A DNA stretch of 64,000 bases, taken from an uncultured Gemmatimonadota bacterium (GTDB taxonomy: Bacteria > GCA-2686955). The notes beneath the pieces are model-generated. The model was not told the origin of the DNA, ran no database searches, and worked only from the letters and a program-made list of their open reading frames with translations. The stretch spans positions 1 to 64,000 of the forward strand of contig CAZBBK010000001.1 in assembly GCA_964490075.1 (NCBI GenBank), written 5' to 3'. Positions within the stretch are counted from its first letter, which is position 1. The number at the start of each line of letters is the position of its first letter. The position numbers and the translations under genes were made by a program. This document shows positions 1 through 64,000 of the stretch, in pieces.

Positions 1-153
1 CGCCTGGTCTACGAACTGGGGTCTTGTTAGATTCCGTGGAATCAGGAGGTCTGAAACTACTCTTGTGCGAGCCCTAAGCCAATCCCGCCGCCGCCGCGGC
101 TCTCGCCAGCTCCTCGTCGGTTGGACCGAAATGGACACCGGCCCGCCCCCTTT

Positions 154-180
154 CGTCATTCCGGCGAACGCCGGAATCCA
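154..180 (+). repeat. CGTC-tagged REP-like palindrome
   Basis: CGTC-ATTCCGGCG-AA-CGCCGGAAT-CCA: a perfect 9-bp stem preceded by the CGTC tag typical of CGTC-family REPs. A degenerate partial copy (CGTCAGGGCCGGAATCC) lies at 294-310. Confidence 0.7.
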
Positions 181-197
181 CGCCTGCACGAGGGCCT

Positions 198-277
198 CGT
201 TCCTCGGGCGTCTACCCCGTTCCTCGGGCGTCTACCCCGTTCCTCGGGCGTCTACCCCGTTCCTCGGGCGTCCGCCC
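198..277. repeat. 20-bp tandem repeat (VNTR), 4 units
   Basis: CGTTCCTCGGGCGTCTACCC three times exactly (198-257) plus one variant, CGTTCCTCGGGCGTCCGCCC (258-277). Confidence 0.95.
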
Positions 278-310
278 CGCTCCGGCGCCGTAGCGTCAGG
301 GCCGGAATCC

Positions 311-560
311 GGTCGTAACTCGCGACTCCGATCGAGGAGGCGAAGGTTGCGGCAAGATTCTGGTCACAACTCACCACTCTCGATCGAGAGTCGCGAGTTA
401 CGACGCGAAACCGGTCGTGGCTTCGGGTTCATCGCGATGAGTGACGAGTTGTGACGGATATACGGTCGTAGCTCCGCACTCTCGACCGAGAGTGGCGAGC
501 TGTGTCGCGAAAAGGCGTCATGACTCGCGGCTCCGGGCGCGGAGCTGGGCTTTGTGTCGG
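311..560. repeat. Array of five degenerate palindromic units, 51-bp period
   Basis: Units start at 311, 362, 413, 464 and ~516. Approximate consensus GTCRYRRCT-N4-RCTC-N8-GAGY-N4-AGYYRYGAC followed by an 8-9 nt linker. Confidence 0.8.
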
Positions 561-1072
561 GGCCGGGCGCGGGGATCGTGGAGCCTCGCGTGGGCAGGAT
601 GGAAGGGGGCGCGTTCCAGCCTTCGAGCTGCCCTGGAGAGCGGGAGGACGCCGGGCCGTGGGGCTCCCGGCCGGCGTCCGGGTGCGCGGAGGATGCCAGG
701 GCCCATTCGGCGACGGCACTTGGGGAGCTGCAGCCAATGCCGCGACTCCCCGCGGAAGCAGCGATGCTCTCGAGTCCTACATCTTTCGAGCCGCCGATGG
801 AGTCCCCCCCCGGCCCACGACTGGCCGACGATCGGCCAAAGACGATGCTCCCCAAGTGGCATCCGGGGTCACAGCCCCGGAGTTTCTCGTTGTCGAGTGG
901 TGAGGAGCCCTTGCCCCTGCTCCCGCCCGACTCCGTTGCCCGAATCGGGCGTGGGCAGGGGCAGGTTTCGTCGCGTTCCGGCCGCTCCCCGCGCAGATCA
1001 GACGGCGACCAGCCGGGGCGTTGCTCGAAACGCACCGCGATAGTCGCTGCCGAAGCCCAAAGCCCAAAGCCC

Positions 1073-1096
1073 GGTCCCGGCGACTTCGCCGGGCCC
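1073..1096 (-). terminator. GC hairpin just after the thioredoxin-TPR gene stop, possible terminator
   Basis: CCCGGCG-ACTT-CGCCGGG stem-loop just downstream of the stop codon; only weak U-runs (GGGCTTTGGGCTTT) follow on the minus strand. Confidence 0.45.
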
Positions 1097-1098
1097 CG

Positions 1099-2694
1099 CT
1101 ATTTCGGCTCCTCCAGCTCCCCGAGCAGCGCCTCGAGCAGCTCGAGGTAGCGCCAGGTGCGCACCTGCTCGCTCTCCTTCGGACGCTGCGCCTGGTCGAG
1201 CGTCCGCTTCAGGAGGGCGATCGCCTCCGGCTCTCGCCCCAGCTTCGCCAGCAGCTGGGCGCTCTGCCGTCCAGAGCGCAGGTCCATGTCGCCGTAGGCG
1301 TGCTCCGCGGCGCGGCGCGAAGCGACCAGGGCATCGTCCAGGCGGCCGCGCTCGGCCAGCAGCTCGGCGCGCTCGAAGTGGTAGGTGAACTCGGCTGGAA
1401 AGGCGGCGATCGCTTCGTCCAGGACCGCGAGGGCCGCCTCGTGGTCGCCCGCGCGGTCGTGCAGGGTGGCGAGGAAGACGTAGCGCCCGCGGTCGAGGAT
1501 CGGGTCGCCCTCGAAGGTCGCGGAGTAGATGGCGGCACCGAGGGCGAAGATGCGCTCCGGGTGCCGATCCTCGGGAGTGAGGTCGCCGAGGATGTAGGCG
1601 AGCTCAGCCGCCTGTTCCGGCGCGACCCGACGCAGGCCCCGGGTCGCGGCGGCGCGGACCAGCTCGCGGCTCTCTTCCGGGACCTCGCCCTGTTCGAAGA
1701 GCTCGTAGACCGCGGTCCAGATCCAGTCCATGATCGCGTCGACGCGGTCGGTGGCCAGCACCCGCAGCAGCTCGTGGGTGGGCTCCGCCTTGAACTGCAA
1801 GGATGCGCGCTCGCCCGGTTGCGGGATGCGCGCGATGAGCGCGAGCGCCTCCGCCCGGTGGCCCTCGTCGAGCAGGCGGCGCGCCGCGGGGGCGAGCTGC
1901 GCGGCGGGCAGATCGCCCAGCGCTCCGAGCAGCTCCGCCACCGGCGTGGGGGCGGCCGCGGCGCTCTCCAGCCAGTCCAGGAAGGCCCGCTCGCCGTCGT
2001 AGCCGAGCATGCGCGCGATCACCGCCCCCTCGGCGTCGGCCACGATCACCGTGGGGTAGCCCCGCACCTGGTAGCGGTCCTTCCACGGATAAGAGGCCGG
2101 AGCATCGGCGTCGATCAGCACCACTTCGAAGCGGGCCAGGAGCTCCGCGTCGGCGGGATCGTGCAGGACCTCGGCGCCCAGCAGCTGGCAGGGCGGACAC
2201 CAGAGGGTCGAGAAGTCGAGCAGCACCCGCTTGCCGCTGGTCTTGGCTCGGGAGAACGCGGCCGCCGGATCGGCCGCATCAGGACCGGCCGCGCCGCCGC
2301 CGGTCGCGCCCGCCACCTCCTCCAGCATCAGCGCGCCGCTCGCTCCCGCGATCCGTCCCCGGAACGTCAGCGAAACCGGCCGGCAGGTGGTGCTGTCATC
2401 CCGGCAGAGCGCACAGGAGATCGCCCCCTCCAACTGGTGGTTCGGCGCGTCGGAGAGCGGAAAGAGCAGACCGCGCGCCAGGGTCCGTCCCTCGGTCGCG
2501 AACTCCAGGCGCCCGCCGTCGAGGCGCACCCATCCCCGGGCACCGACCTCGGGAGCGATGTGCTCGCCCGGCGGAGCGAGCAGGGCCAGGTCGAGCGACC
2601 CGGGACGCCAGCGCGCCTCGACCCGCGGGTCGGGGCTCGGAGTGCGCGCGCTGGTCAGAGCCAGCGCCGCGAGCAGCAAGGAAGAACGCAGCAT
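1099..2694 (-). CDS. Secreted thioredoxin-family protein with a DsbD-N-like N-terminal domain and C-terminal TPR repeats
   Basis: Signal peptide; LLDFSTLWCPPC active-site motif; GYPTVIV cis-Pro loop; Cys pair CRDDSTTC in the N-domain; Ala/Leu-rich helical TPR-like C-terminus; GGAGG upstream. Confidence 0.8.
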   Translation of the reverse strand: MLRSSLLLAALALTSARTPSPDPRVEARWRPGSLDLALLAPPGEHIAPEVGARGWVRLDGGRLEFATEGRTLARGLLFPLSDAPNHQLEGAISCALCRDDSTTCRPVSLTFRGRIAGASGALMLEEVAGATGGGAAGPDAADPAAAFSRAKTSGKRVLLDFSTLWCPPCQLLGAEVLHDPADAELLARFEVVLIDADAPASYPWKDRYQVRGYPTVIVADAEGAVIARMLGYDGERAFLDWLESAAAAPTPVAELLGALGDLPAAQLAPAARRLLDEGHRAEALALIARIPQPGERASLQFKAEPTHELLRVLATDRVDAIMDWIWTAVYELFEQGEVPEESRELVRAAATRGLRRVAPEQAAELAYILGDLTPEDRHPERIFALGAAIYSATFEGDPILDRGRYVFLATLHDRAGDHEAALAVLDEAIAAFPAEFTYHFERAELLAERGRLDDALVASRRAAEHAYGDMDLRSGRQSAQLLAKLGREPEAIALLKRTLDQAQRPKESEQVRTWRYLELLEALLGELEEPK

Positions 2695-2767
2695 CGGACC
2701 TCCAATCGCCCGTGATCAAGGAAGGGGCTGGCTTTCCGCGGCGGCGTGGCGAGCGGCCACCGCCACC

Positions 2768-5578
2768 TCACATCACTCCGATGACCCACTCGGTCTCGGA
2801 ATCGCCGGAGTCGGCTCTGTTCGAGGCCGGGTTGTACTGGAGGTGCGACGAGGAGTGCTCGGAACGCGTGCCGGTGTAAAAGGTCCGATCGAGCTTCCTC
2901 TCGAGGCGCTGGTCCACGCCGGGAATGGATGGGTCCCAGAGTGCCCCGATCTCCTCGAGCTCGGGAAGTCGCCAGCCTCGTAGACCCTGGTACTCGAGGC
3001 TCTTCGCGAAGGACACCGCCTCAAGGTAGGTGTACTCTCGCGGCGAGGACTCCACGAGCCAGAGGAGCATGGTCGACAGGTCGAAGACCAGATTCGGGTC
3101 CACGAGAAGGTAGCGATCGAAGTCGAGGGCGTAGTGGGGCAGGTCCAGGATTCTGGCGGTAGCCACCACCGTCTCGGTCTCGCTGTCTCTCGAGTCCTTG
3201 CGATCGCTCGTCGGGCAGTACTGATAATGATGTTTGCCGTTCCTGGCGATCGTTCTCGTGTATAGCGAGCTAGCATCGAAGTTCTTGCGCCACAGCGCAA
3301 GAGGGTTCCGGAGGTTCTGGAGGCCCACCAGAGTCGGCAGCTCCCAGCCCGTCAGGCCTCCGTGCTGGTAGCGCTCCAGGAAACGCCTGGCACCCTCGTA
3401 GGTGCGCTGGCCGAGAGCCCGGGATACCCAGTAGATCCCGCTCGCTTTGTCGTAGACCAGGCTGTGGCCGAAGTAGAGGTAGGGCGCCTGAAAAAGGTCG
3501 AATCGCCGGTCGGTGCTCTCGTCCACGACCAGCGCCGCGGAGACCAGGCTCATGCGGGGGGTGCGTGCCGCCACCTCCAGCTCCGCGGTGACGAAACCGT
3601 TCAGGAAGTTCTGCTTGAACTGGCGCGCCTCGGTCCTCGGAACAGTGATGCGGCCGCTCACGATGAACTGGTCGGGCTCGAGCTTCGCGGCCCAGTCATC
3701 GGTCTGACTGCGGAGGCCGATCCTGCCCTTCTTCAAGTGCAGCGTGATCGGCTGGCCGGCTCGCTCCACCTCCATCGTCACACTCTCTCCCAGCACCGTC
3801 TGCTTGAGCCGGTCCCAGTTGGTGTCGGGCCGCACTTCCTGGCCGTTGTAGCGGAGGATCATGTCGCCCGCCCTGCCGCCCACGCGGCGAAGCTGGCCCT
3901 CGGCTTTGGTCACGAACAGGAAACAAGAGCGCGGATGCACGGGGTGAGCGATGTTCCTCGATGCGATGGTGATCGGGAAATGCTCCCGCTCGGCGTCGAA
4001 TCGACCCAGCGCAATGACCAATGCGTCGTGACCGTATACAGTGAAGCTCGTCCCGGCGATCACTTCCATCTGCGCGATCAGCGTCGCAACCTGCGCGTCG
4101 TACTCCGACTTCAGTCGGCCGGTGGCGACTCTGTAGCGGAGCTTGTTGTCTCCCATCCCCCCCGCGGCGCTGCGCGCCAGGCGGGCCTGGTACTCGGACT
4201 CGGTTTCGAACTCGTCCTTCTCGAGCGTGACGTCCCGGTAAGTGTCGCTATGGGCCCGGGCGATCGCCATGATCTGGCTCTCCAACTCCTCGCGGAACCG
4301 CCCACGGATCGCCAGAATCTCCCCCTCGAGTGCCTGCATCTCGCGCAGCGCTTCGTCCAGCGAAGACACCATGGAGGTTCCATAGTGGCTCCTCTTTGAT
4401 TCCACCTCCTCTCTCAAGAGAGCGAGACGCGCCGCCTCCTCCTCCTGGCGGAGCTTGAGCTCCCGGCTCTTGCGCGCCCGGTCGGCCTCGCGGGTCGCGA
4501 TGCGTTGCTGCTCCTGTGCCAGCCGCTCCTGCTCCAGGCGCTTGGCCTTCAGCTTGGCCTCTGCCACACGCGCTCGCCGCTCGACCTCGCGCTGCGCCGC
4601 ATCGTCGCGCGCCCTGGCGGTGCTCGCCTCGGCATCGCGGAGCCCCTCGAGCTCGGCCTCCAACACGGCGATCTGGCTCTCCATGCTTCCGAGCTTCTTG
4701 GTCATGGAAGGCATGAAGACGAAGTCGCCCAGCCCGAAGAGCGTTCCGGACTTCGGTGTCTGGGTGTGGCCGCGAGCGTGGGCATCGGCGAATACCCGTT
4801 CCTTGACGCGCTCGGAGACCTCGGAGGCGGTGATGAAGTCGTCCGCCTCGTCCAGGACCTCGAGCAAGCGCCCGGTGAACACAGAGTGGCCCCTGGGGCC
4901 GCCATCGAGCACGCGCTCATCGGCACTCCCCGCTGTGAGCACCTGCCGGACCGGCTCCTTGGCAATCTGACGCAGGTACTCGATGCTGCGCCCGGTCTGC
5001 ACTTCGGCGCCGCGCTCGGCCAAGAGAATGCCGCCGTAGCAAGCGTCCATGACATAGAACACATGCTTGGCTTTGATCCGCTTGGAGATGTCGTCACGGA
5101 TGGTGGTCATGGAGATCACCTTCCGCCCGTCCTCGAAGTCCCCATCGTGGGGGACGAGGAATCCGATCGGACCGAACTCGGTGACTTCCTGGCCCCCGTG
5201 ACCGGCGAAGAAGATGAAAACCGCGTCGTCTTCCTCGAGGTCAGAGAGCTTGTTGAGAAGGAGATCGAGGATCTTCCCCTGGGTCGCTTGCTCGTCGTAC
5301 AGCGAGTAGACCTTCTCGAAGACGAACTTGCTCTCGAGCAAGCGTTCCACGGCGCGGGCATCGGAGACCGCGTAGGTGAGCTGCAGGTCCGGCGCCAGAC
5401 CTGGGTACTCGTCGATGCCGATGACGACGGCGTAGACTTTGTTGTAGAGCGGAATGTCGGTCAGCGCGCTGGAGCCTTCGTTCGCGGCCACGATCCGGAT
5501 GCCTCGACTCTCCTCGGCCAAGGCGGGTGGCAGTGTGATCAGCGCGAATGCGGCGCAGATCGCGCCGATCCAGTTCAC
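2768..5578 (-). CDS. Secreted caspase-family (peptidase C14) protein with coiled coil, PDZ-like domain and two DUF1566/Lcl-like domains
   Basis: YAVVIGIDEY, FFAGHG (His) and MDACYGG (Cys) caspase dyad, GHSVFT; long coiled coil; GDMILRYNG PDZ-like segment; two repeats of VxDxxxxxxW...GW(R/E)LP. Start moved to GTG 5578 ahead of the signal peptide and is uncertain. Confidence 0.8.
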   Translation of the reverse strand: MNWIGAICAAFALITLPPALAEESRGIRIVAANEGSSALTDIPLYNKVYAVVIGIDEYPGLAPDLQLTYAVSDARAVERLLESKFVFEKVYSLYDEQATQGKILDLLLNKLSDLEEDDAVFIFFAGHGGQEVTEFGPIGFLVPHDGDFEDGRKVISMTTIRDDISKRIKAKHVFYVMDACYGGILLAERGAEVQTGRSIEYLRQIAKEPVRQVLTAGSADERVLDGGPRGHSVFTGRLLEVLDEADDFITASEVSERVKERVFADAHARGHTQTPKSGTLFGLGDFVFMPSMTKKLGSMESQIAVLEAELEGLRDAEASTARARDDAAQREVERRARVAEAKLKAKRLEQERLAQEQQRIATREADRARKSRELKLRQEEEAARLALLREEVESKRSHYGTSMVSSLDEALREMQALEGEILAIRGRFREELESQIMAIARAHSDTYRDVTLEKDEFETESEYQARLARSAAGGMGDNKLRYRVATGRLKSEYDAQVATLIAQMEVIAGTSFTVYGHDALVIALGRFDAEREHFPITIASRNIAHPVHPRSCFLFVTKAEGQLRRVGGRAGDMILRYNGQEVRPDTNWDRLKQTVLGESVTMEVERAGQPITLHLKKGRIGLRSQTDDWAAKLEPDQFIVSGRITVPRTEARQFKQNFLNGFVTAELEVAARTPRMSLVSAALVVDESTDRRFDLFQAPYLYFGHSLVYDKASGIYWVSRALGQRTYEGARRFLERYQHGGLTGWELPTLVGLQNLRNPLALWRKNFDASSLYTRTIARNGKHHYQYCPTSDRKDSRDSETETVVATARILDLPHYALDFDRYLLVDPNLVFDLSTMLLWLVESSPREYTYLEAVSFAKSLEYQGLRGWRLPELEEIGALWDPSIPGVDQRLERKLDRTFYTGTRSEHSSSHLQYNPASNRADSGDSETEWVIGVM

Positions 5579-6015
5579 TGCCGAGGCGCGTTTCTCACCG
5601 AGATTCGTCGCGCGGCGGCGCAGGTTGCGTCCGCCCTTCCGGCGACCTTCGCAAGCGAGCGTGCCCCGGCGGTGCCTCGCGCCGCGTCGCGCCAAGGCGT
5701 TCTGGTGGCACGTCGGACCGAGCGGAGCGGCGGGGAGTGCCGCCGTCGTGCGGCCATGCGTCGCCGCGGCTGGAAGTCGGTGAGAATCGCGGGCGAGGGA
5801 GCTGCTGATCCGAGCCATTTCGAGTCCACTCCTGCCTGTCATGATGGTGGCCGGTCACGAGGCCGCCACGCCGTGCCGGTCGGTTCGAGCAGGTCGGTGG
5901 CTCCCCCCCCGCCGATCGCGGCCCGGAAGAGGCCTCGACGATCGTCGACATCCTACCAAGAATCCCTATCCACTCAACGGGCGCGATCCAGGTCGGGACG
6001 ATGTCTCTCGAGTGC

Positions 6016-7791
6016 TCACCGATCTCTCCGTGGAAGGATGGAATAGGCGATCTGAGCGCGGGCCCGGCGCGGCACCACATCGACGCCACGCGTCAGGACC
6101 TCTCCCACCAAGCGGTGTCCGGCCTGGCCAAGGGAGAGAAAGGGGCCGGCGATTCCCCGGTCGGTCCCTCTCCGCACAGGGGAGGGGAAGGGCGCCGTCT
6201 GGGCGATCGCCGTCAAGAGCTCCCCCCCGCAGGGCGGAGTCAGCTCGAACGCGAAGGGGTAACCGGGGCCGCCAATGCGGTGCTCCCGCCGGGCGTGGAA
6301 CCGATTGTCCGAATCGAAGTCGTTGGGGAATATGCGCTTGAGCACCCCTTCCGCCGAGGTATGCCAGAGTTCCAGATAGCACTCGCGGCTGGCGACGACC
6401 GACACGACCAGGGTGTCTCCCACATGGTAGATGCCACCAGCACCACGGTCGACCCAGAGGTCTACCCGCAGCTCCTCCGGTGTCCAATCTGTCGCGACAT
6501 CCGGTGCGGCGAAAGCGTCGCGGACCTCGCGAATGGTGGGAAGGTTGGCAGGGACCGCGTCAAGCCCCGCCGGGGCAGCAGCCCTCGGCAGGCTGGCCGC
6601 CGCGTGATGCACCGCCCCTGCCCCCGGAAGGTGAAGGTCGAGGTGCAGCTCGATCGCCTCCTCCACCACCCAATAGGAGCCGGTGAGCACCGCATCGAGG
6701 TCAGCGATCCGCACTTCCCCGGTCAGGAGATCATCGAGCGATGCGCCGCGTGCGGAGAGCGTTCGATCGAAGTCGGCTCTCGGGAACTCACTCAAGACCC
6801 AGCCCCGGTGCAGCGCGCCGCGCACTTCGTCCCGAAGGAAGAGGGCGAGGGGGCCGGCGATCCCCATCCCTTGATAGGTCAGGTTGTGTACCACGACCCT
6901 TGGTGGCTCGTCCCCGCCAGGGCCGAGTGTCGCCGCGAGTGTCTCGAGCGCGCGGAAGAGGGAAGCACGCGCCCGGCCGGCGGCTTCGAGGGGCGGGCCC
7001 TCCCCGACGGCGGGTTGAAGGAGTCGGACGACCTCGGCCGTCCTGTGGAGACGGTGGCGGACACTGCCCGAGACGACACCGGACTCGAGATGGACGAATC
7101 TGAGATTCAGCTCCACCCACCTCGGGAGCACGGTCACGGCGCCGAGCAGCAGATGATCTACCCCCAGATGTTCTCCCAGCCGCTGACGGGTCTCCTCCTG
7201 GACGAGGTCGGAGAGCTGCAGCCGCAGCTCAGCCATGACCAGATCGAGACGGGAGCGCTCTACGACCCGTGCGCCATGGGCGGCGAGGTCCGTCGCCAGC
7301 ACCTCCGCAAGATAGGAGCCGAGGCGGCACGGCTGCCCGTTCTCGAGAGGCAGGTCGGCAATAGCGAGCCACTCAGCCGACTCCGGGACTGCCTTTCTCA
7401 CCCGCTCGAGGAGGGCGTCCTCCTCGGCTACGAAGGTCGGCGGCGGCGGCTGGCGGTCCGCCCTTCTGCTTGGATCGACGGGAACCGGCGGAGGGTGAAA
7501 GGCGCAGGCCGCACATCCAAGGGCAAAGAAGAGCACGGCCGGCCAGATCCCGAGCCGTATCGCTTCTAAAGCCAACCGTGCGCGAGAGAGAGGGTCCGGC
7601 GGGGCTTTGGGAGCTGTGAGAACCCGGTTTGCCTTCCGCCCAGGCCGCTCTCGACCGGCCTCCCACGCGCCTGGCCGCAGGGCCCCTTCGTGACCCCCGG
7701 CAATGCTCTGGAGCTCAACCATTGGACATCGCACTCCCGCCCTCGCTTCCAGTCGCGGTCCGCTACAGGGCTGTCGTGGTGAAGGGCACAT
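6016..7791 (-). CDS. Lipoprotein with CsgG/FlgO-like domain(s) and C-terminal DUF4384-like domain
   Basis: Lipobox-like FFALGCAAC; VVERSRLDLVMAELRLQ...LGEHLGVDHLLLG (CsgG/FlgO signature); YHVGD...IFPN...PPCGGE (DUF4384-like). True start is probably downstream of 7791. Confidence 0.7.
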   Translation of the reverse strand: MCPSPRQPCSGPRLEARAGVRCPMVELQSIAGGHEGALRPGAWEAGRERPGRKANRVLTAPKAPPDPLSRARLALEAIRLGIWPAVLFFALGCAACAFHPPPVPVDPSRRADRQPPPPTFVAEEDALLERVRKAVPESAEWLAIADLPLENGQPCRLGSYLAEVLATDLAAHGARVVERSRLDLVMAELRLQLSDLVQEETRQRLGEHLGVDHLLLGAVTVLPRWVELNLRFVHLESGVVSGSVRHRLHRTAEVVRLLQPAVGEGPPLEAAGRARASLFRALETLAATLGPGGDEPPRVVVHNLTYQGMGIAGPLALFLRDEVRGALHRGWVLSEFPRADFDRTLSARGASLDDLLTGEVRIADLDAVLTGSYWVVEEAIELHLDLHLPGAGAVHHAAASLPRAAAPAGLDAVPANLPTIREVRDAFAAPDVATDWTPEELRVDLWVDRGAGGIYHVGDTLVVSVVASRECYLELWHTSAEGVLKRIFPNDFDSDNRFHARREHRIGGPGYPFAFELTPPCGGELLTAIAQTAPFPSPVRRGTDRGIAGPFLSLGQAGHRLVGEVLTRGVDVVPRRARAQIAYSILPRRDR

Positions 7792-7886
7792 ACTAACGCC
7801 CCGGCAGCCGACAGGGGAAAACGAGGCGGTCGACTACCACTGCGCCCGCGTGGCCGAGTCCGAGGATGAATCGGACAGGGACAGCT

Positions 7887-9629
7887 CTATTCCCCCACCT
7901 CCACCTCGAACCCACTGGCATCCTTGCCGAAGGGGAAACGCCCGACCTTGCCCTGGAAGAGGTAGCTGCCGTCATTCGCGGCCGCCGGCACCCGCAGCAC
8001 CGGGTCGCCTTCGAAGGTGGCGCCAGGGTCGAGGATCGGCCGGATGACCGCCTCCGGATCGGCCCATTCGTCGCCGCCCGGCAAGGTCGCCGTGAACCAG
8101 ACTTCCGGCTGCTGCGGCTCGTCGGTCTCGTTGGTCAGCACGAAGTGGAAGGAGGCCGAGTCGCCCGGTGCGACCTGCGCCGGACCGGTCACCTCGATCG
8201 AAACCGGCGAGGGTTGGCCGAGCATCCGGGCCGCCGCCGCCACGTCGATGATGCCGCGCCCGTAGGTGTTGTCCTCGCCGGGCGCGCCCTTGTCGCGGGC
8301 GCTCAGATAGAGCGCCGCCTTCAGCTCGTCGACCGGCGCGTCGGCGTCGACCTGGCGCAGCAGCGCGAAGGCGCCGGCGGCGTGCGGGCAGGCCATCGAG
8401 GTGCCGGAGAGCTCGCCGTAGCCATCGCGCCGGATGGAGCGCACGTCGACGCCGGGAGCGGCCACCTCCGGCTTGATGGTCTGGTGGTCGCACTGCGAGG
8501 GGCCGCGGCTGGAGAAGCCGGCGATCTGCTCGTTCTTGGCGGTGGCACCGATCGCGAAGGCGTTGAGCGGGGTGGTGATGCGGTCGGCGGGAGAGCGCAG
8601 ATGGAAGAGCGAGCCCTCGTTGCCGGCGGCGAAGAGCACCGCCGCCCCCATCGCCTCGGCGGCGTCGATCGCGTCCCAGACCGCGTCGTCGCAGAAGGGG
8701 AAGAGGAATCCCCAGGAATTGGAGATCACGTGCGGCACGTCGTCGACGGTGTAGGGATTGCCGTCCGGATCGGCGGCCCATTCGAAGCCCGCCAGGATCC
8801 ACTCGAGCTCCCCCGATCCCATCGAGTTGATGATCTTGCCCGACACCCAGTGGGCGCCGAAGGCGACGCCGATGGTGTCGGCGGTGGCGGCGTCGAGGCC
8901 GCAGATGGTGCCCATGGTGTGCGAGCCGTGGGTGGGAGAGACGCCGTCGTCGTCGTAGGGGGAGCTGCGCCCTTTGACCGCGTCGAACCAGCATTCGCTC
9001 GCCGGCCGCCCGTCGGCCGATGCGCGCCAGCGATCGGCCACCGCCGGATGGTCGCCGCGCACCCCGGTGTCGAGGTTGCAGACGATCGCTCCCTCACCGG
9101 TGATGCCCTGGGCCCAGAGCGCCGGCGCGTTGATCTGCTCCAGGCCGTACTCCAGGCCGCCCGGGGCGGGATCGGAGGGTCCGGAGCCGAGGGGACGGAT
9201 CAGCTCGACCGGGACATTGGACGAGGCCAGCTCGACTTCGCGGCGGGCGCCGATGGCACGGATCGCCTCGGGCGTCGCGCTCACCGACACCGCGTTGACG
9301 ATCCAGAAGGGACGGTAGGAATGCACCTCACCCGGGCCGGTCCAGGCGTCGAGCGCGGCCCGCATTTCGGCCTGGGACTGCGCGGCGCGCTCCCGCAACG
9401 CCAGGCCGATGCGCCGGTGGCGAGTGGCACGGTCGGCCCGCTCCAGATCCAGCGTCGCGGCCAGGCGCCGCACCGGCATGGCCTCGCTCAAGAAGAAGAG
9501 CGCCGTCAGCGGCTGATCGGCGGGGGTGGCGCGCAGCTCCTCCTCCAGCAGGGGATCGAAGTCCGGCGCCACGGCGGCGGCCGAGAGCGGGAGGAGCAGG
9601 GCGAGGCAGAGAGGCAGCACGATGTGCAT
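7887..9629 (-). CDS. Secreted S8 subtilisin-like serine protease with C-terminal Ig-like domain
   Basis: Catalytic triad motifs LDTG, HGSHTMG, GTSMACP; oxyanion AAGNEG; signal peptide and prodomain. Confidence 0.95.
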   Translation of the reverse strand: MHIVLPLCLALLLPLSAAAVAPDFDPLLEEELRATPADQPLTALFFLSEAMPVRRLAATLDLERADRATRHRRIGLALRERAAQSQAEMRAALDAWTGPGEVHSYRPFWIVNAVSVSATPEAIRAIGARREVELASSNVPVELIRPLGSGPSDPAPGGLEYGLEQINAPALWAQGITGEGAIVCNLDTGVRGDHPAVADRWRASADGRPASECWFDAVKGRSSPYDDDGVSPTHGSHTMGTICGLDAATADTIGVAFGAHWVSGKIINSMGSGELEWILAGFEWAADPDGNPYTVDDVPHVISNSWGFLFPFCDDAVWDAIDAAEAMGAAVLFAAGNEGSLFHLRSPADRITTPLNAFAIGATAKNEQIAGFSSRGPSQCDHQTIKPEVAAPGVDVRSIRRDGYGELSGTSMACPHAAGAFALLRQVDADAPVDELKAALYLSARDKGAPGEDNTYGRGIIDVAAAARMLGQPSPVSIEVTGPAQVAPGDSASFHFVLTNETDEPQQPEVWFTATLPGGDEWADPEAVIRPILDPGATFEGDPVLRVPAAANDGSYLFQGKVGRFPFGKDASGFEVEVGE

Positions 9630-9811
9630 GGCGAACGCTCCGGGGGCGGGTGGAAAAAGCGATTCGAAGACATCCTAACCAACGGAGGGTGACCCCTCCG
9701 TCGCCGAATCGGCCCGCTTCCGTGGCCCCTATCCGGAAGATCCCCGCAAGACTGTTTCGCGCAGTAGGATGGCCGCGCGGACGGCAAATCCGAACAGCAC
9801 AGGAGCCCACC

Positions 9812-11080
9812 TTGCCGACCTCCCTCTCCATCGCCCGCCGGCCCCCTCTGGCTCTGGTGCTCGCCGGGGGTCGGGGCCAGCGTTTGGAGCCCTTGACCCA
9901 GCGCCGGAGCAAGCCCGCGGTTCCCTTCGGCGGTCGCTATCGCATCGTCGACTTCGTGCTCTCCAACCTGGTCAACTCCGGCATCCACGCCACCTTCGTG
10001 CTGACCCAGTACAAGGCCCAGTCGCTGCTCGAGCACCTGCAGCGGGCCTGGGTCGGGCAGCTCGGGCGCGACGTCTTCATCACCCCGGTGCCGGCCCAGA
10101 TGCAGACCGGCACCTCCTGGTACCAGGGCAACGCCGACGCCATCTACCAGAACCTCAATCTGATCCAGGACTACCGCCCGAGCCTGGTCATCGTCTTCGG
10201 CGCGGATCACATTTACAAGATGGACATCCGCCAGATGATCAAGTTCCACGAGAAGCAGCGCTCGCGCTGCACGGTGGCCTGCATTCCGGTGCCGGTCGCC
10301 GAGGCCAAGGCCTTCGGCATCATCGAGGTCGACAACGACTGGCGGGTCACCGGCTTCGAGGAGAAGCCGACCGAGGCGCGCGAGATTCCGGGTCGCCCCG
10401 GCTTTGCCCTGGCCAGCATGGGCAACTACCTCTTCGATCCCGCGCTGCTCACCGACGTGCTCTCGATCGACGCCGACTCCGACTCCTCGGAACACGATTT
10501 CGGCAGCTCGATCTTCCCCAAGCTTTTCCAATCGGAGCGGATCTTCGCCTACGACTTCCACAAGAACCGCATTCCGGGCGAATCGAAGAAGGGTTCGATC
10601 TACTGGCGCGACGTGGGGACCATCGACACCTACTACGAGGCCAACATGGACCTGCGCGCGGTGCGTCCGGCGCTCAACCTCTACAACTGGGACTGGCCGA
10701 TCCAGACCGCCAGCTTCAAGGACCCGCCGGCCAAGTTCGTCTTCGACCATCCGAGCCTGCGCGGGATGGCGGTGCAGTCGATCGTCGGCTCGGGCACCAT
10801 CGTCGCGGGCGGCACCGTCACCAGCTCGGTGGTGGGCCGCAACGTGCGGGTCGAGACCGGAGCCGTGATCGAGGACTCGATCCTGATGGACAACGTCATC
10901 GTCGGCGAGGGAGCCACGGTGCGCGGAGCGATCCTGGACAAGAACGTCACGGTCGCCGAAGGGGCGGTGATCGGCGGCGACGACTACGAGATCTCGGGCG
11001 ACGAGGCGCGCTCGGAGCAGGGGATCGTGGTGGTGCCGAAGGAGCCCGAGTCGCCGGCTAGCTTGGCTCGGGATCACTGA
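9812..11080 (+). CDS. glgC: Glucose-1-phosphate adenylyltransferase
   Basis: LAGGRGQRLEPLT..RSKPAVPFGGRYRIVDF, ADHIYKMD, FEEKP, SMGNY, YWRDVGT, C-terminal beta-helix; AGGAG RBS at 9801 before TTG 9812. Confidence 0.95.
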   Translation: MPTSLSIARRPPLALVLAGGRGQRLEPLTQRRSKPAVPFGGRYRIVDFVLSNLVNSGIHATFVLTQYKAQSLLEHLQRAWVGQLGRDVFITPVPAQMQTGTSWYQGNADAIYQNLNLIQDYRPSLVIVFGADHIYKMDIRQMIKFHEKQRSRCTVACIPVPVAEAKAFGIIEVDNDWRVTGFEEKPTEAREIPGRPGFALASMGNYLFDPALLTDVLSIDADSDSSEHDFGSSIFPKLFQSERIFAYDFHKNRIPGESKKGSIYWRDVGTIDTYYEANMDLRAVRPALNLYNWDWPIQTASFKDPPAKFVFDHPSLRGMAVQSIVGSGTIVAGGTVTSSVVGRNVRVETGAVIEDSILMDNVIVGEGATVRGAILDKNVTVAEGAVIGGDDYEISGDEARSEQGIVVVPKEPESPASLARDH

Positions 11081-11113
11081 AGGGGGATCTGCGAGCGCGC
11101 TTCACGCCCAAGA

Positions 11114-11488
11114 TCAGGGCTCCGCCACTCCCGGCTCCGGACGCGCGGGCGGCCGGGTGACCAGCAGCTCGATCTCTTCCGAGTCGCTCTGCTCCATCGA
11201 GATCAGCACCGTCTAGCGGCCCGGCGCGAGTTGCTCGGGCACCTCGATCAGCACCTCGTCGTGCCACGAGCCTTCGGCCGGGAAGTGGAAGGGGCGCGCG
11301 CGGCGGTAGAGGGTCGTGCCGCCCGCGTCGCGCAGCTCGATGCCGAGCTCTGGAGCGCGGGGTTGGGGGGCGAGATTGGCCACCAGCACCCGGAAGGGGA
11401 GCTCGCTGCCGGCGTAGGCGCGTGCCGAGTGGGGCACGACGTAGAGCAGGTTGAAGTCGGACTGATCGAAGGGCAGAGGCCGAGGTCT
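11114..11488 (-). pseudogene. Orphan, inactivated copy of the 3' end of the beta-helix gene 12995..14674
   Basis: Highly similar direct repeat of 12995-~13368; carries a TAC>TAG nonsense change (11213-11215) and an apparent 1-nt deletion near 11478; has no start codon. Confidence 0.9.
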
Positions 11489-11542
11489 GCATGGCTCCCC
11501 CCTCTTCCGATGCCGTTCGACAAGAGAGCGCCCTGTGACATG

Positions 11543-11582
11543 TTGACATCTACCCTACGAAATCGTACTGTATCCGTCAGTA
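11543..11582 (+). promoter_or_regulatory. Sigma70-type promoter with overlapping inverted repeats (likely AbiEi operator)
   Basis: TTGACA (11543-48), 17 bp, TACTGT (11566-71); inverted repeats TACGA-aa-TCGTA and TACTG-N7-CAGTA; ATG 10 nt after the -10 box with no SD, so near-leaderless. Confidence 0.7.
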
Positions 11583-12181
11583 TGAAAGCGATCTTCGACG
11601 CCCAGCTCCTGAGGCGCCTCGCCAACGCCCAGGCCGGGGTCTTTTCGACCGCCGATCTGCGGACCGCGTTCGCCGAGCCCCACCCCGCGGCATTCGTGCG
11701 GCGGGTGCGGGTCCTGGTCGATCAGGGGATCTTGCGACGCTTCTGCCGGGGGTGGTACGTGGGCGAGCGCTTCGACCTCGCGACACTCGGTCAGAGGCTC
11801 GCGCCCAATTCGTACCTGAGCTTCACCACGATCCTCGCCAAGGAGCGGATCGTCGGCACAAATCCCGATCGGCGGATCGTGGCGGTCAAGGTCGGACGCC
11901 CGCGCAAATATCGTTGCGAGGATTATCTCATCGAACACGTGGGGGTGCACGAGGAGCTGCTCTTCGGCTTCACGACCGTCGATGGGGTGCGCCGCGCGCA
12001 TCCCGAGAAGGCTCTGCTGGATACTCTGTACTTCCATCTCCGAGGCCGGCGCTATCCCTTCGACATCTACTCGGACCTCGATCTGAGGAAGGTCGACCGG
12101 CGCCGCCTGCGGAGCTATCTGCTGCGCTACCGCAACCCCAAATTCGTCGCCTTCGCCGAAAGAGCATTGCAGCCCCGATGA
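11582..12181 (+). CDS. Type IV toxin-antitoxin AbiEi-family antitoxin
   Basis: N-terminal wHTH (GVFSTADL...LVDQGILRRFCRGWY), SYLSF, PEKALLDTLY; ATGA overlap with the downstream nucleotidyltransferase. Confidence 0.85.
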   Translation: MKAIFDAQLLRRLANAQAGVFSTADLRTAFAEPHPAAFVRRVRVLVDQGILRRFCRGWYVGERFDLATLGQRLAPNSYLSFTTILAKERIVGTNPDRRIVAVKVGRPRKYRCEDYLIEHVGVHEELLFGFTTVDGVRRAHPEKALLDTLYFHLRGRRYPFDIYSDLDLRKVDRRRLRSYLLRYRNPKFVAFAERALQPR

Positions 12182-12942
12182 GCACCACACTCGATCGTCC
12201 AGCGACCCGAGATGGCCTCTTCCTCTGGGTCATGCACCGCTTCGCCGAGGTCTTCGAGGCGCAGGCGGTCATCAAGGGTGGCATGGTCTTCAGGCTGCTC
12301 GACAGCCCGCGCCACACGACCGACATCGATTATGTCTTCGTTCCTTTCTCCTCCAAAAAGGAGATCGCCGGCCGGATCGCCGATCTGCTGGACGAGATAG
12401 AGGGCGCCGCGGTGGCGATCGAGCTTCACTCCAGAATGCTGCGCGCCGATCTGCGGGTCGATGATGCGTCGATTCAGATCGAGGCGAATGTGGCGGCCGA
12501 ATGTGATTCGATTGCGATGGCAACCGGTGGATTCGCCCGCACGCTGGGGCGCCCCTCACGGGTCGTCCGAGTCATGAGCCCTTCGCACGCACTCGCGCAC
12601 AAGATCGCGGCCTGGAACGAACGTCGCTTGTTGCGCGATCTTTATGACTGTTACTTCCTCTCTGGCCGTGCAAAAGCCGAGCCCGACCTCGATGTGCTCG
12701 ATTCTCGCCTGGCCAGAATCGAATCGCGACTGCCCGGGCTAAAACGGACGCGCAGCATGTCGCGCGACCAGCTGATCGATGCGTTGCGTCGAGCGACGGC
12801 GAGGCTCTCCGACAGCGACCTGGAAGCTGAGCTCGCCGGCCTCTTGCCGGCCCCAGAGCTGGCTGGATTGGCGATCCGAATCGCGGTCTCGATCGAAGGG
12901 CTGATCACACTGCTGCGTCGGACTCGGGCGGGCGCGGGTTGA
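12178..12942 (+). CDS. Type IV toxin-antitoxin AbiEii-family nucleotidyltransferase toxin
   Basis: IKGG, PRHTTDIDY, HKIAAWNERRLLRDLYD motifs of AbiEii/DUF1814. Confidence 0.85.
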   Translation: MSTTLDRPATRDGLFLWVMHRFAEVFEAQAVIKGGMVFRLLDSPRHTTDIDYVFVPFSSKKEIAGRIADLLDEIEGAAVAIELHSRMLRADLRVDDASIQIEANVAAECDSIAMATGGFARTLGRPSRVVRVMSPSHALAHKIAAWNERRLLRDLYDCYFLSGRAKAEPDLDVLDSRLARIESRLPGLKRTRSMSRDQLIDALRRATARLSDSDLEAELAGLLPAPELAGLAIRIAVSIEGLITLLRRTRAGAG

Positions 12943-12994
12943 CGCGGAGCCGGCGCGCTCTTGGGAGGGTTGGCGAGCCAAAAGACCGCGCCGC

Positions 12995-14674
12995 TCACGG
13001 CTCCGCCACCCCCGGCTCCGGACGCGCGGGTGGCTCGGTGATCACCAGCTCGATCTCTTCCGAGTCGCTCTGCTCCATCGAGATCAGCACCGTGTAGCGG
13101 CCCGGCGCGAGCTGCTCGGGCACCTCGACCAGCACCTCGTCGTGCCACGAGCCCTCGGCCGGGAAATGGAAGGGGCGCGCGCGGCGGTAGAGGGTCGTGC
13201 CGCCCGCGTCCCGCAGCTCGATGCCCAGCTCCGGAGCGCGGGGCTGGGGGGCGAGATTGGCGACCAGCACCCGGAAGGGGAGCTCGCTGCCGGCGTAGGC
13301 GCGTGCCGAGTGGGGCACGACGTAGAGCAGGTTGAAGTCGGACTGATCGAAGGGCAGGGGACCGATGTCGCGGCGGGTGCCGTCGACGTCGAGCGAGTCG
13401 ATTCCTTCCGGCGGATCGGGGTCGCCGGCATCGATGCAGGGGGAGTCGGGGCGCAGCCGGTAATCGCCCAGATCGGCGGCGAAGAAGCGTGGATCGGCGG
13501 CCACCTCGAGCTGCACATCGATCGGTGCGCCGCCGTAGTCGCCATCCTGGTTCTGCCAGACCAGGTTGCCGACTACGGTCTGGGTGCGATAGGAAGCCCA
13601 GACCGCCGGCGCGCCCTCCTGCTCGGTGAAGATGTTGGAGCCGACGTAGCTGCCGGGACCGTCGAGCAGGATGGCGGAGCCGCGGGCGGGGTCGGCCTCG
13701 GCGCCTGGAGCGGTCTCGGCGCTGTTGCCGAGGAATAGGTTGTGGGTGATGGTGGCGTTGTAGGTGAAGCCGACGACAAATGCACCTCCTCGAGCCGAGT
13801 AGTCGTCAACGGTATTTGTGCGAGCATGGTTGCGCACAAAAACATTGTCGGATACAAGCGCGGGCTTTTCCGGCAGTCCGCCACACGCAGCGCCTTCGAA
13901 TGCCTCGTTCCCTTCGAAGTAGTTCCCGATGATTCGATAGTAGCCGGTTGCCCCGTTGGTCGCGCCAAGCCCACCACCGATGGTGAATTCGTGTTGCTCC
14001 TGGTGGCCGTTGTTCAGGAAGACGTTGGTCTGGATGATCGCCTCACCATTGGTGTAGACGGCAAGGCCCGCGGCGACCCACCCATCCTGATCCGACATGC
14101 TATTGTCCGCAATCCAGTTGTTTCGGATTTCCAAGTGCTGCTTTCCTAGGAGAAACGCGCCTCCGCCGTAGCCCCAACCCACATTGCCCCAAAGGCTGAC
14201 GTTCGCCACGCGGAGAGTATCGGCGTGGCCGTACAGTGCTCCATAGGTCGCTCCCAATGACATGTCACCAACGTCGTGAATCCAGCAGTTCCTGATCTCG
14301 AAGGTCCCACCATCGTCGAAGGCGCGCACGTACACCGCTCCCCACAGAGGCGTTTCTTCCGTCCCCTCACCGGAGAAGTCTATCCCCTCGATCCGCACTC
14401 GCTGCCCCGGCTGGTCAAGAAGGAAGAGTCGGAGCATGCGCTCGGACCCACGCCACTCTGTCGCAGCAGGCCCACCGTCGCCAATGATATTGACGCTGCG
14501 AGTACCGACCACATGCTCGACATAGGTACCCGGCAGCACCAACACAGTCGCGCCGCACCCCGCCTCACCCCCGGCATCCTGTATCTTCTCGACCTCCCCG
14601 CGGGGCCCTACCCCCCGGGGGGGGGCGGGCGCGGGCGCCCCCACCCCGAGGATCCAGGGCATCAGCCGCCTCAT
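12995..14674 (-). CDS. Secreted right-handed parallel beta-helix protein with C-terminal Ig-like domain
   Basis: VLVLPGTYVE, repeated N...GGA/GGG rungs, DYRLRPDSPCIDAGDP...DIG motif; extreme 5' end looks degraded. Confidence 0.85.
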   Translation of the reverse strand: MRRLMPWILGVGAPAPAPPRGVGPRGEVEKIQDAGGEAGCGATVLVLPGTYVEHVVGTRSVNIIGDGGPAATEWRGSERMLRLFLLDQPGQRVRIEGIDFSGEGTEETPLWGAVYVRAFDDGGTFEIRNCWIHDVGDMSLGATYGALYGHADTLRVANVSLWGNVGWGYGGGAFLLGKQHLEIRNNWIADNSMSDQDGWVAAGLAVYTNGEAIIQTNVFLNNGHQEQHEFTIGGGLGATNGATGYYRIIGNYFEGNEAFEGAACGGLPEKPALVSDNVFVRNHARTNTVDDYSARGGAFVVGFTYNATITHNLFLGNSAETAPGAEADPARGSAILLDGPGSYVGSNIFTEQEGAPAVWASYRTQTVVGNLVWQNQDGDYGGAPIDVQLEVAADPRFFAADLGDYRLRPDSPCIDAGDPDPPEGIDSLDVDGTRRDIGPLPFDQSDFNLLYVVPHSARAYAGSELPFRVLVANLAPQPRAPELGIELRDAGGTTLYRRARPFHFPAEGSWHDEVLVEVPEQLAPGRYTVLISMEQSDSEEIELVITEPPARPEPGVAEP

Positions 14675-14710
14675 TGGGCGGGACCGGAGTTTAGGGTCGG
14701 CGAAGAAATA

Positions 14711-15809
14711 CTAAGGCGGTCATAAGACACCCGACATTAGGCAATCGTGTACGCCACATCCGGATGGCGGAAGAAGGCTGCAATCTTGCGGGGTGTTCTT
14801 TGTAGCGACCGCAACGCAGAGAGGACTTTCGACTTTAGATCGTCCGGTCCAGTGACCATCGATCGGCCTACTGTGTGGTGCTTCAAGTGGCTCCAGACCT
14901 GTTCGTCTGGGTTCAGTTCCGGGGAATACGAGGGAAGGTAGAAGATCCGGAGATTCCCATTCGTTGCTTCCACGAATCTCTTGACCATGCCGGAGCGATG
15001 GACTGGGTGTCCATCGAGAATCAGATAGACGGGACCTTTGGCGCCGTGGATGAGCCTCTTCAAGAAGTCGATGAACTTGGGGCCATTCAGTCTTCCCGGC
15101 ACGGTCATGAAACGCATTTCCCCACGAGGCGAGACAACGGAGATCAGATTGAGAGAAAAACGAGCACCAGTCGCGCGGACGATCGGTGTTCTGCCTTTCG
15201 GAGCCCACGTTGTTCCACTGTGATAGTCGGATCGAACGCTCGCCTCGTCTCCGAAGTAGATCGTCGCTCCGTGCTGCTTGGCCAGTTTCCGAATTGCGGG
15301 ATATGTCTCCCGCTTCCATTGTTCTACCGCCTCCGAGTTCTGTTGGTAGGCACGGCGCAGTGGCTTCTGCGGACTCAGCCCGAGTCTTCTGAGCAGTCGC
15401 CCAACTGACACCGCACTGAGCCGTACGCCGAATCGTTCCCTGATGAACTCGCGGACCATGTCGCGTGTCCAGAGCGCGAATTCGAACTTCAATTGGAGCG
15501 GATTCTTGCCTGTGACGACATCGTAGACCTTCTTCAATTGCGGCCCCGTGAGCTTGCGCGGACGACCGGGAATTGCACGTGTTCGCAATGCATCCACTCC
15601 ACCCTCGCGGTATTTCGCTAGCCATTCGTATATGCAGGAGCGATGGAAGCCAAGAGCCTCAATCACAGTTTCAGGGCTCTCGCCCTGCTCAACGCGCCTC
15701 ACAGCTCGAATGCGTATCTGTTCGCGGGTGGCATGATCGAGTCGGCGTCCGTCTAATTTCATCATGGGGAGATACTAACACAATGTCGGGTGTTTTATGC
15801 ACTGATTAG
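14711..15809 (-). mobile_element. IS630-family insertion sequence (1099 bp)
   Basis: Imperfect 28-bp terminal IRs CTAAggcggtCATAAgACACCCGACATT / CTAAtcagtgCATAAaACACCCGACATT; TA duplicated at 14709-10 and 15810-11; visibly lower GC than the host. Confidence 0.92.
14737..15765 (-). CDS. IS630-family transposase
   Basis: HTH N-terminus; DDE motifs [20 protein letters not shown]; single intact 342-aa ORF. Confidence 0.97.
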
Positions 15810-15827
15810 TATTTCTTCGCCGACCCT

Positions 15828-16110
15828 GTAGGTTCAGATTCCCGACAACCGTTGAGCTGGACCAATAGGGCTCACCGGCGACGGCATCTTGGACCGCGGC
15901 GTTGTACTTGCTCATGGCGCCCAGGAGGTCGTTGTGGGTCCTCATGAAGGGGGGATCATCGTTCGGGCGGACGGGATCGACCAGACCCCAGGTCTGCGAG
16001 AACTTGTCGGTGTCCGGTTCTCCCGGCTCCCCGTTCTCGTGAAATGAGGTATCGGCAAAGCGATACCAGTTTCGGTCCCGCGTCTCTTGTAGCGCGAGAA
16101 TCGGGTCTCG
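15828..16110 (-). pseudogene. Probable truncated gene fragment running into the IS flank
   Basis: Open frame RDPILALQETRDRNWYRFADTSFHENGEPGEPDTDKFSQTWGLVDP...EPYWSSST with protein-like composition but no plausible start; family not recognised. Confidence 0.35.
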
Positions 16111-16358
16111 TCAATGCAGATCTCGCCAAAGTGGGCAGCAGTGCCGAAAATCCGGCCGGCACCGTTCACGGTCAGGCGAAGGGGCCGATTGCCGCATAGG
16201 ACCCGGTCCTCTCTCGCCCAGATTCGGGAGGTGGCAGGGCAACTCTGACTCGATCATGTTGACTGCACGGCGCATGCCTTCCTGGGCGCGGCTGGCGCAA
16301 CGCGTGCTCGGGATCCAATCGCCCGCCCGGCGCCCAAGCGCCACCCCCGCGCAGCCCC

Positions 16359-17018
16359 TCAGTACCCCGCCCCCCGCAACGTCTCCCAGTCGAGCCCCCG
16401 CCGCGACCCGCCCGGCTCCGGATCGCCCTCCTCCCGCGCCGCCAGCAGCCGCTCCACGTAGCGCGCCAGCACGTCGACCTCGACGTTGATCCGCATCCCC
16501 TTGCGCAGCCGCGTCAGGCGGGTATCGGCGGCGGTCTGCGGGATCAGCGCCACCCAGGCGCGCCCTCCTTCGATGCCGACCACCGTCAGGCTGACGCCGG
16601 CCAGGGTGATCGATCCCTGCGCGATCACGTAGCGCGCCAGCTCATCCGGCAGCACGAAATCGAGGCGCGTCGAGTCGCCCCGATCCTCCAGCCCCTCGAC
16701 CACCGCGACCCCGTCCACGTGCCCCTGCACGAAGTGCCCGCCGAAGCGTCCTCCGGCGCGCAGCGCCAGCTCCAGGTGCACCTCGTCGCCCGCCTTGAGC
16801 TCGCCCAGCGTGGTGCGCGCACGGGTCTCGCGCATCGCGAAGACCGTGAATCGCCCACCGCTCGCCGCCGTCGCCGTCTGACAGGCGCCGTCGATCGCCA
16901 CCGAGTCGCCGATCTCGAGCTGCTCCCCCAGCCGCGCGCGGATCGTCAGCTCCACCCCCTCCCCGCGACGGCGCACCGCCTCGACCCGCCCCAGCTCCTC
17001 GATCAACCCGGTGAACAT
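16359..17018 (-). CDS. ribE: Riboflavin synthase (alpha chain)
   Basis: MFTGLIEE N-terminus, GDSVAIDGACQT, GGHFVQGHVD, GSITLAGVSLTV, NVEVD. Confidence 0.97.
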   Translation of the reverse strand: MFTGLIEELGRVEAVRRRGEGVELTIRARLGEQLEIGDSVAIDGACQTATAASGGRFTVFAMRETRARTTLGELKAGDEVHLELALRAGGRFGGHFVQGHVDGVAVVEGLEDRGDSTRLDFVLPDELARYVIAQGSITLAGVSLTVVGIEGGRAWVALIPQTAADTRLTRLRKGMRINVEVDVLARYVERLLAAREEGDPEPGGSRRGLDWETLRGAGY

Positions 17019-17019
17019 C

Positions 17020-18204
17020 TCAATTCTCCTCGGCCCGCGGATGGGCGGCGGGATCGGCGGGATCGGAGTCGAAGTAGGGGTCGAAGTAGCCTTCCAGCAA
17101 GCCGTCGGCGCCCACCTGGCGCACCCGCACTCCAGAGAGGCGCGGCGCGTCGTCGATCCGCCGGTGCCCAAGGTCGTGGACCAGTGCCCGCCCGCCGCCC
17201 AGAACGCGAGGCGCGATGAATGCACAGAGCTTGTCGGCCAACCCCTCTTCCACGAAGGCGGAGTAGACCGCCGCCCCCCCCTCGACCAGGATCGACGCGA
17301 TCCCCTCCTCGGCCGCGCGGCGCAGCAGTGCACCCAGGTCGACCCGACCCCTCGCTCCCGGCGGCAAGGGCCAGACCGCGGCGCCGCGCTCTTCCAGGGC
17401 CCGGCGCTTCTCGCCCCGCGCCGCGTCGATGCAGGCGAACACCGTGCCGCGCGCCAGATCGCCGGCGCAGGCGGCGCTCAGCGGGGTCCGCAGGTGGCTG
17501 TCGAGCACGATCCGCCGCGGCGAAACCCCCGCCACGTGGCGCACGGTCAATGCCGGGTCGTCGGCGAGAACGGTGCCCACCCCGACCAGCACCGCGCCGT
17601 GGTCGCGCCGCATCTTGTGCACCATGCGCCGCGCCTCGACCCCGGTGATCCACTGGCTGTGACCCTCCGCCGAGGCCAGCGCCCCGTCGAGGGTCGACGC
17701 GCTCTTCAGCGTCACGAAAGGCCGGCGCCGCCCCACGGTGCAGACGAAGACCTCGTTGAGCCGCCGCGCGCTCTCCCCCAGGAGCCCGGCCTCCACCTCG
17801 ATCCCGGCGGCGCGCAGCCGCTCCGCCCCCTTGCCCGCCACCAGCGGGTTGGGGTCGTAGTGGCAGAACACCACCCGGGCGATCCCCGCCTCGATCACCG
17901 CGTCGGCGCAGGGCGGGGTGCGGCCGTGGTGCGAGCAGGGCTCCAGGTTGAGGTAGAGGGTCGCCCCCCGCGCCCGGCGCCCGGCGCGCCGCAGCGCCTC
18001 GATCTCGGCGTGGGGCCCCCCGGGTCGCCGGTGATGGCCGCGCGCCACCTGCCGCGATCCCAGCACCACCACCGCCCCGACCATCGGGTTGGGCCAGACG
18101 CTGCCGCGCCCGCGCCGCGCCTCGACCAGCGCCTGCCTCAGGTGTCGGGTGTCGCGCAGCTCACGCTCCCGGTCGCGGGAGCGCCGGCGCTTGCTAGCGC
18201 GCAT
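17020..18204 (-). CDS. ribD: Bifunctional riboflavin deaminase/reductase
   Basis: PNPMVGAV, HAE, LEPCSHHGRTPPC, STLDG, ILVEGG. Confidence 0.97.
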   Translation of the reverse strand: MRASKRRRSRDRERELRDTRHLRQALVEARRGRGSVWPNPMVGAVVVLGSRQVARGHHRRPGGPHAEIEALRRAGRRARGATLYLNLEPCSHHGRTPPCADAVIEAGIARVVFCHYDPNPLVAGKGAERLRAAGIEVEAGLLGESARRLNEVFVCTVGRRRPFVTLKSASTLDGALASAEGHSQWITGVEARRMVHKMRRDHGAVLVGVGTVLADDPALTVRHVAGVSPRRIVLDSHLRTPLSAACAGDLARGTVFACIDAARGEKRRALEERGAAVWPLPPGARGRVDLGALLRRAAEEGIASILVEGGAAVYSAFVEEGLADKLCAFIAPRVLGGGRALVHDLGHRRIDDAPRLSGVRVRQVGADGLLEGYFDPYFDSDPADPAAHPRAEEN

Positions 18205-18218
18205 CGCTCAGAATCGTC

Positions 18219-18398
18219 TCAGGCTTCGTGGTACCAGACGAAGAGCAGCAGCTCTTGATCGCCGCTCTTGCTGTTCACGAAGGTCTCGTGCTCCGAGCTC
18301 TTGACGATGTAGTTGGGGTTGAGATCGACCCAACGCGCGACGTCTTCTTCGAGCGCTTGGTACTCCACCAGCTTCCGCAGAAAGATCTTCAATCTCAC
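18219..18398 (-). CDS. Small hypothetical protein (59 aa), absent from the ORF track
   Basis: GGAGGG RBS, GTG start, MRLKIFLRKLVEYQALEEDVARWVDLNPNYIVKSSEHETFVNSKSGDQELLLFVWYHEA-stop; GC-ending codons; fills the gap between two co-oriented genes. Confidence 0.75.
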   Translation of the reverse strand: MRLKIFLRKLVEYQALEEDVARWVDLNPNYIVKSSEHETFVNSKSGDQELLLFVWYHEA

Positions 18399-18423
18399 CT
18401 GGGGCCCTCCACTTGGGATTCGT

Positions 18424-19137
18424 TCATCGCGAGCGCGCGCACCGGAACCCGATGTCCGCGCTGTCGAGCTTGGGATCGCTGACGAACCGGTTGGCGCAGC
18501 GGCCGACCTTGCCTTTGATGGCGAAGGACCCCCCGCGAATCACCCGGTACTTCTCGAACTCTTGGGTCGGCTGCTGCACCGCGGCCCCCGGATAGGGCCC
18601 GTACCAGTCGGCCACCCATTCCCAGACGTTGCCGGCCATGTCGAGCGCGCCGTAGGGGCTGGCGCCGCGCGGGTGGGAGCCGACCGGGTCGGTGCCTCCG
18701 GCGTTGGCTTCGATCGCATTCAGGGCCCCGGCAAAGACATCGTCGCCCCACGGATAGCTGCGCCCGTCGTTGCCGCGGCAAGCCTTCTCCCATTCGGCTT
18801 CGGTCGGCAGCCGTTTGCCGACCGACCTGCAGTAGTCCCGGGCGTCGGCCCAGGTGACGTTGACCACCGGATGCCGCTCGCGCCCCTCCAGGGCCAGGTA
18901 GTGCGGCCGGAAGCGACGGTACTGCGCGATCGTCACCTCGGTGCGGTCGATGTAGAAGCCGGCCAGCTCACGCTGGTGCACCGGCGACTCGTCCTTGGCG
19001 ACGTCGTCCCCCATGGTGAAGGAGCCCGAGGGGACGAAGACCATGCCGCGGGGGGGTTCCCCCTGGGCCGGCGCCTCGACCGGCAGGAGTCCCAGCAGCG
19101 CGACGGTCGCGGCGAAGCGGAGCCTGGATCGGTTCAT
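18424..19137 (-). CDS. Secreted FGE-sulfatase-domain (SUMF1/EgtB/PvdO-like) protein
   Basis: FYIDRTEVT, HPVVNVTW, RLPTEAEWEKACRG, DMAGNVWEW, RGGSF, GFRCA; lacks the catalytic Cys pair of true FGE. Confidence 0.92.
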   Translation of the reverse strand: MNRSRLRFAATVALLGLLPVEAPAQGEPPRGMVFVPSGSFTMGDDVAKDESPVHQRELAGFYIDRTEVTIAQYRRFRPHYLALEGRERHPVVNVTWADARDYCRSVGKRLPTEAEWEKACRGNDGRSYPWGDDVFAGALNAIEANAGGTDPVGSHPRGASPYGALDMAGNVWEWVADWYGPYPGAAVQQPTQEFEKYRVIRGGSFAIKGKVGRCANRFVSDPKLDSADIGFRCARSR

Positions 19138-19178
19138 GGCACCAACTTTAGCGCAATCCGGGCGCCGGTGCGCGACGT

Positions 19179-20015
19179 ATGCTCCCCGAAACTCCGATGC
19201 CGCACTCCACTCCCGCCGTCCGCGCCCCTTTTCTCCGCCTGCTCGGCGCCTTCGTCGCTCGCGACCTGCACGCGCGCTATGCCGGCTCGCTGCTCGGCCT
19301 CTTCTGGTCGGTGCTCAACCCGGTCCTGCACCTCACGGTGCTGGCGCTGGTGTTCTCGGTCTTCCTGGGACTGCGCTTCGGAGAGGCTTCGTTCATTCCG
19401 GCGCTGGTGGTCGGATTCCTGCCCTGGATGGCGGTCCACGAGGGGGCGCTGCGCGCCGGGGTCTCGCTGACCGATCATCCCACGCTGCTCAAGTCGGTGC
19501 GCTTCCCGGTCATGCTGCTGCCCCTGGCGATGGTCGCGGCGGCCTGTGTGCACCAGGCCCTGGCGACCGCGGCGGTGGCGGCGGTGCTGCTGGTCGGGCC
19601 GGGGCTCGATCTCGGCGCCGGCGCGCTCGCCACCTACGCGCTGGCGCTGGCGGCGCAGGTCGCGCTGACCACCGGCCTGGGGTTGATCCTGGCGGGAGTC
19701 GCGGTGTTCGTGCGGGACGCGGTCCAGGTCGCCGGGGCGCTGATGCTGGCCTGGATGTACGCCACACCGATCGCATGGCCCGCGGCGCTGGTGCCGGAAT
19801 CGTGGCGCTGGGTGCTGCAGGCCAATCCCCTGGCCCACGTCGTTTGCCTGCAGCGCGCGGCGTTGCTCGGCGGCTCCTCGGCAGGCGCGGCAGGCGCGGC
19901 CGGCGCGGGCTTCCAACCCTCGCTGGCGCTGGCCTTGGCGGCGGGGGGCGCGGCGCTGGCGGCCGGCCTGTGGAGCTTCCGGCGCCTGGCCCCCTACGTG
20001 GTGGACGAGCTGTGA
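19179..20015 (+). CDS. wzm: ABC-2 polysaccharide export permease (Wzm)
   Basis: RDLHARYAGSLLGLFWSVLNP, VRD..Q, YATPI, NPL; about six TM segments. Confidence 0.9.
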   Translation: MLPETPMPHSTPAVRAPFLRLLGAFVARDLHARYAGSLLGLFWSVLNPVLHLTVLALVFSVFLGLRFGEASFIPALVVGFLPWMAVHEGALRAGVSLTDHPTLLKSVRFPVMLLPLAMVAAACVHQALATAAVAAVLLVGPGLDLGAGALATYALALAAQVALTTGLGLILAGVAVFVRDAVQVAGALMLAWMYATPIAWPAALVPESWRWVLQANPLAHVVCLQRAALLGGSSAGAAGAAGAGFQPSLALALAAGGAALAAGLWSFRRLAPYVVDEL

Positions 20016-21238
20016 GCTCCACGCTTGCGCACGACTGGGTGCTGCGCGCCGAGGGCCTGAGCAAGCACTACCACACCTACCCCCGGCCGCGGGCGCGGCT
20101 CTGGGCGCTGGCGCGGCGAGTCCTGGGCCGGCCGCCGAGTGACCGAGGGGCGATTCGCGCTCTGCAGGAGGTCGACCTGCATCTCGAGGCCGGCGGCGCC
20201 CTGGCCGTCATCGGTCCCAACGGCGCCGGCAAATCGACCCTGCTGCGCCTGGCCGCCGGAATCGCCACGCCGAGCGCCGGACGGGTCGAAGGGCGCGGGG
20301 CGGTGGCGACTCTGCTGGAGCTCGACTGGGGATTCCATCCCCATCTCGACGCGCTGGAGAACGTGCGCATGGCGGCGCGCCTGGAGGGACTCGGAGGCGC
20401 CGCGCTGCGGAAGAGGGTCGACGCGGCGCTGGCGCTGGCCGACCTCGGGACGGCGACCGCGCGCCCCTTCCGCTCGCTCAGCCGCGGCATGCAGCTGCGC
20501 CTGGGCTTCGCCCTGGCGGTGACCGGCGAGCCCGATCTGTTGATCGTCGACGAAGCGCTCTCGGTCGGCGACGAGTCGTTCCGCATCCGCTGCATCGAGC
20601 GCCTGCGGGCGCTGCGCGGGGCCGGCACCGCGCTGCTCTTCGTCTCGCACGACCTGGCCGTGGTGCGGGCGCTGGCCGACCGCGTGCTGCTGCTCGACCA
20701 GGGGCGGGTCGCCGCCACCGGCCGCGCGGCGCAGGTGGTCGACGAGTACCTGGCGCGGGCCCACGGGACCCGCCCGCCCGACGCGGGCGGCGGCCCGGTG
20801 GAGTGGGGCGAGGGCGACGTGCGCCTGTCGCGGGTCCGGGTCGACCACCGCCCCGCGGCGGACGGCGCTACCCGGCTGCGGGTCGTCTGGCGCTTCGAGG
20901 CCCGGCGCGCGGTCGCCGGCGCGGTCTTCGGCGTCGGCGTGGCACGCGACGACGGCGCGCCGCTCACCGCGGTCAACCACCACTGGCACGCCGACCCGAT
21001 CGAGCCGCTCGCCCTCGAGGCCCGGGCCCAAGGAGAGGTCACCTGCGAGCTCGATCTGCCGCCTCTGGCGCCCGGCACCTATCGGCTGTCGATCTACTGC
21101 TACGACCACGCCGGCCCCCGTCCGCGCCCCCTGCACCACCTCGAAGGCGCCCACACCCTCGAGATCCCCGGCGCCGCCATCGAAAGCGCCGGGCCGCTGG
21201 CCCCTCCCAATCGCTGGTCGCTGCAGCTGTCGACCTGA
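20012..21238 (+). CDS. wzt: Polysaccharide ABC transporter ATPase with C-terminal Wzt domain
   Basis: GPNGAGKST, LSRGMQLRLGFA, IVDEALSVGD, VSHD; GTG overlaps the wzm stop. Confidence 0.9.
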   Translation: MSSTLAHDWVLRAEGLSKHYHTYPRPRARLWALARRVLGRPPSDRGAIRALQEVDLHLEAGGALAVIGPNGAGKSTLLRLAAGIATPSAGRVEGRGAVATLLELDWGFHPHLDALENVRMAARLEGLGGAALRKRVDAALALADLGTATARPFRSLSRGMQLRLGFALAVTGEPDLLIVDEALSVGDESFRIRCIERLRALRGAGTALLFVSHDLAVVRALADRVLLLDQGRVAATGRAAQVVDEYLARAHGTRPPDAGGGPVEWGEGDVRLSRVRVDHRPAADGATRLRVVWRFEARRAVAGAVFGVGVARDDGAPLTAVNHHWHADPIEPLALEARAQGEVTCELDLPPLAPGTYRLSIYCYDHAGPRPRPLHHLEGAHTLEIPGAAIESAGPLAPPNRWSLQLST

Positions 21239-21432
21239 CGCGCCCGGTCGATCTCTTCTGATGGCGGCCGTCCCCGCCCCGATTCTCCCTTCCGAGACCT
21301 CACGCACAAGAGCCCTCTTGTTGCTGCTATCCTTGTCGATACGAGATCTGAGTTCGTCTCGGGGGCGCCGCGCGGCGTTGGCGGCGAGATCGATCCAGAC
21401 CGCAACGCCGCTCCCGCGGGGGAATCGACGTC

Positions 21433-22188
21433 ATGAAGCTCAGCATCATCATCCCCTGCTTCAACGAAGCACCCAACATCCCCAACCTCGTCGACCGGCT
21501 GCGCGAGGCGCTCGGCGCCGAGCCCGACCTGGCCGAGCCGGGTGCCTACGAGATCCTCCTGATCGACGACGGCTCGACCGACCGCACCTGGAAAGCGATC
21601 GAGAACGAGCACAAGCGCCACGACCAGGTGCGCGGCATCCGCCACGGCGGCAACAAGGGGATCGCCGAGGCCTGGGCCACCGGCGCGCGCGAGGCTCGGG
21701 GCCTCTTTCTGCTGACCATGGACGCCGACCTGCAGTACCGCCCCGCCGATGTCCCCGTGCTCTACCGCGAGTCGCTGAAGGGTCTGGTCGACCTGGTGCA
21801 GGGGCAGCGCGTGGAGCAGGTGGCGCCGGGACCGCTGCGCACCGCTCTCTCGGTCGGACTCTCGTGGCTTCTCAACGGCCTCTTCGGCCTCGGTCTGAAG
21901 GACGTCAAGTCGGGTTTCGTCTGCTACAAAGCCGAGGTGCTGCGCGACATCCTCGCCGATCGCCAGGCCTTCCACTGCTTCCAGCACTTCATCACCGTGG
22001 CGGCCGCCGCCCGCGGCTACTCCATCCGCCAGATCGGGATCGTCTTCGATCCGCGCCAGGCCGGCGAGTCGTTCATCGACCGCCCACTCTCCTTCTCGCT
22101 GCGCGCCGCCCAGGATCTGCCGAAAGCGATCCTCTACTATCGGCTGAAGCGCCCGGTGCCGAGTGTGGCGCCGGTCGAGAGCCGATAA
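21433..22188 (+). CDS. GT2 glycosyltransferase (DPM1-like)
   Basis: SIIIPCFNE, DDGSTD, MDADLQY. Confidence 0.92.
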   Translation: MKLSIIIPCFNEAPNIPNLVDRLREALGAEPDLAEPGAYEILLIDDGSTDRTWKAIENEHKRHDQVRGIRHGGNKGIAEAWATGAREARGLFLLTMDADLQYRPADVPVLYRESLKGLVDLVQGQRVEQVAPGPLRTALSVGLSWLLNGLFGLGLKDVKSGFVCYKAEVLRDILADRQAFHCFQHFITVAAAARGYSIRQIGIVFDPRQAGESFIDRPLSFSLRAAQDLPKAILYYRLKRPVPSVAPVESR

Positions 22189-22231
22189 CGAGAGCCCGCC
22201 ACCTGGCTCCCCCCAATCCCGAGGCCCCCTC

Positions 22232-23611
22232 ATGCCCAAAACCATCATCGAGCCCTTTCGGATCAAGGTCGTCGAGCCGCTCGGCCAGACCACGCGCGAG
22301 GAGCGCCGATCGGTCCTGGAAAAGGCCGGCTACAACCTTTTCATGGTGCGGGCCGACAAGGTGCTGATCGATCTACTGACCGACAGCGGAACGGGAGCCA
22401 TGAGCGCCGAGCAGTGGGCCGGATTGTGCCGCGGCGATGAGTCGTACGCCGGCGCGCGCAGCTTCTATCGCTTCCGCGATACGGTGCGCGAGATCTTCGG
22501 CTTCGAGCACGTCATTCCGGTGCACCAAGGGCGCGCCGCGGAGAAGATCCTGTTCAAACTGCGCGCGGCGCCGGGGCAGACCGTCCCCAGCAACACCCAT
22601 TTCGACACCACCCGCGCCAACGTCGAGGCGCGCGAGGCGCTCGCGCTCGATCTACCGGTCGCCGATTCGGAAGACCTGAGCTCCGAGGCGCCCTTCAAAG
22701 GCAACATGGATCTGGAGGCGCTGGAGCGGGTGCTGGCTGGCGCGGCGCCGGGCGAGATCCCGGTGGTGATGACGACCATTACCAACAACTCCCTGGGCGG
22801 TCATCCGGTGTCGCTGGAGAATCTGCGGCGCACGGTCGAAATCTGCGACCGGCACGGCGTGCCGGCCTTCGTCGACGCCGCCCGCTTCGCCGAAAATGCG
22901 TATCTCGTGAAGCTGCGTGAGCCGGGGCAGCGCGAGCGGCCGGTCATGGAGATCGCGCGCGACCAGTTCCGCGGCTTTCGCGGCTGCATGATGAGCGCCA
23001 AGAAGGACGGCATCGCCAACATCGGCGGCCTGCTGGCGACCGACGATGCCGCGCTCGCCGAAGAGGCGCGCCAGGTGCTGGTGGTGACCGAGGGCTTCCC
23101 GACCTATGGCGGGCTGGCGGGACGCGACCTGGAAGCGATCGCCATCGGCCTGCGCGAGGCGCTCGACGAATCGTATCTGCACTATCGCATCGCCTCGACC
23201 GCCTACCTGGCCGACCACCTGCACGAGCACGGGGTGCCGGTGGTGCGACCGGCGGGCGGTCACGCGGTCTATCTCGACGCACGCGCCTTTCTGTCGCATC
23301 TGCGGCCGCAGGATCTGCCGGGGCAGGCGCTGACCTGCGCGCTCTACCTGCACGCCGGAATCCGCGCCTGCGAGATCGGCACCGTGATGTTTGGGACGGT
23401 CGACGAGGAGAGCGGCGAGCTGAGGGCGGCGCCGCAGGACCTGGTGCGCCTGGCGATCCCGCGCCGCACCTACACCCAGAGCCAGATCGACCTGGTGATC
23501 GAGTCGATCCTGGAGCTCTTCGCGAAGCGCGAGCGGATCGCTGCCCTGGACATGGTCTGGGCGCCCAAGGCGCTGCGCCACTTCACCGCGCGCTTCGCGC
23601 CCCGGGAGTAG
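22232..23611 (+). CDS. tnaA: Tryptophanase
   Basis: EPFRIK, IDLLTDSGT, QGRAAE, SAKKD (PLP Lys). FDTT, EIG and LRHFTA residues match tryptophanase rather than tyrosine phenol-lyase (FTTT, ERG, LRFFTA). Confidence 0.9.
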   Translation: MPKTIIEPFRIKVVEPLGQTTREERRSVLEKAGYNLFMVRADKVLIDLLTDSGTGAMSAEQWAGLCRGDESYAGARSFYRFRDTVREIFGFEHVIPVHQGRAAEKILFKLRAAPGQTVPSNTHFDTTRANVEAREALALDLPVADSEDLSSEAPFKGNMDLEALERVLAGAAPGEIPVVMTTITNNSLGGHPVSLENLRRTVEICDRHGVPAFVDAARFAENAYLVKLREPGQRERPVMEIARDQFRGFRGCMMSAKKDGIANIGGLLATDDAALAEEARQVLVVTEGFPTYGGLAGRDLEAIAIGLREALDESYLHYRIASTAYLADHLHEHGVPVVRPAGGHAVYLDARAFLSHLRPQDLPGQALTCALYLHAGIRACEIGTVMFGTVDEESGELRAAPQDLVRLAIPRRTYTQSQIDLVIESILELFAKRERIAALDMVWAPKALRHFTARFAPRE

Positions 23612-23656
23612 GAATCCGCGCTCCGGGTTATCCTCCAGCAGAACCCCGGAGTCATC

Positions 23657-26600
23657 ATGCCGCGTTCCCGAACCATCGCCACCGCGCTGGTCGCCGCCAC
23701 CACCTGCGCATCTCTCCTGCCCGCGCCGCTGGCGCGCGCGTTGACCGAAGAGGAATGGCGCGACCTGGTGATCTACCAGGTGATCACCGACCGCTTCGAC
23801 GACGGCGATCCGTCCAACAACGACGCCGAGGGAGTCTACAATCCGAGCAGCGCCTGGGGGGTGCACGGCGGGGACTTCGAAGGGATTCGGCGCCGTCTTC
23901 CCTACATCGCCGGCCTGGGGGTCAACGCGGTCTGGATCAGCCCGGTGCCGCTCAACGCCTGGGGCAAGTACCACGGCTACCACGCCCGCGACTTCGCGAC
24001 GATTTCGCCGCAGATGGGAGGAATCGACGATTTGCGCGCGCTGGCCGACGACGCCCACGCCGCCAATCTGTCGCTGGTGCTCGACGTGGTGACCAATCAC
24101 CTGGCCGATCTCTCCAACAGTGTCTCGCCGGGCTGGCCGCAGTTCCAGGATCCTTCGGACTACGTGCTCTACTGGCGCCGCCCGGACATGCTGCCCGCAC
24201 CGCCCTTCGATCGCCTCGACTGGCTGCACAACAACGGCAAGATCGGCAACTACGTCGACCCGGAGCAGATCCTCGGCGAGCTGTCGAACCTGGACGATCT
24301 GCGCACCGAGAACACCGAGGTGCGCGACGCATTGGTCGATGCCCACGGCTGGCTGATCGATGAGGCAGGGGCCGATGCCTTTCGCATCGACACCGTGAAG
24401 CACGTGGAGATGGAGTTCTGGCAGAGCTGGCCGGCGGCGATCCGCGAGCGCGCCGCGCTGGCCGGCAAGCAGGATTTCTTCCTCTTCGGCGAGGTATTCG
24501 ACGGCTCGGACGCGAAATGTGGCAGCTACACCGGCACCCGGGCGGGTGGGCCCTACGCTCTCGATTCGGTGCTCGCCTATCCGCTCTACTACACCATGCA
24601 GGATGTGTTCGTGTGGGGCCATCCGACCGCGCGCATCGCCGAGCGTTGGGCGGCGCTCTCGGCCTACGATTCGCGGGCCCGCGAACGGCTCGTGACCTTC
24701 CTGGACAATCACGATCAACCGCGCTTCCTGTCGCCCGAGCGGGCCGGCGGCGACCGCGCGCATCTGCGCGCCGCGCTGGCATTGCTGATGACGGCGCACG
24801 GGGTTCCGACCATCTACTACGGCACCGAACAGGGCTTCGAGGGGGGCAACGATCCCGCCAACCGCCGCGACATGTTCGACGGCAGCTACGAATCGGGCCC
24901 CTCTCTGGGGGACAACTTCGATCCGGCGTCGGAGCTCTATCGCTGGATCCGGCGCCTGGCGGCGATTCGCGCGGCACGGCCCGAGCTGCGCCGCGGCGAC
25001 ACCGTGGTGCTGGAAGAGTCGGGCGCGGGCCGCGGGATCTTCGCCTTTCGACGCAGCATGGCCGGCAACGAGGTGCTGGTGGTGCTCAACACCGCATCGA
25101 CCGCGCGCAGCACCGGGAACCTGGCGACGGGCTGGGGGCCGGGCCAGGCGGCCGCCGATCTACTCCGGGCGGGAACGATCGTCGACACCACCGATGGCTC
25201 GGGAGCGCTGGGCCTCGACGTGCCGGCCGATGGTGTGCGGGTGCTGGTTCGCAGCGAGGAAGTGACGGCACCGGCGCCGTGGCTGGCGGCGGTGGGGCCG
25301 GATCACGACGCTTCCAGCATCGATCCGGCGGCACCCCTGGAATGGGTGTTCGACCGGGCGATGGACCGGGCCTCGGTGGAGGCGGCGCTGGCGATCTCGC
25401 CGGCGGTCGAGGGGACCTTCGAGTGGGCGGCACCGAACCACCTGCTGCTGCGACCGGCGCAGCCCCTGAGCCGCGGATGGCGCTACCGCTGCGAGATCGG
25501 TGCAGGGGCGCGCGCCGCCGACGGTCTGGAGCTCGGGGTGGCGCTCAGCACCGAGCTCAGGGCGGCGGAGCGCGGCTTCGATGCCGCGGAGAATGTGTTG
25601 CTGGCGGATGGCTTCAGCGCGGAGCACGTGATCCTGGGCGGTCTGGAGGCGCCGAGCGCGGTGGCGGCGGCGGGCAACTGGGGCGATGCGCGCATCTACG
25701 TGGCCCACGGCGGGCGGATCGAGGTCTTCGACGGCGCCGGAGCAACGCTCGGAGCGCTCGCGGAGGATGCGCTGCTGGCACAGGTGTCGGCACTGGCCTG
25801 GGATCGGGGCGATGGCTTCGGCGGCGCGCTGCTGGCGGCGACCAGTGCTGGGTTGGCGACGGTGAGCGAGGGCGGCGAGGTGACGCTGGTGAGCGCCTGG
25901 GACGATCCTCCCGGCGGCGATCTGGCGCTGGCGACCACGGCGGCCGGCGAGGTGCTGAGCGCCCGAGTCGAGCACGACGCGCTGCTGCGCCTGGTGCCGG
26001 GGGGGGCCCAGACGCTGGCGAGCGGGATCGGAGGCGCGCGGGGCGTGGCGGAAAGCGGCGGCAGTTTCCCCGGCGCGTGGTTGGTGGTCGACGCGGCGCA
26101 GAGCGACTGGTACGACGCCATCGCCGGACGGGGGTGCTTGCTGGCGGTGGACGGCGAGGGGGCGCCGACGGTGGTGGCCGGTGGGGGCGCGACCGGCGAG
26201 CTGGACGGCGCGGGGGCGCTGCTGCGCGACGCGAGCGGGGAGTTCGGCGGAGACGCGCTGGTGGCGGACCTGGTCGAGGAGCGGGTGCTGCGGGTCGCGG
26301 CGACCGGGGCGGTCGAAACCCTGGCCGGGGGCTTCGGCAACCTGGCGTCGGCGGGCTGCCTGGCACAGGAGTCGGACGGGGCCTTGCTGGTGCTGGACGC
26401 CGGTTCGACCCGGCGCTGGACCGGGCGGCCGCGGCGCGCCGATCCTCCGCGCCTGGTGCGCATTCGCGCCGGCGGCACCGGGGTGGCCGGCGGCGCCTTG
26501 GCCGCGCCGGCGGCGGGGCTGAGGCTGGCGCCGGTCGCCCCGAACCCGATCAACCCGCGGGCCCGAATCCGGGTCGAGGTCGCGCGCGGCGGAAGGGCGC

Positions 26601-26791
26601 GGGTGGCGATCTACGCCCTCGACGGAGCGCGGGTTCGGATGCTCCATCGGGGCGCGTTGGCGCCCGGCAACCACGTCTTCGCCTGGGACGGCAGAGACGA
26701 TCGTGGCGCGGCGCTTCCCTCCGGGGTCTACATCGTGGAGCTGCGCTCGGGCGCCGAGCGCAGAACCGAGCGAGTGCTGCTCTTGAAGTAG
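23657..26791 (+). CDS. Secreted GH13 alpha-amylase-family protein with Ig-like (SbsA/Big_5), propeller-like and FlgD-Ig C-terminal domains
   Basis: IYQVITDRF, YHGY, DVVTNH, FRIDTVKH, GEVF, FLDNHD, YYGTEQG; FDRAMDRASV (Big_5); PNPINP...WDGRD...SGVY C-terminal domain. Confidence 0.92.
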   Translation: MPRSRTIATALVAATTCASLLPAPLARALTEEEWRDLVIYQVITDRFDDGDPSNNDAEGVYNPSSAWGVHGGDFEGIRRRLPYIAGLGVNAVWISPVPLNAWGKYHGYHARDFATISPQMGGIDDLRALADDAHAANLSLVLDVVTNHLADLSNSVSPGWPQFQDPSDYVLYWRRPDMLPAPPFDRLDWLHNNGKIGNYVDPEQILGELSNLDDLRTENTEVRDALVDAHGWLIDEAGADAFRIDTVKHVEMEFWQSWPAAIRERAALAGKQDFFLFGEVFDGSDAKCGSYTGTRAGGPYALDSVLAYPLYYTMQDVFVWGHPTARIAERWAALSAYDSRARERLVTFLDNHDQPRFLSPERAGGDRAHLRAALALLMTAHGVPTIYYGTEQGFEGGNDPANRRDMFDGSYESGPSLGDNFDPASELYRWIRRLAAIRAARPELRRGDTVVLEESGAGRGIFAFRRSMAGNEVLVVLNTASTARSTGNLATGWGPGQAAADLLRAGTIVDTTDGSGALGLDVPADGVRVLVRSEEVTAPAPWLAAVGPDHDASSIDPAAPLEWVFDRAMDRASVEAALAISPAVEGTFEWAAPNHLLLRPAQPLSRGWRYRCEIGAGARAADGLELGVALSTELRAAERGFDAAENVLLADGFSAEHVILGGLEAPSAVAAAGNWGDARIYVAHGGRIEVFDGAGATLGALAEDALLAQVSALAWDRGDGFGGALLAATSAGLATVSEGGEVTLVSAWDDPPGGDLALATTAAGEVLSARVEHDALLRLVPGGAQTLASGIGGARGVAESGGSFPGAWLVVDAAQSDWYDAIAGRGCLLAVDGEGAPTVVAGGGATGELDGAGALLRDASGEFGGDALVADLVEERVLRVAATGAVETLAGGFGNLASAGCLAQESDGALLVLDAGSTRRWTGRPRRADPPRLVRIRAGGTGVAGGALAAPAAGLRLAPVAPNPINPRARIRVEVARGGRARVAIYALDGARVRMLHRGALAPGNHVFAWDGRDDRGAALPSGVYIVELRSGAERRTERVLLLK

Positions 26792-26807
26792 CGACGAGGA
26801 GCCGAGC

Positions 26808-28109
26808 ATGAGACATCAGTTTTTCGCGGTGCTCACCCTGGCGCCAGCGTCGATCTGCGCCGCGCCGGCCGCGACCATCGACGTCCCGGCCGATCACGCC
26901 TCGATTCAAGAAGCGATCGCCGTGGCCTCCGACGGCGACACCGTTCTGGTCGCGCCGGGCACCTATCTCGAATCGGAGATCTCGTTGCTCGGTCGGGCGC
27001 TGGTACTGAAGGGCCACGACGCGAGCGACCCGGCCACGGTTCGAAGCACGGTGATCGACGCCCAGCGCGGCGGCGTTGTGCTGCGCGCGGTCACGGGCGA
27101 AGGGCCGGACACGCGGATCGAGGGGCTCACCTTGACCGGCGGACTGGGCAACGGTGCCGGAATGTACTGTGCCGCCACCTCTCCCACCATCGACCGCTGT
27201 CTGATCCTCGACAACGCATCGACCGGCGGCGGATGGAACTACGGCGGAGGCATCCACTGCGCGGGCGGCGCGGCGACGATCGAGGGCTGCTACCTGGTCG
27301 GGAACACGGCCGACTGGGGTGGTGCCTTGCGCATTTCGGAAGGGGCGAAGGTGGAGGTGCGGGACTGCGTGTTCATGAACAACTCGGTGGTCTTCGACGG
27401 TGCCGGCGTCGACGTCTTCGAGTCCGAAGCGACGATCGAAGGCTCGTTCTTCCTGAACAACCACTCTGGCTATGGAGGAGCGATCTACTGGGCCAAGTCC
27501 CCGCGGGGCACCATTCGCAACTGCCGCTTCGAGAGCAACGACGCCAACTGGGGGGGCGGGATCTACATCTCGGTCTCGGCTCCACTGATCGAGAGCTGTC
27601 TCTTCATCGGCAACTACGCCAACTGGGGCGGAGCGGTGCACGTCTTCAACTCATCGCCCGAGATCCGCTACTGCACCATGACCGAGAACCGGGCCCGCGA
27701 CGCCGGCGGCGCGATCTACGCCTGGGGAACCAGTTCCGACGTGTCGGTGATCGGCTCGATTCTGTGGAACGATCAGCCGCGCGAGATCCGCGTTCGGCTC
27801 GGCAACCACGTGCGCTGTAGCTACAGCGATATTCAACGCGGGCGCAGCGGCGAGGGCAACATCGACTCCGATCCGCGCTTCATCGACTATCAGAGCTGGA
27901 CCCACCTGCTCGCCCCCGGCTCGCCCTGCATCGACGCCGGCCCGCCGGCGGAGCAGGACGGCATCGCCTGGCCCCCCTTCTACCCCAACGGGGCGCTCGC
28001 CGACATGGGCGCCTATGGAGGGCCGGGCGCTGCCGGCTGGGGCTACTTCAGAAGCACCAACCGCCTGCTGCGCGGCGCCGCACCGACCGCCTCCAACCGC
28101 ACCAGGTAG
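26808..28109 (+). CDS. Secreted right-handed parallel beta-helix protein
   Basis: TIDVPADHASIQEAI, GDTVLVAPGTY, repeated N.A..GGA rungs, SPCIDAG...DMGAYGG; 67-bp convergent overlap with the next gene. Confidence 0.88.
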   Translation: MRHQFFAVLTLAPASICAAPAATIDVPADHASIQEAIAVASDGDTVLVAPGTYLESEISLLGRALVLKGHDASDPATVRSTVIDAQRGGVVLRAVTGEGPDTRIEGLTLTGGLGNGAGMYCAATSPTIDRCLILDNASTGGGWNYGGGIHCAGGAATIEGCYLVGNTADWGGALRISEGAKVEVRDCVFMNNSVVFDGAGVDVFESEATIEGSFFLNNHSGYGGAIYWAKSPRGTIRNCRFESNDANWGGGIYISVSAPLIESCLFIGNYANWGGAVHVFNSSPEIRYCTMTENRARDAGGAIYAWGTSSDVSVIGSILWNDQPREIRVRLGNHVRCSYSDIQRGRSGEGNIDSDPRFIDYQSWTHLLAPGSPCIDAGPPAEQDGIAWPPFYPNGALADMGAYGGPGAAGWGYFRSTNRLLRGAAPTASNRTR

Positions 28110-30103
28110 ACCCCCGAGGGCAGAGCGATCCCCTTTTCGGAGCGGCCGTCCCAGACCAGGCGGCTGGCTCCGGCCGGCAGCTCGCCATCGTGCAACGTGC
28201 GCACGATGCGCCCGCCGAGATCGAAGATGCGCAGACGGACCTGCGCCGCGCGCTCTATCTCGACCGGGATCGTGGTGCGCGGATTGAAGGGGTTGGGAGT
28301 CGGATTGCCGAGCCTCGGACCGGACCCGGGAACGCCCGGAGCGTCGCCTTCGATGCCGGTCCAGGGCACGTCGCGGAACAGAGCGAGGATGTAGCCCTCG
28401 GGATCGGGATCGATGTCGATCACATGGCCGGCGACGCGGAAGGAGTAACTCTGGGAGGGCGCGTCGTTGATGATCAAGGTGTCGAGGTCGGTGCCTTGCG
28501 CACGTTCCAGGCGCAGCGTGATCGGCATTCGGTAGGGACTGTGGCCGGGCTGCACCTGCGCCAGCGCCAGCTCGACCAGCGTCGAATCGCCGTCCAGGTC
28601 AGTAAGCTGTCGCGCGTACTCGTACTCCACGCGACCGGACTCGTAGAGCCAGGGATCGAAGAACCAGTCGAGATCCTGGCCCGCCACCTCGGAGGCCACG
28701 TCGGTGAATTGTGACGTCAGGGCCGCTTGGTGCGCGTAGCGCGTGCCCCAGGTCTGCAGAATCGCCATCAGGGTGTCGCGTCCGACGATCCCGCGCAGCA
28801 TGTGCAGCACCCAGGCGCCCTTGTCGTAGACGGTGTTGTTGAACAGGTAATATGGATCGTAAATCGGTCCGGGAAACCAGGGCTCCTTGATCGCCTGCAT
28901 GTACGACAGATACGCCTGCTCCCCGTAGATCCCCTCGGTCCAGATCGCCTCGCCGTAGGTCGCGAAGCCTTCGTTGAGCCAGATATCGTCCCAGGTGCCG
29001 CAGGTGACCATATCGCCCCACCATTGATGCGCCAGCTCGTGGGCGACGATCCAGTCGTAGTAGTGGTCGCCGGTGTAGAGGGCGGTGCCGTAGCTGGTCA
29101 ACGTCGTATGCTCCATCGCCCCGCCCCAGGGGTACTCCATCTGACCGTACTTCTCGGCCGCGAAGGGGTAGGGGAGCCAATCGTTTTCGAATACGCCCAA
29201 CATGTCGGGAACGCCCGACACGTCCTCCCGCGCGGCGGCCTCGCTCTCGGGATAGGTGTAGTAGGTCAGCGGCAGCTCGCCCCCTTCGATGAGATCGTAG
29301 CTGTCCTCGAAGAGCAAGAAGTCGGTCGCGGTGATGGCGACCAGGTAGGGCGGCAGCAGGTAGTCGGTCGCCCAGGTGGTGGTGGCGCTCCCGTCCCCGT
29401 TGTCGACGATCGACTGCAAGAGACCGTTGCTGGCGACGACATAATTATCGGGCAGCGTGATCACCACTTCGACCGTCGCCTTGTCGTCCGGCCGATCCTT
29501 GCAGGGCCACCACTTGCGGGAGCCTTCCGGCTCGCAGGTGGTCCACACCACGGGGGTGGGCCGCGAGTAGTCGATGTCGAATGCGTCCCAGTCGAATACG
29601 TAGGGCGAACCGGCATAGAGAACCCGCAATCCAGCCCCCTCGCCGGCGTCCAGCGGCGGATCGAGATCGATGCTCAGCGCATCGCCGAGGTGCTCGAAGC
29701 TCTGTGCGCCGACCCCCTGCCGCAGCACGCCGGAAACCGTCAGCAGATTGTCCAGATCGAGCACCACCTGGTCGAGCGGCGGATCGGTCGCTTCCAGCAA
29801 GATGTCGGCGTGGCCGGCCAGGTACTGCCCCGGATCGTCCGGATCGATCGTCAAATCGATGGCATAGTGGAGCACGTCGTACTCCTCTTGCGCAGCGTCA
29901 CCCGCGGGCGACGAGCCGGGTGCCGGACCACCGAGCGCCCGGTGGCGCGCGCGATGTGACTCCCGCAGTCGGCGATGGTTTTCGGTGATGGCGGCGGCGA
30001 CGGCTTCCGGGCCGCGCTCATGGATGCTGGCGATCGGCGGCGCGGCGCCGGGTGATGCATCGGCGGCGCCCAGGGCGGCGAGCAGGAGGGGGAACGAGAT
30101 CAC
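28043..30103 (-). CDS. Secreted M1-family aminopeptidase with FlgD-Ig C-terminal domain
   Basis: GAMEH, HELAH-X18-E (WLNEGFA), VYDKGAWVLHML; PNPFNP...WDGR...SGVY C-terminal domain. Confidence 0.95.
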   Translation of the reverse strand: MISFPLLLAALGAADASPGAAPPIASIHERGPEAVAAAITENHRRLRESHRARHRALGGPAPGSSPAGDAAQEEYDVLHYAIDLTIDPDDPGQYLAGHADILLEATDPPLDQVVLDLDNLLTVSGVLRQGVGAQSFEHLGDALSIDLDPPLDAGEGAGLRVLYAGSPYVFDWDAFDIDYSRPTPVVWTTCEPEGSRKWWPCKDRPDDKATVEVVITLPDNYVVASNGLLQSIVDNGDGSATTTWATDYLLPPYLVAITATDFLLFEDSYDLIEGGELPLTYYTYPESEAAAREDVSGVPDMLGVFENDWLPYPFAAEKYGQMEYPWGGAMEHTTLTSYGTALYTGDHYYDWIVAHELAHQWWGDMVTCGTWDDIWLNEGFATYGEAIWTEGIYGEQAYLSYMQAIKEPWFPGPIYDPYYLFNNTVYDKGAWVLHMLRGIVGRDTLMAILQTWGTRYAHQAALTSQFTDVASEVAGQDLDWFFDPWLYESGRVEYEYARQLTDLDGDSTLVELALAQVQPGHSPYRMPITLRLERAQGTDLDTLIINDAPSQSYSFRVAGHVIDIDPDPEGYILALFRDVPWTGIEGDAPGVPGSGPRLGNPTPNPFNPRTTIPVEIERAAQVRLRIFDLGGRIVRTLHDGELPAGASRLVWDGRSEKGIALPSGVYLVRLEAVGAAPRSRRLVLLK

Positions 30104-30194
30104 GGGATGTCCTTCGATCGGCGCGGGCGAGAGCAGGCACCGCTGTGGTTGGATGCAGCCATGATAAGAGATCGCGCAACACCGTCGGCCGGTC

Positions 30195-32081
30195 TCAGAT
30201 CAAAGTCGACCCGCGCGGCGCGCGCCCCCGCCGAGGTTGCGCCTCCGGCTCCGGAGGCGGCTCGGGCTCGGCCGCCGGGGGCGCCACCGGCTCCGCCGCG
30301 TCCCCCTCCTCCTCGGCGGGTGCCGGGACCGGCGCGGGCAGCCCGCCCCAAGCGTCCTCTCCCGAAAGAGGCGCGGACGCGGGACTCGCAGGAAGAACCC
30401 ACCACCCGAGCGGCCCCTCCAGCCAGCTCACCCGCGCCGCCAGCTCGGTCTTCTCCTCCTTGGCCTCGCGGCGCGACTCGGGCAGATCGGCGGCGGCCGA
30501 GGCCAGGACGTGCAGCGGTCGATCGGCGGCGCCCAGCAGCTCGTCGATCTGGTCCAGGTCGACCAACTCCTCGACCGGGCAGGCGAGATAGAGCTCGGCC
30601 ACCGGCCGTAGCTCGGGCAGGGTGGCGCAGCGCGCATGCGGCCCCAGAGCGTCGTTCAGCTCGACCAGGAAGGCGCGGTGCGAGAGGGCCCGGTCGATGG
30701 TCGCCCCCTTCAGCTCCACCGCACCGATCACGCCCGCCGCCAGCGCACACGCGGCGAGCATCGCGGCTCCCGCATGGCGCCGGGTCAGCAGCAGGGCAGC
30801 CAGCAGCACGGCGGCCAGCAGCAGCGCACCCGAGACCAGCAGGCGCAGCTCGAAACCGGCGTCGACGCGCGCCAGAGCCAGGATCGGCGGCAAAGGAACG
30901 CGCTGGACCAACGCCGCCGCCGCGCCGAAGAGCGCCAGCCCCGCCACCAGCCAGAGCTCCCAGAGCGCGCCCCGAGCGGCCAACCGTCGACCCAGCGCAT
31001 CGCCCACCAGAAAGGCGAGCACCGGGGCCGCGAGGATCGCCGCCGTGAGGGAAGCGAAGGGAGTCAAGAGACCGACCGCCAGCAAGACCGCCAGCGCCAG
31101 CGCCGCAAGGCGTCCGCGCTCCGAGGAGAGGGCAGCGCCGAGAGCCGAGGGCAGGAAAATCGCGCCGGGCAGCAGCGCCAGCCAGGGCAGCAGGCTCCAG
31201 ATCCCGATCTCCGGCGGCTCGGTCCAGCTCCGCGTCGCGTCCGAGATCTGCGCCAACCACAGGGCCCGCGCTTCGGCGCTCGACCCCCACAGAGCCGCGC
31301 CGTACACCGCGATCAGCAGCGCCAGCGCCAGCAGCGCCCCGCGGTGGTTGGCGGAGCCGCGCAGCGCCGCGACGCGCCCGTGCAGCGCCAGGTGCAGCAG
31401 CGCGATCGCCCAGGGCGCGAGCAGCGCCACCGGACCGGCGCCGGCCAACCAGCCCAGGGCGCCGGCCGTGAACAGACACCAGCCGCGCCAGCCCACGAGA
31501 CCCCGGCCGGGATCGCCGGAAAGCAGCGCCGCGAAGGCCAGGGCACCGATCAACGCCCCGCTCGCGGCCGGATCGAGGCTGCGCGCGGCGAGCCACCAGA
31601 GCGGCAAGGTCGTCAGGACCGCCGGCACCAGGAGAGCGCGGGCGGCTCCCCTCCCATCGCTCCCCCCCGGCACCCTGGGGCGAGCGGTGAAGCAGCCGAT
31701 CGCGAGCGGACCGAGCAACGCCGCGATCAATCCCAGCGCTCGCAGCCATCCGGCGGCGGAGCCGGCGCGGGCGGCCAGCGGCGCCATCAGCCAGGGGAAG
31801 AGCGGCGCCAAGTCGAGCGGGGGCGTTCCCGGATCCGCGGCCATCGCCAGGGCCGCGGCGGCGTGCGCTCCCTCGCGCTCGCTCAATCCCGGCCAGTCGA
31901 GCCTCCAGGTCAACACCGCCAGCCCGGCGAGCAACACCACCAGGGCTCCGAGGTGCAAAGCCGGAACCGCTCCGCCACCGCCGCTCGGGGCCGGCACCAC
32001 CTCTTCGACGGGATCGGGCACGCCGCCGCCAGCGGCCGGCCCGGCCTCCTCCGCGTCCTTCGGCTGCTGCTCGTTGGCCAT
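30195..32081 (-). CDS. Polytopic membrane protein, ArnT/GT-C glycosyltransferase-like
   Basis: About 12-13 hydrophobic segments, LSEREG after TM1, PLFPWL, LLPW; motifs are degenerate. Start set at ATG 32081. Confidence 0.6.
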   Translation of the reverse strand: MANEQQPKDAEEAGPAAGGGVPDPVEEVVPAPSGGGGAVPALHLGALVVLLAGLAVLTWRLDWPGLSEREGAHAAAALAMAADPGTPPLDLAPLFPWLMAPLAARAGSAAGWLRALGLIAALLGPLAIGCFTARPRVPGGSDGRGAARALLVPAVLTTLPLWWLAARSLDPAASGALIGALAFAALLSGDPGRGLVGWRGWCLFTAGALGWLAGAGPVALLAPWAIALLHLALHGRVAALRGSANHRGALLALALLIAVYGAALWGSSAEARALWLAQISDATRSWTEPPEIGIWSLLPWLALLPGAIFLPSALGAALSSERGRLAALALAVLLAVGLLTPFASLTAAILAAPVLAFLVGDALGRRLAARGALWELWLVAGLALFGAAAALVQRVPLPPILALARVDAGFELRLLVSGALLLAAVLLAALLLTRRHAGAAMLAACALAAGVIGAVELKGATIDRALSHRAFLVELNDALGPHARCATLPELRPVAELYLACPVEELVDLDQIDELLGAADRPLHVLASAAADLPESRREAKEEKTELAARVSWLEGPLGWWVLPASPASAPLSGEDAWGGLPAPVPAPAEEEGDAAEPVAPPAAEPEPPPEPEAQPRRGRAPRGSTLI

Positions 32082-32321
32082 GATCCGCGGAGTTTCGCGG
32101 ACCCGAGCGGGCGCCGCAAGCGCCGGAATCGTCCGTAATCCGTTACCTGCCTCAGAATCAGCGAATCGGATGACGATGGAGACATGAGGTTCACACATCG
32201 GATCGCGCGCGCGTCGGACGACTCGACCGAAGCGTGGAGACAGGCCGGGAGGCGAGGCGCCACGGGTAGATCGGCCTCGAGCACCGGATCCGATCGACCC
32301 CCACTCGACGGAGTGCAGACG

Positions 32322-33671
32322 ATGAAGCTCTCGCTCGTACCCTCCCCCCGCGCGGCGATCCTGGCATGCGCGGCGCTCTCGACCCTGATCCCGGCCGCCT
32401 CCTCGAGCGCCAAGCTGGCCTCCCAGCGCGAAATCCCATCCGCGCCCCCATCCGAGTTCGCGCTACGCTCCCTGGCCGCGGATGCCATGACCGAGCTGGC
32501 GGCCCGCCTGACCAACCTCGACCGCCCCGGCGGCTCGCTGATCGCCGCCGACACGGTGCGCGTGGTGCTGCTCAAGTCGCGGGCGAGCGGCGCTTCGTGG
32601 ATCCGCGACCTCGACACCCAGTGGCCGGCCTTCGGGGAGCTGCCGGTGCGGATCGACACCAGCCTGAGCCGGAAGCCGGATTTCAGCTACGACGATCTGC
32701 GCGAAGCGCGGGCCAACGTGGTCTGGCTGGCCTCGCCGATCGCCACCAAGCAGGAGCTGAGCTCGAGCGAGATCGAGGACCTCGAGAAATTCCAGAGCGA
32801 GGGCGGCACCGTGCTCGGCACCGGAATGGTGTTCGGCGGCGGGGACCACGGCGACAACCGCGCGGCCGGGTTCCTGTTCGGGATCGACACCACCAAGCGC
32901 ATCTTCGTCCCCGACAAGGATCCCTCGACCAAGCTCCAAGCCCGCGGATCGGCGCCGCCGCCGCTCTTTCGAGGCCTGCCGGTCGACACCCCCTTCGAGG
33001 TCGCCCCCAAGCCCTGGGCGGAGAGAGAGATCGACCGCGGCTGGGACGACGACCAGATGGCCACGGGCGAGATCGTCGCATCCGACCTCGGCACCGGCAA
33101 CGTGGTGCAGACCCTGGTCGTCGGGCGTGGCATGGGGCGCGGCATCTACTTCTCCGCGCCGCACGAGATCCGCGACCCGCGCCATCCCTCCTCGGGCGAA
33201 GAGAACGACGGCCAGCTGCTCTACAACGCGCTGACCTTCGGCTTCACGGGGGTCGGAACGGTCGGAGGCTCGGTGGCCCGCAACGGCGAGCCCTTCGCCG
33301 ACCGAAGCGTCTGCCTGGCCGACGGACCGATCGGCTGCACCCTCGAGGACGAAACCGACGATGAGGGCGTCTTCTTCTTCGACGAGGTGCCGGCCGGGGT
33401 CTACTCCCTGCAGATCCCCAACATCGTCGACAACGTGCAGCTCGACGATCGACCGGGTGATGCGGGGGTCATGATCGCCGACGGCGCGATCGAGATCAAC
33501 GGTGTCGCCGCCGAAGGCATCCCGGTCTACGCGGTGCGCGTCGACGTGGTCCCCTTCGAATTCCTGGGGCCGGTGATCACCGACAGCTCCGGAAACTGGA
33601 GTCTGTCGATTCCGAACGTCGGGAAATGGGTGATCTGGGCGCCCGGCATCGGCGTGCAGGCGGTCCATTGA
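32322..33671 (+). CDS. Secreted hypothetical protein (paralog 1): alpha/beta domain plus carboxypeptidase-regulatory-like beta domains
   Basis: GGAG RBS, signal peptide, TDDEGVFFFDEVPAGVYSL motif; colinear similarity to the next gene. Confidence 0.8.
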   Translation: MKLSLVPSPRAAILACAALSTLIPAASSSAKLASQREIPSAPPSEFALRSLAADAMTELAARLTNLDRPGGSLIAADTVRVVLLKSRASGASWIRDLDTQWPAFGELPVRIDTSLSRKPDFSYDDLREARANVVWLASPIATKQELSSSEIEDLEKFQSEGGTVLGTGMVFGGGDHGDNRAAGFLFGIDTTKRIFVPDKDPSTKLQARGSAPPPLFRGLPVDTPFEVAPKPWAEREIDRGWDDDQMATGEIVASDLGTGNVVQTLVVGRGMGRGIYFSAPHEIRDPRHPSSGEENDGQLLYNALTFGFTGVGTVGGSVARNGEPFADRSVCLADGPIGCTLEDETDDEGVFFFDEVPAGVYSLQIPNIVDNVQLDDRPGDAGVMIADGAIEINGVAAEGIPVYAVRVDVVPFEFLGPVITDSSGNWSLSIPNVGKWVIWAPGIGVQAVH

Positions 33672-33732
33672 TTGCGGAGCGCGCTCGATCTCGGTTAGAT
33701 TCGCGAGTTGGAGGCGTTTTGCTGGAGGCCTT

Positions 33733-35055
33733 ATGAAGCACTCGAATTGGACCAAGACCGCGCTCGCGGCCACGACGCTGGCGATTCTGACGGGGGTGGC
33801 CGTGGCGGGTCGCGGTGCCGCGACGGATCGCTGGCCACTGCCGATCGAGGCGCGCTCGAACGCCGCGCTGCGCTCCTTCGCGGGGGATGCCGCGACTCAG
33901 CTCGCGATGCAGCTGGTATCCACCCGACCGCAACCCCTGAGGGATGCCGACACCGTCCGGGTGGTGGTCGTGAAGTCGATGATGACGCCGCTCAACTGGC
34001 TGGACGATCTGGCCAGCGACTGGGCCAGCTTCGGCGACCTGCCGATCGTGTTCGACCTGAGCTTGATGCAGGTCGGCTCGTTCGACCTCTACGATCTGCG
34101 CCGTCTCGACCCCGATGCGATCTGGATCGCGTCGCCCACCGCCGGCAAGTACGAGTTCTCCAGCTCGGAGGAACAGGCGCTGCGGACGATTCAGGAGAAC
34201 GACGGCATCACCATCGTCGGCACCGGCCTGGTGTTCGGCGGCGCCGGTTTCTACGACAATCGCCACCTCGGCGGACTGTTCGGAATCGACACCAGCAATC
34301 GTGTGTTCGTGGCCTCGAGCGACAGCACGAGATCGATGTCGTTCAAACTCGACGTACCGGCCGAGCTCGCCGACAGCCTGCCGATCGGTCCGCTCTTCAC
34401 CGTTGCGTACAAACAACGAGCCGAACGGGAGTCCAGCCGTGGCTGGGACGACGACCAGATGACCGACGGTCGCATCGTCGCCCTTGGCAACACTCCCGAG
34501 ATCAACAGCATCGAAGTGTACGTGGAGCGCGATCGCGGCAAGGGGATCTACTTCTCCGCGCCGCACGAGTTCAAGCCCGCGATCGATCCCGATCGCAACG
34601 ACGCGCAACTGCTGTACAACGCCTTCACGATCGGCCTGGTGGGACAAGGCGACGTCGGCGGCGATGTGCAGGTCGACGGCGAGCCTTTCGCCTTCCGTCC
34701 GATCTTCTTGGCCGACGGCACCATCGGCTGCACCTACCGCGAAAGAACCGACTCCACCGGCGCCTACGCCTTCGACGGCGTGCCCGAAGGCACCTATTCC
34801 CTCGAGATCCCCAACATCGTGCACGAGCTCGGCGCCGGTCCCCACGACGAGGGTGTGATGATCGCCGACGGCGCGATCGAGATCAACGGCGTGGCCGCGG
34901 ATGGGATCACGGTCTACGGCGTGCGGATCGATACCCTGCCAATTCAGATCGTGGGTCCCGACATCACCGACATCACGGGCGTGTGGGAGCTCGAGATCCC
35001 GGACTGGGGCCAGTGGTTGGTGTGGGCGCCCGGCATCGGCGTGGTGGCTCGGTAG
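33733..35055 (+). CDS. Secreted hypothetical protein (paralog 2)
   Basis: GGAGG RBS, signal peptide; shares DTVRVV, RGWDDDQM, GIYFSAPHE, QLLYNA, LADGxIGCT, GVMIADGAIEINGVAA and WAPGIGV with paralog 1. Confidence 0.85.
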   Translation: MKHSNWTKTALAATTLAILTGVAVAGRGAATDRWPLPIEARSNAALRSFAGDAATQLAMQLVSTRPQPLRDADTVRVVVVKSMMTPLNWLDDLASDWASFGDLPIVFDLSLMQVGSFDLYDLRRLDPDAIWIASPTAGKYEFSSSEEQALRTIQENDGITIVGTGLVFGGAGFYDNRHLGGLFGIDTSNRVFVASSDSTRSMSFKLDVPAELADSLPIGPLFTVAYKQRAERESSRGWDDDQMTDGRIVALGNTPEINSIEVYVERDRGKGIYFSAPHEFKPAIDPDRNDAQLLYNAFTIGLVGQGDVGGDVQVDGEPFAFRPIFLADGTIGCTYRERTDSTGAYAFDGVPEGTYSLEIPNIVHELGAGPHDEGVMIADGAIEINGVAADGITVYGVRIDTLPIQIVGPDITDITGVWELEIPDWGQWLVWAPGIGVVAR

Positions 35056-35186
35056 CGGAATAGACGAGCCTCGAACACACGGCCTCCCTTCGACGCCCGC
35101 TCCGATTCACGGAGGCTGGCACCGAAGGGGAGCCGTCGCGCTACCATGGGACGATTTCGCCGTCCATCCCCACAGCGCGAAGAGGC

Positions 35187-38100
35187 GTGTCGGTCCAGGC
35201 TCCTCATCCCGAACAGATCGGTCCCCATCGGATCCGCGGCGTCTTCGGGCGCGGCGAGATGGGAGTCGTCTACCGCGCATGCGGAGTCGGCGAGGGTCCG
35301 GACGAAGTCGCGCTCAAGGTCATCCGCTCCGACCGGTCGATCGGCCGCGAGGAGTTCATGCGCTTCAAGCGCGAGTTCCGGGCCCTGGTCCGCCTGGAGC
35401 ACCGCAACGTGGTGCGCGCCTTCGACATGGGGAACGATGAGGGACTCCTCTACTTCGCCATGGAGGCGGTGGACGGGGTCGATCTGCACACCTGGCTGGA
35501 CCAACGGCCGGGAGCCGAAGAACGGCGCGGCGCGGCGCTCAGGGCCTTTCAGCAGATCTTCTCGGCGCTCGACTATGTGCACGGTCAGGGGATCGTGCAT
35601 CGCGATCTCAAGCCGGGCAACGTGCTGGTCACGGCGGATGGCGTCGTCAAGCTGACCGACTTCGGGCTGGCCCGCGATCACGCGGAACGTCAGGGGCTGA
35701 CCCGCACCGGACTGCTGGTCGGCACCGTGGCTTATATGGCGCCGGAGCAGATCAAGGCCGAGCGCAATCTCGACTCGCGCGCCGATCTCTATGCCGCCGG
35801 CGTGATGCTCTTCGAAGCGTTGACCGGACGGCTGCCCTTCGAGCACGAGGGGATCGCGGCTCTGCTGCAAGCCCACCTCGGCGAAGCGCCGCCCGATCTC
35901 TCGACCCTCGCTCCCTGGGCGCCGCCGGCGCTGAGCGAGCTGCTGTCCAGACTGCTCGGCAAGACGCCGGCCGAACGGCCCCCGACCGGCCGCGCGGCCT
36001 ACGTGGCGCTGAGTGAATGCGCGGCGACGATCGGTGCGACTGATCCATCGCCAACGGTGCAGACGCAGTGGCACGGCGCCGAGATGATCGAGAAGCCGGC
36101 CGAATTCGCCTTCCGCTCGGTGCTCTCGGGGCGGCGCAAGGAGATCGAGAGGGTCGGCGCGCTGCTGACCCGCGCCCGCGAGGAGCGCGGCGGCGTGCTG
36201 CTGATCGAAGGAGAGGCGGGGATCGGCAAGTCGCGTCTGGCGGCCGAGGCGATGGAGCTGGCTCGCTGGGAGGGGTTTCGAACCTTGCGCGGCCGGCATC
36301 GAGAGGGAAGCAGCATTTCCTATGAGGGGATCGCGGCGGTGCTGCAGAGCTCCGTCGCGCTGCTGAATCGGGTGCCGGTGGCGCAACGGCGGGCACTGCT
36401 CGGAGAACGCGGCCGTCTGCTCGCGCCGCTGGCTCCGGAGCTGCTGGAGCTGGCCGGGCTGGAGGATCTGCCGCCGGCGCCGGAGCTGAGCGCCCGCGAA
36501 ACCCAGCGCGCGCTGATCCAGTGCTGCGCCGCCTTCCTGGTCGCCCTGAGCCGCCAACGCCCGCTGGCGGTCGAGCTCGAGGACATTCACTGGGCGGGCG
36601 AAGAGACCATCGCGCTGCTGGAGGAGATCGCCGCCCTGTCGGGATCCGGAATCCCCTTCCCCCTGGTCGTGGTCGCCAGCCACCGCTCCGACGAGCTGCC
36701 GGCCTCGCATCCGATCTCGAAGGGAATCGCCGCCCTGCGGATGCGCCACGAGCTGCTGGCCCTGGCCCTGGCTCCACTGGGCCCGCCCTCGATCCACCGC
36801 ATGCTCGAGTCGCTGGTCGGCAAGAGCGCCGCCAGCGATGAGCTGGGCGATCACGTCGCGGGGGTCTCGGGGGGCAACCCCTTCTTCGCCGAAGAGCTGA
36901 TCCGCGGCCTCCTGCTCGACGGCTCGCTGCGCGAGAATCCCGCCTCGGGGGAGCTGGCGCTGGTGCGCGCGCCCGACGCCGACGCGGTCCCGCCCTCGCT
37001 CTCGGGGATGCTCGGCGGACGCCTCGAGGCGCTGCGCGACGACGAGCTGCTGGCGCTCAGGGTGGTCGCGCTGGCCCTCGCGGCGCCCACCTTCGACCTG
37101 ATCCGGCACGCCACCGGGATCGACGAGGATCCCTTGCTCGATCTGCTCGACCTGCTGGTGCGGCGCCGGATTCTCGACGAGGAGCCGGATGGTTTCCAGT
37201 TCCGCCACGCACTGCTGCGCGCGGCCGCCCTGCGCGCGATCTCGACACCCCGGCGACGCCAGCTCCATCGCCGCCTGGCCGCCGCCACGGGCGAGGTGCA
37301 CGGCGACGCGCAAGCGGCTCCCCTGGGACGGCACCTGCGCGAAGGCGGTCGTCCCGAGGAGGCGGTGCCCCACCTGCTGAGGGCCGCTAAGGGGGCTGCC
37401 GCGCGACTGCGCTTCCGCGACGGAATCGACCTCTATCGAGAGGCCGCGGAGCTGGCGGAGCTGGAGTTGGCCGATCTGCTGGAGCTGTGCCGCTTCGAAG
37501 CGGAGACCGGCCAGGCCGACCGGGCGGAGACCATCGCGCGGCGCGTGGTCGAGCGCGCCGCGAATGAGCGGGCGGTCGAATTCCACGGCCGGGCGCTGCT
37601 CTTTCTGGCCCACGTGAGCCTGCAGCGGGCCGAGAACGAGGCCGCCCGCGGGCTCCTGGAGGAGGCGGTCGCACTGCTGGAGCGGGCGGACGAAAGCGCG
37701 CTCTTGGCGGAGGCCCGGCGGGTGCTCGGCGAGGTGTTGATGCGGGGCGGGAGCTTCGACGAGGCGGGAGAGCACCTGCGCGGGGCGATCGAGGAGAGCC
37801 GGCGCTGCGCCGAGCGCCCGGAGATCACCGCTTCCTGCCTGCGCTCGCTGGCCCGCTTCGAGCGCTTCCGCGGCCGCATCCAGGCCGCGCTGCCGCTGAT
37901 CCGCGAGTCGCTGGAGATCTGCGAGCGGCACGGAAACGCCAAGGGGCGGATGCACGCCCTGGCCGAGTTGGGCACCGCGTTGTGCTTGACCCAAGACCTC
38001 GACGGAGCTCGGCGTGCACTCGAGGAGACCGCCGCCGCCTTCGAGTCCCAGGGGCAGCTGCTGCAGGTCTGCAACGCGCTCTACTCGCTGGGGCACGTTC

Positions 38101-39488
38101 ACCTGCAGCGCGACGACCTGCAGGCGGCGCGAAAGGCGCTCGATCGGGCCTTGCGCATCGCTCGTTCCGAAGGTGTGCGCTCGATGGAGATCCAGGCTCT
38201 GGCGGCGGCCGCGGAGCTGAGCCGCCGCAGCGGGCGGCTGGACGAGGCTCGAGCGCACTACACCGAGGGCCTGGAGCTCGCCGAGTCGATGGGGCACGCC
38301 GACGGCCGCGCGGCTTGCACCCTGGGGATGGGCGAGGTCGCCTTCCTTCGCGGATCGTGGCGCGGGGCGCACCAGCGCTCCGGCGACGCGGTCGAGATGT
38401 TCCGCGCCCAGCGCCGCGTCGACGCGCTCTCCACCGCCCTGGTCCTGCACGCGGCGGTGCTCGGAGTCACCGGCGACCAGGGGAGCGCGCTGCGCTGCGC
38501 CGACGAGGCCGCCGAGCTCGCCGAGAGCGCCGCGCTGCCCGGAGCGATCGCCCAGGCCCAGGGGGAGAGGGGTCGGATCCTGGGGCGGCTCGGCCGCAGC
38601 GGCGAGGCCCGAACCGCTCTCGACACGGCGCTGCGCGCGGCCGGAGAGGAGCACGGACCGGCGGCCCGAGTGGCCTGCCTGCTGGAGCGGATCCGGCTGG
38701 AGATCCGCTGTGGCGGCTGGACCGAGGTGATCGGCGCGCTCACCGAGGCGCGGCGTCTCGACCGTCACCGCAAGGCCGACTCCGGCGAGCGGTCGCGGGT
38801 GGCGGCAGTGGGCGCGCTGGCCAGTCTGGCGTTGGGAGATCCCCACGATGCCTTGCAGCAGATCGAGCCCTGTGCCCGGCAGGCCTGGGGGAACGGCGAG
38901 CTGCCCGATGCACTGGAGGCGACCTTCTGGTGGGCCGAGACTCTGCTTCGCCTGGGCCGCCCCGAAGAGGCTCGCGAGGAGCTATTGCGATGCCGCCTGG
39001 CGGAGGCGGCGACCTGCATCGCCGGCAGTCCCGCGCTCGATGCCGAGCAGTCGCTGCTGGACGCCGCGCTGGCACTGGAATCGGGGGACGGAGAGCAGTC
39101 CCGCCAGCTTGCGCTCGACGCCGGCCGGCGGGCGCGCGACGCCGGCGACCAGCACCTCGAGGCGCGCAGCGAGCTGGCGGCGGCGCGCGGCGCCCTGCTG
39201 GCGGACGACCCGGAGCGCGCGGCCCGCCACGCCGAGCAGGGCCGAGCGATCGCGGTCGAGATCGGCTCGGCGCGTTTGGAGTGGATCGCGGCGGTGCGCG
39301 CCGGAGACTCCGCGCGCGCCGCCGGCCAGGCCGATCTTGCGCGCAGCCACGCGGTGCGTGCCGCCGAGATCTTCGAGATCCAGCTGGAACGTCTGCCGGC
39401 GGCGGGATCGTATCGAACCAGTTTCGCTTCACTGCCGGAGGTCGCCGAGTTGCGCGGGCTGATCGGGGCGTTGCGGGAGGGCGGATAG
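35187..39488 (+). CDS. Ser/Thr protein kinase fused to AAA/STAND ATPase and TPR repeats
   Basis: GRGEMGVVY, VALK, HRDLKPGN, DFG, YMAPE; Walker A GEAGIGKS, Walker B VELEDIHW, SGGNPFF, FRHALL; long TPR C-terminus. Confidence 0.93.
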   Translation: MSVQAPHPEQIGPHRIRGVFGRGEMGVVYRACGVGEGPDEVALKVIRSDRSIGREEFMRFKREFRALVRLEHRNVVRAFDMGNDEGLLYFAMEAVDGVDLHTWLDQRPGAEERRGAALRAFQQIFSALDYVHGQGIVHRDLKPGNVLVTADGVVKLTDFGLARDHAERQGLTRTGLLVGTVAYMAPEQIKAERNLDSRADLYAAGVMLFEALTGRLPFEHEGIAALLQAHLGEAPPDLSTLAPWAPPALSELLSRLLGKTPAERPPTGRAAYVALSECAATIGATDPSPTVQTQWHGAEMIEKPAEFAFRSVLSGRRKEIERVGALLTRAREERGGVLLIEGEAGIGKSRLAAEAMELARWEGFRTLRGRHREGSSISYEGIAAVLQSSVALLNRVPVAQRRALLGERGRLLAPLAPELLELAGLEDLPPAPELSARETQRALIQCCAAFLVALSRQRPLAVELEDIHWAGEETIALLEEIAALSGSGIPFPLVVVASHRSDELPASHPISKGIAALRMRHELLALALAPLGPPSIHRMLESLVGKSAASDELGDHVAGVSGGNPFFAEELIRGLLLDGSLRENPASGELALVRAPDADAVPPSLSGMLGGRLEALRDDELLALRVVALALAAPTFDLIRHATGIDEDPLLDLLDLLVRRRILDEEPDGFQFRHALLRAAALRAISTPRRRQLHRRLAAATGEVHGDAQAAPLGRHLREGGRPEEAVPHLLRAAKGAAARLRFRDGIDLYREAAELAELELADLLELCRFEAETGQADRAETIARRVVERAANERAVEFHGRALLFLAHVSLQRAENEAARGLLEEAVALLERADESALLAEARRVLGEVLMRGGSFDEAGEHLRGAIEESRRCAERPEITASCLRSLARFERFRGRIQAALPLIRESLEICERHGNAKGRMHALAELGTALCLTQDLDGARRALEETAAAFESQGQLLQVCNALYSLGHVHLQRDDLQAARKALDRALRIARSEGVRSMEIQALAAAAELSRRSGRLDEARAHYTEGLELAESMGHADGRAACTLGMGEVAFLRGSWRGAHQRSGDAVEMFRAQRRVDALSTALVLHAAVLGVTGDQGSALRCADEAAELAESAALPGAIAQAQGERGRILGRLGRSGEARTALDTALRAAGEEHGPAARVACLLERIRLEIRCGGWTEVIGALTEARRLDRHRKADSGERSRVAAVGALASLALGDPHDALQQIEPCARQAWGNGELPDALEATFWWAETLLRLGRPEEAREELLRCRLAEAATCIAGSPALDAEQSLLDAALALESGDGEQSRQLALDAGRRARDAGDQHLEARSELAAARGALLADDPERAARHAEQGRAIAVEIGSARLEWIAAVRAGDSARAAGQADLARSHAVRAAEIFEIQLERLPAAGSYRTSFASLPEVAELRGLIGALREGG

Positions 39489-39499
39489 AGGACCACTCG

Positions 39500-39835
39500 C
39501 TACGGGCAGAACATCTCCCCCAGCACCAAGAGCGACTTCTCGAGGGCTCGAGGCGAGAGCTTGCCCAGCCGCTTCACCAGGCGACGACGGTCGACCGTCC
39601 GAATCTGGTCGAGAACCACATGCCCCGCCTTGCCCTGGAACCGGCAGGGCACTCGGAAGGGGTAAGAGCGGCTGCCCGTCGTCATGGGCGCCACGATGGT
39701 TGTCTCCATGTGGCTGTTGAGCTCGTCGGGTGAGACCACGACACACGGTCGGGTCTTCTGAATCTCATGCCCTCGGGTCGGATTGAGCGCGACCAGAAAT
39801 ACCTGACCGCGACGAACGTCCGCCGCGCTCACCAT
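39500..39835 (-). CDS. mazF: PemK/MazF-family endoribonuclease toxin
   Basis: RRGQVFLVALNPTRGHEIQKTRPCVVVS, DQIRTVD; start overlaps the antitoxin stop. Confidence 0.93.
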   Translation of the reverse strand: MVSAADVRRGQVFLVALNPTRGHEIQKTRPCVVVSPDELNSHMETTIVAPMTTGSRSYPFRVPCRFQGKAGHVVLDQIRTVDRRRLVKRLGKLSPRALEKSLLVLGEMFCP

Positions 39836-40077
39836 TCCCACTCCTCTTGGTCGAACGATGTGGGAAGGGGTTCGTCGAGCAGGCGATCCTCGCCGCGTGC
39901 GGAGAGCGCTTCCGCGGCCTCGGACCACCCCTGGCGGGCTTTCTTGGCGGGGGTGATCACGATCTCTCCCTCACGGACCCGCAGCTCGACCTCTTCGACC
40001 AGCCCCGCCAGTTCCAACAGGGGTTTGGACAGTCGAATTCCTCGGGAGTTTCCGATTCTGACGATCCTGGCCTTCAC
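39829..40077 (-). CDS. mazE: AbrB/MazE-family antitoxin
   Basis: IVRIGNSRGIRLSK AbrB fold, acidic tail ...EEWEW; GGAGG RBS. Confidence 0.93.
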   Translation of the reverse strand: MKARIVRIGNSRGIRLSKPLLELAGLVEEVELRVREGEIVITPAKKARQGWSEAAEALSARGEDRLLDEPLPTSFDQEEWEW

Positions 40078-40092
40078 GGTGGCACCTCCGAT

Positions 40093-40129
40093 GTGATTAC
40101 AACGTAATCACGGTAGATCGGGCCGTCAA
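40093..40129 (-). promoter_or_regulatory. mazEF promoter and palindromic operator
   Basis: TTGACG-17 bp-TACGTT on the minus strand; palindrome GTGATTAC-aac-GTAATCAC (40093-40111) covers the -10 box. Confidence 0.85.
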
Positions 40130-40233
40130 GTCCGTGGGCCAAGACGGGAAGTCATTCCCGCGCGGGCACCGCAGCAGCTATCATCCGCGGCCAAAGGCAA
40201 CTGATCCAAGAACCCCCGCCCCGGACCCAAGCG

Positions 40234-41664
40234 ATGTTCGAACAGACCGAAGGGCTCTTCCGCGAGCTTTTGCCCGCGGTCGATTTCTGCTCACTCCGGG
40301 TCGTCGAGACCCGTGCGGAGACCCTGCAGGCGCAGCGCGGCGTTCCTCTCGCCCCGGTGGCGACCCGGAATACCGGAGCCATGGTCACCGTGATCACGGA
40401 TGGCGGACTCGGCTACGCCGCCACCCACGATCTCTCCCGCGCCGGACTGGCGCGGGCCTTCGAGCGCGCCGGCGCCTGGGCTCGGGCCTCCGCGCAGGCC
40501 TCCATCTTCGACTACCGGCGCATCGTCTTCCCCCACCCGGTGGGCGAATTTCGTAGCTCCGAAGAGGAGCCTTGGGACGAGGTCTCCGACGCCGACAAGT
40601 TCGGCCTGCTGCGCGAGGCTTCGGAGGCGCTCACCGGTGACGAGCGTTTGGTCGATCGCTACGCGTCGCTCGGTCACACCATCACCGACAGCCTCTACCT
40701 GACCTCCGACGGCGGAAGGGTGGCGCAGCGAATCGTGCTCACGACCCCCGGCCTGTGGGTCGCCGCCCACGCCTACGGCGACACCGTGACCCGCTCCGAG
40801 GGCTTCGGAAGCATGCGCCAGGGCGGTATGGAGGTGCTGCGTCAGCTGGAGTTCGACTCGAGGCCGCGGCGCCTGCGCGAAGAAGTGTTGCAGCTGATCG
40901 AGGCGCCCAATTGCCCCACCGGCCGCATGAACGTGGTCCTGGCGCCGGACCAGATGTACCTGCAAATCCACGAATCGATCGGCCATCCCCTGGAGCTCGA
41001 TCGGGTGCTCGGCGACGAGCGCAACTATGCCGGCACCACTTTCGTCACTCCCGACATGGTCGGCTCCTACCGCTACGGCACCGAGCTCCTGAACATCAGC
41101 TTCGACCCCGGCGTGGCCGGCGAGGCGGCGGCCTACGCCTTCGACGACGAGGGGATGGCGGCCGAGCGCCGCTTCATCATCGAAAAAGGTGTTCTGGTGC
41201 GGCTCCTGGGCGGCATCACTTCGCAGGCTCGCTCGGGGCTTCCCGGAGTGGCATGTTGCCGGGCATCGGGCTGGGCGCGGCCGCCGATCGACCGCATGGC
41301 GAATCTCAACCTGGAGCCTGGCGAGTCGACGCTCGACGAGATGATCGCGGGCGTGGAAGAGGGCATCTACATGAAGTCGAACTGCTCCTGGTCGATCGAC
41401 GACTCGCGGCGCAAGTTCCAGTTCGGCTGCGAGTGGGGCCGGCGGATCGAGAAGGGTCGTCTGACCGAGGTGGTCAAGAAGCCGAACTACCGCGGCATCA
41501 GCGCCACATTTTGGCGCCACCTGGAGATGGTCGGCGACGCCGCCGGCGTCGAGATGCTGGGCACCCCCTACTGCGGCAAGGGCGAGCCGAACCAGACCGT
41601 CCACGTGGGCCACTCCACGCCGGCTTGCATGTTCAGCGACGTCGAGGTCTTTGGAGGAGAATGA
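40234..41664 (+). CDS. tldD: TldD metalloprotease
   Basis: IHESIGHPLELDR (HExxGH), FDDEG, PIDRMANLNL, WSIDD, CGKGEP. Confidence 0.93.
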   Translation: MFEQTEGLFRELLPAVDFCSLRVVETRAETLQAQRGVPLAPVATRNTGAMVTVITDGGLGYAATHDLSRAGLARAFERAGAWARASAQASIFDYRRIVFPHPVGEFRSSEEEPWDEVSDADKFGLLREASEALTGDERLVDRYASLGHTITDSLYLTSDGGRVAQRIVLTTPGLWVAAHAYGDTVTRSEGFGSMRQGGMEVLRQLEFDSRPRRLREEVLQLIEAPNCPTGRMNVVLAPDQMYLQIHESIGHPLELDRVLGDERNYAGTTFVTPDMVGSYRYGTELLNISFDPGVAGEAAAYAFDDEGMAAERRFIIEKGVLVRLLGGITSQARSGLPGVACCRASGWARPPIDRMANLNLEPGESTLDEMIAGVEEGIYMKSNCSWSIDDSRRKFQFGCEWGRRIEKGRLTEVVKKPNYRGISATFWRHLEMVGDAAGVEMLGTPYCGKGEPNQTVHVGHSTPACMFSDVEVFGGE

Positions 41665-42995
41665 TGGAGTGCCAACGCAGCGTCTTCTTCGAGCTGGTCG
41701 ACTACCTCCAGACCCGAGTGCGCAAGGGCGAGGTGTTTCTGGCTCGCTACGGCGGCGAGGAATCGGACTTCATCCGTTTCAGCCAGGCCAAGGTGCGCCA
41801 GGCGGGATCGGTGAACGACCACGGCATCTTCGTGGAGCTGATCGCGGGCTCGCGCCACGCCGCCAGCGCCGTCAATCTGAGCGGCGACCCGGCCCGCGAC
41901 CGGCGGCTGCTCGACGCCGAGCTGGAGCGGCTGCGAACGCGGCTGCGCGGGCTGCCGGAGGATTCCCACCTGCTCTACGCCACCGAGGTGCGCTCGACCG
42001 AGCGCATCGACAGGCACGAGCTGCCGAAGGGCGAAGAGGCTCTGGCCACCATTCTGGCGGCGGCCGCGAGCTACGACCTGGTCGGCATCTACGCCTCCGG
42101 CGCGGTGCATCGCGGCTTCGCCAACTCGCTCGGCCAGCGCAACTGGTTCTCGAGCGACACATTCAACTTCGAGTGGACCCTCTACCACCACGCCGACAAG
42201 GGGATCAAGGATTCCTTCGCCGGCTTCGATTGGGACCCGGACGCGCTCCGAGCCAGGATCGCGAAGAGCGCCCGGCGCCTCGATCTGCTGGCCCGCCCGC
42301 CTCATCCGGTGCAGCCGGGAGCCTACCGGGCCTTTCTCGAACCGGCGGCGGTCGCCGAGCTCTTGGCACTGGCCTCCTGGGGCGGATTCGGCCTCGAGGG
42401 AATCCGCACCAAGACCTCGCCGCTGCTGCACTTCTGGGATGGCGACACGGCCCTCGATCGGCGTGTCACTCTGTGCGAAAGCACCGCCAGCGGCACCGCT
42501 CCGCAGTTCGACGGATACGGTTTCTTGCGCCCCGAGAAGGTGTGCATGATCGATCGCGGACAGCGTGGAGAGCCGCTGGTCTCGCCGCGCAGCGCGCACG
42601 AGTACGGCGAGCCGACCAACGGCGCCAACCTGGGCGAATGGCCGGAGTCGCTAGAGCTGGGCGCGGGCGAAAGAGGGGCCAAAGAGATCCTGGGGAGCAT
42701 CGAGCGAGGGCTCTACGTGCAGCGCCTGTGGTACCTGAACTGGTCGGACGCCGCCGCGGCCCGAGTCACCGGCATGACCCGCTTCGCGTCGTTCTGGGTC
42801 GAGAAGGGGGAGCTGGTTGCGCCGCTGCCGGCGATGCGTTTCGACGAGACCCTCTACCACATCTTCGGCGACAACATGATCGAGCTCAGCCGCGAGCGGG
42901 AGCGGATCTTCGATCCGGAGACCTACGAGGGCCGCACCACGCGAAGCTCCCTGCTGCCCGCGATGTTGGTCGACGGCCTGCACTTGACACTTTGA
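41661..42995 (+). CDS. tldE: TldE/PmbA-family subunit
   Basis: RFSQAKVRQ, PGAYRAFLEP, LWYLNW...TGMTR, MRFDE; no HExxH; ATGA-coupled to tldD. Confidence 0.88.
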   Translation: MMECQRSVFFELVDYLQTRVRKGEVFLARYGGEESDFIRFSQAKVRQAGSVNDHGIFVELIAGSRHAASAVNLSGDPARDRRLLDAELERLRTRLRGLPEDSHLLYATEVRSTERIDRHELPKGEEALATILAAAASYDLVGIYASGAVHRGFANSLGQRNWFSSDTFNFEWTLYHHADKGIKDSFAGFDWDPDALRARIAKSARRLDLLARPPHPVQPGAYRAFLEPAAVAELLALASWGGFGLEGIRTKTSPLLHFWDGDTALDRRVTLCESTASGTAPQFDGYGFLRPEKVCMIDRGQRGEPLVSPRSAHEYGEPTNGANLGEWPESLELGAGERGAKEILGSIERGLYVQRLWYLNWSDAAAARVTGMTRFASFWVEKGELVAPLPAMRFDETLYHIFGDNMIELSRERERIFDPETYEGRTTRSSLLPAMLVDGLHLTL

Positions 42996-43150
42996 GATCT
43001 CGTCCGAGATATCCGACACGCGTCACTCGCGAAATCGACTCGCCAGTAGCGGTTGACGGCGTCGTTGTCTGCGCTTACACAGAAAGGGTCCCGTCCGCCG
43101 ATAGGCCCGGCGTGATTCCGGGCTCTACTCATCGATCCGAGGAGGTCTCG

Positions 43151-43969
43151 ATGATCGATCTCAAGACGCTCGCCGCGGCGCTGGTGTTGCCCCTCGCGAC
43201 CAGCGCGGCACTCGCGAGCTACGACATCGGCGATGTCGTCGACAACTTCGTCCTGGACGATGTCGATGGCGTGAGCCACGCACTGTACGATTACCAGGGC
43301 AAGCTGATCGTGCTCAACTTCGGAGAGTACTGGTGAGGCAGCTGCAACCTCGAATGGGCGGCGATGGATCAAGAGATCTGGCAGCCGTACAAGGACGAGG
43401 GCGTGGTGGTCATCACGATCGGATCCGATAGCTTCACTCAGTACAAGCAAAAAGAACAACAGTACAACACCGGATGGGTCTGGCTCTTCGACACCGCGGC
43501 CCAGCTCGAGGTCGACTATGGCGTCTGGTTCTACCCCAGCAACTTCATGATCGATCAGGAGCTGCGGCTGGCCTATCGCAGCAGCTACACGGAGTGGACC
43601 CTGGAGTACCTGCACGACCCGATCCAGGAGCACCAATACGATGTATTCGTGCACCAGATCGATCCCCGGCACCAGAGTGTGTTGCCCGGCGACACATTCT
43701 CCTTCGACGTGACGTTGACCAACGCCACGGCCGGAATCCGATCGGTGAGCGCCTGGCTCGACGCGATCTTGCCTGGTCACGTGAGCTACGCCGGCAATCC
43801 GCTCCAGACCCAGGAGCTGACGCTGCCGGGCGGCATCACGGCTGGCAGCACCTTATCGCTGGAGGTCCCGGGCAATGCCCCGGCGGGCGACTACTGGATT
43901 CGTCTGTCTGTGGGAGACGACCAGACACAAGCCGGTTGCGCCGACTTGACGCGCATCAGCGTGGAATAG
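43151..43969 (+). CDS. Secreted thioredoxin-fold (TlpA/AhpC-TSA-like) redoxin with in-frame TGA (probable selenocysteine, UxxC) and C-terminal Ig-like domain
   Basis: GGAGG RBS, signal peptide, GKLIVLNFGEYW-TGA(43334-36)-GSC; the frame continues into ORF 43364..43969 with YGVWFYPSNFMID; 272 aa with readthrough. Confidence 0.85.
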
Positions 43970-43982
43970 CCCTCACCGGCGG

Positions 43983-44010
43983 GCTCCGGCGTCCCCACGG
44001 GCGCCGGAGC
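43983..44010. terminator. Hairpin between convergent genes
   Basis: GCTCCGGCGTCC-CCAC-GGGCGCCGGAGC 12-bp stem; no U-tract. Confidence 0.5.
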
Positions 44011-44021
44011 ATCCGCGCGCC

Positions 44022-46238
44022 TCAAGAACACACGCTCACCACCGCTCCACCCAGCCCGGCGCTCTCCACCATGGCAAAGGTCGCAGCGCTGGCCGCGGCA
44101 AGCTGCTCGAAGGGAATTGGATCGCCGTCTCCGGCGGCGATCGCGCCCAGGAGCGCCCTCATCTCCTCGCGGTGGCCCTTGCCGCCGCGGAAGCGCTGCA
44201 CTCTGCGCTTGCCGCCGCGATGCAGCTCCAGGCGCCGCAGATCATCGAGGATCACCAGCGCGCCGTCGCCCAGCACCTCGACGCGCTCCTTGGGCGCGCG
44301 CTTATCGCCGCAGGACAGATAACGAAGTGTCGCCACCGAGCCGTCCGCAAAGCCCAGCGTGGCTGCCAGGTTGTCCGATGCCAGCCAGCGGCCGCCGCGG
44401 TCGTGCAGCGCCTGGGCGCTGACTCGGACCGGCAGGCTGCCCAGGGCGTGGATCATGAGATCGACGAAGTGCCCGCACTCGCCGATGATCCGTCCGCCAC
44501 CGATCGCCGGATCCTGGTACCAGTGGTCGCGATCGATCGGCCCCGCGTTGACCCGGTAGTCGATCTGGAAGGGGCCGCGCAGCCCGGCCAGAGTCGATTG
44601 CAGCGCCATGCCGGCCGCCGAGAAGCGGCGATTGTAGCCGACCATCAACAGCCGGCCGCTCGAGGCGCGAGCCTCCGCCACCCCTTTCAGCTCTCCGCGA
44701 TCGAGCGCCAGAGGCTTCTCGACGAAGACATGCTTGCCGGCGGCCAACGCCTGCGCGACCAGCGACGCGTGACTGTCGTGGCGGGTGAGGATCAGCACCG
44801 CGTCTAGCGCATCGTCGGCGAAGACCTGCTCATGAGTGTCGCAGGCCCGCCCCACGCCGAACTGTTGCTGGGCGGCATGGGCGCTGAGCCCCGACGCGGT
44901 CGCCACCGCCGCCAGCCGGTGCGCGGGCGCGCCCTTCATAGCCGGCAGCAAGGTGCCGCGCGCGAAATTGCCGGCGCCGATCAGCCCCAGGGCAACCGGC
45001 CGATCCAGCCGCGCCCGCGCGGGCGGTTCCGGCGCGGACGCGGGCACCGGCAACGAGTCGCGCTCCGTCGTGCCCTCCCGCTCGCGCCCGGCATCGGGCG
45101 CGGGATAGCGCAACACGATACCGAGCGAGCGCTCGGCGTCCGAGCGCCCCGAGAGCAGCTCGAAGGCCTCGTCCGCCTGCGAGACATCGAAGCGATGGGT
45201 CACGATCCCATCCAGCGACACTTTGCCGCGAGCCAAAAGGTCGAGAAAGAGGTCGAGGTTGCGACCCTCGGTCCAGCGCACGTAGCCGATCGGGTAGTCG
45301 AAGCCCCGCTCCTCGTAGTCGGGGTCGTAACGACCCGGCCCGTAGGATCGACTGAGGACGATCCTCGCCTCTTTCTCGTAGAACGCACTGTTGACACTGC
45401 GCGGAACGTCGATCCGCACACCGCCGACGATCGATACCACGCCCCGGTCGCGCACGATCTCGCCGGCCAGGTCGACCACCGCTCCGGAGTTGGATGAGGC
45501 GGTGATGATCGCCGCATCGACTCCACGCTGCTCGGTGAAGGCGCCGACCAGCATCGCCACCTCGTCGCCCGAACCGCGCACCGCCTCGTCGATGCCGCCG
45601 AGCAGCGCCTCGGCCACCGCCGTCGGATCGACGTCGATTCCAATCACCCGAAAGCCGCCGGCCTGCAGAATGCGCGCGGTGATCTGACCGATCAGTCCCA
45701 ACCCCACCACCGCCACCGAGCCACCGAAGGGGATCTCCGCCTGGTGAATCCCCTGCAGCGCGATCGCACCCAGCGTGGCGAAGGCGGCATCGTCGAACGA
45801 CACTCCCGCCGGCACCCGCGCCACCAGGTTGCGCGGCACCCAGTTCATCTCGGCGTGACAGGCGTAGCCGACTCCGGCGCAGACCACCGAATCCCCCACC
45901 GCGATCCCTTCCACGCCGGCACCAAGGGCGACCACCTCGCCGGCGGCGCTGTAGCCCAGGTCCTTCAGCGTGTCGAGGCGCGCTCGGACCTTGCGAATCG
46001 TGGCGCCGAGCCCTTCACGCTGGGCAGTGGCGACGACCTGGCGAACCAGGTCCGGCCGCTCCGCCGCCTTGCCCGCCAGAGATCGCCGTGCGGTCCGAAA
46101 GGTCGAACCCTCGGTTCCCGAGCTGATCGCGCTGGCCGCCGTGCGCACCAGCACGCCGCCGGGCCGCAACGCCGGGGGAGGCACCTCCGCCACGCTCAGC
46201 TCACCGGTGCGAAAGCTCTGTACCACTTGCTGAATCAC
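44022..46238 (-). CDS. Bi-domain oxidoreductase (MDR dehydrogenase + Gfo/Idh/MocA), typical of glycan loci
   Basis: ISSGTE, LGYSAAG, GLGLIG, SRSYGPGRYD...YVRWTEGRN; second domain IGAGNFA, HVFVEKP, GYNRRF, GECGHFVD. Confidence 0.92.
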   Translation of the reverse strand: MIQQVVQSFRTGELSVAEVPPPALRPGGVLVRTAASAISSGTEGSTFRTARRSLAGKAAERPDLVRQVVATAQREGLGATIRKVRARLDTLKDLGYSAAGEVVALGAGVEGIAVGDSVVCAGVGYACHAEMNWVPRNLVARVPAGVSFDDAAFATLGAIALQGIHQAEIPFGGSVAVVGLGLIGQITARILQAGGFRVIGIDVDPTAVAEALLGGIDEAVRGSGDEVAMLVGAFTEQRGVDAAIITASSNSGAVVDLAGEIVRDRGVVSIVGGVRIDVPRSVNSAFYEKEARIVLSRSYGPGRYDPDYEERGFDYPIGYVRWTEGRNLDLFLDLLARGKVSLDGIVTHRFDVSQADEAFELLSGRSDAERSLGIVLRYPAPDAGREREGTTERDSLPVPASAPEPPARARLDRPVALGLIGAGNFARGTLLPAMKGAPAHRLAAVATASGLSAHAAQQQFGVGRACDTHEQVFADDALDAVLILTRHDSHASLVAQALAAGKHVFVEKPLALDRGELKGVAEARASSGRLLMVGYNRRFSAAGMALQSTLAGLRGPFQIDYRVNAGPIDRDHWYQDPAIGGGRIIGECGHFVDLMIHALGSLPVRVSAQALHDRGGRWLASDNLAATLGFADGSVATLRYLSCGDKRAPKERVEVLGDGALVILDDLRRLELHRGGKRRVQRFRGGKGHREEMRALLGAIAAGDGDPIPFEQLAAASAATFAMVESAGLGGAVVSVCS

Positions 46239-47848
46239 CCGAGCTCTCCCGCGCCGGCCGGAGCCGGCAAGAATCCGCTACCCGATCGTTCGTCGCCACT
46301 CCGGCACCGGGCCGGCGCACCGAAGCCCTCGGCACCGATCGGTCCTTGGAGCTCCAGACGGCCGGCCCAGCCGAAGTGTGGAACGAAGCGATGGTTGTGC
46401 CGTGGATCCACCGTCCAGGCGGGCTCCTCGGCTCCGCCTTGCCGCACGATTCGCACCTGGTCCGCCGTGAAGCGGGTCAAGGGCCACGTGCGACAAGCCG
46501 TTGCTCGTTGAATCGACGGAATCTTGCGCGGATCCAGTCCCATTTCGAGCGCGCAGACCAGATCGACCGCCACCGGGTTGCGCCCGCCGATCAGGCGACC
46601 CGCCGGAACCAGATCGGGACACATGGGACCGTTGCCTTCGCCGGCCACGATGCCGTCGATGATCGACAGGTAGCGACGTACCGGAGTCGACGCCAGCTCG
46701 CCCCGGTGGGTGCCATAAAGCAGGATCTTGTTCAGATCGAGCACCATGCGCCAGATGGTGTCGTTGCCATACCAGTTGCCGCTGCGCACCACCTCTTCGG
46801 TGTCACCGAAGGCCGCCCGTCCCGGCTTCTTCAGATGCCTGAGCCACGCCGCCAGCCGATCCGGGCAACGATTCAGGAGGGTCTTGAAGCGTCCCATCAG
46901 GTGGTACTCCAACACCCCCTTCAGCGAATCGTCCGGGAATTGATCGCCCCCCATGCCTGGCGTGCCCTCGCTGTGGTGCGGAAGGAAGTTCTTGTAGCCG
47001 TTGATGCCGACCATGTTCTTCAGCGAGGCGGTGATGCCGCATTTCTTGTGGGTCTTCATCTTGGGCAGGTTCAGCACCACGTCGGCGGCGGCCACGGTGG
47101 CGCTGATCCGATAGCGGTGGACGCCGTCGGAGTGAGCACGGTTGGTCTCGTCCATGTCGAAGCAGGCGCCGAAATAGCGTCCCTGGTGACCGACGAACTC
47201 CGATCCCTCTCCGAGGTCGAAGTCGAGGTAGCCGCTCGGATCGCCGGCCAGGCGCTCACGGTGGACGATGATCCCGTCGCGAGTCTGGTGCTCCTCCTGC
47301 CTGAGATCGAGCACCTCGACGCCGGCACCGCAGGGAAGGACTCGCCAGTGATCGAGCAACGCCGCCATGGCGCTGCGCTCCAGGATCATCCGCATCGACG
47401 AATCGGTCTGAGGGCCGTCGGCGATCACCACGCGACCGGCGTCGCCGAGGGCGAGCAGGGCATAGTCCACCACCGCGCGAATCACCGCCGGGTGGGTGAT
47501 GACCTCGCGCCAGGCCTCCGGCTTCAGCAGGTGCGACTCCTTCACCCAGTTGGGCTTCACCACCACCGCATCGCCCGGCCGGATCAGCTCTCCGAGAGGA
47601 TTCCAGTCATTCGATCCGAAGTGCTCCCGGTCCATCCCCAGGCTGCGCAACAGCTCGCGCACTCCGGCGTAGGCCGAGTTGCCGGAGCGCTCGCCGCCGG
47701 TCGGGGCGGGGCCGCCGTGCAGCCGGCGCAGCTCGGGATAGGGCTGGTCGGGATGAAAGGGGGGTCGCTTCGGGTAGCTGGCCACGCCGACGGCGATCGA
47801 CGCCACGCGCGCATCGTCGAGCTCGGGGAAGGGTCCGACGTGGATCAT
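46235..47848 (-). CDS. DUF362-domain protein
   Basis: VVVKPNWV, THPAVIRAV, NLPKMKTH, SLKNMVG, DGIVAGEGNGP, NPVAVD. Confidence 0.9.
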   Translation of the reverse strand: MIHVGPFPELDDARVASIAVGVASYPKRPPFHPDQPYPELRRLHGGPAPTGGERSGNSAYAGVRELLRSLGMDREHFGSNDWNPLGELIRPGDAVVVKPNWVKESHLLKPEAWREVITHPAVIRAVVDYALLALGDAGRVVIADGPQTDSSMRMILERSAMAALLDHWRVLPCGAGVEVLDLRQEEHQTRDGIIVHRERLAGDPSGYLDFDLGEGSEFVGHQGRYFGACFDMDETNRAHSDGVHRYRISATVAAADVVLNLPKMKTHKKCGITASLKNMVGINGYKNFLPHHSEGTPGMGGDQFPDDSLKGVLEYHLMGRFKTLLNRCPDRLAAWLRHLKKPGRAAFGDTEEVVRSGNWYGNDTIWRMVLDLNKILLYGTHRGELASTPVRRYLSIIDGIVAGEGNGPMCPDLVPAGRLIGGRNPVAVDLVCALEMGLDPRKIPSIQRATACRTWPLTRFTADQVRIVRQGGAEEPAWTVDPRHNHRFVPHFGWAGRLELQGPIGAEGFGAPARCRSGDERSGSGFLPAPAGAGELG

Positions 47849-50166
47849 CGTGCCGGCACCTCCGCGCTGCCAAAGCGCTGCCGGGAAGCGGACTCGGAGC
47901 CCGGCTCGAGCAGCACTTCGGCGATGCGCCCGGCGAAGCGAGCCGCCGTGTAGTGCTCGCGCTGCAATGCTCTCCCCCGCTCCCCCATGGCGGTGCGCAG
48001 CGCCGGGTCGTGGGCCAGGGTCGCCAGCGCCTCGGCCAGGGCCCGGGGATTCCGTTCGGGGATCAAGAAGCCGCTTTCACCGTCTCGAACCACGTCAGGG
48101 ATGGCGCCGCGCTCGGTCGACACCACCGGCAGGCCGGCCGCCATCGCCTCCAGGATCACCACCGGCAGGCCTTCCAGCGGGTAGAAGGTCGGCAGGCAGA
48201 AGACGTCGGCCTCGTCGAAGAGCGTGGCCTTGGGTTCGCCGGTCACGACCCCGGTGAAACGCACCGCCTCCTCGAGCTCGAGCTCGTCGATCTCGCGCCA
48301 CACCTCGCGGCGCAGCAGCTCGGACTCCCAGCGCCCGGCGATGATCAGCTCGGCTCCCGGGCTGGCCCGGCGCAGCGCCGGCAGCGCGCGAATCAGCTCG
48401 CGGAAACCCTTGGTCTCGTCGAGGACGCCCAGGAAGAGCACCCGGAAGGGGCGTGCACGGGAAGCGCGCCCGGCGCCGGCCGGCGCGCGGTCATCACTTC
48501 GCACGTCGACCCCGTTGGGCACCACGCGCACTCGCTCCGGGGCCACGGCGGGACCGAAGATGCCGCGCAGCCCTTCGCCCAGCACCACGGCGCGGTCGAT
48601 GCGGCGCAGCACCAGGTCGATGAAGCGTCGATGCGGCACGCTCGCCGCACTCCGGAAGCGCGCGAAGTGCGCGCCGTGCAGGTGCGCCACGACGTCGGCC
48701 CCGGTCCCTTTCGCGGCCAGGATCAAAAGCGCGTCGCGCAGGAATGCCCAGCGGTTCTGGCTCAGCGAGAGGTAGGCGACACGCGGTCGCAGGAGCGCCA
48801 GGCGGAGCGCGCCGCGCAGCAGGTCGTGGAGCGCCACGCGTGCGTTGCGGAAGCTGAGCACGCCGAAGCCCCGCGCCTTGTGCGGATCGCCGACCGGCAC
48901 GTGATGCAGCACCACGCGCAGATCGTCGGCCAGCTCATCCAGCAGCGTGCGGAACATCACCGCCACGCCATGCACCGGGGGCGGCAGGGGCCCCATGACC
49001 AGCACCGGCAGCGGAGCGGCCGCGACCCGCCGGGCAACCGCCTCGGCGCCATCCAGGAAACCCCGCACCATGGTCCGCACGTCGTGGCCGCGGGTCCGTT
49101 GGGCGCCCCGGCGCAGCCGCTCGGCCAGCCCCGCGTCGCGCACCAGCGCCTCGATCGCCGCCTCGAGCGTCTGTTCGCCGGCCGCATCGACGAAGAGGCC
49201 GTTGCGGCCGCTCTGCAACGCCTCCAGCTCGGGCCCGGCGGAGCTGCCGCAGAGCACCGGGACGCCGTGCGCCAGCGCCTCGTTCACCGCCAGACCGGCC
49301 TGCGCCGGCAGCACCAGGGCCTCGGCGGCACGGTAGCAGAGCGCCTTTTCGGCCGGATCGTCGCATGCACCCACGAAGCGGACCCGGTCGGGCGCGATCC
49401 GCCCGGCGAGCAGCTCCAGGTGATCGCGCTCGGGGCCGTCACCGACGATCAGGGCGCAGGTCTCGGGATGCCGCCGCGCGACTCTCGACAGCGCCTCGAT
49501 CAAGCGATCGACCCGCTTGTAGTCGAGCAGCCGCCCGAGGAAGAGGAAGACGCGGCGCCCGGCCAGGTCGAGCTCTGCGCGGGCCGACTCCCGCCGGGGA
49601 TGACGCAGCGCGACAGCCTCCGCTTCCCGCCCCGCGGCGATCGTATCGACGGCGTTCGGCGCCACGTGGATCCGCTCCCTCGGGACGCCGATCGAACCGT
49701 AGAAGTCGCGGGCCCGATGGCCATAGGCGATGATCCCGTCGGCCGAAACCGCCAGACGACGGCGCCAGGCACGACGCGCCCAATCCCCGGGCCCGGGGCC
49801 GGCCTCGCGCCAGGCCTCGCGCCATGCCTCCCAACCCGATCCCCACCATGCAAAGGCGATTCCTCGCCGCCGGCAGTGGCCCAGGAGCCGCGGCATCGCC
49901 ACCAGCCGGAGCCCGAGCTCCGCGACCACCAGGTCGCAGTCGGCCGGTAAGGCGCGGATCAAGCGCCCTTGCAGCACCGCACCCGCCAGCTCGACGCTCG
50001 GCACGCGCACCTGGCGGAAACGGGCGGCGCCGGCACCGGCTTTCGGATCGGGATCGCTGTGAATCACGACCAGCTCACCACCGCGCGGCTCGAGCTCGGC
50101 ACCGATCCGGTCCAGCGGTCCCACCCGATATGGCGGCAGCACTCGTTGAATGACGGCGATCTTCAC
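47845..50166 (-). CDS. Tandem GT4-GT4 fused glycosyltransferase
   Basis: Two GT-B modules: FLGRLLDYKR...GLAVNEALAHG and FLGVLDETKG...EGLPVVILEAMAAG. Confidence 0.9.
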   Translation of the reverse strand: MKIAVIQRVLPPYRVGPLDRIGAELEPRGGELVVIHSDPDPKAGAGAARFRQVRVPSVELAGAVLQGRLIRALPADCDLVVAELGLRLVAMPRLLGHCRRRGIAFAWWGSGWEAWREAWREAGPGPGDWARRAWRRRLAVSADGIIAYGHRARDFYGSIGVPRERIHVAPNAVDTIAAGREAEAVALRHPRRESARAELDLAGRRVFLFLGRLLDYKRVDRLIEALSRVARRHPETCALIVGDGPERDHLELLAGRIAPDRVRFVGACDDPAEKALCYRAAEALVLPAQAGLAVNEALAHGVPVLCGSSAGPELEALQSGRNGLFVDAAGEQTLEAAIEALVRDAGLAERLRRGAQRTRGHDVRTMVRGFLDGAEAVARRVAAAPLPVLVMGPLPPPVHGVAVMFRTLLDELADDLRVVLHHVPVGDPHKARGFGVLSFRNARVALHDLLRGALRLALLRPRVAYLSLSQNRWAFLRDALLILAAKGTGADVVAHLHGAHFARFRSAASVPHRRFIDLVLRRIDRAVVLGEGLRGIFGPAVAPERVRVVPNGVDVRSDDRAPAGAGRASRARPFRVLFLGVLDETKGFRELIRALPALRRASPGAELIIAGRWESELLRREVWREIDELELEEAVRFTGVVTGEPKATLFDEADVFCLPTFYPLEGLPVVILEAMAAGLPVVSTERGAIPDVVRDGESGFLIPERNPRALAEALATLAHDPALRTAMGERGRALQREHYTAARFAGRIAEVLLEPGSESASRQRFGSAEVPAR

Positions 50167-50356
50167 GTTTCAGATCCAGGGCGAAGGAAGGGACTACTCC
50201 GCTCGATCGGCGCCCCGGCCGCCGGCTTGAGCACCGGATCGACCCGCGTCAGCCAGATGGCGGCACCGTGCGATATCACGGTTATACTGAGAGGTTCAGA
50301 ATGGAATCACGCCCTGTGTTTCGCCCCTGGCAACGCCCCCCCCGCTGGAGACCGGA

Positions 50357-51328
50357 ATGAGACCCCTATTCGCCGCGCTGCTGGTCACGTTGGCCCCAGC
50401 CGCCTCCTTCGCGACGGAGATCGTGTCCTTCGACGGCGTCACTACGATGTCCCCGCCGAGCGCGATCGCATCGATCCCAACCTACCCGCCCCTGCCCCCG
50501 GACTCGCAAGACCTGGTCTACGACAGCGGCGACTACTCGCAGGGCTCGCGCAACCTGCAGAACGCGGACATCATTCCCGGCTGGCCCTACTGGGCGCACC
50601 AGGTTCGCTTTTCGCCGCTGCCCGGGATGGACGGACCGCTGCTCGAGGTGCGCTATGTGGCCGCCGTGCAGTGGGGCACCTACGCCGACTTCGACCTGGT
50701 GATTCGCAACGCCGGCGGCATCGAGGTGGCCTCACTTTCGGGCCTGAGCGCGGTGATCGACGACACCAACTGGCAGATCGTCGATGTGTCGTCGCTGGGC
50801 TTCGTACCCGGCGCTGCGCCCTTCTCGATCGAGCTGCGCCCTTCCGATGCCTGTGACGGCAGCAACGGCTTCACCATCCCCTTCAGCACCCTGGGATCGA
50901 ACCGCTCGTTCTTCACCAGCGACTGCACCAATCCCTACTACTCCTTCGCCCTGGAGGCGCGCGACCTCTTCGTGCGCGCGGTCATCGCCGACGATCCGGC
51001 CGGACCGGCGCTTTCGATCGAAAGCTTGGTGGCCGGTCAAACCGCCACCATCACGGTCACCGGCGCGACGCCGTACGCACCCGTGGGCGTCGCCTACTCG
51101 CTGGTGGGAGCCGGACCCTCGACCGTCGATACCGGCGCCTGCGGCCTGCAGACCGTCGACCTGAGCGCACCCTTCACCGTCCTGCCGATGCTCAGCGCCG
51201 ACGGTTCGGGGACCGCCACCCACCTGCAGCCGATCCCGCCCACCGCCAGCGGCGTAGCGGTGTGGCTGCACGCCATCGATCTCGGCGCCTGCGCGCTGAC
51301 CAACAGCTTGGCGGAGGTCGTTCAGTAG
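50357..51328 (+). CDS. Secreted hypothetical protein with beta-rich C-terminal domain
   Basis: GGAG RBS, signal peptide, LVYDSG, LVAGQTATITVTGATP...ADGSGTA C-terminal module; strong GC3 codon bias. Confidence 0.8.
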   Translation: MRPLFAALLVTLAPAASFATEIVSFDGVTTMSPPSAIASIPTYPPLPPDSQDLVYDSGDYSQGSRNLQNADIIPGWPYWAHQVRFSPLPGMDGPLLEVRYVAAVQWGTYADFDLVIRNAGGIEVASLSGLSAVIDDTNWQIVDVSSLGFVPGAAPFSIELRPSDACDGSNGFTIPFSTLGSNRSFFTSDCTNPYYSFALEARDLFVRAVIADDPAGPALSIESLVAGQTATITVTGATPYAPVGVAYSLVGAGPSTVDTGACGLQTVDLSAPFTVLPMLSADGSGTATHLQPIPPTASGVAVWLHAIDLGACALTNSLAEVVQ

Positions 51329-51369
51329 GGGCGCATCCGCACCCCCCCGGCCCGGCCGTGTAGCCGATG

Positions 51370-51957
51370 CTAGCGGCCGGGCCCGCGGCCCGCCAGGCGG
51401 CGCAGCACCCCCCACCCCGCCAGGCAGCCGACCGGGTAGATCGGCAGATCGCTCCAGAAGAAGTTGCTGCCGAGCAGCGCCGCGCCCAGAAAGGTCGCGC
51501 GCAGCGCCTCGAGCGGTGCCGGATGCCAAAGGGTCCGCGCAGGGATTACTTCCCATTTTGGCGCCCAGATGTGGTTCAGATCTGGTCGATCGGCGAGTTC
51601 AGAAACCGGAGGAGTAGCAGCGCTACTTCGAGGATTTCGGGGCTCGCCGATCGGCCAGAGGTGGGCTGCAGATGGGATGCCAAAATGGGAAGTTATTCCT
51701 GCGCGGACCCAAAGTTGCAGGAACTCCAGCGCGCAGGTAGCGACACAGACCGCGGCCGCGATGCGTCCGGCCCACTGCGGCCGGGGAACGATCCAGAACA
51801 CCAGCAGCACGAAGAAGATCTCGTAGGCGATCCCGCCGCCCCAGTTGCTGATCCAGAAGCCCCACGGGCCCTCGTAGAAACGCACCCAGAAGCCGAAAGG
51901 CACCACCACCGCGAACGCGATGGCGGTGCGCAGGCGCAGCCGCGCGGGCTCGGTCAT
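51370..51957 (-). CDS. DUF2809-like small membrane protein carrying a 61-aa in-frame MITE-derived insertion
   Basis: GGIAYE...EFLQLW[insert]HPAPLEALRATFLGAALLG..F.W.D...Y..G; removing 183 nt gives a 134-aa protein with a continuous LQLWHP motif. Confidence 0.8.
   Translation of the reverse strand: MTEPARLRLRTAIAFAVVVPFGFWVRFYEGPWGFWISNWGGGIAYEIFFVLLVFWIVPRPQWAGRIAAAVCVATCALEFLQLWVRAGITSHFGIPSAAHLWPIGEPRNPRSSAATPPVSELADRPDLNHIWAPKWEVIPARTLWHPAPLEALRATFLGAALLGSNFFWSDLPIYPVGCLAGWGVLRRLAGRGPGR
51531..51710. mobile_element. 180-bp palindromic MITE
   Basis: Terminal IRs GGGTCCGCGCAGG(G/A)AT(T/A)ACTTCCCATTTTGGC (30/32 match); AAA direct repeat at 51528-30 and 51711-13; lower GC; whole element is self-complementary. 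Confidence 0.9.
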
Positions 51958-51959
51958 GA

Positions 51960-54515
51960 TCAGCCGGCCGCCGCCGCGACGAACGACTCGAGGCGATCGA
52001 ACTGCAAGTAGCGATAGAGATCGCCCGCCACACTCTCGATGCGGCCGGCATGGTCGCGATACTCCTCCGCGCTCGGCAGCCGTCCCAGGATCGCCGCCAC
52101 CGCCGCCAGCTCGGCCGAGGCCAGGTACACGTTGGCGCCGTCGCCGAGCCGATTGGGGAAGTTGCGGGTCGAGGTCGACACCACCGTCGCGCCGGGAGCC
52201 ACCCGCGCCTGGTTGCCCATGCACAGCGAGCATCCCGGCAGCTCGGTGCGCGCGCCAGCCCTGGCGAGAACATTGTAGCAACCCTCGCTGACCAGCGAAT
52301 CGCGGTCCATGCGGGTCGGCGGCGCCACCCAGAGCCGGGTCGGCAGCGGCTCGCCGAAGGTCTCGAGCAACCGAGCCAGGGCCCGGAAATGGCCGATGTT
52401 GGTCATGCAGGAACCGACGAACACCTCGTCGATCTCGGTCCCCGCCAGATCCGAAAGTGTCTTCACATCGTCGGGATCGTTCGGGCAGGCCAGGATCGGC
52501 TCGGTGATGCGCGACATATCGACCTCGATCACGCGCGCGTACTCGGCGTCGGCGTCGGGCTCCAGCAGCGCCGGTGCCGCGATCCAGTCCTCCATCGCCC
52601 GGGCCCGCCGCTCCAGGGTCTCGGCGTCGCCGTAGCCCTCGGCGATCATCCAGCGCAGCAGCACGACGTTGGAGCGCAGATACTCGATGATCGGCTCCTT
52701 GCCGAGGCGGATGGTGCAGCCCGCGGCCGAACGCTCCGCGCTCGCGTCGGAGAGCTCGAAAGCCTGCTCCACCTTGAGATCGGGCAGCCCCTCGATCTCC
52801 ACGATCCGCCCGCTGAAGACGTTCTTCTTGCCCGCCTTCTCCACCGTCAGATCGCCGCTCTCGATCGCCGCCAGGGGGATCGCGTTCACCAGGTCGCGCA
52901 GCGTGATGCCGGGCTGCATCCGGCCCGTGAAACGCACCAGCACCGACTCCGGCATGTCGAGCGGCATCACCCCCTGGGCGGCGGCGAAGGCCACCAGCCC
53001 GGAGCCCGCCGGGAAGGAGATCCCGAGCGGGAAGCGGGTGTGCGAGTCTCCGCCCGTGCCGACCTGGTCGGGCAGAATCATGCGGTTCAGCCAGGAGTGG
53101 ATGATGCCGTCCCCCGGGCGCAACGCCACCCCGCCGCGGCTCTGGAAGAACTCGGGCAGTGAGCCGTGCATCGCCACGTCGATCGGCTTGGGGTAGGCGG
53201 CGGTGTGGCAGAACGACTGCATCACCAGGTCGGCCGAGAAGCGCAGGCAAGCCAGCTCCTTGAGCTCATCGCGGGTCATCGGTCCGGTGGTGTCTTGCGA
53301 GCCGACTGTCGCCATGCGCGGCTCGCAGTAGGCGCCCGGACGCACCCCCTCGACGCCGCAGGCACGGCCGACGATCTTCTGGGCCAGGGTGTAGCCGCGA
53401 CCGGTATCGGCCGGCTGCCGCGGGTGGCGGAACGCGCTCGATTCGCCCAGTCCCAGCCTTGCTCGAGCTCTGGCCGTCAGCGAGCGGCCGATGATCAGGG
53501 GAATGCGCCCTCCGGCGCGCACCTCGTCCAGCAACACTTCGGTCTTGAGATCGAAGCGGGCGATGGTGTCGCCGGCCTGGTCGGTGATGCACCCCTCGTA
53601 GGGATGAATCGTGATCACGTCTCCCATCCGCAGGGCACCGACCTCGCACTCGATCGGCAGCGCGCCCGAGTCTTCCATGGTGTTGAAGAAGATCGGCGCG
53701 ATCTTGCCGCCCAGACAGAAGCCGCCGGCGCGCTTGTTGGGCACCTGCGGAATATCGTCGCCGATATGCCAGAGCACCGAGTTGGTGGCCGACTTGCGCG
53801 ACGATCCGGTGCCGACCACGTCGCCGACGTAGACCAGCGGGTGCCCCTTCTCCTTCAGCTCGGCGAGCTGCTCGATACAGTTGTGGATCCCGGGCCGCGG
53901 GTTCTTGAGCATCGCCAGGGCGTGCAAGGGAATATCGGGGCGCGACCAGGCGTCGGGAGCGGGCGACAGATCGTCGGTATTGGTCTCGCCGTCGACCTTG
54001 AAGACCGTCAGCGTCACCTGCTCGGGCAGGGGCGGACGGGCGTCGAACCAGCTGGCTTCGGCCCACCCTTGCAGCACCTTCTTGGCCTGCTGGTTGCCGC
54101 TTTCGGCCTTGTCCGCCACCTCGTCAAGAGCGTCGCCGACCAGCAGAATGTGCTCGAGCTGCGCCGCCGCCGGCTCTCCCAACTCGGAATCGTCGAGCAG
54201 CTCGACCAGGGTGGCGACGTTGTAGCCGCCGAGCATGGTGCCCAGGATCTCCACGGCGCGCATCCGATCGATCAGAGGCGAGATCCGCTCCCCCCGGGCG
54301 ATGGCGCTCAGGAAGTCGGCCTTGACCCGCGCCGCCGGATCGACTCCGGCCGGCACGCGCTCCTTCAGCAGATTCAGGAGCTGGGCCGAATCCTCCGCGG
54401 CCGGGGGGCTCTCGATCAGCCGCGCCAATGCGGCGGTCTGCTCGGCATCGAGCGGCAGCGGTGGAATGCCCTGCGCGGCGCGCTGCGCCTCGTGCTCGCG
54501 ATACTGCTTCAGCAT
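51960..54515 (-). CDS. acnB: Aconitate hydratase B
   Basis: [71 protein letters not shown]. Confidence 0.98.
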
Positions 54516-54591
54516 GGTCTTCTCTCCGGCGTGGGTTTGTTGCGATCGGGCTCCATGCGCCAAACATAGCGGCTGCGGAACATGCGCGGAA

Positions 54592-54628
54592 TTGATATTT
54601 ATCGATGGAAGCCATAGGCTTTCTGCAT
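54592..54628. promoter_or_regulatory. Two LysR T-N11-A boxes in the acnB/lysR divergent region
   Basis: TTGATATTTATCGAT (54592-606) and ATAGGCTTTCTGCAT (54614-628), 22 bp apart; the second overlaps the lysR ATG. Confidence 0.65.
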
Positions 54629-55505
54629 GCCTGATCTGCTGCTCCTGCGCTCCTTCCTGGAGGTGGCCGAATGCGGCGCCATCACCCAGGCCGCGCATCG
54701 CCTCTACATCACCCAGCCGGCTCTGTCGCGACGCCTCCAGCAGCTCGAGAGCGAGCTCAGCGCCCCGCTCCTGGTGCGCGGCGCCCGCGGCGTCACCCTC
54801 ACCGAGCAAGGGCGCTTCGTGGCCCGCGAGGCGCGCGCCCTGGTGGAGCGCTGGGAGCGCATGCACGACGGCGTGCTAGCTCTCTCCCGTCTCGAGGCCG
54901 GCGTGGTGCGCCTCGGCGGCGGCGCCACCGCCATCTCATTCCTGCTCCCCGAAGCGATCGCGGCGCTACAGCAGGCCCACCCGGGCATCGTGTTCCAGGT
55001 CAAGGAGGCCGGCAGCCGCGACATCGAACGCGACGTGCTCGACGAGCGCCTGGAGCTGGGCGTCGTCACGCTGCCGGTGCAGTCGCAGGACTTCGAGATC
55101 ACGCCGCTGCGCAGCGACCGCATCGTCCTGGTCGCCGCCCGGGCCCACCCCCTGGCCCGCCGGAGGCGCGTCGACACCGCCGACCTCGAAGGTCAGGCGA
55201 TGGTCGCCTTCGAAGCGCCCAGTGCCATCCGGCGGCTGATCGACCAGGCCCTGCGCGCCGCCGGAGTGCGGGTCCAGGTGGTGATGGAGCTGCGCTCGAT
55301 CCCGGCCATCCTGCGCATGGTCGCCACCACCCGCCGCCTGGCCTTCGTCAGCCAGCTCGGAGTCGGCCGCGGCGGCGACGATATCCGCGTGCTGCCGGTG
55401 CGCGGCCTGCGCATCAAGCGCGACCTGGCGGTGATCCGCAAGCGCGAGCGTCCCCTCTCCCCAGCCGCCGCCGCCTTCGCCGAGCTGCTGCTTCAGCGAA
55501 TGTAG
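54627..55505 (+). CDS. LysR-family transcriptional regulator
   Basis: [35 protein letters not shown]; substrate-binding domain. Confidence 0.96.
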
Positions 55506-56899
55506 CCCAGGCTCTTGAGCTGCTCCAGGAGCGCCGCGTCGTTCTTCGAGCGCGTCCCCAGCGTGGTCTCGCGCCGCCCCCAGCTGGCCACGGTGGCGAT
55601 CGGCCGGCGCCGCACGAAGTCGTCCTCGAAGGCCTCGAAGAGGATCTCTCCGGGCAGATCGTCGGCCACCGGCAGACCGAGCAGCCAGGCCAGCGTCGGG
55701 GCCACGTCGTAGGGATCGGCGTCCTGGATCCGATGGCCGGCTCGAACCCTCGGGCCGCAGACGAAGAGCACTCCCTTGGCGTCGGTGGTGTGGTCTCCCG
55801 GCCTTCGATTCACGAAGGGAATCCAGCCGGTTCGGGTCGCCTCGGCGCCGTGATCGGAAGCCACGATCAGCACCGTGCGCGAATCGAGGGAATCGAGGAT
55901 CTCGCCCAGGAAGGTGTCGAGGAAGCGGTAGATGCCCTCGACCAGGCCCCGGTCCCGCTCCGGATGCGGCGCCCGTTTCCAGAAGGCGAACTTCCAGGGC
56001 TCCACCAGGTTCCACGCATAGTGCTGAACCGGATCGGGTCCGCGCAGGTAGAGCATCTGGAGATCGGTCGGCCACTCCCGGTCCAGCTGCTGAGCCAGGG
56101 TGAAATGGGGCCGGTCGACGGCGTAGAAGGTCTTCCACCACGAGTAGGGAGTGCGCAGATTCCAGGGTGCGGCGATCAAGACCTCCATCTGCTCGTCGGT
56201 CAATCCTCCCCGCCGTTGCAGCTCATCGAAGGGAAAACCGTCCTTGGTCAACCAGTGACGCTCGGCGAGCTCCGCCAAGGCCGGCGGATGGATGTCGGCA
56301 TCGAGCTCCCGCAAGGAGTCCGGATCGGCGGTCCAGTAGTAGTTGCCCTGCGCCATCCACTCTGCCGTCGCCGGATTGGCGTGATCGCTGACGACATATC
56401 CGTTCACCGCTTCCGCGGGCCAGCTCGCCCACCAGCCGATCACTCCGACACTGCGCCCGTAACGCCCGGCGACGTTCCACAGCGCCTCCGCCCGACGCGA
56501 GTTGCTGGTGACCGGGATCGTCTCGCCCGAGGGCAGCCGATCGACGAAATCGGCGACGCCGTGTTGGTCGGGAGAGACCCCGGTCGCCATGGTGGTCCAG
56601 ACCACCGGCGAGCTGGTCGTCTCCATCGTCTCGAAGCGCTCCATGTACGCCCCTTCCTCCGTCAAACGCTGGAAGGCCGGAAGTTCGCCGCGCTCCATCA
56701 TGGGGGCGATGATCCTCCAGGTGGCGCCGTCGATACCGACGAATCGAACCCGCAGCGACTCCGGGTCCGATTCCGCCGCCGCCGCGCTGAAATCGCAGGC
56801 CAGCAGCAGCAGCACGCCCGCCAAGCGCCCAGCGCTCCGCGCGATCTTCGTTCGGCGGTCGGTTTCGGGTGATCGATGGCTCGGGGCGTGTCGGTGCAT
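55493..56899 (-). CDS. Alkaline-phosphatase-superfamily (type I phosphodiesterase/NPP-like) protein
   Basis: VGIDGA, SPVVWTTMATG, DPVQH, ASDHG, DVAPT, C-terminal LKSLGYI; GGGAG RBS before ATG 56899. Confidence 0.9.
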   Translation of the reverse strand: MHRHAPSHRSPETDRRTKIARSAGRLAGVLLLLACDFSAAAAESDPESLRVRFVGIDGATWRIIAPMMERGELPAFQRLTEEGAYMERFETMETTSSPVVWTTMATGVSPDQHGVADFVDRLPSGETIPVTSNSRRAEALWNVAGRYGRSVGVIGWWASWPAEAVNGYVVSDHANPATAEWMAQGNYYWTADPDSLRELDADIHPPALAELAERHWLTKDGFPFDELQRRGGLTDEQMEVLIAAPWNLRTPYSWWKTFYAVDRPHFTLAQQLDREWPTDLQMLYLRGPDPVQHYAWNLVEPWKFAFWKRAPHPERDRGLVEGIYRFLDTFLGEILDSLDSRTVLIVASDHGAEATRTGWIPFVNRRPGDHTTDAKGVLFVCGPRVRAGHRIQDADPYDVAPTLAWLLGLPVADDLPGEILFEAFEDDFVRRRPIATVASWGRRETTLGTRSKNDAALLEQLKSLGYIR

Positions 56900-56999
56900 A
56901 TGGACTCCCAGCGCAGTGTCGGACAGGGCGGGTCCCGCGAATCGCCGCGAGGCGCCTGCCTGGCTCTTCGTCCGGATCCGTGCTTCCTGCAGGCGCAAA

Positions 57000-58058
57000 T
57001 CAGCGCACGTGGAGCTCGATCAGGTCGCCGTCCACCACCTCGTGCTCCGGCCCCACCTGCTGGCCGTCGAAAGTCGCCTCGCCCCACACCCGCGCGAAGC
57101 GCAGCGCGCCGGCGATGTCGCGGTGCACCATGCGCGCGATCTCCTGCACCGTACCGCCGCGGCGCACCGTGTAGGGTCGATCCTCATCCGGCGACCGCCC
57201 CGGCGCCTTGGTATAGACCCGCACGATCTCCAAGCCGCGGAACAGGAAGGGCCCCAGGTCGCCGAGCCCGGCACCGCTCTCCACCGAGGTCGAGATGCTG
57301 GGGTAGCGCACTCCCAAGAGCTCCTCGAGCACCTCCACCTCGCCCGGTTCGGGATCGAGATCGCGCTTGGTCGCCACCAGCAGGGTCGGCAGGCGGATCC
57401 GGAAGGGATCCTCGAGCTGGTCCGGATCGCCGCGCTCCGCTTCAGCGGACCCGCCGCCGGACGCGCCGGACCGATCGCCATCGCCCGGCCACTGCTCCAG
57501 CAGCGACACCTTTTTCTCTTCCAGTCGGCCACGAATGTCGACCACGTGCTCCACGCAGGCCGGATCGCTCAGATCGATCACCAGCAGCGCCCCATCGGCC
57601 GGCTGCAGCGCGTTGACCAACCAGGGCTCCATGAAGTCGGCGCTGACCGGTGGCAGATCGACCAGCTGGAAGTGCACGTCCTGGTGGGGCAGCATGCCGG
57701 GCACCGGCACGTGGGTGGTGAAGGGATAGGGACCCACATCGCTTTTCGATCCGGTCCACTCGCGATGCAAGCTCGACTTCCCCGAGTTCGGCGGTCCGAT
57801 CAGACAGATCTGTGCCGCCCCCTCCGGACGCACCGTGTAGCTGGGGCCGGCGCGCCGTCCCCCCTTCTTCGGGCCGGCCAGCTCCTCGGTCAGCTGCTTG
57901 ATGCGGCCTTTCAGATCGGACTGCACGTGCTCCGTCCCCTTGTGCTTGGGGATCGTGCGCAGCATCTCCTTCAGGCACTCAAGACGCTCGCGCGGTTCGC
58001 GCGCTTCCCGAAAGGCCTGCTCGGCCCGGCGATACTCGGGCGTGACGTTGGTCGGCAT
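57000..58058 (-). CDS. DRG/OBG-family GTPase with TGS domain
   Basis: PKHKGTE, GPPNSGKS (G1), YPFTT (G2), DLPP (G3), TKRD (G4), RVYTK...VH...ARVWG...GQQVG (TGS). Confidence 0.92.
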   Translation of the reverse strand: MPTNVTPEYRRAEQAFREAREPRERLECLKEMLRTIPKHKGTEHVQSDLKGRIKQLTEELAGPKKGGRRAGPSYTVRPEGAAQICLIGPPNSGKSSLHREWTGSKSDVGPYPFTTHVPVPGMLPHQDVHFQLVDLPPVSADFMEPWLVNALQPADGALLVIDLSDPACVEHVVDIRGRLEEKKVSLLEQWPGDGDRSGASGGGSAEAERGDPDQLEDPFRIRLPTLLVATKRDLDPEPGEVEVLEELLGVRYPSISTSVESGAGLGDLGPFLFRGLEIVRVYTKAPGRSPDEDRPYTVRRGGTVQEIARMVHRDIAGALRFARVWGEATFDGQQVGPEHEVVDGDLIELHVR

Positions 58059-58323
58059 CGGCGCAATGCTACCTTCCAAGGCCGCGGCCTGTCCTCGGCG
58101 GAGGACAGCTTGGCAAGACGTTTTTTTGGGAAACAGACCTTGGCCGGGCGCGGCGCAGCATGCGGCATCGAGCCCGGAGTGGTGGAAGATCCCGCATCAC
58201 CCTCGCTGGAGCCCGCGCGCCCCGCCATGACCCCCTCGGGTCCGGCCTAGTCCGCTCCTCCCACTCGGCACGGATCCTGCACGCCCGGTACCCTTGGTCC
58301 ATCCACCGCACCAAAGGTCCGCC

Positions 58324-59376
58324 ATGCGCTTTCAGACCCCGCTCATCCTCGCCCTCCCGATCCTCGCCACCGCCGGCTGCGAGATCGGCGTCGTCGATCC
58401 CTACCCGCCGATCTTCGGCAGCGGCCATCCCCTGACCTTCGCCGCCGAGGATCCCGGATCGCCCGCCATCCCCCTGATCTACCGCGCCAACACCAACGGC
58501 AGCGACCTGCGCGCCCTGGCGATCGGCAGCTCGCCCGACTGGTCGCCCGAGGGCAGCGAGATCCTCTTTCTCGACCAGGGGGTGCGGCTGATGAGTGCCG
58601 GCGGCGGCAACTCCCAGACCCTGCGCGAGGCCGATGCGAGCCGCTTCCCGGTGTGGGCCGGCTGGTCGCCCTCGGGCGGGCGCTTCGCCTACCTGGAGAA
58701 GGGCTGGGGCGCCTGCAACGCCATCTATGTCGGCAGCCCCTACGGCCAGGTCGACGAGGATCTCGGGAACCACTGCTCGCCCGGCGAAGATCTGGAGTGG
58801 CGCCTCGACTGGTCACCCGCCGGTGACGAGCTGCTCTTCCACTCCGATGGCCCGATCGCCTTCTCTCTCGACGTCTTCGTCGCCGAGGTCGGCGGCACCA
58901 CCACCTGGAATCTGACCTACAGCCCCTGGAACGACCACTCCCCCGCCTGGTCGCCGGACGGCTACGACATCGTTTTCATCTCCGACCGCAACGTCGGCCC
59001 CTGGGCGGTGGGCGAGCTCTTCATCATGGACTGGGAAGGCTCCAACGTTGCTCGCATCACACCCGGCTCGGCGGCCACGCCCTCGTTCTCGCCGGACGGG
59101 CGCTGGATCGCCTTCTTCCGCCCGGACGACGGGCTCTACATCGTACGTCCCGACGGCTCGGGCGAGGAGCGGCTGACCAGCCGCGGCAGCGCTCGCGCGC
59201 CTTTCCCGGCCGCGCCGCGCTGGTCGCCCGACGGCGAGTGGCTGGCATTCGTCTCCGACTCCGGCTACCTGTACACCATTCGCATGGACGGATCGGACGA
59301 GCAGCGCATTTCCGACACGCGCCTGGTCGGTGGGGCGTTCTCGTGGTCGCCGCGGCGAGTCGATTGGGTCGACTAG
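58324..59376 (+). CDS. TolB-like (PD40 repeat) beta-propeller lipoprotein
   Basis: Lipobox TAGC; six P-x-WSPDG-type repeats. Confidence 0.9.
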   Translation: MRFQTPLILALPILATAGCEIGVVDPYPPIFGSGHPLTFAAEDPGSPAIPLIYRANTNGSDLRALAIGSSPDWSPEGSEILFLDQGVRLMSAGGGNSQTLREADASRFPVWAGWSPSGGRFAYLEKGWGACNAIYVGSPYGQVDEDLGNHCSPGEDLEWRLDWSPAGDELLFHSDGPIAFSLDVFVAEVGGTTTWNLTYSPWNDHSPAWSPDGYDIVFISDRNVGPWAVGELFIMDWEGSNVARITPGSAATPSFSPDGRWIAFFRPDDGLYIVRPDGSGEERLTSRGSARAPFPAAPRWSPDGEWLAFVSDSGYLYTIRMDGSDEQRISDTRLVGGAFSWSPRRVDWVD

Positions 59377-61278
59377 ACGATCCAGCAGTCGCCAACCGTC
59401 GCTGCTGAGGGGGTCGCAACCGAGCAGTGTCTCCAGCGATCGGTGGGCGCCCGCGGAGTCGCCAAGGGCCAGGCGCAGCTCCGCATCGAGCGCCAGCACG
59501 CGCGGGTGAAAGGGATAGAGAGACAGCGACACTCGGGTGCCGCGCAGCGCCTCGCGCGCCAGTCTCTCGGCCTGCTCTGCTTGGCGCGCTGCTTTCGCCA
59601 GGGCGGTGGAGATCCGCGCCCGCAGGTGCCACAGGTCGAGCTGATGGGGATGGATCGCCAGCCCCTCCTCCAGTACCTCGGCGGCCCGCTCCGGGCGGCC
59701 GGCCACCAGCTCCAGCTCCGCCAGGTAGTAGTGGCCGCCGACCTCGCCGGGGCGTACGCGACGGGCCTCGACCAGCGCCGGTCGCGCTTCGTCGACGCGC
59801 CCTTCGTGGTGCAGGGTCGCCCCCTCGGCCATCCGTTCGGAGTAGATCCAGCGCGTCCGGTCGCGCGCCAGCACCAGGAGCGCGAGCGAGGCCAGCAGCG
59901 CGGCACCGGCGGCTCGCGGGCCGATGGAGCGCGCATCGCCAATGCGAGTCGCCCCGACCGCGCCCGCCGCCAGGCCGGTCATCAGCCACAGCATTCCGCT
60001 CGCCGTCTCGCTGGCGAAAGGGAAGTTGAAGCAGGCGTTGACCGCCATGGCCAGCCAGGCGGCGGGCAGCACGACGCGCCAGGTCGCGCCGACGGAATCG
60101 CCTGTGCGTCGCGCCCGGACCAGGGTTCGCTGCAGCCTCCAGAGAGCTGCGGCGAAGCCGGCGATCAACGCCAGCCCCAGCGGCAGTCCGTACTCGGCGA
60201 GCAGCTCGAGGCCATCGTTGTGGGCGTGCTCCACGCGGGTCGTCGCCGGCGACCAGGTGAAGTAGATCGGTCGCTCCGGAGGTGGCGCGTGGGCCGCCGC
60301 CTGCACTCCCCAGTGTCCCGGTCCCACCCCGCTCCAGGGCCGCTCGCGCAGCATCGAAAGGCTGGCTTCTAGCAGTCGGCCGCGAAAGCGATAGGCGCCG
60401 TCACCCGGGTCGAGCGCCTTGCCGATGCGCGTGACCGGGTCCGCCAGATCGGCGCGCTCGACGCCGGTGACCGTGAGGGCCAGCACGGCGGCGGCGAGCG
60501 CGGCCGCGCCAAGCATGCGCCGCCTGCCGGCGACACTTCGCGCGAGCTTCCAGGTGACGACACTCGCACCCGCGATCGCACCCAGCCAGGCCCCGCGCCG
60601 CCCGAGCAACAGCAACACGGCGAGCTCCACGGCCAGCGCGATCCAGGCCGCTCGACGCAGGCCCCGGCGCTGAATGGCGAGGCACAGAAAGAGCGTCGGG
60701 AAGATCGCGACCAGCAAGTACTGCGCCGCCAGATTCGGATGCAGGAAGGTCAGCCCGATGCCCTCTCGCTGGGCCAGGGGCAGAAGATCCGGCGCCGATA
60801 CCTGCAGTGCTCCGATCGCGGAGCTCGCCAGCGCCCCGGCGCAGATCGCCGCCGCGCAGAGCAGCGTGGAATCGCTCCGTTCGCCGAGCCAGACGCCGCC
60901 GAGAAAAAGCAGCATCCAACGCCCGAGCGAGGCCAAAGTGTCGAGCACGAGCGGTGGATGATGCGCGAAAGGAAGATGCAGCAGAGTTGCGCCGAGCGCC
61001 ACCACGAAACAGGCCGAGAGCCAACCGATGTCGCGGCCGAGGCGCGGTCGTCTTCTGGCGTAGCCAACCGCCAGCAGCACCGCGCCTGCGTCCAGCAGCA
61101 GCGACTTCGGCACGATGTAGTCCTGGTGCCCGCCGGCGACGAAAGCGAGGGGGGCCAGGGCGATCGCCCCGACCCCCAAGGCAGCGAGAAGACGCTCCGA
61201 GCGTGGCAAACCGACCGGCCGAGTAGTGGGTTTCGACCCCTGCTGGGTGTCGCTGGTTGGGCCGGTCGCAGGAGCCAT
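58813..61278 (-). CDS. O-antigen ligase/oligosaccharyltransferase-like (Wzy_C) membrane protein with TPR tail
   Basis: TFLHPN, RRGAWLG, R...L.M....PWSGVGPG, HAHNDGLELLAEYG, FNFPF; TPR after about aa 490. The last ~190 codons lie antisense to the TolB-like gene and are doubtful. Confidence 0.8.
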   Translation of the reverse strand: MAPATGPTSDTQQGSKPTTRPVGLPRSERLLAALGVGAIALAPLAFVAGGHQDYIVPKSLLLDAGAVLLAVGYARRRPRLGRDIGWLSACFVVALGATLLHLPFAHHPPLVLDTLASLGRWMLLFLGGVWLGERSDSTLLCAAAICAGALASSAIGALQVSAPDLLPLAQREGIGLTFLHPNLAAQYLLVAIFPTLFLCLAIQRRGLRRAAWIALAVELAVLLLLGRRGAWLGAIAGASVVTWKLARSVAGRRRMLGAAALAAAVLALTVTGVERADLADPVTRIGKALDPGDGAYRFRGRLLEASLSMLRERPWSGVGPGHWGVQAAAHAPPPERPIYFTWSPATTRVEHAHNDGLELLAEYGLPLGLALIAGFAAALWRLQRTLVRARRTGDSVGATWRVVLPAAWLAMAVNACFNFPFASETASGMLWLMTGLAAGAVGATRIGDARSIGPRAAGAALLASLALLVLARDRTRWIYSERMAEGATLHHEGRVDEARPALVEARRVRPGEVGGHYYLAELELVAGRPERAAEVLEEGLAIHPHQLDLWHLRARISTALAKAARQAEQAERLAREALRGTRVSLSLYPFHPRVLALDAELRLALGDSAGAHRSLETLLGCDPLSSDGWRLLDRLVDPIDSPRRPRERPTDQARVGNALLVRSVHANGVQVAGVGDECQPLAVGRPARRGRERRASAAAAGQPLLARAVGTYDVEPVVRAEEGDPAPVRRERGRGRRAGCDASNVGAFPVHDEELAHRPGADVAVGDENDVVAVRRPGGGVVVPGAVGQIPGGGAADLGDEDVEREGDRAIGVEEQLVTGG

Positions 61279-61281
61279 CGC

Positions 61282-63849
61282 TCAGTGCTCCTCGTGCTGC
61301 GCCAGGCGCATCCGTGCCTGCTGCTTCATGCTGCGCCTCTCACGCCGCTCGCGCGGCACGACCAGCTTCGCTTCCCAGTCGAAGTCGACCGAGCTGCGCC
61401 CCTGGTTCAGCTCCCGGACCACGAAGCCCTCGGGTGAGCGGCTCGCCACGTAGAGGCCTCGGCAAGGCCCGCCCGCCGTGAGCTGGATCTTGAGCCGGTC
61501 GATGCCGACCAGCTCCAACGCCCGCCGCGCGGCGGGTGGGAAGGCGATCTCCGCCGCACCGTCGTCCAGATAGGCGCTCCTGGTAAACGCGTAGTCGTTG
61601 CCAAGACCGCGCATCGGCGAAAGTATGTCGCTCAGACAGGGCCCTCCGTGGAAGCAATGATCCGCGGCATAGACGACGCCCGCGAAGTTGCCTCCGGCAT
61701 CGCTCGAAATGGTCGAAACCGCGTGCATCGTCGAGTTGGAGTACACCGTCTCGCCGCGCACCTCGGCTCCGGCGGTCACATTGCCTTCGGCGTACAGATC
61801 TCCCAGGGCACGAATATCGGTCGCACTCTCGATGTAGTGGGCATAGATCGAGCCGGCCGCGATCACATCGAGGCCGACATCCAACATCCCCGCGGGGATC
61901 AGGACGTTTCCCGCCGCAACATTGATGTCGCCTCCGAAGACGTCGAGCCCGTCGTCGGCCGTGATCCGACCGTCGACGTCGAGCGCACTCAAAAGGCGCA
62001 GGTCGTCGGTCACGAAACCCTCCACGCTCAGATCGCCGCCGACCGTCAGATCGTGGCCGACGGTGGCGTCGGTGTCACAATGGAAACGCCAGCCGCGCAC
62101 CTCGCCGGTCTGGGCCCAGATGCCGGCTCCGGCGATCACGTCGACCTGGGCGTGCACGCTGCCCCGGCTCTCCAGGATGTTGGCCGTGAGCTTGCCGTTG
62201 ATCACCACGTCGCCGGGGTAGGGGTTGGGGAACACGCCGTCGGGACCGGTGGGACCGCTCGGACCACTGGGACCGCTGGGACCGGTGGCTCCCTTCGGAC
62301 CCGAGGGACCACTCGGACCACTGGGGCCGCGCGGACCGGTGGGACCGACCAGACCTCGGGGACCGCTCGGACCGCTGGGGCCCACCGGACCGGTGGGACC
62401 CTCGATCCCCTGTGCTCCGCTCGGGCCGCTGGGACCACTCGGGCCGGTGGGGCCGCGCGCGCCGCGTGCCCCCGGCGGACCGGTCGGCCCCGCGGGTCCG
62501 GAGGGTCCACTGGGTCCCGCGGGTCCCGCGAGCCCCGGGAAGCTGTCGGCCGCGACCCACTCGGTCCCCACGACAGTGCTCATCAGGATGTCGGACTCCT
62601 CTCCAGGATTGTTGAAGGAGTCGAAGAAGGGACCCTCGAGACGCAGATCGCCCGCCACGTGTAGCGCCGCGCTCGGTTCGTCGGTCGCCACGCCGAGCGC
62701 GAGCCCGTCGTTGAAGAGCAGAGAGTCGGCGATCCAGCCCAGACTGTCGTAGCGGGCGGTGGCTCCGAAGAAGCCGTCGACCAGCAATCCCGGAGGCCCG
62801 GCAGGTCCGTCTTCGCCGACTGGGCCCTGGGGCCCCGTCGGTCCCTCGGGGCCGCTCGGACCAGGATCGCCCGGGAACCCTTGCGACCCGGTCGGTCCCG
62901 CGGGACCGCTCGGACCCGGGTCGCCCTGGGCGCCGGTCGGCCCCTGAGGACCCGGATCACCCTGGATGCCTTGCGGTCCCCTCGGCCCGGTCGGCCCCAG
63001 CGGACCCGGATCGCCGGGAGGTCCGGTCGGCCCCGGGGGACCGGTTGGCCCGATGAGGTCGGTCGGATCGCCGACCCAGCGGCCGGCGCCGTCCACGACC
63101 TCCGTGCCCGCGATCAGCAGCCCCCCGGCATCCACGGCGTCCGCCGATTGCAGAGCGAGGCCGGCGCCGGACCCCGGCACCACGATCCCGGGACCGTCCA
63201 CGTCCTCGATCACGATCCCGGCTCCGGCCGCCCCTTCGATCCGCAAAGCGTCGCCGCCGGAAGCAATCACCAGAACGCCGGTGCTCCCCGATTCTCGAAT
63301 CCTCAAACCGATCCCGTACGGAGCCTCGGCGGCGAGCGCCGCGGCCTCGGGATCGAGATTGCTGTTGCGAAAGCCGCCCGCCGCGACGCCGAAGCTGCCA
63401 TCGATCCCGAAGCCGAAGTTGGGGCCCTTGGCCCCATCGTCGCCGGGATCCTGGCGCGCCGCAGCGACGAAACCGGTCGCGCCGCGGTTGAGCAGCAGCA
63501 CGAAGGCGTCGATCCGCGCGAGCTCCAGATCGGGCCGACCGTCCTGGTCCCAGTCGCCGCAGGCCACTTCCATCACGTCGTGCCAGCGATCGAGCCCCGC
63601 CTCGCGAGTGACGTCGCGCAGCGAGCCCTCGGCGTCGAGGCGTTGGAGCCTCAGCTCCCCGGCGTCGGTGAGCTCCAGCAGCTCGGCGAAGCCGTCGCCG
63701 TCCAGGTCCAGCAGAGCCGTGCGCTCCTGGCCACCGAGCACGAGCAGCTCATCGGTTTCGGCCCAGTCCAGCTGGTCGCCGAGCGCCGAACCGGACAGGG
63801 CGATGCCGGTCGATGCGAGATGGAAAAGAAACACTTTCATCGGGTGCAT
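61282..63849 (-). CDS. Secreted collagen-like fibre protein: FG-GAP/VCBS N-domain, two Gly-X-Y blocks, trimeric beta-rich C-terminus
   Basis: GGAGG RBS, signal peptide, DLDGDG and [10 protein letters not shown] motifs, about 29 and 33 consecutive GXY triplets, fibre-like V.GDL.V.G repeats, IQLT...LYV...GFVV...FDW end domain. Confidence 0.88.
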
Positions 63850-64000
63850 GGTGCACCTCCCTGGTCCACGGTGCGCGCCAACCTGCGCCGCCACGATGCG
63901 CGGACAGGGGGACGACAGCGGACGAGCCCGTTTCCAAGCTCGCGCCCGCTCGCCAGGGGACGCGCGGCTCGGATAGGTGTCGCAAGCGATCGAAGCGGTG

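Follow-up and report, generated by a model that had tools for sequence, protein, structure and literature searches.

Elements of the IS1031 group of the IS5 family duplicate 3 bp of the form TNA upon insertion, and have a eukaryotic counterpart in Tourist/PIF-Harbinger. Correia elements, by comparison, duplicate TA. Other insertion sequences (ISs) are known for targeting palindromes: IS1397 and ISKpn1 insert in PU/REP sequences, and IS110-family elements in REPs. A passage of one study lists a three-nucleotide insertion site among the characteristics of IS1031-group elements (PMC2516522); passages of a Paracoccus paper do not state the length of the duplication (PMC3281130). Passages of a review (PMC10969869) describe RPEs, the Rickettsia palindromic elements, as palindromic repeats of ~150-180 bp that can lie in frame in a gene, adding a peptide to its product. 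The same passages report cleavage of Correia repeats by RNase III and an RNase E effect for ERIC elements at the 3' ends of genes, and they treat in-frame MITE insertion as a known kind of event (RPE, ERIC, QMITE and others).

The locus described here lies in a window of 64,000 nucleotides of DNA from an uncultured Gemmatimonadota bacterium, in which a palindromic element interrupts a small gene. Its features, in coordinates of the window, are as follows.

51370-51957, - strand: DUF2809 gene with the insert, 195 aa (Pfam match); residues 85-145 are the MITE plus the duplication
51960-54515, - strand: acnB (aconitase B), whose stop codon is 2 nt upstream of the start of DUF2809
51531-51710, + strand: MITE copy (subfamily A), 180 nt, a hairpin over its whole length; + is the better-folding 'top' strand
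51528-51530, no strand: left copy of the target-site duplication, AAA, from the sequence and the family-wide 3-bp duplication
51711-51713, no strand: right copy of the target-site duplication, AAA, on the same grounds
51531-51562, + strand: left terminal inverted repeat, 32 nt
51679-51710, + strand: right terminal inverted repeat, 32 nt, 94% complementary to the left one
51567-51581, + strand: left-arm AGAT motifs, at 51567-51570 and 51578-51581
51601-51639, + strand: apex module of ~39 nt, made of an 8-bp stem with a triloop, an internal loop (GA/GA) and a stem that closes the module

The element is a near-perfect palindrome that pairs from end to end, and the 180-bp length, the 32-bp terminal inverted repeats and the AAA duplication that an earlier note had read from the letters of this DNA were all reproduced. 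The pre-insertion site of this copy was C-AAA-G. The 180 nt contain read-through frames only, and no transposase gene. When both strands were folded, the + strand reached -142.8 kcal/mol (z -18.3), a value that none of 200 shuffles equalled, compared to -107.5 (z -13.9) for the - strand. The hairpin contains 10 G-U pairs on the + strand and 1 on the - strand, in keeping with the + strand pattern described in the earlier note. The AGAT motifs of the left arm face AGAG at 51657-51660, where most other copies have AGAT, and AGAT at 51670-51673; on the + strand only, these facing motifs give purine-purine G.A/A.G mismatches, one of which is G.G in this copy. The presence of AGAT on both arms could also reflect direct repeats of a site for a protein that binds the double strand, rather than G.A pairs.

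The element is one copy of a mobile, multi-copy MITE family, as the earlier note had proposed. A search with nhmmer found 41 merged loci in its own genome (G000), of which 34 loci of at least 45 nt were taken as family 1, 15 of them full length; two genomes of the host's own family gave 36 (G002) and 30 (G003) matches. Across these three genomes the copies are dispersed and have unrelated flanks, and the ends are conserved in an alignment of 47 full-length copies. The 3 nt on either side were identical in 27 of 50 copies, whereas 2000 sets of shuffled partners averaged 8.0 and never exceeded 17. Identical 4-nt flanks occurred in 1 of 50. The flanks follow the pattern C...TNA...G, and a perfect duplication is missing in 23 of the 50 copies. 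Recombination also occurs, as shown by the exchange of a whole block in both arms (positions 18-27) and by chimeric copies such as L034 and L079. A ~100-nt deletion derivative that lacks the apex is found, with one shared junction, at 6 unrelated loci; its 3-nt flanks were identical in none of the 6.

The family therefore has the features of prokaryotic MITEs (length below ~300 bp, no transposase gene, terminal inverted repeats, a fixed 3-bp duplication and dispersed copies). Being small and non-coding, with a duplication of the form TNA, it resembles the MITEs of the IS5 family (IS1031 group). It differs from these in that no IS5-family element with its ends was found in G000, G002 or G003, in that the whole 180 nt covaries as a hairpin with strand-specific G-U and G.A pairs, and in that the apex is more conserved than the ends. 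The TA duplication of Stowaway-like (IS630/Tc1-mariner) MITEs was not seen, the duplication here being 3 bp, TNA.

We favour an explanation, to which we give a probability of roughly 80%, in which a hairpin-shaped, non-autonomous MITE was mobilised in trans at C-TNA-G, came to lie in frame in DUF2809 by chance, and is constrained on its top strand. A DDE-type transposase supplied in trans would recognise ends of ~13-17 nt that start with GGGTC and finish with GACCC, and would cut C-TNA-G with a 3-nt stagger, leaving TNA duplicated. At 68% G+C, the C-TNA-G targets of this genome would mostly be stop codons, which would account for the ~40% of copies that abut a gene end. The copy at 51531-51710 instead entered C-AAA-G inside the conserved LQLWHP motif of DUF2809, at its Leu-Trp codons, where the open reading frame stays open, with 61 residues added, because the inserted unit is 183 nt long and its frame on the gene's strand is free of stops. 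In lineages that amplified, pairing of the top strand has been kept through G-U intermediates and G.A tandems, while private changes were strand-symmetric.

The constraint on one strand is seen in the 47 full-length copies, from which the pairing statistics were taken. Compensatory changes occurred in 48 of 76 pairs, and 95.1% of cells were paired, compared to 86.2% in shuffles (none of 500 was as high) and 35-43% when partners were slid. The cells comprised 2923 Watson-Crick pairs, 463 G-U on the top strand and 50 A-C on the top strand. Pair states confined to one copy were strand-symmetric (14 G-U, 20 A-C), whereas those present in at least 4 copies were 22 G-U and 1 A-C (Fisher p = 1.8e-5 against the single-copy states), although common descent of the copies means that both the counts over copies and the Fisher test exaggerate independence. 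The top strand was also the better folded in 15 of 15 copies from the own genome, by 15.5-41.4 kcal/mol, and again in family 2 (6 of 6 copies) and in the families of G041 (4 of 4) and G042 (4 of 4), all three having unrelated arms. The proposal of the earlier note, that the strand-biased G-U pattern reflects selection on an RNA or ssDNA hairpin beyond the ends, is thus supported by the overall ratio, by the difference between shared and private states, and by the further families: the bias indicates a constraint on one single strand, and not only on the ends. As the shared changes are asymmetric and the private ones symmetric, the top strand, as RNA or ssDNA, would matter for the success of the element. 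The constraint, we infer, operates at the level of amplification or of a cargo function.

What the hairpin might do beyond transposition is suggested by its tip. Family 1, family 2 of the same genome and the families of G041 and G042 carry nearly the same ~39-nt apex on unrelated arms and ends. RpoB of G000 is 53% identical to that of those hosts, and identity is 60-62% among G041, G042 and G044. The end of family 2 is also present on an IS with a PF01609 transposase, another type than that expected for the 3-bp duplicator of family 1. The apex seems dispensable for movement, because the derivative without it sits at 6 unrelated loci. These observations would fit a hairpin that is a functional single-stranded module (apex, G.A tandems and G-U pairs, as RNA or ssDNA), selected for a role other than transposition and carried on differing MITE chassis; that the same strand is the better folded in all four families, whose hosts have RpoB only 53-62% identical, agrees with this. 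Such a module would add to the explanation favoured above rather than exclude it, and we consider it possible, if doubtful. Several results weigh against it. No Rfam model matched within the element at E <= 1 (two matches outside it were at chance level), and a scan for sigma-70-type promoters returned 0 sites. Orientation was unbiased both with respect to the neighbouring gene (23 bottom-sense and 16 top-sense, counted by hand over the copies of the own genome and its relatives) and with respect to GC skew (16 versus 18). The strand symmetry of private changes makes single copies look unconstrained, and none of the 6 copies without the apex has identical 3-nt flanks. The apex is also rare in public data: a search for its pattern found 26 loci in 5 MAG records of ~185,000 species, a single metagenome contig and no viral contig. 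In its most specific form, in which apex, G.A tandems and G-U pairs together make up a protein-binding RNA or ssDNA cargo that transposition does not need and that has spread across phyla on MITEs with different ends and transposases, the proposal is tentative. No MITE families with a common tip under different ends were met in our literature searches, which were not aimed at that.

Could the pairing instead be maintained by processes at the DNA level only? Template switching, conversion between arms or rebirth from the long ends of an IS might maintain a palindrome, with the G-U pairs as a frozen ancestral accident. A few master copies are ancestral to all others, and G-U is the majority state in eight columns, which could be a single inherited state; the arm-block replacement and the chimeras show that recombination occurs. 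However, copying from arm to arm would yield Watson-Crick pairs and not G-U. Moreover, C-G, U-G and U-A alternate in columns such as 46-140, 54-132, 65-121, 69-117 and 70-116, where A-C is almost never frequent, and families that have no arm sequence in common show the bias on the same strand as well. We therefore consider maintenance purely at the DNA level unlikely.

The gene that received the element matches Pfam DUF2809 (PF10990) in two stretches, with an E value of 1.9e-15, and it encodes a small membrane protein. It is probably the final gene of the acnB operon, since the stop of acnB is so close to its start. The in-frame insertion was confirmed, in that the 180 nt and the 3-nt duplication amount to 61 codons without a stop in the frame of DUF2809. 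In an alignment, the 61 residues were absent from all six DUF2809 homologues (P0002-P0005, P0007 and P0008; 126-144 aa), which at the insertion point read ...EFLQL|W(H/K/Q/R)P.... Two metagenome proteins, P0006 and P0009, contain the same peptide; they can be aligned over the element only, and may be spurious ORF calls. AlphaFold assigned the interrupted protein a pLDDT of 88-96 over residues 1-80, of 61 over 81-90 and of 92-94 over 171-190, compared to 48-59 for the insert, and the added residues are thus predicted to form a floppy loop.

Both junctions of the insertion are crossed without differences by contigs from four marine metagenome DNA runs of one study, which may include the source sample of the window itself. 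The left junction lies in X1 record 1 (50900-51574) and X4 record 26 (51382-51575), and the right junction in X1 record 8 (51663-52400) and X2 record 15 (51613-52236). These contigs show that the insertion did not arise as an error of this assembly. Among the contigs of these four runs, none joined the flanks across the element as an empty site would. No DUF2809 orthologue was found in G001-G004 with the query used, only the element-derived part of which matched, and these genomes thus gave no empty site at the DNA level.

Most copies lie outside genes. Within the own genome, 1 of 34 loci is inside a called gene, with one ambiguous copy at a contig end (C6:130929). None of 43 copies in the relatives is inside a called gene, but the gene caller was home-made and missed at least one, L041, which cuts a transposase gene and was found by Pfam, so the count is at least 1 of 43. 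A stop codon lies within 30 nt of 17 of the 34 own loci, and 15 of the 43 copies in relatives are at stop codons; overall ~40% of copies are at or within 30 nt of one. In position, with many copies just past stop codons, the family recalls Correia (NEMIS) and ERIC elements, hairpin repeats that lie next to genes and fold in transcripts. It differs from them in its lack of orientation bias relative to the neighbouring gene, and from Correia elements in duplicating TNA and not TA.

The earlier note had gone further and proposed an RPE-like family that invades proteins, that is, one adapted to enter coding regions and to add a tolerated peptide. The likeness lies in a palindrome of ~150-180 bp and in the possible in-frame peptide, and such fusions are reported from several bacteria in passages of PMC10969869. 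Three of the six frames are open in the copy at 51531-51710, compared to an average of 0.69 in shuffled palindromes (3 or more in 3% of cases), and the frame used by the gene (bottom frame 2) has no stop in 44 of the 47 copies. The peptide also recurs in P0006 and P0009, subject to the doubt over those ORF calls noted above. However, RPEs are mostly inside ORFs, in contrast to the rarity of in-gene copies here, and the unit with its duplication is a multiple of three in only 25 of the 47 copies. The 44 copies have their open frame by descent and are not independent, and stops are rare at this G+C content. The data already suggest that copies in genes are no more frequent than the share of C-TNA-G sites within genes would predict. 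With three of six frames open, a landing in a gene had about an even chance of leaving the ORF open. The proposal was thus not borne out and we consider it very improbable; survival of the reading frame is a matter of chance and survivorship, and not a property of the family.

The identity of the transposase was approached through ISs that share the ends of the MITE. From the 3-bp TNA duplication alone, it would be IS5/IS1031-like. An autonomous IS with family-1 ends was not found in the fragmented assemblies of G000, G002 and G003, where none of 11 PF01609 matches was flanked by such ends and scans with PF13586 and PF13359 gave no match. A 13-mer search for the ends, allowing 2 mismatches, gave 1818 matches, 1760 of them outside MITE loci, and was uninformative. 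A solo end at C68:31359 has no adjoining transposase. Among IS630 elements taken as candidate partners of the G041 and G042 families, no ends in common were found. The window itself contains one IS that appears to have the right ends.

14694-15826, no strand: mini-hairpin whose two halves, 14694-14708 and 15812-15826, are MITE subfamily-B ends; an IS630-family IS interrupts it at the central TA
~14711-15809, no strand: the IS630-family IS proper, with its transposase at 14737-15765 on the - strand

It is highly improbable that this IS mobilises the family as an IS630/Tc1-type (Stowaway-like) MITE, even though the 17 terminal nt of subfamily B equal the outer 17 nt on both sides of 14694-15826 and its 342-aa protein has DDE_3 (E 4e-36) and IS630-type HTH domains, because for the copy of this IS in G003:C218 the match breaks off precisely at the inner TA, relatives in complete genomes (50-68% identity) terminate with a TA at the homologous position, the MITE duplication is 3 bp rather than TA, and the interiors are unrelated. 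The 17-nt identity lies outside the moving IS unit, and the transposase that seemed to be flanked by the MITE repeat was a false positive, its IS being nested in a mini-hairpin of MITE ends.

A second candidate parent was rejected as likewise nested. A Transposase_29 IS is present at six contig ends, with a full copy in G002:C108 (PF21804, E 1.4e-173; no NCBIfam match). It is bounded by a 5-bp AACTT repeat, the MITE sequence resumes in register beyond it, and it also occurs in ordinary DNA, beside TAACTT at the C5 and C82 ends. At 4 of the 6 junctions seen, it was inserted after arm position 21. The presence of two unrelated ISs (IS630 and Transposase_29) inside the hairpin of this MITE resembles the palindrome-targeting ISs, with the difference that the targets are MITE arms and not REPs, and the specificity is drawn from few junctions. 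As a warning for method, an IS nested in a MITE hairpin can mimic common ends, and the same inverted repeat is not proof of parenthood.

Overall, the locus is an in-frame MITE insertion of an ordinary kind, whose cargo is unusually structured. The insertion extends a known list by one case; the strand-limited hairpin and the recurring tip are more unusual. The family provides a clean data set for a constraint on one strand of a MITE hairpin, in which selection on amplifying lineages is separated from the decay of single copies. Its ~39-nt tip recurs in hosts separated at the level of phyla, in families that have neither arms nor ends in common. MITEs usually have conserved ends around a free interior, and a conserved tip with differing ends is the opposite of this. 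If the tip and its paired arms are indeed a single-stranded cargo, MITEs would be vehicles for a small structured element, and not merely parasites of ISs.

The element at 51531-51710 is a near-perfect palindrome of 180 nt, with the 32-bp terminal inverted repeats and the AAA duplication that the earlier note had described. It lies within a gene downstream of acnB:

51531-51562 and 51679-51710: terminal arms, 32 nt, 94% complementary
51528-51530 and 51711-51713: AAA at either flank
51370-51957, - strand: ORF reading through the element, DUF2809, 195 aa (Pfam PF10990, E 1.9e-15, in two stretches)
51960-54515, - strand: acnB (Aconitase_B_N, Aconitase_2_N and Aconitase domains)

When both strands were folded, as had been suggested, the + strand formed a single long hairpin of -142.8 kcal/mol (shuffles -64.9 +/- 4.3, z -18.3, 0/200 as good), compared to -107.5 kcal/mol (z -13.9) for the - strand; in this copy the + strand has 10 G-U pairs, the - strand one. 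The element junctions, which the earlier note's reading needed to be spanned, are real. Both were crossed by contigs of four marine metagenome DNA runs (sets X1, X2 and X4 among them; all of one study, with the source sample of the window possibly included), with no differences: the left by X1 record 1 (50900-51574) and X4 record 26 (51382-51575), the right by X1 record 8 (51663-52400) and X2 record 15 (51613-52236). No contig of these runs joined across the whole element, and depth was several-fold higher within it, as expected for a repeat. The runs listed for this stretch included none of RNA.

The palindrome belongs to a mobile family (family 1), and its description as a MITE held up. In the genome carrying it (G000; 5.70 Mb, 136 contigs, 68.4% G+C), nhmmer found 41 merged loci, of which six were apex-only and belong to another family and one was 39 nt long, leaving 34 family-1 loci of at least 45 nt, 15 of them full length (178-192 nt). 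Two genomes of the same family, G002 and G003, gave 36 and 30 DNA matches, and G004, of the same class, gave one weak match; there were none in G001 (83% complete) or in 36 other genomes. After removal of three rows identical between loci, 50 distinct full-length copies remained. The 3-nt flanks were identical in 27 of these (shuffled partners: mean 8.0, maximum 17 in 2000 trials) and the 4-nt flanks in one. The duplicated triplets were TTA (9), TAA (5), TCA (5), AAA (4) and others (4), with outer bases mostly C and G, which gives a target of C-TNA-G. The element end CCC followed by TNA and G remakes this site, which fits the head-to-tail elements with one common TNA at three loci (L036:1490-1510, L043:1490-1870 and L053:300-320). 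A mini-element of ~41 nt, with family-1 ends, a short interior and AAA on each flank, lies at C18:60040-60090 of G000. Four defining features of a MITE are present; a parent IS would be the fifth.

The insertion into the DUF2809 gene is as the earlier note claimed, in frame and splitting LQLW|HP cleanly. A search of 5.8 billion proteins with the interrupted product returned nine matches, one being itself. Six were DUF2809 proteins of 126-144 aa, all without residues 85-145 and reading ...EFLQL|W(H/K/Q/R)P... over the gap; for the other two (P0006, P0009) the match was confined to the element-derived peptide. On the gene strand the DNA reads ...CAA C-TTT-[element]-TTT-GG CAT..., so that taking out 183 nt gives back LQLWHP. 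The DUF2809 start is 2 nt past the acnB stop (51955-51962, - strand), and the two genes are therefore probably on one transcript, with DUF2809 the final gene ahead of a convergent gene. In an AlphaFold model built from a shallow 9-row alignment, pLDDT (10-residue block means) was 88-96 for residues 1-80, 61 for 81-90 and 92-94 for 171-190, compared to 48-59 in the insert blocks. The 61-residue insert thus looks like a floppy loop behind the third helix, a prediction that carries no statement on function.

The earlier note went further, proposing a protein-invading family like the Rickettsia palindromic elements (RPEs). The family does not behave in this way, having few in-gene copies and units that are not whole codons family-wide. 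Genes were called by codon log-odds, with 1003 long, high-GC3 ORFs as the training set, and the caller recovered the expected genes at 48-57 kb of the window, the interrupted DUF2809 gene included. Only this copy, 1/34 in G000, had more than 25 nt of gene on each side (contig-end locus C6:130929 was unassigned). In G002, G003 and G004 the same caller placed 0/43 copies inside a gene; it is imperfect, and missed L041:843 in G003 (L041:380-1022), where the element interrupts the transposase gene (PF01609) of a different IS, whose ORF continues into it, so at least 1 of the 43 is in a gene. A gene 3' end lay within 30 nt of 17/34 loci in G000 and 15/43 copies in the relatives (hand count). The stop codon of the gene often coincides with the duplicated TNA, and in about nine copies the ORF enters the element by 16-24 nt. 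There was no clear orientation bias to the gene whose 3' end adjoins (gene sense was the bottom strand in 23 and the top strand in 16).

Length plus duplication was a codon multiple in 25/47 copies. Three of the six frames are open in the window copy, so an in-gene landing of this copy would keep the ORF open in about half of cases. Of the 47 copies, 44 have the frame used in the DUF2809 gene open, and shuffled palindromes have a mean of 0.69 open frames, but because copies share ancestry we do not read this as adaptation. A 2024 review (PMC10969869) regards in-frame fusions by intragenic MITEs as nothing unusual and singles out RPEs for their frequency. The in-frame insertion in DUF2809 is ordinary.

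What moves the family? From its TNA duplication of 3 bp we infer a probable enzyme of the IS5 family (IS1031-like). PMC2516522 gives a three-nucleotide site as a feature of the IS1031 group. Among G000, G002 and G003, none of 11 PF01609 matches was flanked by family-1 ends, and PF13586 and PF13359 gave no match. The search for a transposase flanked by the same repeats, which the earlier note had proposed, led to one candidate in the window, and this proved nested rather than parental:

14694-15826: IS630-family IS inside a mini-palindrome; transposase 14737-15765, - strand, 342 aa (DDE_3, E 4e-36)

Its outer 17 nt match both ends of MITE subfamily B (the DUF2809 copy is subfamily A). However, a 95%-identical copy in G003 (C218) ends exactly at the inner TA, and in complete genomes relatives with 50-68% identity have their ends at the corresponding TA, so that the IS proper is about 14711-15809 and the common 17 nt lie outside it. 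A 32-nt palindrome consisting of nothing but MITE ends (14694-14708 and 15812-15826) carries this IS630, with its TA duplication, at its centre, so that the insertion was into the tip of a short DNA hairpin. Nor does the element pass as an IS630-type MITE.

A second nested IS has its full copy in G002 (C108; L205:183-2650), with a 572-aa PF21804 (Transposase_29) protein. This multi-copy IS breaks the G000 assembly at six places, where contig ends stop inside it:

C112:1-74, C126:4105-4165, C101:1-55, C53:41378-41450, C5:1-51, C82:20784-20848

At four of the six junctions the IS follows position 21 of a MITE arm; the other two are next to TAACTT in ordinary DNA. The G002 copy has a 5-bp AACTT repeat, beyond which the MITE goes on in register.

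The strand-biased G-U pattern, which the earlier note read as suggesting selection on an RNA or ssDNA hairpin, is borne out across the family. For 47 of the 50 copies (L016, L067 and L090 were excluded for large insertions or deletions), RNAalifold gave 76 pairs, with compensatory changes in 48. Standard pairs filled 95.1% of cells, compared to 86.2 +/- 0.3% in shuffles (0/500 as high) and 35-43% with slid partners. The 3562 cells included 2923 Watson-Crick, 463 G-U on the top (better-folding) strand and 50 A-C, which are G-U on the bottom; standard pairs on the bottom strand would thus be 83.5%. C-G, U-G and U-A alternate in several columns, and the top strand folded better in 15/15 G000 copies, by 15.5-41.4 kcal/mol. 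Pair states seen in one copy were 14 G-U and 20 A-C, whereas those in four or more copies were 22 G-U and 1 A-C (Fisher p = 1.8e-5, for copies that are not independent). As shared changes are biased and private ones symmetric, the pattern argues against both mutational bias and selection on every copy; our reading is that the top-strand fold is kept in amplified lineages, with symmetric decay in single copies.

At two conserved places AGAT lies opposite AGAT, and in the apex, the ~39-nt hairpin tip (51601-51639), GA lies opposite GA; the mismatches that result are between purines on the top strand and between pyrimidines on the bottom. G.A pairs in tandem are stabilising, although the motifs may instead form a double-strand binding site made of direct repeats. 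Elements showed no orientation bias to GC skew (16 vs 18), a scan found no promoter-like site, and the element had no Rfam match. Just inside the ends is a paired hypervariable block (element positions 18-27 and partners; alignment columns 18-26 with 161-169), where at least 10 different sequences occur across the subfamilies and the partner of each one matches it. Chimeric copies (L034, L079) combine arms from different subfamilies.

The apex extends beyond family 1. Family 2, a ~163-nt palindrome with different ends and the ~39-nt apex of family 1, occurs at six G000 loci outside the window:

C1:115901, C11:27872, C24:12953, C3:168264, C34:29437, C71:8330

Only the apex is common to the two families, and TCGCTAG-like direct repeats flank family 2. 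Its end is that of a PF01609 IS (L041:205, G003 C805), and its apex-defined top strand folds better in 6/6 copies. When one genome for each of about 185,000 species was scanned for exact matches, the apex pattern turned up at 26 loci, spread over 5 MAG records; a single JGI metagenome contig had it, and no viral contig did. RpoB identity to G000 is 87% for G043 (same family) and 53% for G041, G042 and G044, which are 60-62% identical among themselves. The families in G041 and G042, two of the genomes from the exact scan, have an apex nearly identical to that of family 1, on unrelated arms and ends, and in 8/8 copies the top strand is better by 19-31 kcal/mol (G-U 7-13 vs 1-5).

A ~100-nt deletion derivative that has lost the apex and inner arms at one common junction occurs at six unrelated G000 loci:

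C15:84904, C27:12468, C35:25297, C44:13235, C53:13636, C56:28639

Movement therefore does not seem to need the apex, although this is weakened by 0/6 of these copies having identical 3-nt flanks. Two further elements of ~90 nt (C69:1989 and C4:97878) have another common junction. As far as our literature searches went, neither the strand-specific constraint nor the tip common to families and phyla has an earlier description, and these two make the variant worth modest follow-up.
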